Shown: positions 1 to 35,259, counted from the first letter of the stretch. The stretch is 35,259 nt of DNA from an uncultured Alphaproteobacteria bacterium (GCA_903861255.1 CAIOTO010000230.1:1-35259), one strand, 5' to 3'. Notes: generated from the sequence alone by a model not told the origin. Numbers and translations: made by a program.

Positions 1-419
1 AGACATGACGAAAATCACTGAATACAGAAAATATAGTTTAAGTATTTTTTGAACCCATTTTGCAGGCCTCGTTAATCACATTGAAAAGTAAAATGTTGAG
101 CACTCAACAGATGAACAACTAGACTAGCGCATGAGCTCTATTCACTCTTTTTAATTATTCGTATAAAACGATATTATTACGGGAATAATTTTAACATACA
201 CCTTTTTGCATTGATTGACAGTTGAATTGTCATAATTATTTCGTCACATTTTTTTTTGTGAAAAAACAAAAAAAGACTAAGACATTAGAAAATAGCTATC
301 CTGCCCAAAGGGTTATATTTTCTTACAAAGCCAGGCGAAAAAGAACTTTACATACGCATTGCATCACACATAACGTCGTTTTAATGTGTGCATGATAAAT
401 ATAACTTTTAAGGTGAGCC

Positions 420-659
420 ATGCAAGTTAACTCGAACAAAAAAGCACTAAGAGAGGCAAGTTTAAGAAAGTCTGCACCCGTATTAGAAGGTATTAACAGT
501 CAAATCAAGATTCTGCGTTTGATGATGTTGCGTATTGACGATCGAAGCACACGCACAGCGGCTAATCGGGTCAGTGAAATGCGATCGACTATAGCGTATG
601 GGTCTGTTTATCCGCTGCAAAACATAGAACGTACTTCATTGTTTTTCTGTGCGAGATAA
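420..659 (+). CDS. hypothetical small protein (79 aa), doubtful
   Basis: ATG at 420 follows an AAGGTGA Shine-Dalgarno-like motif (410-416). No recognisable domain. Sits in an otherwise ORF-free 830-bp AT-rich stretch. Confidence 0.2.
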   Translation: MQVNSNKKALREASLRKSAPVLEGINSQIKILRLMMLRIDDRSTRTAANRVSEMRSTIAYGSVYPLQNIERTSLFFCAR

Positions 660-830
660 AATTGATATGAAACAAATTCATATCTTTTGTAAAATGCCTG
701 TCATTCTTAAGAGTGATTGACAAAAACAAATCAGATAGGGGGTAGAAAATGATTGCTTGATTCGCATTTGAGTGGTAATTGTACATTCATAATATCTTTT
801 TTCTAATATTTAAATGCCGGGAAAATATGT

Positions 831-2090
831 ATGAATAAGAAAGTTATCGTTTCAAGTTTTATCGGAAATGCGCTTGAATTCTTTGATTTTATGCTGTGTG
901 GCGTGTTTATGATGACCCTGTCACGTGTTTTTTTCCCGTCGTCGAATCCTAATTTATCTATTCTTGCTGGTCTTTTTGCATTCTCCGCAGCCTTTTATAC
1001 ACGCCCTATTGGCGCACTTTTGTTTGGGTACCTTGGTGATAAGTACGGCAGAAAAAAAATTCTGTCTATAACCGTATTTTTAATGGGCATACCAACCTTT
1101 ATTATTGGCATTCTTCCATCTTACGAAAGCATTGGTATTTTTGCGCCACTCACGCTTATTGCATGTCGTCTTCTTCAGGGATTATGTACAGGTGGTGAGT
1201 ATAACGGTGCAGCAATTTTTGCGCTTGAACATGTGCAAAAGGATCGTCCTGGCTTTGTAAGTGGTCTTATTTCAAGTTCCTGTGTCGTTGGTGCGTTGAG
1301 CGCTACTATTTTGGGCGGTATTTTCTTATATGATGGTGCGCCGACTTGGTTTTGGCGCGTACCTTTCTTGTTTGGCGCACTTATAAGTGTCGTGGGTTAT
1401 TTTTTACGCCGTTATACGTTTGAAACAATGGAGTTCATGAAATATAAACAGTACACACAGCAAGAACACGTTAGCTTCTCGTACGAAAAATACATCAATC
1501 AATTTCTTGTCGCCATCAGCGTTGGCGCCCTGAATGGTGCGTTATCTTATACATTATTTGGATTTTTGAATGTGTACATGACAAAGTTCGTTGGGTTTCA
1601 TATATTACAAGGCATTTGGTGCAATGCTGTTGGACTCGTGGCTTTTGGACTGTCCTGTGTTGCATTTGGCGCACTTTCTGATCGATGGGGCGAGAAAAAA
1701 TCGATTACGTATTCAGCATGCCTTGCGTGCATTATTGCTTTTCCCGCTTTTTATTTGTTAATACAGGCGCAACTTATTCCTGTTTTAGCAGGCCAGATTT
1801 TATTGGGAATTGCTGTTGGTAGTTTTATTAGTACAAATCACTTTTTCTTGCAGTCACTTTTTCCTGTGCAAATTAGATATCGCGCGATTGCCTTTGGTTT
1901 TTGTTTAGGCATGGCAATTACAGGCGGCACGACGGCAATGCTATTAACATACACAATTATGCAGACCCAAAATCTATATGAGCCTGCATTCTTGATTGTG
2001 TCTTATGCATCAATCTTTATGCTATCACTGAAATTACTGCCTAAGAAAAGCGCTCTGATTTATGAAGAAGAGCAATTAAAGGCAGCGTAA
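831..2090 (+). CDS. MFS transporter, metabolite:H+ symporter (MHS, ProP/KgtP-like) family
   Basis: 419 aa with about 12 hydrophobic segments. Family-typical N-terminus GNALEFFDF and RPIGALLFGYLGDKYGRKK loop, plus LQGLCTGGEYNGAAIF. Confidence 0.9.
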   Translation: MNKKVIVSSFIGNALEFFDFMLCGVFMMTLSRVFFPSSNPNLSILAGLFAFSAAFYTRPIGALLFGYLGDKYGRKKILSITVFLMGIPTFIIGILPSYESIGIFAPLTLIACRLLQGLCTGGEYNGAAIFALEHVQKDRPGFVSGLISSSCVVGALSATILGGIFLYDGAPTWFWRVPFLFGALISVVGYFLRRYTFETMEFMKYKQYTQQEHVSFSYEKYINQFLVAISVGALNGALSYTLFGFLNVYMTKFVGFHILQGIWCNAVGLVAFGLSCVAFGALSDRWGEKKSITYSACLACIIAFPAFYLLIQAQLIPVLAGQILLGIAVGSFISTNHFFLQSLFPVQIRYRAIAFGFCLGMAITGGTTAMLLTYTIMQTQNLYEPAFLIVSYASIFMLSLKLLPKKSALIYEEEQLKAA

Positions 2091-2175
2091 GAGTTTTGCG
2101 TATTAGGAATTAACATTGCTTTCACTTTCGAAAGAAGACTAGAATTTTCTTAGAGATTCTTAGTTTGACTAAAAG

Positions 2176-4587
2176 ATGCACGGACTAATAATTGCACTTG
2201 TCCTGATAATTTGCCTGACGATTGTTATGGCGAGTGTTGCGTCATATTATTACAAGGCCTATTGGCGCCTATCCCTTGAAAATCATCGTCTCAATCTTGA
2301 TGTTCTGCAAAGTCAAAATATACTTGAAGCATTGCCGCAACCCTGGGCTTGCTGGATTGATGGTGAAACAACCGTCAACACATCCCATATTTTTAAAAAT
2401 CAATTTCGTATTGACCCACTGTATCATTTCCAAGTTCATGACTTAGCAAAGATTTTTGGTGAATCCACACTCTCTCCATTTCAGCGCGCATTACAACATA
2501 TTATTTCTTTTGGTGGTAATTTCACGTTAGAAATCAATATTTTTGACGACAGTCAATATTTTGAAGTCTACGGATGTTGCGTCCCCTATAATCCGCCGCC
2601 CACGCCTGGCCTTTATCGTAAAGCATTGGGCCCACAACAGATGATCATTTTAAGCTTTCGTGATATCAGCAAGCGCTTAAACGAACAATCAAAATTTAAC
2701 ATCATACAGCAAACAAAAAATCATGAACTGGAAATGCTGCGTATTCTAACAGATGTATCGCCTATTGCTTTGTGGTATCGCAATGATAATGGACGTATTC
2801 AATATTGTAACTTAGCGTATGCAGGTGCCCTTGATACAAGTATCAGCCGCGTGATTGCAGAAAATCGTGAACTTGTTGATCGTTACGGCGAAGTTAGTAC
2901 CTACGAATTATCAAGACGTGCCTTGCAACGAAAAGAGAAAGTCGTCATTCGTACGCATATTGTGATTGCAGGGGAACGGCGTTTTCTTGAACTTGCCGAA
3001 ATTCCGATTCCGGATTCATTGCAAACAGTTGGCTATGCGATTGACATAACTGAAATCGAAGAGATTGCAAAGGAAAAGAATCAAGCTCAAAGATCTCATG
3101 CAGAAGTCTTTAATTATCTATCAACGCCACTTGCTGTTTATGGTTCTGATACACGACTTGAATTTTTCAATAGTGCCTATAGAACAATGTTTGAACATGA
3201 TGAGAATTGGTTGCTTACAAAACCAACACTTGGAGAAATAATGGAACACTTACGTGAAAAGCGTAAAATGCCGGAATACACCAACTTTCAAGCACATAAA
3301 CACGGGCGTCTTGAACTATTTAATACACTTATGGAACCTCTCCATGAAATTATACACCAGCCAGATGGCGTCACCTGTCGTTTGGTTATCGCGCCAACAC
3401 CAACAGGAGGGCTTGTTTATCTCTATGATAATATCACCGACAAGCTTGCACTTGAGCGTCGTTACAACACGCTAACGGCCGTTCAAAAGGAAACGATTGA
3501 TCACTTATATGAAGGCATCATTGTGTTTGGCACCGATTATCGCTTACGGCTATCAAACCCCGCAATGGAATATATATGGGGTCTTAAACCGCATGATCGC
3601 ACTGTTGGTATTCACATTAATGAAATATTGAAAGTGGTTTCACGGCAGTTTAAGGATTCACGCCAAAGTAAAGCCTGGCGCACAAAAATGCTTGATGTGA
3701 TCTCAAGGCGTAATCCTGAACGCCAAAGGATTAGCCTTAAGAAGGATAAGATGCTGGAATATTCCTACGTTCCACTGCCTGATGGCAGCCATCTGCTAAG
3801 CTTTATTGATATTAGTGATACATGGCGCTTTGAACGTTCACTGAAAGAACGCAACCAAACGCTGGAACGTGAAGATCGTCTGAAATCAGACTTTATTTCA
3901 CATGTGTCATATGAATTAAGATCGCCGCTTAACACGATTGCTGGTTTTAGTGAAATTCTGCTTAATCAGTATTTTGGAAAACTGAATGAAAAACAGCTGG
4001 ATTATTGCAAAGGTATTTCTGAATCGACGGATCGTTTAATGAATTTGATTAATGACATGGTGGATTTAGCGAGCATTGAATCTGGAAAAATTAGTTTGAA
4101 TTATCAAGATGTGCAAGTTGAGCATTTGCTAGGCAGCGTGCTTGTGCTCGTTCAAAATCGTGCAAATGACCAAGGGCTTGAACTTGTCGTGGAAAACCAA
4201 GTAGCATCAGATGTTTTGCGTATTGATTTACGGCGCCTGAAGCATGGGTTGTTCAATTTACTGACCAATGCCATCAAATTCACACCTAATGGAGGGCGCA
4301 TCACGCCTGGTGCATATAAAAGTAAAGTAGCGGGAGCCATTGATATCGTTGTGGAAGATACCGGCATTGGGATTTCAGTTGAAGACCAATCACGTCTATT
4401 TCAGCAAAGTTTGCTTAATCTAACAGGACAATCAGGTGCAGCTGGCCTTGGGCTGACGCTCGCAAAAAGTTTGTTGGAGCTGCATAATGGGCAGCTTACC
4501 CTTGAATCAGAAGTGAATCATGGTACAAAAGTACGCTGCACAATTCCGATGTTACCAGAGACGACGCAGAAAACATCAGGCAAGTAG
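2176..4587 (+). CDS. PAS-domain sensor histidine kinase (PleC-like architecture, no receiver domain)
   Basis: N-terminal TM segment and several PAS-like blocks. H-box FISHVSYELRSPLNTIAGFSEIL, N-box LFNLLTNAIKFTPNGG, G1 VEDTGIGIS, G2 GAAGLGLTLAKSLLELHNG. Confidence 0.9.
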   Translation: MHGLIIALVLIICLTIVMASVASYYYKAYWRLSLENHRLNLDVLQSQNILEALPQPWACWIDGETTVNTSHIFKNQFRIDPLYHFQVHDLAKIFGESTLSPFQRALQHIISFGGNFTLEINIFDDSQYFEVYGCCVPYNPPPTPGLYRKALGPQQMIILSFRDISKRLNEQSKFNIIQQTKNHELEMLRILTDVSPIALWYRNDNGRIQYCNLAYAGALDTSISRVIAENRELVDRYGEVSTYELSRRALQRKEKVVIRTHIVIAGERRFLELAEIPIPDSLQTVGYAIDITEIEEIAKEKNQAQRSHAEVFNYLSTPLAVYGSDTRLEFFNSAYRTMFEHDENWLLTKPTLGEIMEHLREKRKMPEYTNFQAHKHGRLELFNTLMEPLHEIIHQPDGVTCRLVIAPTPTGGLVYLYDNITDKLALERRYNTLTAVQKETIDHLYEGIIVFGTDYRLRLSNPAMEYIWGLKPHDRTVGIHINEILKVVSRQFKDSRQSKAWRTKMLDVISRRNPERQRISLKKDKMLEYSYVPLPDGSHLLSFIDISDTWRFERSLKERNQTLEREDRLKSDFISHVSYELRSPLNTIAGFSEILLNQYFGKLNEKQLDYCKGISESTDRLMNLINDMVDLASIESGKISLNYQDVQVEHLLGSVLVLVQNRANDQGLELVVENQVASDVLRIDLRRLKHGLFNLLTNAIKFTPNGGRITPGAYKSKVAGAIDIVVEDTGIGISVEDQSRLFQQSLLNLTGQSGAAGLGLTLAKSLLELHNGQLTLESEVNHGTKVRCTIPMLPETTQKTSGK

Positions 4588-4592
4588 TGCTT

Positions 4593-5444
4593 TTATATTA
4601 TCCGACCAACCCATTCATAGCGATACAACCGATACTGAAACGGTGCCATGCGTACAGTAAAGTCACATTGTGTTACACGTAATAAAGTCATAAGGTCAAC
4701 TGAAAATACTTTTAAGTTGGGTAAGTTGAGGGATTCACCAAAAGCGAGCACCCCCTTTCCTGTCATGTAGCTTCTTTCAACAGATAGTCCCACAAGATTT
4801 TTTAGGTTTGCGCATGTTGCAATGTTGCAGGCAGTTCCATCATCCAAATGATGCAATGCTAGATAATAAAAATTACTACAAATTGACAGTCGTAGCAAAC
4901 GCTTGATGTCAGAAGCATCAATTCCATTGACGGTACGGTCACTTAACGCAATTTTAATGCGCGGATCAAGTCTTTGCGCAATCTGAGTGAATCGTCTTAG
5001 ATTCGTTGCTTTCTCGGTTGTAACGAGCAGCATAAATTGTGCGGGAGATTTATTTATAACGCTAATCAATGAATCTGATAATGATTGCTCGGCAACTTGA
5101 ATAAGAAAATGATCTGTGGGGAGGGTTTCTGATAAATAATCAACAAAATGTTGTTGTGTTTCTGCAGTTAATTCTTCTGATAATTCAGTAAGTTCATCAG
5201 GTATTGTTGGGTTGCATGGCGGCGGTGAAAAATAGAGAAGGTCGTATTCATCTGGTTCTTCTTGATATAGCTTAAAAACCGACATTCCTTTTTTTTCGTG
5301 AGGATATGTCTCGAAGTAAGCCATTACGGTTAAGCTAAAATTGGCAGCTACTCGTGGCGGTTCAAGTTGAGGGGGATCATCCATACTACGTGCGGCAAGG
5401 ATAAGGCTATTTAACACAATGATTACGCGTATTATTATTTTCAT
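4593..5444 (-). CDS. exported protein with C-terminal RNI/F-box-LRR-like leucine-rich repeats (hypothetical)
   Basis: Start taken at internal ATG 5444 (MKIIIRVIIVLNSLILAARS, signal-like). The C-terminus has LRR-like periodicity: CANLKNLVGLSVERSYMTGKGVLAFGESLNLPNLKVFSV. Confidence 0.55.
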   Translation of the reverse strand: MKIIIRVIIVLNSLILAARSMDDPPQLEPPRVAANFSLTVMAYFETYPHEKKGMSVFKLYQEEPDEYDLLYFSPPPCNPTIPDELTELSEELTAETQQHFVDYLSETLPTDHFLIQVAEQSLSDSLISVINKSPAQFMLLVTTEKATNLRRFTQIAQRLDPRIKIALSDRTVNGIDASDIKRLLRLSICSNFYYLALHHLDDGTACNIATCANLKNLVGLSVERSYMTGKGVLAFGESLNLPNLKVFSVDLMTLLRVTQCDFTVRMAPFQYRLYRYEWVGRII

Positions 5445-5584
5445 ACAATAGCTCCGTTTGATACAGCGATTGTTTTTCAATAGATAGATCAACGTTTGCA
5501 GTAAAATATAAATAAATACCTATTTAATTAATAGTATATCATTATATGTATTAATAGTGTGTTAATATGATGTCAGGAAATTTT

Positions 5585-5691
5585 GTCATCCCCGCGAAGG
5601 CGGGGATCCAGTGTTATTTCAATATTATTATCCATAAAAACTCACCGTTTTGAATAAAGCTTTTCTGGATTCCCGCCTCCGCGGGAATGAC
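5585..5691. repeat. palindromic MITE/RPE-like element, subfamily 1 (archetype copy)
   Basis: Terminal inverted repeats GTCATCCCCGCGAAGGCGGGGATCCAG (5585-5611) and CTGGATTCCCGCCTCCGCGGGAATGAC (5665-5691). Each arm is itself a CCCGC-GAAG-GCGGG hairpin. Confidence 0.8.
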
Positions 5692-5750
5692 AATTAATGG
5701 TGATTTTAATAAAAGTCTATTGTGCCCCTCATCCATAATAACGCACCCTT

Positions 5751-7856
5751 TTAGCTATCATCACCTTTAGATTCATCGACGGCAGCTGAAGAGGCACTTT
5801 TCCTCAAAGCATTTTCAGCACGACGTTGTGCGGCTGTATTTGATGCCTGGCTTACATTTGCACTCATAGCAGAAAATCGTTCGTCAGCTAATGCTTCAGT
5901 TGAATCACCCATGCCATGTCGTGCTTGTCGGTTGTACAGATAAACTCGATTGTTAAATTCATAAGAATTTAGCCCTTCTATATCTTCAATAGCAAGCGCC
6001 TCTCTGACATTACGTGCTGATTTATAGATACGTGACGGTGTGACACTATAAATCCGGCCATCGTCACGGCGTTGCTCAGGATCTCTCATTTGATAAATAC
6101 GATCACGTGCAATGCGTTCTTTAAATTCACCCATGGCTTTTGCTTGTGCCGCGACTGGGTCATCTTGCGGGTCAATATAGTAATGACCCAAGTTCTGATT
6201 ACGCATGTAATAAGCTTGACGATCTGCATAAACGCGTTTCATAAATCCATTTTTGCGTGCATCGAATTCGGAAGCGTTCGGTTCAGCCGCTGGTTCAAAT
6301 ATGAATGTACAGTCGGTTCGCTCGAAATTACCATAGTTTCCTTGACGTGGCACACCAGTGTACGACGATGACTTATAGGTACAGAAATTACTTTGCCCAT
6401 CATCAAATGCCGTATCACGTTGCCAGAACACACCGTTATCTGTTGATGTAATTGCACGATGCAATTTCTTTGCGACGACGGATTGTTCTGGTTGTATATA
6501 GCGCATTTGATTTTGATCATAGTATCCTTGACCATTTTCAGCGAGTAAGCTGTTTGTCATGTGTGCAGATTGATCAAATCTAAATGCATATGGTGCAACG
6601 ACTTGTCTAACAGAGTTTGGCCAATAGAATATTGTTTGACCTCCCCTATAGACCACATCCCACGTTCTGTTATAACCATTTTGTGCGTGATTGCCATGAA
6701 TATCATATCCTTGTCTATTTCTAAAATCCCATGATTGTGGGGTAGGCGCACGGTATCCTGCACGGTTGTATCCATCTGCATCTAAATTGTTTCTATTTTG
6801 GAAAGCCCAACTTGGATCCTGCTGACCATTTGGATGACGCCCATTCAAATCGAATCCTTGCCTGTTATATCCACGACGGTTATATCCCGTTTCATCATAA
6901 ACATGATCTTGATAATCGATTGGCGTAAATGAGTCCCCTTCACCTTGTGTTTGTTTATCCATCGCATACACGTTCCACCAGCGACCATTTAGTTTAACCG
7001 TTGTCATGGGGCGTTTTTCACCTGTTACAACATTTGTTACAGCCATTCCAGCGTTAAAGGATCGCTGCGAAAAATATGGAAACAGTTCTTTTACTGTGCG
7101 ACCAAGAACATGTGAGTCAGGGCAGAAATCTTGTGCACTAAGCTGTTTCATGCGTTGCCGATGCATAATTGAAAAATGTTCATCAGCAAAACGATCATCA
7201 ATAGGCCTTGGTTCCAATGCGCCCATTTGAACTGTACTACTTAAGACGGATCCTGGCAGAAATGTAAATGCATAAAGCAAATCATGAATGCTTAGCACAT
7301 CATCTGCTGTAAGGGTTTGATTTTTGCTTTTATTATCAGCATAAACAAGAACTTGCTTTATAAAACGAATTTCATTTAGGATAGCTGAATTCTTTGCTAA
7401 ATCACGTTTTCTAGATTCAATATCAGGATTAGTTTCTGCAGTTTCTATTTCATGCAAAATGACGTTTTCAAAAGCAATAAGCTGCTGTCTCATTATTGTC
7501 ATTTGTGAATAAGCAAAATTTGGTCCACTTGTTCTCAAGGTTTCTACTGCTTCAGCTTGTGTACGCTCAAAATCTTGTTGAACTTCTTGCTCTCTTCCCG
7601 CTTCACGATTCGCAGCCTCATTTACATAGCGAGCAGCTCTGACGCGCAACGCTTCTGGTGAGAATTTTTCATGTTCTTTGGTTTGCACATAATATTCTCT
7701 ATCGCGAAAATCAGCACTTTGCTCTGTTGTTGGAATTGACATTTCTTTCCCAGTTTTTAAACGAACAGTTTTAGCCTGATCGGCAGCCTCGACAGCGCTG
7801 GATATCAATCCCACAAAAGCCGCGCACATCATTAATTTAGTTCGAATCATTTTCAT
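5751..7856 (-). CDS. exported protein of unknown function, paralogue A (with GYNR/GYD repeat insert)
   Basis: ATG 7856 preceded by AAAGGTG. Signal peptide MKMIRTKLMMCAAFVGLISSAVEA|AD. Shares long motif blocks with the adjacent 7937-9529 product. Confidence 0.8.
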   Translation of the reverse strand: MKMIRTKLMMCAAFVGLISSAVEAADQAKTVRLKTGKEMSIPTTEQSADFRDREYYVQTKEHEKFSPEALRVRAARYVNEAANREAGREQEVQQDFERTQAEAVETLRTSGPNFAYSQMTIMRQQLIAFENVILHEIETAETNPDIESRKRDLAKNSAILNEIRFIKQVLVYADNKSKNQTLTADDVLSIHDLLYAFTFLPGSVLSSTVQMGALEPRPIDDRFADEHFSIMHRQRMKQLSAQDFCPDSHVLGRTVKELFPYFSQRSFNAGMAVTNVVTGEKRPMTTVKLNGRWWNVYAMDKQTQGEGDSFTPIDYQDHVYDETGYNRRGYNRQGFDLNGRHPNGQQDPSWAFQNRNNLDADGYNRAGYRAPTPQSWDFRNRQGYDIHGNHAQNGYNRTWDVVYRGGQTIFYWPNSVRQVVAPYAFRFDQSAHMTNSLLAENGQGYYDQNQMRYIQPEQSVVAKKLHRAITSTDNGVFWQRDTAFDDGQSNFCTYKSSSYTGVPRQGNYGNFERTDCTFIFEPAAEPNASEFDARKNGFMKRVYADRQAYYMRNQNLGHYYIDPQDDPVAAQAKAMGEFKERIARDRIYQMRDPEQRRDDGRIYSVTPSRIYKSARNVREALAIEDIEGLNSYEFNNRVYLYNRQARHGMGDSTEALADERFSAMSANVSQASNTAAQRRAENALRKSASSAAVDESKGDDS

Positions 7857-7936
7857 AAAAAGCACCTTTCAGTATTTGTTTTGTATGTAGGAACCCACGA
7901 ATTCATCCCCGCGGGTTATTTGTTATATTCTGTGAA

Positions 7937-9529
7937 TTACTTCCTACCCCAAGATTCAGGTGCTTGTGCGCCTTTTAACATTTTTTCAGCGCGGAACTGT
8001 ACTTCTGATTGCCCGAATTGTTCGATTGATGAATCAATTTTTTCAGCTTGGCGTAGCATTAATGTGCGCATATACTCATTACCTTGTTCCGCTGCTGACT
8101 GTGCTTTGCGAATGTAATAATCACGTGTTTGCGCATAAACACGTGTCAGATAAACGCGGCGATCTGCGTACACACGTTGCATAAAGCTATCTGTTGCAGC
8201 TGGTGCATCGGTTTTTTCAAATACAAACGTGTAATTGATCAGGTCACCATTCGGTTGCCAGATTTGCTGTTGATTGTAATGCATTCCGCCTCCAGCATAT
8301 CCTCCGGCCCCATCATATGTCATGCCGCCTGATTCAAACGTAGATGCTACATATGTGCACATACCCGATTGTGAATAGCCATCGTCATAGCTTGTATCAC
8401 GTTTCCAGAAAATACCGCCGCCTTTTGCTGTCATGGATTGCTTAACTAATTTTGCCTCACGTGATTCAATTTGAGTCACTTGCACGTTCCGTCCTGTTTG
8501 AGGATCCCACCTGTATTCATTAACATCACGTTCTGTAATTAATTCATTTGCACTTTTACCAAATCGTTGTGCATATGGGTTTACAATTTTTCGTATGGCA
8601 TTTGTAAAGAATTCTTCTGCACGATGATATCCCCAGCCATACATATGGTGATGGCGATATTCAGTAGGCGCTGACGGCTTAGCTACCTCCATCGCATAGA
8701 CTTTCCACCACTGACCCGCTTTCAGTTGAACCGTGCCCAACGGCTTTCTGTCACCCGTTGAAATATCCGTCACCATACCATTTTCAAATGCAGCAGCCGA
8801 GAAGAATGGGAATAGTTCTTTTGTTAACTTGCCTATGACTTTTTTATCTGGGCAAAGTGTTGTGCCTAATTCTTGTGCTTGGGCTTTTAGTTCGCGGCGC
8901 ATACCTGATTCGCGTATGTAATAATCACGTGCATTTGCTTTAGCAGCCATTCTATAGTTTTCTTCATTAGCAGGATCACGATCATACATATCTTCTGGAC
9001 GTATCGTTGATGCTGCTGTCATATTCCTCGATATTTGAGTTACAACAAATGATCCTGGAATTCGCACATACGTGTATAGCAGCATGTAAAGGGACTTTAA
9101 TGTCTGTGAGTCCGTTAATAATCCTTGATTTTTTGCATAGCGAAGAGCAGTCCCAATATTCTCAATTTCTGCTGGTTGTTGCCACCCGGCGCCTTGGGAT
9201 CTGATCAATGCCTTTAGTTCATCTTTCATGTTTTTGATTTCGTCGAGAACAGAATTAGGATCGATTTGAACCATTCGCACTACTTTTTGTTGTTCTTTTG
9301 TGTATGCATTTTCTGCAGGATTTATTCTTCCACCGACTCCACGTGATCCATTTTGTGCAATTTGCAAGAACACAGCTGTTTGGGCATCAACGTCTTGTAT
9401 GAACGTATTTTCAGATGCTGACGATGAAGATGCTTTGAGCACTCTGCCACCGCCAAATTCCATTGCATTAACATTTGAATTAAGGACCATCGCACTGCAC
9501 ACCATCAATGTAGCTTTAAATAATTTCAT
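7937..9529 (-). CDS. exported protein of unknown function, paralogue B
   Basis: ATG 9529 preceded by AAGGGA. Signal peptide MKLFKATLMVCSAMVLNSNVNA|ME. Blocks KELFPFFSAAAFENGM, QWWKVYAME, GIFWKRDTSYDDG and FMQRVYADRR are shared with paralogue A. Confidence 0.85.
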   Translation of the reverse strand: MKLFKATLMVCSAMVLNSNVNAMEFGGGRVLKASSSSASENTFIQDVDAQTAVFLQIAQNGSRGVGGRINPAENAYTKEQQKVVRMVQIDPNSVLDEIKNMKDELKALIRSQGAGWQQPAEIENIGTALRYAKNQGLLTDSQTLKSLYMLLYTYVRIPGSFVVTQISRNMTAASTIRPEDMYDRDPANEENYRMAAKANARDYYIRESGMRRELKAQAQELGTTLCPDKKVIGKLTKELFPFFSAAAFENGMVTDISTGDRKPLGTVQLKAGQWWKVYAMEVAKPSAPTEYRHHHMYGWGYHRAEEFFTNAIRKIVNPYAQRFGKSANELITERDVNEYRWDPQTGRNVQVTQIESREAKLVKQSMTAKGGGIFWKRDTSYDDGYSQSGMCTYVASTFESGGMTYDGAGGYAGGGMHYNQQQIWQPNGDLINYTFVFEKTDAPAATDSFMQRVYADRRVYLTRVYAQTRDYYIRKAQSAAEQGNEYMRTLMLRQAEKIDSSIEQFGQSEVQFRAEKMLKGAQAPESWGRK

Positions 9530-9581
9530 AATAATCCCTTTGAAAAAAATAATTTATTTAATATATATTTGCACAACTATA

Positions 9582-9597
9582 TTAATATTTAATTAAC
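9582..9597. promoter_or_regulatory. candidate CtrA-type box TTAA-N7-TTAAC
   Basis: Exact TTAATATTTAATTAAC in the divergent intergenic region between 9529(-) and 9683(+). The AT-rich context makes a chance match plausible. Confidence 0.2.
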
Positions 9598-9682
9598 GAC
9601 ATTTCGTCACTTAAAAGCCTTTTCATGGATTAGTTCGTGTGCCAGACTTATTAAAGATAATTTGTGAAAAATTAAATATATA

Positions 9683-11692
9683 ATGCGAAAAACAATGCTA
9701 AAACGCCCTTATGCTATAGTCCAACTTCTCCCTGAATCTATTCTACTGACAGCTAGCCTTGCCCTTTTTTGGTGTGTAATAGCAACGTTTCCACCTCTTC
9801 GCATCGGTATTTGGATGGATGCAGAAGGCGTGTTTATTATGATAAATGTACTATCAGCATTGTGTGCATTGTCATTGGGAGGATTATTTTTTCAGCAAGA
9901 GATTAAATTACCATCTGCAGTTACGATGTTGATTGCCTTCTTTGTGGCATTCTTAGTGTTTTCGGGGGTTATGACACTGTTCGCAACGAACATGCATCTG
10001 CACCTTTGGGGGTTACCACAAACGAATGAAGGACTTGCGTCTTACCTCAATTACTTCATCATGATTGTCAGCTTTTCGGTATTGCTGCAACGTGGTCACC
10101 ATGCAGCGCTGCTGGGAAATGCAGTTATTGCGGCAATTGTTATAACACTGCTAACGGTTCTCAATCATCCAAAGCATAAAATTCTGATTAATGAAGACTG
10201 GTGCCCCTATGTGTTCAGTGCGTTTTTGGCGTTTATCGGCATTGCTTTGCTTGGTTGCGTAACGAGTATCAAGCAACACTGGGCGAAATGGGGCATGGTC
10301 GCACTTGGTGTTGCGATCATTGCGATTTCGTACAATAAGACGGCGCAATATGCCTTGATCCCGTATGGTGGGGCGCTACTTGCTGCACATTTTCTTAAGT
10401 TTAAAATCACGCGACGCGTAGCAATCATTGCTCTATTATCTTTGCCATTTCTTATTATTGGGGTGGAACTTTTTGTGGCACACCCCACTAAATTTGTTAG
10501 TCTCGATTCACGTGTAAAACTATTGCATGTCGTGTTCAGGGAATTTCAAGATCACCCCTTGCGTTTATTCACAGGGTTTGGTTTTGGGCATTTCACGGAT
10601 ACATTGTTGGCGCACTTTACGCAGATCCCTGTGGCGCTTTATAAAAGCACAAGCCTAGTTCCTGATTGGGATAGTTTGGAACGTATTGATTTTCACTGCC
10701 ATCATCAAATGATTGAAAATTTGCTGGCATTGGGGATTGGTGGGGCATTATTCACGCTTTTGCTGCCGTTGCTGACTATTTATTTTGCGCGTGATGAGGA
10801 TGTTCCATTTGCGTTGTTTTATACAAGTTTGTGGGTAACGATTTCATCGACGTGGTTTACGTTGCCTATTCATTTGCCGTTTTTAGCGTTGGCCTTATGC
10901 TGTAGTGCGCATGCTGGTCGGGATGTTGCTACAAACGTCATCGCGAGGAGGTACACCTCCGTGGCGATCTATGTATTTCAAAAAATTAGATTGCCACGCT
11001 CCCTTGGAGCTCGCAATGACGAAAGCAATAGGAGGAGTGGAAATAGATATACATTAGTGCTACTTATTCTTTCCATCATCGTTTCTTATTACGCATATGA
11101 AGGCTTCCAAACAACACGAATCTACAGCAAACACACATACTCATGGGCCGCCAGTAAAATTAATCCCCCTGCAATATTGACGTCTGATTTAATTAAACGT
11201 CATGGCGCACTTCAGGGACTTCATGCCAGCAATTATATGCAAACTCTCTTTCAAAACGCGAAAGGTAATCCGCGCGACTTAGATACGCAGAGAGAACTTG
11301 TGCTCTTTAAATACCTTGCTTTAACGACAGAGCATCCACCCCTCAGCCTTCGTATTATCATGCTTGATATATTAGGGTTTGAGCGTGACGCAAGATGGCT
11401 TGATTATTTAAAAGAAACGATCAATACTGCACCCGCGCGATTTGATTTGGCTGCACCGTATTTGGCAACGTTGCTCAATACACGCAAATTGGCTGATGCT
11501 GAGCAATTTATTACCATGCTCGAAGGCATTAATGCGAAAGATCCCATTGTCCATTGGTTCAGAGGATTGCTGCTGATTGAGTCGGGTGGGGATTTAAAAA
11601 AAGCTCGCACTTTATTAAAAGACGGGCTTGATGCGGGTATTGAACGCTGGATTCCTGTGTCGCCGACGTTAAAGACAACGATTTTGGAGTGA
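9683..11692 (+). CDS. O-antigen ligase (Wzy_C/PglL-like) family membrane protein with C-terminal TPR-like domain
   Basis: Multi-TM N-terminal part. Family motif GFGFGHF...DFHCHHQMIENLLALGIGGALF (H-x-H...E..L..G..G). C-terminal soluble helical repeat region. Contains an in-frame palindromic element. Confidence 0.8.
   Translation: MRKTMLKRPYAIVQLLPESILLTASLALFWCVIATFPPLRIGIWMDAEGVFIMINVLSALCALSLGGLFFQQEIKLPSAVTMLIAFFVAFLVFSGVMTLFATNMHLHLWGLPQTNEGLASYLNYFIMIVSFSVLLQRGHHAALLGNAVIAAIVITLLTVLNHPKHKILINEDWCPYVFSAFLAFIGIALLGCVTSIKQHWAKWGMVALGVAIIAISYNKTAQYALIPYGGALLAAHFLKFKITRRVAIIALLSLPFLIIGVELFVAHPTKFVSLDSRVKLLHVVFREFQDHPLRLFTGFGFGHFTDTLLAHFTQIPVALYKSTSLVPDWDSLERIDFHCHHQMIENLLALGIGGALFTLLLPLLTIYFARDEDVPFALFYTSLWVTISSTWFTLPIHLPFLALALCCSAHAGRDVATNVIARRYTSVAIYVFQKIRLPRSLGARNDESNRRSGNRYTLVLLILSIIVSYYAYEGFQTTRIYSKHTYSWAASKINPPAILTSDLIKRHGALQGLHASNYMQTLFQNAKGNPRDLDTQRELVLFKYLALTTEHPPLSLRIIMLDILGFERDARWLDYLKETINTAPARFDLAAPYLATLLNTRKLADAEQFITMLEGINAKDPIVHWFRGLLLIESGGDLKKARTLLKDGLDAGIERWIPVSPTLKTTILE
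10937..11020. repeat. palindromic element, subfamily 2, inserted in frame in the CDS
   Basis: GTCATCGCGAGGAGGTACACCTCCGTGGCGATC ... GATTGCCACGCTCCCTTGGAGCTCGCAATGAC. It is 84 bp (28 codons), starts on a codon boundary and has no stop. Translates as VIARRYTSVAIYVFQKIRLPRSLGARND. Confidence 0.75.
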
Positions 11693-11708
11693 GTTGTTAT
11701 TAATTCTT

Positions 11709-11786
11709 GTCATCTATGCTCGGCGGGAATCTAGGAAATAAAAAAACGATTAAGCAGAACTGGATCCCCGCCTTCGCGAGGACGAC
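11709..11786. repeat. palindromic element, subfamily 1 (left arm degenerate)
   Basis: GTCATCTATGCTCGGCGGGAATCTAG ... CTGGATCCCCGCCTTCGCGAGGACGAC. Lies between the convergent stops at 11692(+) and 11809(-). Confidence 0.7.
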
Positions 11787-11808
11787 AAGTGAAGGAATTG
11801 CCTAAATC

Positions 11809-12837
11809 TTACCCAAATCGTTGATTTTGCTCGCAAATATAATTGTGTGCTTGTTCGATCAATTCATCAATGATCTCTTGCGTGGGCTGTTCTTTCGTTA
11901 CCATACCTACACTTTGTCCAGCCATAATTGAACCGTTCTCTATATCGCCATCCATCACCGCGCGACGCAATGCACCTGCCCAGAAATGTTCGATTTCAAG
12001 CTGACCATCTTTAAGTTCAACTTCACCGCGATCAAAACGTGCAATGATTTCAGCTTGGCATTCAGCAAAACGCTTACTGGCTTGATTCACAAGTGCGCGC
12101 ACGGGAATCACTGGGAAACGTGGGTCAAGTTGCACAGATGCGATGGCATCACGTGCATTACCACGAATAAAGGCTTTTTTGAAATTAGCATGCGCAGGTG
12201 ATTCGTTTGCGCACACAAAACGTGTACCCAATTGACAACCTGCAGCACCCATTTGAAGGTACGACACAATCGCTTCGCCGCGACCAATACCACCAGCAAC
12301 GAATACAGGTATATCACGAATATGTGGCAAGATTTCTTGCGCGAGAACACTTGTTGAAACAGGACCTATATGTCCGCCTGCCTCAGCACCCTCAATCACA
12401 ATAGCATCTACATTTGAGCGTTGTAGTTTTTTCGCAATGATCAACGCCGGTGCAAAACCAATCACTTTACAGCCATAGCTTTTAATACGCTCGATTGATT
12501 CATTTGTTGGCAAACCACCGGCTAAGACAACATGTCCAATTTTGTGCTTACCAACAACATCAATAAGATCATGCAACATGGGGTGCAACGTAATTAGATT
12601 CACACCAAACGGTTTATTTGTGAGTGTTTTCGTTTTTGTAATTTCTGCATCAAGAATATCAGGCGTCATGGCACCGCAGGCAACCACACCAAACCCACCA
12701 GCATTTGAAATTGACGCGACCAGATTTGCGTTTGAGACCCATGTCATAGCGCCTCCCAAAATAGCATGTTCGCATCCTAAAAAGTCACATCCCTTTTGCC
12801 ATAGTTTTTTTAGTGTTTTATCTGCGGTAATAGTCAT
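11809..12837 (-). CDS. nitronate monooxygenase / FabK-like FMN oxidoreductase (NPD family)
   Basis: 342 aa. Family blocks GGMTWVS..LVAAVSNAGGFG-like (GGAMTWVSNANLVASISNAGGFGV), PFGVNL, EGAEAGGHIG, AAGGIG.G. Starts 9 nt after the lysC stop, so probably an operon. Confidence 0.88.
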   Translation of the reverse strand: MTITADKTLKKLWQKGCDFLGCEHAILGGAMTWVSNANLVASISNAGGFGVVACGAMTPDILDAEITKTKTLTNKPFGVNLITLHPMLHDLIDVVGKHKIGHVVLAGGLPTNESIERIKSYGCKVIGFAPALIIAKKLQRSNVDAIVIEGAEAGGHIGPVSTSVLAQEILPHIRDIPVFVAGGIGRGEAIVSYLQMGAAGCQLGTRFVCANESPAHANFKKAFIRGNARDAIASVQLDPRFPVIPVRALVNQASKRFAECQAEIIARFDRGEVELKDGQLEIEHFWAGALRRAVMDGDIENGSIMAGQSVGMVTKEQPTQEIIDELIEQAHNYICEQNQRFG

Positions 12838-12846
12838 TTAATTCTC

Positions 12847-14076
12847 TCAATTCAGTGGTTCATTCACGTTGTTAACAATAAGCAAATCATGCAAAATACC
12901 TATCGCTTTTGTCATTTGATCATGCGCAATAACAAGGCTTAATTTAATGTCGGAGCGTGATGTCAAATATACATTAATTTGATGCGCACGCAATACGTTA
13001 AGCACACGCGGCTCAATTGTCAGATCATGCATTACGCCAACACCAATAATGGATATTTTAACGATATTGGGATCAATAGCAAGTGTATCAAAGCTTAATG
13101 TTGATTTTAGTTCGGTAAAAATTGATTTTGCGTGCTCAATGTCGGTTTTGTTAATGGTGAAATGCAATGTTTCTGGAAAGGGCTGCGTCTTCATATCTAT
13201 GGCAATATTTGCGGCAGCGAGTGTGTTAATCACGTGATCAAATTGCTCAGCTGTGCCCGTTAAACTGATGTAAACCTCATTCAAACTATGGGCGATTCCA
13301 TTTATTTTTTTTGTACTTTCTTCAGAAGTAATGCGGGTACCAGTCGCGGTGACAAAACTTGATCGCACATGAAGATCAACTTCGTGTTGCATACCAAGTT
13401 CAACACAACGTGCATGCAGGACTTTTGCGCCGTGGCTTGCAAGTACCAGCATTGCTGGATAACTAATCACATCAATTTTCTGTGCATTTGGCACAATGCG
13501 GGGGTCGGCAGTGTAAACACCTTCAACATCGGTATAGATGTAACATGAATCTGCATTCACGGCCGCAGCGAGCGCAACCGCTGTTATGTCAGACCCACCT
13601 CGACCCAGTGTTGTGATACGATTGCTTTGGGTAAGACCTTGAAAACCAGCAACAACTGGAATGATGCCATGCGCCAAACACGATTTTAAATGATCCGCCG
13701 ATATATTTAGAATTTTAGCGTCGCCATGATTAGCATCTGTTTCAATGGCAATTTGCCATGCCAAAAAGGATTGCGCACTAAATTCACATTTTTGGAGTGC
13801 CAGCGCCATAAGGCCTGCTGTGATTTGTTCGCCGCTTGTTGTGACAACATCATGTTCAGGGGTATATTCTGTACTGAGTGTATTTGCATAACCCACTAAC
13901 TGATTCGTCATACCAGCCATGGCGGATACAACAACGACTATTTCGTGTCCAGCATTGGCAAGCTCTACCACAATGCCAGCCGCACGCTGAATACGATCGA
14001 TGTTTCCAACCGAAGTCCCGCCAAATTTTACAACGTATCGTGCCACAAAAATATCATATTTCAGTAATGCAGCCAT
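12847..14076 (-). CDS. lysC: aspartate kinase
   Basis: VVKFGGTSVG N-terminal kinase motif, VVVVSAMAGMTN, TLGRGGSDITAVALAAA, and two C-terminal ACT-like regions. The exact start (ATG 14076 or GTG 14046) is uncertain. Confidence 0.92.
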   Translation of the reverse strand: MAALLKYDIFVARYVVKFGGTSVGNIDRIQRAAGIVVELANAGHEIVVVVSAMAGMTNQLVGYANTLSTEYTPEHDVVTTSGEQITAGLMALALQKCEFSAQSFLAWQIAIETDANHGDAKILNISADHLKSCLAHGIIPVVAGFQGLTQSNRITTLGRGGSDITAVALAAAVNADSCYIYTDVEGVYTADPRIVPNAQKIDVISYPAMLVLASHGAKVLHARCVELGMQHEVDLHVRSSFVTATGTRITSEESTKKINGIAHSLNEVYISLTGTAEQFDHVINTLAAANIAIDMKTQPFPETLHFTINKTDIEHAKSIFTELKSTLSFDTLAIDPNIVKISIIGVGVMHDLTIEPRVLNVLRAHQINVYLTSRSDIKLSLVIAHDQMTKAIGILHDLLIVNNVNEPLN

Positions 14077-14332
14077 TATGAATTAGGTTGCATGTAATTT
14101 CGAGAGAAAAAGTAATCAGGAGAACTCACTATTTATATAAAAACATCAGAAACACGCACCCAATCTTTATTTTTTCGTTGCGTATTTAAAAATATCTGTC
14201 ATCATTGAACTGTATTATGATTTCGTATAAGAGAAAACAATGAGCATAAAATTTAACACATGGCAGTGGCGTTCGGTTTAACCAACACACCATCCTTGTG
14301 CTCAAATTTTAAGTTTATTGAAAGTTCTCATC

Positions 14333-15331
14333 ATGAATGTTACACGTCAATTTTATAAATACCTTGCATTGCCTTTGCCCTTTATTTTAGTAGGCAGCAA
14401 TTTCTCCTCTGTTTACGCAAATGCAATCCCTTCTCAAAAAGCGTCTTCCACCCAAAAGCCCTATAAGATTGCCGAAAAAATAGACGGTATCCTAAATGAT
14501 TATCAATTGACCTTTGATATTGATCGTCGCTCTGTTGAGCAGGCGTTCCAACCGCCAAAAACTCAGCCCGCAATACCAACTGACGTCATTCGTAAAATCG
14601 TGTATTTTATCGAACACAATCTTCCCATTGATATCCGCATGGTTGGCTTTCCATTTAAGTCAATTAATCATAATCGCAAAGTTATTGCACAAAATGCAGA
14701 TTTGGCAGAGCGACTCAGTTTGCAGTATTTACAGCGCATGCTGGATAAGATACGAGCCGTTTATCCAAAGGGTGCAACGATCACAATTCTATGTGATGGC
14801 ATCGCGTTTGGTGACGTGCTTGGGGTTAGCAATGATCAAATTCATGCTTATGAGGATGCATTGCAAACGCTTTCTAAAGATCTCCCCGGGATACGCATTT
14901 TGGGATCGAAAGATTTAGGCTGCACCCCAGCAGATTTCAAGCAAGATGCAGCGAAAACAACCCCTACAGATAACGAATTAATGCTAAAGCGTATGGCGCT
15001 TGAATTGAATCAAAGTGCAGTCACAGATGACGTTATCACAAAAGCAAATCACATCAGCGCACGAAGCCAACACTTTGGTGCGTTTATTAAAGATAAATTT
15101 AAAGATCAAATATATATATCAGCTTCTGTTCATTTCCAACCGAGCACATCGAGTAAGCTCGGGCTCAAACTCTCCCCCGATTCATATATTACACCATGGC
15201 ATGGCACCCTTGTAAAAGAGGCCGACGGTCGATGGCGCATCAGTCATCGTGAAGATATTGATCAAACAAAATATGTGCAAACAGGCACATACGTGAATCA
15301 ATATTGGTGCGCCTTCTTTAAGGCCAGATAG
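14333..15331 (+). CDS. DIT1/PvcA-family isonitrile synthase homologue, copy 1, with signal-like N-terminus
   Basis: Blocks GFPFKSINHNRKV, ADLAERLSLQYLQRM, ITILCDGIAFGDVLGVSNDQIHAYE, SVHFQPSTSSKLGLKL, ITPWHGTLV. Start taken at ATG 14333 (MNVTRQFYKYLALPLPFILVGSNFSSVYA). Confidence 0.8.
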   Translation: MNVTRQFYKYLALPLPFILVGSNFSSVYANAIPSQKASSTQKPYKIAEKIDGILNDYQLTFDIDRRSVEQAFQPPKTQPAIPTDVIRKIVYFIEHNLPIDIRMVGFPFKSINHNRKVIAQNADLAERLSLQYLQRMLDKIRAVYPKGATITILCDGIAFGDVLGVSNDQIHAYEDALQTLSKDLPGIRILGSKDLGCTPADFKQDAAKTTPTDNELMLKRMALELNQSAVTDDVITKANHISARSQHFGAFIKDKFKDQIYISASVHFQPSTSSKLGLKLSPDSYITPWHGTLVKEADGRWRISHREDIDQTKYVQTGTYVNQYWCAFFKAR

Positions 15332-15468
15332 CCACTTCACTTTCCCATTTTATCCATACCTATTTCACTTAATCCATAACGATTGAGCGAAATCCGTATA
15401 ACTCTTCATTCGTTTTTGAAGAGAACACCATCACTTTGTCAATTTCATATTTTAAAAGGAATATTTTT

Positions 15469-16500
15469 ATGAAAATTAAATTAAACTACACTAACAAGTC
15501 ATTTGCAATTGCTTTGCTTATGACAACGCATATGGCAACTACACCTGTTTTTTGCATGGACGTTTTGCCAACATCAGAAACAATTCAAACAACGGCGACT
15601 CAGTCTATTGTAATGCCAGAGTGCATTCAAGACTCACGCATTGCATTTGATAATCTATCCTTGTCGGATAAAACAATTATTGCGAAGCATATTGAGTGCC
15701 TACCGCAACTAAAAGTAAGTGGCAACACTATAAAATCTTTAAGTGAATTCCTAAGAAATTGCATTAAAAACAAACCTCAAATGCCTTTTGAGGATTTAGT
15801 ACAGCAAGCAATATCAACGGGAATACCACTGCAATGCATTATGCTGGGCTTTCCAGTCAAATCACAAAATGTGGATGAAGTCTACGATGAACGAGCTGGG
15901 TTGGGTGATCTGCTTAGCTTGATTACGCTGCGCCATGTTGCATTTGAAATTGGCAAAGTATATGGACCAGGAGCTAAATTTCGAATCGTAAGTGATTATG
16001 CTGCTTTGAAAGACATTGTATCACCAGAATCCGCAGGTATTTACCAGGCAGGCATTCAACATTTAGTTGATTTATTTCCAGGCACACTTGAATACGATAG
16101 AGATTTTCATGATGCAGATTTTACATATACCGTTTCGGATGTCACATTAAAAGATAAGCGCTATTCGCTAGCTGGCAAGGCAAATGCTGAAAGAATTATG
16201 GTTGCCAAAGCAAAATCAGAGGGATTTAGCGCTTATATAACCGATAGTCTAAAAGATACACCCCACCTTCGATTTTCAGTGCATCACTATAAAAATGGAG
16301 AATCCAACAAACTTACATTGCCGTTTATGGGTAAAAAACTAGGCACACCATGCCATCATGTGTGTCTAGTTGATGCGGAATCTAAAAGCATACTTACCAA
16401 ATACAAAACGCAAGAAGGTCGTGCTGTTGGAGAAATGAAGGTAATGGAACTGCCAACTATAGATGGGCATATAATTCCGTTAACCTACTTTAAAGTTTAA
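15469..16500 (+). CDS. DIT1/PvcA-family isonitrile synthase homologue, copy 2 (diverged), with signal-like N-terminus
   Basis: Blocks GFPVKSQNVDEV, GLGDLLSLITLRHV, FRIVSDYAALKDIVSPES, RFSVHHY, GTPCHHVCLV are collinear with copy 1. ATG 15469 preceded by AAAAGGA. Confidence 0.75.
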   Translation: MKIKLNYTNKSFAIALLMTTHMATTPVFCMDVLPTSETIQTTATQSIVMPECIQDSRIAFDNLSLSDKTIIAKHIECLPQLKVSGNTIKSLSEFLRNCIKNKPQMPFEDLVQQAISTGIPLQCIMLGFPVKSQNVDEVYDERAGLGDLLSLITLRHVAFEIGKVYGPGAKFRIVSDYAALKDIVSPESAGIYQAGIQHLVDLFPGTLEYDRDFHDADFTYTVSDVTLKDKRYSLAGKANAERIMVAKAKSEGFSAYITDSLKDTPHLRFSVHHYKNGESNKLTLPFMGKKLGTPCHHVCLVDAESKSILTKYKTQEGRAVGEMKVMELPTIDGHIIPLTYFKV

Positions 16501-16995
16501 AGGGACGGTATCACAAAGCCACTCTTTCCACCCCTTTAACTTTGTTAAATCCTGATCAATGGTGGCCATGGTGTCACTTTGGTCAGGTGTTTCATCCTTG
16601 AGCCAAACGCGAAGCCAATGATTGAAATAAATCGTATAGGTATGCAAACGTGCTTTGCTCGTCAGATCATCAGGCGCCAACTCCAACTGACAAAACATAC
16701 GCGTCAAAAATCCACGTGCCATGGGGATTAAATCATTTAGCAGGCATGGGGATAATAACATGTCAGGACAAAGTCGATTAAGCGCATGTTTGTCAGGCAC
16801 AAGTGCATCAAAAACAACCAGCGTTGCCTCTAACAGACGGTCATGAATTGGCAGCGTCGCCTCAATCGCCTCAATCTGCGGCGCTGTGAGAGCCTCAATG
16901 TAATAGACATAAGCCGTTAGTATTTCAGCAGATGCATCGCCAAGACCATCTAGCCCCATTGATTCAATTTCATTATGATCAAGTGGATTTTTCAT
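16480..16995 (-). CDS. hypothetical protein (start uncertain: 16995 or 17097)
   Basis: Long ORF whose upstream third is antisense to gapR and was trimmed. No domain recognised. Its 3' end overlaps the convergent 15469-16500 CDS by 21 nt. Confidence 0.45.
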   Translation of the reverse strand: MKNPLDHNEIESMGLDGLGDASAEILTAYVYYIEALTAPQIEAIEATLPIHDRLLEATLVVFDALVPDKHALNRLCPDMLLSPCLLNDLIPMARGFLTRMFCQLELAPDDLTSKARLHTYTIYFNHWLRVWLKDETPDQSDTMATIDQDLTKLKGWKEWLCDTVPLNFKVG

Positions 16996-17125
16996 AAAAA
17001 TTACACAATGTATAAAAGGCTCTTCTTTTTGGATAGCCTTTATTAGCATTAAGTGCAAATCATATTTGCATTTTTTGCTAAAGATTTGTATCGTCATGGC
17101 ATAGAAACAAAAAAGAGAAAGACTT

Positions 17126-26044: not shown

Positions 26045-26461
26045 TTGACTGCTGATGTTCGCTGGATACAACGATTTAATCATTTTAAAAAAGCACTCGG
26101 TCAGTTAAAAGAGGCTGTTGAATTGAGCCACGCACGGCCACTTTCTTCTATTGAAACGCAAGGGTTAATTAAAGTTTTTGAGTTCACACATGAACTTGCC
26201 TGGAATGTGATGAAGGATTTTTTTGTATATCAAGGCAATACAAGCATTATGGGATCACGTGACGCCACACGAGAGGCTTTCCAAAACAATTTAATTGATG
26301 ATGGTTACAATTGGATGGAAATGATTAAAAGTCGAAATCAAACATCACATACGTATAATGAAGATACGGCGGCTAAAATTTCAAAAAACATCGTCGCTGT
26401 TTATTTTGAACTTTTCCAAACGTTTCTCTGCAAACTAGACGAGCTTGCGCATGACGGATAA
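26045..26461 (+). CDS. hepT: HEPN-domain nucleotidyltransferase substrate-binding protein (HI0074 family; HepT-type toxin)
   Basis: WIQRFNHFKKAL...L..A, FEFTHELAWNVMKDF, and the R-x4-H motif in KSRNQTSHTY. The start codon (TTG 26045) is uncertain. Confidence 0.85.
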   Translation: MTADVRWIQRFNHFKKALGQLKEAVELSHARPLSSIETQGLIKVFEFTHELAWNVMKDFFVYQGNTSIMGSRDATREAFQNNLIDDGYNWMEMIKSRNQTSHTYNEDTAAKISKNIVAVYFELFQTFLCKLDELAHDG

Positions 26462-26753
26462 TTTTGGTCTCAGTAAAAGAACAATAGAAAGTCTGAATGC
26501 CATTTTTGCAAAATACCCAGAAATCAAACACGTTATTATTTATGGATCGAGAGCAAAAGGGAATTACAGGAAGGGCTCAGATATTGATTTGGCCCTCAAA
26601 GGAGACGGCATTCCATTCTCCCTTCTGCTAAAAATTGAGAATGAAATAGAAGAGCTGTTATTACCTTATAAAATCGATTTATCCATTTACGACAAAATTG
26701 ATAGCATTGATGTTAAAGAGCATATCTGCCGTGTAGGGAAAATTTTTGGATAA
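26451..26753 (+). CDS. mntA: minimal nucleotidyltransferase (MNT; MntA-type antitoxin)
   Basis: IIYGSRAKGNYRKGSDIDLAL (GS-x9-DxD) pol-beta NTase motif. ATG 26451 overlaps the upstream stop, which suggests translational coupling. Confidence 0.85.
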   Translation: MTDNFGLSKRTIESLNAIFAKYPEIKHVIIYGSRAKGNYRKGSDIDLALKGDGIPFSLLLKIENEIEELLLPYKIDLSIYDKIDSIDVKEHICRVGKIFG

Positions 26754-26801
26754 AGAATGTTGCAAGGCAGTATACGTTCGAAGTTAATAATACCACGTGA
26801 T

Positions 26802-26817
26802 TAATTCTATAGAATTA
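26802..26817. promoter_or_regulatory. perfect 16-bp palindrome TAATTCTATAGAATTA upstream of mutS (possible operator)
   Basis: The self-complementary 16-mer sits about 65 bp upstream of the mutS ATG, next to a CACGTG palindrome (26794-26799). Confidence 0.15.
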
Positions 26818-26882
26818 GCTATGATGTTACTTGCATCCATTTAATGCTTGCACAACACTTAAAAACAATAACGTGGTTTTCA

Positions 26883-29468
26883 ATGACATCTGATATTCTT
26901 GATCATACTCCGGCCGATTCTGGCCTGCCTCCTGTGGTTGCTGAGGTTGCGCCCGCAACCGTTCACACTCCCATGATGCAGCAATATTGGGACATGAAAC
27001 AACGGCACCCGACTGAGCTTTTGTTCTATCGCATGGGCGATTTTTACGAAATGTTTTATGACGATGCCGTGGTGGCTGCGCGCGATTTAGATATTGCACT
27101 GACCAAACGCGGTAAAACAGATGGCGAAGATATCCCCATGTGCGGTGTGCCATTTCATGCATACGAGAATTACCTGGCGCGTTTGATTCAAAAAGGGCAC
27201 AGGGTTGCCATTTGCGAACAGATGGAATCACCCGAAGAAGCTAAAAAACGCGGGGCAAAAGGCCCATTATTGCGCGATGTGGTGCGTATTGTGACGCCAG
27301 GAACGCTTACCGAAGAAACGTTGCTTCCGGCACGTCAGAATAATTATTTAGTGGCGATTTCTCCGCTTGTGAAATCAAACCTTGGTATTTCGATTATTGA
27401 TATTTCCACTGGGGAATTCATGCTGGAGCCCTGCACGCCCGCTGATCTTGCAACCACACTTGCGCGTCTTGATCCATCAGAAATTCTAATTCCTGATACG
27501 CACCTTAACCCAGGCGAATTGTTTGACACGCTGCTACCGTGGCGCCGAAAATGCACCCCCCTACCCCTCGTGCGTTTTAGTCATGCGAATTGCGTTGAAC
27601 GATTAATGACGTTTTTCTCTACCAAGACGTTAGAGGTTTTTGGGCAAATTCCTGATGAATGTTTAATGGCGGCGGGTGTCGCGCTGGATTATCTTTATCT
27701 CACACAAAAAGAAGCATTGCCACGTTTGGCCTATCCGCGTTTTGTGCAGAAATCAGAATCGCTTATTATTGATGCAGCAACGCGTAAAAGTTTAGAACTA
27801 ACGCATACGCAGAGCGGGCAATTTCAGGGTTCATTGTTGTATGCCATTGATCGTACGTTAACCCCTATGGGTGCGCGTTTGTTGATACGGCATTTATCAT
27901 CACCATTGATTGATCCGATTGCTATTCATCAGCGACAGGATAAAGTAACTTACTTTTATGATGCAGAGAACATTCGCAAAGATGTGCGATCGCTCCTGGC
28001 AAAATGTCCGGACGCGGAACGTGCACTTGGGCGTCTTCTCATGAATCGCGGCGGTCCCCGTGATGTTGGGCTCGTCAGACAAGCATTGATTCAAGGAGAG
28101 CAGCTCAGTCATTTCTTAGATGAAACGCCGTCTTTCTCTGAAAATTGGAAAGATGCGCTCACGTGTAACCCAGATACACTTGTCTTGTTGACAGCGGCAT
28201 TTCACGAAGAACAACTCCCGCTGCTTGCACGTGATGGCGGCTTTATTGCGGATGGCTATTCGCCTGATCTTGATCGTGTGCGACATGTGCGTGCAAACGG
28301 AAAATCAATGATTGATGCGCTGCAACAGCGATACGCCTTGGAAACGTCCATCACAACGCTTAAAATTCGCCATAACCATGTGTTGGGCTATCATATCGAG
28401 GTAAGCCCAAGCCACAACACGAAAGTGCCCGATTTTTTTATTCACAGGCAAACACTCTCGACCAGCTATCGCTATACTACTATTGAGCTTGCGAAACTTG
28501 AACAAGATTTAAATCAAGCAGAAGCGTCGGCACTATCGATTGAGCTGACGTTGTATGAAAGCCTGATGGAAGAGCTTGCACTGGCTGAAGTCTCACTTAA
28601 AAAAACATTGCGTGCTTTAGCTGATATTGATGTAGCAGCAGCGGCGGCTGAACTTGCGGTTGCTGAACGATACACAGCGCCTGTGATTGATAATTCAAAT
28701 GTGATTCATATTGAAAGCGGCCGGCACCCAGTGGTGGAACAAGTTTTGAAAAATGGCGTTTCAGCGTCACCATTTACTGCGAATAATTGCATGGTCACTG
28801 ATTTAAAGCGTTTTTGGTTGATGACGGGCCCTAACATGGGCGGGAAAAGTACGTATCTGCGGCAGAATGCATTAATCATTATTATGGCGCAAATGGGCAT
28901 GTATGTACCCGCGGAATCTGCCCGTATTGGATTTGTTGATCGCATTTTTAGCCGTGTTGGTGCATCGGATGATTTGGCCGCGGGGCGATCAACCTTTATG
29001 GTTGAAATGGTGGAAACAGCCGCGATTTTGCATCAAGCAACAGATCGATCCTTTGTGATTTTAGATGAAATCGGACGTGGAACAGCGACGTATGACGGTC
29101 TTGCGATCGCATGGGCGGTATCGGAACATTTGCATAATGAAATCAAATGCCGGGCGATTTTTGCAACGCATTATCATGAATTGACAAAACTGCTAGATAC
29201 ATTGCCAATGATGGCTTGTTTGACGGTTAAGGTCGAGGAATGGCAAAATCAAATTGTGTTTTTGCATAAAGTGATTGAAGGCGTGGCTGACAGATCTTAT
29301 GGTGTGCATGTGGCAGCGCTTGCTGGGTTGCCAAAGACAGTGGTAAAACGCGCAGAAACTGTTTTGCGTGGGTTAGAGAAAGCGAAGAAAGACAAGCAGG
29401 CTAAAGCAGTATCTGATAAAACAGAAGAAGCACCTGAGCAGAAAAGACAACTTAAGTTGGTGTTTTAA
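26883..29468 (+). CDS. mutS: DNA mismatch repair protein MutS
   Basis: [26 protein letters not shown], Walker [27 protein letters not shown]. Start set at ATG 26883. Confidence 0.95.
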
Positions 29469-29595
29469 CGTTTTACCCATTGTCGTGCAGTATGCAGTTT
29501 CTACCTTTGCAAAGATAAAGGCAAATTAATAAAATTTTCATCCTGTGTCATCATCAAGCCATGCCCGATAATGACACAATTGGGTTTTTGAAAAA

Positions 29596-30156
29596 TTATT
29601 TCTTTGGGCCTAGCCCACAATCAGCAAAGAACACGTACCCGCGTGACTTGGGGTCATCTTCATCTACTTCCACTATTATTTCACCTTTAGAATTTGCATA
29701 TTTTGGCGGACATAGCCCTTGCAAACCAGATTGACCTAGCGCATTAATAGCATCTGTTACGCCTGGAAGTTTGCACGATTGATTGTTTGCCATTGATTTT
29801 TCCCACTTGGCCATATAAGGGCTGCTAGCAGAAATACGTTTTACACAATCATACGTTCCTCCAACTGTGTCACACACAGTTGACTGGATTTTATTGCTTT
29901 TTGGCTTCCAGTTTTTTCCTCCGGAGCCCATCATTTTTCGTTGGCAGTGCGTAATTAAGAATTGCACTGAAAAATCCCAATTTGTAGTAACCGTGGCTGG
30001 ATCCTTTACACATGCAAGTTCACTTTCAGAAATATCATCAGTTGCTTGGCCTTTATAAGGTTGAGAGCATACGTCAGATCCTTCAACTATGCTGTCATTT
30101 GCAATAGAAACTAAAATGAAACCTATTAATAGCCTTATTAAACGTGTTGTGTTCAT
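29596..30156 (-). CDS. small Cys-rich secreted protein (hypothetical)
   Basis: Signal peptide MNTTRLIRLLIGFILVSIANDSIVEG. The mature part has about 10 Cys. No recognisable domain. Confidence 0.6.
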   Translation of the reverse strand: MNTTRLIRLLIGFILVSIANDSIVEGSDVCSQPYKGQATDDISESELACVKDPATVTTNWDFSVQFLITHCQRKMMGSGGKNWKPKSNKIQSTVCDTVGGTYDCVKRISASSPYMAKWEKSMANNQSCKLPGVTDAINALGQSGLQGLCPPKYANSKGEIIVEVDEDDPKSRGYVFFADCGLGPKK

Positions 30157-30390
30157 AACTTAAACCCCATAATGTTTATTAAAAACATTGTATGTTATAA
30201 ATAATTAATAATAACTTAATAATTGAAATTTACAATATATTTCAATTTATTTCTTGGTAAAATTTAATAGTAGATGAAGCTGAATTTGGTGTTTTAGAGT
30301 TTTATCTATTGTCACATTTTGTCACACACAAGTGCTGTAATTTCAGCTATCTTAAGTCTGAACTCAATCAATAAAAAAAGAGAACAATAT

Positions 30391-32241
30391 ATGTGCGGCA
30401 TTATCGGAATCATCAGTCAAAACGACGTCAGCGAGCGCTTGCTCGATGGCCTTAAGCGTCTTGAGTATCGCGGGTATGATTCGGCAGGAATTGCAACGTT
30501 AGCGGCAGACGGTGAAATTGATCGCCGGCGCGCTGAAGGTAAGCTTGAAAAGCTTGCAGATGTGCTAGCTACGCGTCCCCTTGCAGGCGTAATCGGCATT
30601 GGTCATACACGCTGGGCAACGCATGGTGGTATAACGAAGAATAACGCTCACCCTATGGCGAATGATACGGTTGCGGTTGTTCATAATGGGATCATCGAAA
30701 ATTTCGCATCACTTAAAGAAATGCTGCAGCAACGCGGCGCAGTCTTTACCAGTGACACGGATACCGAAGTTGTTATGCACCTTGTGTCAATGCATATGCA
30801 AGAAGGACTAACGCCACTTGAGGCCGTTCAAAAGACATTGTCGCAAGTGCGTGGAGCATTTGCGCTTGCGTTTTTGTTCAAAGCTCAACCACATATGTTG
30901 ATCGCTGCTCGTCGTGGTAGTCCGCTTGTGTTGGGCATTACAGAATCAGAACTATTCATTGGATCCGATGCCATTGCGCTTGCGCCGTGGGTTCGAACGC
31001 TTTGCTACCTTGAAGAAGGTGATGTTGCAACTTTGACTCTGCATGGTGATAATGCTGAGGTTTCAATTTTGAACGAAGATGGAATAGCCGTAGAGCGTCC
31101 GCTGCGTCAAACAAACATCACCGCTGATGCAATTAGCAAAGGTGCCTTTACGCACTATATGCTGAAAGAGATTTTTGAACAGCCATTAACCGTTAGCGAT
31201 ACGCTACAATCACTCATTTCGGTTGAGGATGAATCATTTCATGCGCCTTTGTTGGCACTTAATAAACCATTTTCTAAGATTCGTATTATTGCGTGCGGCA
31301 CATCGTATTACGCAGGTCTTGTGGCAAAATATTGGTTTGAAAAGTTAGCGCGGGTGCATGTGGATGTTGAAATTGCATCTGAATTTCGTTATCGATCCCC
31401 TGTGTTTGATGGTGACACATTGAATTTTTTCATTACGCAATCGGGTGAAACGATTGATACATTAGCGGCGTTGACGTTGGTTAAGCAGCAAGGCGAAACA
31501 TGTGTTGCGATTGTGAATGTAGCAGAAAGTTCTATTGCACGTGCATCAGATCATGTGATTCAAACAATGGCAGGACCTGAAATTGGTGTGGCGAGCACGA
31601 AAGCATTTACAGCTCAGCTTGTTGTGCTGGCTGCGTTGTGTTTAAAATTTGCGAAAGAACGTAATGCAATATCGCCTCATGAGTGGACAAACTTTTTTCA
31701 ATCAATTGCACAAATCCCAGGACACATTAGTGAGTTATTGCGCAATGACGGCGTGTATCATCAGCTGGCAGCACATTTATGCCAGGTGCACCATACGTTG
31801 TATTTAGGGCGTGGTGCTAATTTCCCGATCGCACTTGAAGGCGCACTGAAACTTAAAGAAATTTCATACATCCATGCTGAAGGATATCCTGCAGGTGAAC
31901 TTAAGCATGGCCCCATTGCGTTGATTGATTCAAAAATGCCCGTAATTGTTATCGCGCCGCATGATGAATGGTTTGAAAAAACGCTATCGAATGTGCAGGA
32001 AGTATTGGCACGTTGCGCCCAGGTAATTGTGTTTACGGATGCAAAAGGTGCGGCAGCAATTGAAGCGCAAACCAAAACAATGCCGTGTTATCGTATTGTG
32101 ATATTGCCTGAATCTAATATGTTGACGGCTCCGCTTTTGTATACGATTTCGATTCAGTTGTTGGCGTATTATACAGCGCACATGAAGGGAACTGATGTGG
32201 ATCAGCCAAGGAATCTAGCGAAGTCTGTAACCGTTGAGTAA
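30391..32241 (+). CDS. glmS: glutamine--fructose-6-phosphate aminotransferase
   Basis: MCGIIGI N-terminal nucleophile Cys, RLEYRGYDSAG, two SIS domains, C-terminal DQPRNLAKSVTVE. Confidence 0.95.
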   Translation: MCGIIGIISQNDVSERLLDGLKRLEYRGYDSAGIATLAADGEIDRRRAEGKLEKLADVLATRPLAGVIGIGHTRWATHGGITKNNAHPMANDTVAVVHNGIIENFASLKEMLQQRGAVFTSDTDTEVVMHLVSMHMQEGLTPLEAVQKTLSQVRGAFALAFLFKAQPHMLIAARRGSPLVLGITESELFIGSDAIALAPWVRTLCYLEEGDVATLTLHGDNAEVSILNEDGIAVERPLRQTNITADAISKGAFTHYMLKEIFEQPLTVSDTLQSLISVEDESFHAPLLALNKPFSKIRIIACGTSYYAGLVAKYWFEKLARVHVDVEIASEFRYRSPVFDGDTLNFFITQSGETIDTLAALTLVKQQGETCVAIVNVAESSIARASDHVIQTMAGPEIGVASTKAFTAQLVVLAALCLKFAKERNAISPHEWTNFFQSIAQIPGHISELLRNDGVYHQLAAHLCQVHHTLYLGRGANFPIALEGALKLKEISYIHAEGYPAGELKHGPIALIDSKMPVIVIAPHDEWFEKTLSNVQEVLARCAQVIVFTDAKGAAAIEAQTKTMPCYRIVILPESNMLTAPLLYTISIQLLAYYTAHMKGTDVDQPRNLAKSVTVE

Positions 32242-32247
32242 TCTCTA

Positions 32248-32359
32248 CCTAAATACGTTTTGATTATTGCAGCGCTCTTCTGGTTTCTCGGTGCTCATTT
32301 ACATTAGTAAACTCCGCGCCTCGAACCATCCATCACTTAATACTCACAACGTATTTAGG
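32248..32359. repeat. 112-bp imperfect long palindrome (different from the GTCAT elements)
   Basis: CCTAAATACGTT (32248-32259) is exactly complementary to AACGTATTTAGG (32348-32359). The pairing extends imperfectly inward (TTGATTATT against AATACTCAC). Lies between the convergent glmS and the glycosyltransferase-like gene. Confidence 0.55.
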
Positions 32360-32396
32360 CAGATCTTTGGATGCTAATTAAGCATTTTGATCCGAT

Positions 32397-33341
32397 CTAA
32401 TACACAAATGATCTCAGCATTTGCATGAACTTACTGTTATAACCCCATTGTGATATTTTGAAGCAACCAAGAATATCTGGAATCAATGAAAACATGCGCT
32501 GGTGGGGGTGCCTGTGCACGTTCTTAACAATACCATCAAGGTCATCACTTGTTATATAAGTGATTCCATCAGGCTTTTTTTGAGTCGCAACAAACAAAAG
32601 TGCTTGGTCGTGTGAATGCCCTTTGAACTTTGGATGTTGCTTTTGACCGTCAAGTAGCTGATCGGTGAGTGCGTCTTTATTTTCACATAAATTGAGCCAT
32701 GTTTGAACAAAAGCGCGACCGCGTTCTGTGTTTCGCACAACAAGGAATGCGCCTCATAGCGCGTGGTGAGGCTCAAGGCTATTAGGGACAATGCCATTTA
32801 AAGCAAGCGCTTCACTCTTAATCGTTTGAAAAGCCATATTGAAATTATTTTTCCGTTTGCTGCCGTCTTGTAATAGCAAAATATCAGTTTTTGAATCATT
32901 AAGTTTACGCACAAAAGGTTCTATAGAACTTTTAAAGATAACGGGTGAATCCGCATAAAAAACGATTGAACCCTCGGGGAGTTCTTTGAGCGCTTTCAGC
33001 AGAACATACGGTTTCCAAAGCCAGTAACCAGACCCTTTTTTTTGATCAAGTATTTCTTTGTTTTTCGCATAAAATGCGGCGTCGATATCTTTACGATGAT
33101 ACTGAAAGAAACGATCAAAACCGCGATTAAATGCTGAAAACGTTTGCGCGTTCTGGTTTTGATAAAAAACAGAATCACCATCTGCGTATGAAATGCATGC
33201 GATCGGGGCTGAATTTAGCGTCTTCATTTTGTCAATGTTAACAGGAGCAAGCGAGATATCACTTTTATTTAGGATATAAATTTGTTCAGCCACATTTAGA
33301 AAAATGTATAAACAGAAAAAAACAACCACATAGCGATACAT
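32397..33341 (-). pseudogene. membrane-anchored glycosyltransferase-like protein interrupted by an in-frame TGA
   Basis: ORFs 32754-33449 and 32397-32738 are in the same frame, separated only by TGA (32754-32756) and 5 sense codons: ...EPHHAL*GAFLVVRNTERG... N-terminal anchor MYRYVVVFFCLYIFLNV. The GYWLWKPYVLL...FYADS and DQALL blocks suggest a sugar transferase (weak inference). Confidence 0.55.
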
Positions 33342-33383
33342 TTTTGCGAACACAGATTTGCCTCTTTTATTATTAGCTTGTTC

Positions 33384-33461
33384 GTCATTGCGAGGAGTCG
33401 AAGACGACGTGGCAATCGAAGATACTGGATCACCACACTTGCTTCCCACGTTCGTGAAGAC
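33384..33461. repeat. palindromic element, subfamily 2
   Basis: GTCATTGCGAGGAGTCGAAGACGACGTGGCAATC (33384-33417) ... CTGGATCACCACACTTGCTTCCCACGTTCGTGAAGAC (33425-33461). It supplies the apparent N-terminal extension of ORF 32754-33449. Confidence 0.7.
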
Positions 33462-33510
33462 AGCGGACCTTTACAATAGCTGTTTTTAATTAATGAACAC
33501 TGGGCAGCCT

Positions 33511-34347
33511 TTATGAAACAGTAAAGATCTCAACACCAGTTGCTGTTACACCAAGTGTGTGTTCGAACTGCGCCGATAAAGACCGGTCACGCGTTACGGC
33601 TGTCCAACCATCATCCAGCATTTTAACCTGGTATTTTCCTGCATTAATCATTGGTTCAATGGTAAAGAACATGCCCTCTTTCAGAACAATTCCCTCGCCT
33701 GGCTTGCCATAATGCACAACACTCGGTGCACCATGGAATGCACGACCTAGTCCGTGCCCACAAAAATCACGAACAACAGAAAAACTGTTTTTCTCAGCAT
33801 GTGATTGAATGGCATGACCTATATCGCCTAGGGTAGCGCCAGGCTTCACCACATCAATGGCACGCATTAAGCACTCATAGGTCACGTTGACAAGCTTTTC
33901 AGCGCGTAGGGGCACCTTTCCGATGCTGAACATACGGCTTGTGTCGCCATGCCAACCATCAACAATCAATGTAACGTCAATATTAATGATGTCGCCTGTA
34001 ACAAGTTGCTTTGCAGACGGAATACCGTGACAGACAACATGATTCACGGATGTGCAAATTGATTTTGGAAAGGGTATATGACCAAACGGTGCATAGCCAA
34101 GCGGCGCGGGGATCGCGTTATGCTCGAGTGTCCATGTATGACATATCGTGTTGAGCTCATCGGTAGTTATGCCCGCTTTTACAAATGGTGTGATATAATC
34201 CAACAATTGTGAGGCAAGTTTACCTGCTTTGCGCATACCTTCAAAGTCAGCAGGGCTGTGAATGATGATATCACCGTCACTTGGCTCTTCTTCATGGTGG
34301 CTATGTTTGCAATGCTCGCCATGCACGTGATGTTGTGGGTTGATCAT
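33511..34347 (-). CDS. map: type I methionine aminopeptidase
   Basis: Metal ligands in context: DIINIDVT..DGWHGDTSRMF, FCGHGLG, FTIEPM, SAQFEHT. AAGGAG RBS. Short His/Cys-rich N-terminal extension. Confidence 0.93.
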   Translation of the reverse strand: MINPQHHVHGEHCKHSHHEEEPSDGDIIIHSPADFEGMRKAGKLASQLLDYITPFVKAGITTDELNTICHTWTLEHNAIPAPLGYAPFGHIPFPKSICTSVNHVVCHGIPSAKQLVTGDIINIDVTLIVDGWHGDTSRMFSIGKVPLRAEKLVNVTYECLMRAIDVVKPGATLGDIGHAIQSHAEKNSFSVVRDFCGHGLGRAFHGAPSVVHYGKPGEGIVLKEGMFFTIEPMINAGKYQVKMLDDGWTAVTRDRSLSAQFEHTLGVTATGVEIFTVS

Positions 34348-34365
34348 ATTCGCTCCTTAAATCAT

Positions 34366-34398
34366 AAAAAACCCCGCAAACGATATCGTAGGCGGGGC
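34366..34398 (-). terminator. rho-independent terminator of rpsD
   Basis: On the minus strand, a GC stem (CCCCGC paired with GCGGGG, inner ACG/CGT extension) is followed by TTTTTT. Lies between the rpsD stop (34452) and the map RBS. Confidence 0.7.
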
Positions 34399-34451
34399 TT
34401 GTGCGTTTTAATAATGCATTTCCCTAACACGGAAATAACAAACAGTAGTAA

Positions 34452-35066
34452 TTAACGTGAATAAAATTCGACAACCAAATGTGGTTCCATTTGAACAGGG
34501 TATGGCACATCAGAAAGCTTTGGTGTACGAACAAACGTACCTTTCATCACTTTATGATCAACACTCATATATTCAGGGATATCACGTTCTGCAAGTTGAT
34601 TTGCGCCCAATACAACCGCATTTTCTTTCATCGATGTCGTGATTGCAATTTCATCACCTTCTTTTACGAGGTATGAAGGAATGTTCACGCGCTTGCCATT
34701 TACAGAAATATGGCCATGGTTCACGATTTGACGTGCAGCAAACACAGTTGCTACAAATTTCATACGATACACAACAGCATCCAGACGGCGCTCGAGCAAA
34801 CCAATCATGTTTTCTGACGTGTCACCTTTGCGGCGCACAGCTTCGTCATATACACGGCGGAATTGACGTTCACTGATGTTGCCATAGTAACCTTTTAGCT
34901 TTTGTTTCGCACGCAACTGAACACCATAGTCAGATGGCTTTGAACGTTGTTGTCCGTGTTGCCCAGGGCCGTAATTACGGCTGTTAAATGGGCTTTTTGC
35001 ACGACCCCACAGGTTTACGCCCAAACGGCGGTCGATTTTGTGTTTTGCTGTGACTCGCTTTGTCAT
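34452..35066 (-). CDS. rpsD: 30S ribosomal protein S4
   Basis: 204 aa. [30 protein letters not shown]4 RNA-binding domain [22 protein letters not shown]. Confidence 0.95.
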
Positions 35067-35259
35067 TGATAAGCCTTATCTCAAGTAATATATTTTCAAA
35101 TAGAAGTTCCAAATTAATGACATGTTTTTTTAGTTTTGTCAATAGACCTGCTGCGTAAGTCGCATTAGCGCTAATTTTTACAGAAAAAAGTTTAAATTCT
35201 AAGGGAAATATAAGAAAGTAGGGAATCCAACGATCAAACCAGATTCCCCATGTCCCTAA

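Follow-up and report, generated by a model that had tools for sequence, protein, structure and literature searches.

A lineage-restricted pair of predicted exported proteins encoded beside a Wzy_C-like membrane protein in an uncultured alphaproteobacterium

Two adjacent genes from an uncultured Alphaproteobacteria bacterium appear, from their sequences, to encode a lineage-restricted, undescribed family of Sec-exported soluble envelope proteins. Both genes are almost certainly real and their products exported, and the pair is probably coupled in function to the polytopic membrane protein encoded next to it. Our best explanation, offered tentatively, is that an O-oligosaccharyltransferase of PglL/WsfB-like type has the exported proteins as its dedicated acceptors or partners. 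An earlier note on this DNA had put the pair forward as a candidate surface or effector family. It missed that the membrane gene and a CtrA-type box are conserved within the module, and with these the likeliest role shifts from effector to partner or substrate of a Wzy_C-type protein. Features are given below with positions in the window, by which we mean the whole stretch of 35,259 nucleotides that was analysed.

5751..7856, minus strand: long paralogue gene, 701 aa from ATG 7856 (ORF; orthologues 49-52% identical; dN/dS 0.18-0.29)
5934..6245, minus strand: tail of the long paralogue carrying five R-[VI]-Y repeats (kept in P0006, P0007 and P0012)
6630..6920, minus strand: long-paralogue insertion of ~97 aa, N/Y/R/G-rich (GYNR-type), within a variable loop (present or absent among orthologues)
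7785..7856, minus strand: residues 1-24 of the long paralogue, a predicted Sec signal peptide cleaved after VEA (conserved in orthologues; heuristic)
7866..7936, minus strand: spacer of 71 nt separating the two paralogues, including a 10-bp GC-rich hairpin that lacks a T-run (sequence; fold energy -13.6 kcal/mol)
7937..9529, minus strand: short paralogue gene, 530 aa (ORF; orthologues 60-82% identical; dN/dS 0.20-0.26; AF2 secondary structure)
8087..8185, minus strand: short-paralogue C-terminal helix, basic, bearing three R-V-Y motifs and RDYYIR (motif positions; full-length model)
8195..8866, minus strand: alpha/beta core of the short paralogue, residues 222-445, ~230 aa (invariant columns; AF2 core model)
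9464..9529, minus strand: residues 1-22 of the short paralogue, a predicted Sec signal peptide cleaved after VNA (n-h-c pattern in all orthologues; heuristic)
9582..9596, no strand: TTAA-N7-TTAA (CtrA-type) box in the divergent promoter region (sequence match and conserved position)
9683..11692, plus strand: conserved partner, a 669-aa polytopic membrane protein with a divergent Wzy_C-like and a C-terminal TPR-like domain (homology, sub-threshold domain scores)
10679..10768, plus strand: invariant, His-rich, Wzy_C-type motif ERIDFH(C/S)HHQ..E..L..G..GA at the end of a 74-aa loop of the partner (invariant H338, H340, H341, E345, G351 and G354)
11102..11689, plus strand: C-terminal soluble TPR/HAT-like domain of the partner, residues 474-669, putatively periplasmic (weak matches; predicted topology)

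The exported pair

The two products align over ~440 columns at 27% identity (BLASTP, E=1e-32), with 35-42% identity in the core, and the six motif pairs quoted in the earlier note were all found and are collinear in the alignment. They are therefore tandem, strongly diverged paralogues, as had been claimed, and the long one has the architecture of the short one with an extended tail. As listed, the long ORF opens with a GTG at 7865 (704 aa); because all orthologues begin MKMI..., its true start is ATG 7856, with GAAAGG 9 nt to its 5′ side. No terminator-like site was called on the coding (minus) strand of the spacer.

That both ORFs are spurious or decaying pseudogenes is effectively refuted already. 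In MAG_236 (L008), the closest relative, a frameshift interrupts the long paralogue, and the exported family is absent from several related MAGs, its distribution being patchy even among close relatives. However, the L008 contig is of low coverage (~6x by its title) and the frameshift may therefore be an assembly error, at least 4 other assemblies hold intact, full-length orthologues of both paralogues, and signal peptides, cysteines and motifs are all conserved. Moreover, dN/dS is well under 1 across all orthologue pairs (0.18-0.29), compared with 0.10 for the membrane partner and 0.01-0.10 for neighbouring housekeeping genes.

A profile of the family was searched against 1.84 billion representative proteins and recovered 22 matches. 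All came from Paracaedibacteraceae-like metagenome assemblies and all were unnamed or 'hypothetical', and therefore the family is very narrow and undescribed. The MutS encoded in the window is 75% identical to that of a Paracaedibacteraceae MAG. The absence of a recognisable domain was borne out: neither exported protein has a family in Pfam or NCBIfam at E<=1, the best PHROGs match had E=0.55, and the best matches among PDB sequences (E=0.3-0.4) were not credible. A search of all 14 superfamily members against Pfam gave isolated single-member matches only (E>=0.0056). A known fold was defined by a Foldseek E<=0.001 or a meaningful TM-score in the PDB or BFVD; the core model found no match in either database (best E=0.33, TMq<=0.14 and best E=0.61, TMq<=0.15, respectively).

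The Sec signal peptide claimed for each protein was upheld by sequence rules, namely an n-h-c signal with small amino acids at -3/-1, followed by no additional TM segment. The short paralogue begins with MKLFK, 15 mostly hydrophobic residues and VNA↓ME, whilst the long one begins with MKMIRTK, a hydrophobic stretch and VEA↓AD (arrows mark predicted cleavage by SPase I, at MKLFKATLMVCSAMVLNSNVNA↓ME and MKMIRTKLMMCAAFVGLISSAVEA↓AD). The pattern is kept in the orthologues of both paralogues and in a distant clade, and neither paralogue has another hydrophobic or TM segment beyond the signal peptide. Two other classes were considered and rejected. The lipobox of lipoproteins (SPase II; [LVI][ASTVI][GAS]C) is not matched, as the residue at -1 to Cys11 is V, M or L (LMVC, LMMC, LMLC), and Cys11 is missing from the distant-clade signal peptides. 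Type IV pilins have a short pilin fold and a prepilin leader that ends in G↓F(T/S)LxE, and such a leader is absent in all members; the proteins are 480-714 aa long and have no pilin match in Pfam.

In the short paralogue the signal peptide is followed by an S/A-rich disordered linker, a helical N-domain, the alpha/beta core and a helical R-V-Y tail that is basic and rich in Arg and Tyr. The core (AF2 model pLDDT 73.4, pTM 0.71) holds the superfamily-invariant residues C226-P-D...P241.F243...G259...P263...L269..G272...A279 and C391.Y393, and its two invariant cysteines probably form a periplasmic disulfide. The reiterated R-(V/I)-Y motifs described earlier near the C-terminus were recovered, three in the short protein (residues 452, 458 and 463) and five in the long (541, 586, 601, 609 and 637), with the motif Tyr replaced by His in some distant members. 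The tail helix spans residues 449-481 of the full-length short-paralogue model, with pLDDT ~80 from residue 470. Short paralogues carry an S/A/T-rich linker of 20-35 aa directly after the signal peptide (pLDDT <50) and long paralogues have S/A-rich tails; such segments are not evident in the distant clade. The GYNR-type insertion is present in the window and in P0006 and absent from P0007, P0008 and L008, and the corresponding short-paralogue loop is modelled at pLDDT <50.

The membrane partner and the shared promoter region

A homologue of the membrane protein adjoins a family member in every locus with enough flank. Adjacency of candidate enzyme and acceptor genes was found in the window, L006 and L001/L007, where the partner is divergently adjacent (at 77-79% identity for L001 and L006), as well as in the distant-clade loci L033/35, L036/37, L038 and L039. 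In the latter the exported protein is only ~20% identical and the gene order differs, yet the partner is retained as a 657-aa homologue (31% identity, E=6e-84) lying 90-100 nt downstream on the same strand. L003 and the contig of P0002 hold a partial gene in the same position, where the partner is only probable. Linkage that survives ~80% divergence and a changed gene order is hard to explain without a functional connection, and given the constant adjacency to a sugar-ligase-type membrane protein the exported pair are probably its partners or targets. The partner gene also occurs without an adjacent family member in Finniella-like MAGs and is therefore not strictly dedicated to the family.

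The partner had been labelled O-antigen-ligase-type. The label has sub-threshold support, through homologues; the window protein itself has no Pfam match at E<=1, to Wzy_C and TPR alike. Wzy_C (PF04932) scores 26.5 bits in the L036 homologue (E=6e-6, model 2-148 of 149) and 20.9 bits in that of L033, both under the 31.7-bit gathering cut-off, and a partner profile searched against PDB sequences did not retrieve WaaL. The protein has ~12-13 hydrophobic segments and a 74-aa loop (residues 269-342) with an invariant Arg and a cluster of His. R245, R277, H338, H340 and H341 are invariant, and the ERIDFH(C/S)HHQ motif falls inside the Wzy_C match of the homologues. The C-terminal domain is matched by TPR_19 in three homologues (E=0.0018-0.09, below cut-off) and by HAT/TPR-like PDB entries (E ~0.06); hydropathy and the positive-inside rule suggest that it faces the periplasm.

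The CtrA-like box noted previously is indeed present, 53 nt upstream of the short-paralogue ATG and 87 nt upstream of the membrane-gene ATG. It occupies the same position in L001, L003, L006 and the distant-clade loci L033/34/35 and L038, with one mismatch in L036, and in either clade 53-58 nt separate it from the first family gene downstream. It is a short AT-rich pattern within AT-rich spacers, and in both clades no other part of the upstream regions, which otherwise diverge, is as well conserved; in L001, L006, L035 and L038 it is the sole TTAA-N7-TTAA match in 5-12 kb. The window holds 6 such matches against 2.0 expected, mostly in upstream regions, and no ctrA gene. Control of the module by CtrA is putative. 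On the other flank, the palindromic element was confirmed at 5580-5693, and the label 'LRR protein' for 4593-5492 was not, there being no Pfam or NCBIfam match at E<=1. The product of 4593-5492 has a homologue in L008 (E=4e-35), and its C-terminal part looks RI-type LRR-like by eye only.

Possible roles of the module

In the explanation that we prefer, the module has two halves, the exported pair and the ~13-TM Wzy_C-like membrane protein, and the CtrA-type box in their common promoter region would probably time its expression. After Sec export, the TPR domain would recruit the exported proteins, and the Wzy_C domain would move a lipid-linked glycan onto hydroxyl residues in the flexible S/A-rich linkers or tails, giving glycosylated envelope or surface proteins. 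We propose that such glycosylated proteins would face the host and therefore evolve fast. The S/A/T-rich linkers of the short paralogues and the S/A-rich tails of the long ones look acceptor-like. Against this, the usual substrates encoded next to such enzymes are pilins, which the family are not; no S/A-rich segments are evident in the distant clade; the partner's Wzy_C assignment is sub-threshold; the partner is also found without the family; and the loci examined show no glycan-assembly genes. Moreover, the conserved adjacency suits a partnership other than that of enzyme and substrate equally well. Wzy_C-type catalysis by the partner, the substrate relationship and the surface location of the pair are all putative.

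The proteins could instead be free-standing effectors or adhesins directed at a eukaryotic host, Sec-exported and then released or displayed, with a functionally unrelated membrane neighbour. We consider this unlikely, although several observations suit it: the organism belongs to a protist-endosymbiont clade (from the MutS identity and the partner gene in Ca. Finniella), the pair evolves 2-20 times faster than its neighbours by dN/dS, its loops are hypervariable with a GYNR-rich insertion gained or lost, its distribution is patchy and its fold appears novel. However, the partner linkage argues otherwise, a Sec signal alone leads only to the periplasm, and no secretion-system gene is adjacent to the pair. 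Nor is there a eukaryote-like domain or enzymatic motif: apart from two Cys, the residue types invariant in the superfamily are limited to P, D, F, G, L, A and Y.

It is likewise doubtful that the pair are periplasmic accessory subunits of the Wzy_C-like enzyme, acting as scaffolds or specificity factors docked on the TPR domain while the glycan goes to lipid A-core, another lipid or peptidoglycan. The same adjacency and the putative periplasmic TPR domain would fit, as would a structured, conserved core with helical domains in place of a purely disordered acceptor, and a partner found alone in related genomes is expected of a core enzyme with optional accessories. However, subunits normally evolve more slowly, whereas the pair has the higher dN/dS (0.18-0.29 versus 0.10 for the membrane protein), and we know of no WaaL, Wzy or PglL system with soluble accessory proteins of this kind.

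A role as stage-specific structural proteins of the periplasm or envelope, placed under CtrA during differentiation to a transmissible form and with no link to glycosylation, is distinctly improbable. The fixed distance of the box in both clades, the excess of such boxes upstream of genes in the window and the large, soluble, exported, helix-rich nature of the proteins point this way. However, so short and AT-rich a box in AT-rich spacers makes only a putative CtrA site, and the partner linkage is left unexplained; the idea is also partly compatible with the acceptor explanation. Least probable of the functional readings, and very much so, is that the paralogues form a glycosylated surface coat of unseen fold, staged by CtrA for host entry or recognition, in which a WsfB-like partner places glycans on the R-[VI]-Y tyrosines. 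No earlier case of tyrosine O-glycosylation in a Gram-negative endosymbiont would precede such a system.

The protist symbionts of the Holosporales and Paracaedibacteraceae are uncultured, and their envelope proteins and host interaction are almost uncharted. The module offers a concrete, testable pair, in which an orphan exported family whose fold seems to be new is joined by a divergent Wzy_C-TPR enzyme. If the exported proteins are indeed substrates, dedicated protein O-glycosylation in obligate-symbiont-like Alphaproteobacteria would reach acceptors other than pilins, glycoengineering could take an interest in both the acceptor scaffold and the O-oligosaccharyltransferase lineage as new ones, and the cell-cycle regulator CtrA would be linked to envelope glycoprotein production. 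If they are not, the family is another lineage-specific orphan of local interest only.

Comparison with known systems

Genes for pglL-type O-oligosaccharyltransferases lie beside their acceptor genes in pilA-tfpO/pilO of Pseudomonas aeruginosa, comP-pglL of Acinetobacter baylyi and other pglL homologues (PMC3643930). Here too a gene for a polytopic, Wzy_C-like membrane protein is directly beside an exported-protein gene, and the distant clade shares the same-strand arrangement at co-transcription distance that is often seen in those pairs. In contrast, the genes of the window clade are divergent, the candidate acceptor is duplicated and Wzy_C is sub-threshold. Unlike pilin acceptors, the family has an SPase I-type signal in place of a prepilin leader, a length of 480-700 aa and a novel core; its flexible S/A-rich extensions resemble the modified sites of non-pilin PglL substrates.

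A TPR motif at the C-terminus is reported for both WsfB and PglL, and WsfB acts in the O-glycosylation, on tyrosine, of SpaA, the S-layer protein of Paenibacillus alvei (PMC2943079). The partner may resemble WsfB, whose substrate is a large, abundant, non-pilin surface protein, in joining a putative Wzy_C domain to a putative C-terminal TPR motif, and the conserved R-[VI]-Y repeats may offer exposed tyrosines. However, WsfB/SpaA is a Gram-positive system with wsfB inside a glycan biosynthesis locus, and the family has no sequence similarity to SpaA and has His in place of the motif Tyr in some distant members.

WaaL is usually encoded in LPS core loci, whereas the partner lies beside exported orphan proteins. 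WaaL also comprises 12 TM helices and lacks any TPR domain at its C-terminus. The likeness of the two would lie in the Pfam Wzy_C region, sub-threshold in the partner's homologues, and in a large loop between late TM helices that carries conserved Arg and His, a likeness of kind and not one aligned residue by residue. [quoted passage not shown] Lastly, although short, AT-rich and putative here, the TTAA-N7-TTAA promoter motif resembles that of CtrA-regulated envelope genes in Alphaproteobacteria, and its position is conserved across clades.

The tandem exported proteins

The most informative feature of the family is a conserved three-part module: a CtrA-type box, the exported protein or proteins and a Wzy_C-TPR membrane protein. 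The features concerned are:

4593-5492, minus strand: protein previously labelled LRR
5580-5693: palindromic element
5751-7856, minus strand: long exported paralogue
7937-9529, minus strand: short exported paralogue
9582-9596: TTAA-N7-TTAA box
9683-11692, plus strand: membrane protein, 669 aa

The ORF listing gives two consecutive minus-strand ORFs, 7937-9529 (530 aa) and 5751-7865, the latter from a GTG. All orthologues of the long paralogue uniformly start MKMI and GAAAGG lies 9 nt 5′ of an ATG at 7856; therefore we take this gene as 5751-7856 (701 aa). As claimed in an earlier note, the two products are collinear homologues (BLASTP E=1e-32, 27% identity over ~440 columns), with identity climbing to 35-42% in the core. 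All of the motif pairs listed there were found in both proteins, and the R-(V/I)-Y motifs were confirmed, the short protein having three of them and the long protein five. The proposed Sec signals were also recovered: both N-termini carry a Sec/SPase I pattern, kept in all relatives, with cleavage predicted after VNA (short) and VEA (long), and neither paralogue has a further hydrophobic segment. A conserved Cys11 lies outside any lipobox, and a lipoprotein was ruled out because the lipobox is missing and single-copy family members of a distant clade do not have this Cys. The 71-nt spacer between the paralogues holds a GC-rich hairpin lacking a T-run, thus co-transcription is possible.

Short paralogues carry an S/A/T-rich, predicted-disordered linker directly after the signal peptide, and long paralogues S/A-rich tails. 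Within the short paralogue gene, a 26-nt direct repeat (8102-8127 and 8906-8931, 88% identical) accounts for two RDYYIR stretches, residues 201-206 and residues 469-474. We found no other paralogues elsewhere in the window, and in the paralogue region neither non-coding RNA nor tandemly repeated DNA of relevance.

The palindromic element reported beside the pair is present at 5580-5693. Further copies of its core, TGTCATCCCCGCGAAGGCGGGGATCCAG, lie at 11759-11788, 17398-17425 and 17478-17509, every copy being intergenic and at gene ends. Inverted pairs at 5583-5693 and 17398-17509 flank 50-80 nt and form long hairpins (-50.7 kcal/mol); these paired copies look MITE/REP-like. The label of LRR protein given to the neighbour at 4593-5492 was not confirmed, as Pfam and NCBIfam searches returned no match. 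This protein has a hydrophobic N-terminal segment, and at L008, a locus of Alphaproteobacteria MAG_236, a homologue (E=4e-35) stands a few kb away from the family gene. Orphan genes abound in the window: sizeable ORFs with no Pfam match lie at 16480-17298, 17525-18286, 23095-25932 and 32754-33449, one of them encoding 945 aa.

Distribution, selection and fold

The window MutS is 94% identical to that of MAG_236 and 75% to that of a "Candidatus Paracaedibacteraceae" MAG, and a homologue of the membrane-protein gene is present in a Ca. Finniella inopinata MAG, so the window (G+C ~41%) derives from an organism, not yet cultured, that is related to protist endosymbionts. In a word-indexed search, 5.8 billion proteins yielded only four orthologues of the short paralogue and three of the long; wide alignment added solely a fragment, P0017. 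Searching 1.84 billion representatives exhaustively by HMM gave 22 proteins, and no family match bore a name besides "hypothetical protein". Very little more came from scanning 185,579 species genomes and JGI metagenome contigs, the last metagenome scan returned already-known contigs only, and genome and metagenome scans for the distant clade gave no matches. The family is genuine, undescribed and very narrow.

Full-length orthologues in tandem, short then long, were found at L001/L007 (Pseudomonadota MAG) and L003; L006, L032 and L040 keep this order but are truncated by the contig end. A flagellar link through motAB of L001 and L003 was rejected, there being no such synteny in the window or L006. 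Both paralogues show dN/dS of 0.18-0.29; the membrane neighbour stands at 0.10, MutS at 0.04-0.05 and the NMO gene at 0.01. The pair is therefore under purifying selection, yet evolving several times faster than its surroundings. An N/Y/R/G-rich insertion of ~97 aa in the long paralogue (6630-6920) is shared with the homologue P0006 and missing from P0007, P0008 and L008, and its site is a loop that is likewise variable and low-confidence in the short paralogue. At L008 (2-1335), from the closest relative, the long paralogue lacks this GYNR-rich insertion and is broken into two frames that overlap, which reflects either an assembly error at low coverage or pseudogene status.

The distant clade came from the exhaustive search and comprises P0025, P0027, P0029 and P0030 (480-578 aa) together with P0021. 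It has the signal peptide, a CPD...LFP.F...TG...P...L.G.LW.VFA module, the C.Y strand and an R-V-Y/R-V-H tail, with 19-28% identity in the core. Core identities indicate that the tandem duplication postdates the split from this single-copy clade. Twelve positions are invariant across the superfamily (C226, P227, D228, P241, F243, G259, P263, L269, G272, A279, C391 and Y393), a pattern that suggests a structural rather than catalytic role, probably as a disulfide between C226 and C391. An ADP-ribosyltransferase-like R / S-T-S / E-x-E set in FWKRD, ASTFE and FVFEK was rejected, as the entire segment is missing from the distant clade.

The earlier note could assign no known family, and this stands: nothing credible matched either protein or any of the 14 superfamily members in Pfam, NCBIfam or PHROGs, or in sequence and profile searches of the PDB. 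A full-length AF2 model from 9 sequences was poor (pLDDT 54.6), with a confident helical N-domain (residues 40-160) and C-terminal helix, and in Foldseek it returned noise only. The cropped core (residues 205-455), built from a 14-sequence alignment, reached pLDDT 73.4 and pTM 0.71 and is modelled as a seven-stranded antiparallel sheet packed with helices. Foldseek of this AF2 core found no match in the PDB (best E=0.33, TM<=0.14) or BFVD; recurrent START/Bet v 1 and beta-lactamase fold matches were discarded at TM<=0.14 and rmsd 16-22 Å. Provisionally, the core would be a new fold as compared with the PDB and BFVD.

The membrane partner and the CtrA-type boxes

The 669-aa gene, divergent to the pair, has counterparts in the corresponding place at L001 and L006, with 77-79% identity. 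In the distant clade there is one family gene, and a gene for a 657-aa protein comes 90-100 nt downstream of it on the same strand; this was so in every distant locus examined (L033/L035, L036/L037, L038 and L039). At L033 this protein is a full-length homologue of the window membrane protein (E=6e-84, 31% identity), and all five distant-clade copies score about 1,120-1,190 bits against the window protein profile; the 657-aa gene after P0027 was considered as a second paralogue and rejected as such, being the membrane partner. Persistence of the linkage through such divergence and an altered gene arrangement argues for a functional connection between the family and the membrane protein. The reverse linkage fails, since Finniella-like MAGs have the membrane protein (28-29% identity) and no detectable family member adjacent.

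In the Ca. Finniella inopinata MAG (L042, 2241-2747, minus strand) a 168-aa signal-peptide protein adjoins the Wzy_C-TPR homologue. Its repeated ARVH.GVAGGRVH.ENRLH units are reminiscent of the YGRVHVPDYRYGRVYE tail in the distant clade, a likeness that may be fortuitous or may reflect a recognition motif common to both. In a Finniella-like MAG (L043, 373-2852) the Wzy_C-TPR homologue has two tandem ORFs directly upstream, in divergent orientation; the first of them is homologous to a window DIT1_PvcA-type gene (E=5e-21) and the second looks similar by eye. The window carries tandem DIT1_PvcA (isocyanide-synthase-like) genes at 14318-15331 and 15436-16500, ~2.6 kb from the membrane-protein gene.

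The membrane protein had been called O-antigen-ligase-type, a description for which its homologues give support below threshold, with Wzy_C matches over nearly the whole model in 2 of 6 (best 26.5 bits, E=6e-6, residues 205-360; cut-off 31.7 bits); the window protein itself has no Pfam match. Several homologues show weak TPR_19 matches at the C-terminus, and a sequence-profile search of the PDB with the partner retrieved no WaaL structure. The partner alignment has an invariant R277 and a cluster of H338/H340/H341 in ERIDFH(C/S)HHQ..E..L..G..GA, where a 74-aa loop ends, which recall the Arg/His set required by WaaL and PglL (PMC3643930). Hydropathy and the positive-inside rule favour 13 TM helices, which would place the Arg/Lys-rich loop 413-452 in the cytoplasm and the large loop and C-terminal domain (474-669) in the periplasm. 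Inside the gene is an in-frame, strongly self-complementary insertion (10928-11041, -47.6 kcal/mol; ends ACGTCATCGCGAGG...CTCGCAATGACG) of ~38 codons (ATNVIARRYTS...RSLGARNDESNRRSG) in the predicted cytoplasmic loop, missing from the L006 orthologue and akin to Rickettsia-type palindromic elements that enter ORFs.

The window has six copies of TTAA-N7-TTAA where 2.0 would be expected, mostly in upstream regions. The CtrA-like box placed earlier at the flank of the pair is present at 9582-9596, 53 nt upstream of the short paralogue ATG. L001, L003 and L006 likewise have a box at 52-58 nt, as do the distant-clade loci L033-35 and L038, and L036 with one mismatch. It is the unique match within several 5-12-kb loci and the best-kept block of spacers that otherwise diverge. 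This enrichment, fixed distance and conservation make CtrA-type control of the module plausible but unproven. Five more boxes (4943, 5551, 18335, 23027 and 30205), four of them upstream of a 299-aa gene, an NAPRTase-like gene, a 945-aa orphan ORF and the divergent pair 29596(-)/30319(+), hint at a CtrA-type regulon. Promoter and terminator consensus scans gave no excess over shuffled expectation.

Proposed role and precedents

These data support and extend both the observation of tandem secreted paralogues and their interpretation as a strongly diverged, undescribed family, for which a surface or effector role would be a candidate; the function of the family and its partner is what we infer. 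We favour the pair as exported envelope proteins that would be acceptors, or at least partners, of the Wzy_C-TPR enzyme, given the O-oligosaccharyltransferase precedents and the S/A-rich linkers and tails. Against an acceptor, neither a glycan nor a pathway for making one is in evidence, Wzy_C similarity stays below cut-off, the enzyme is also found alone and S/A-rich segments are not obvious in the distant clade. The exported proteins may instead be accessory subunits of the enzyme and not its substrate, a reading that shares the linkage and, equally, the enzyme's occurrence alone. They could also be structural proteins timed by CtrA, with the conserved box on one side and its unproven function on the other. 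An independent effector or adhesin directed at the host would suit a relative of protist endosymbionts, but sits poorly with the conserved linkage to the membrane protein.

For the acceptor or partner role, the nearest precedent is an O-oligosaccharyltransferase with an adjacent acceptor gene. The adjacent exported proteins here are not pilins, which counts against an acceptor. Both WsfB and PglL are described as Wzy_C enzymes that bear a TPR motif at the C-terminus, and WsfB acts in tyrosine O-glycosylation of an S-layer protein (PMC2943079).
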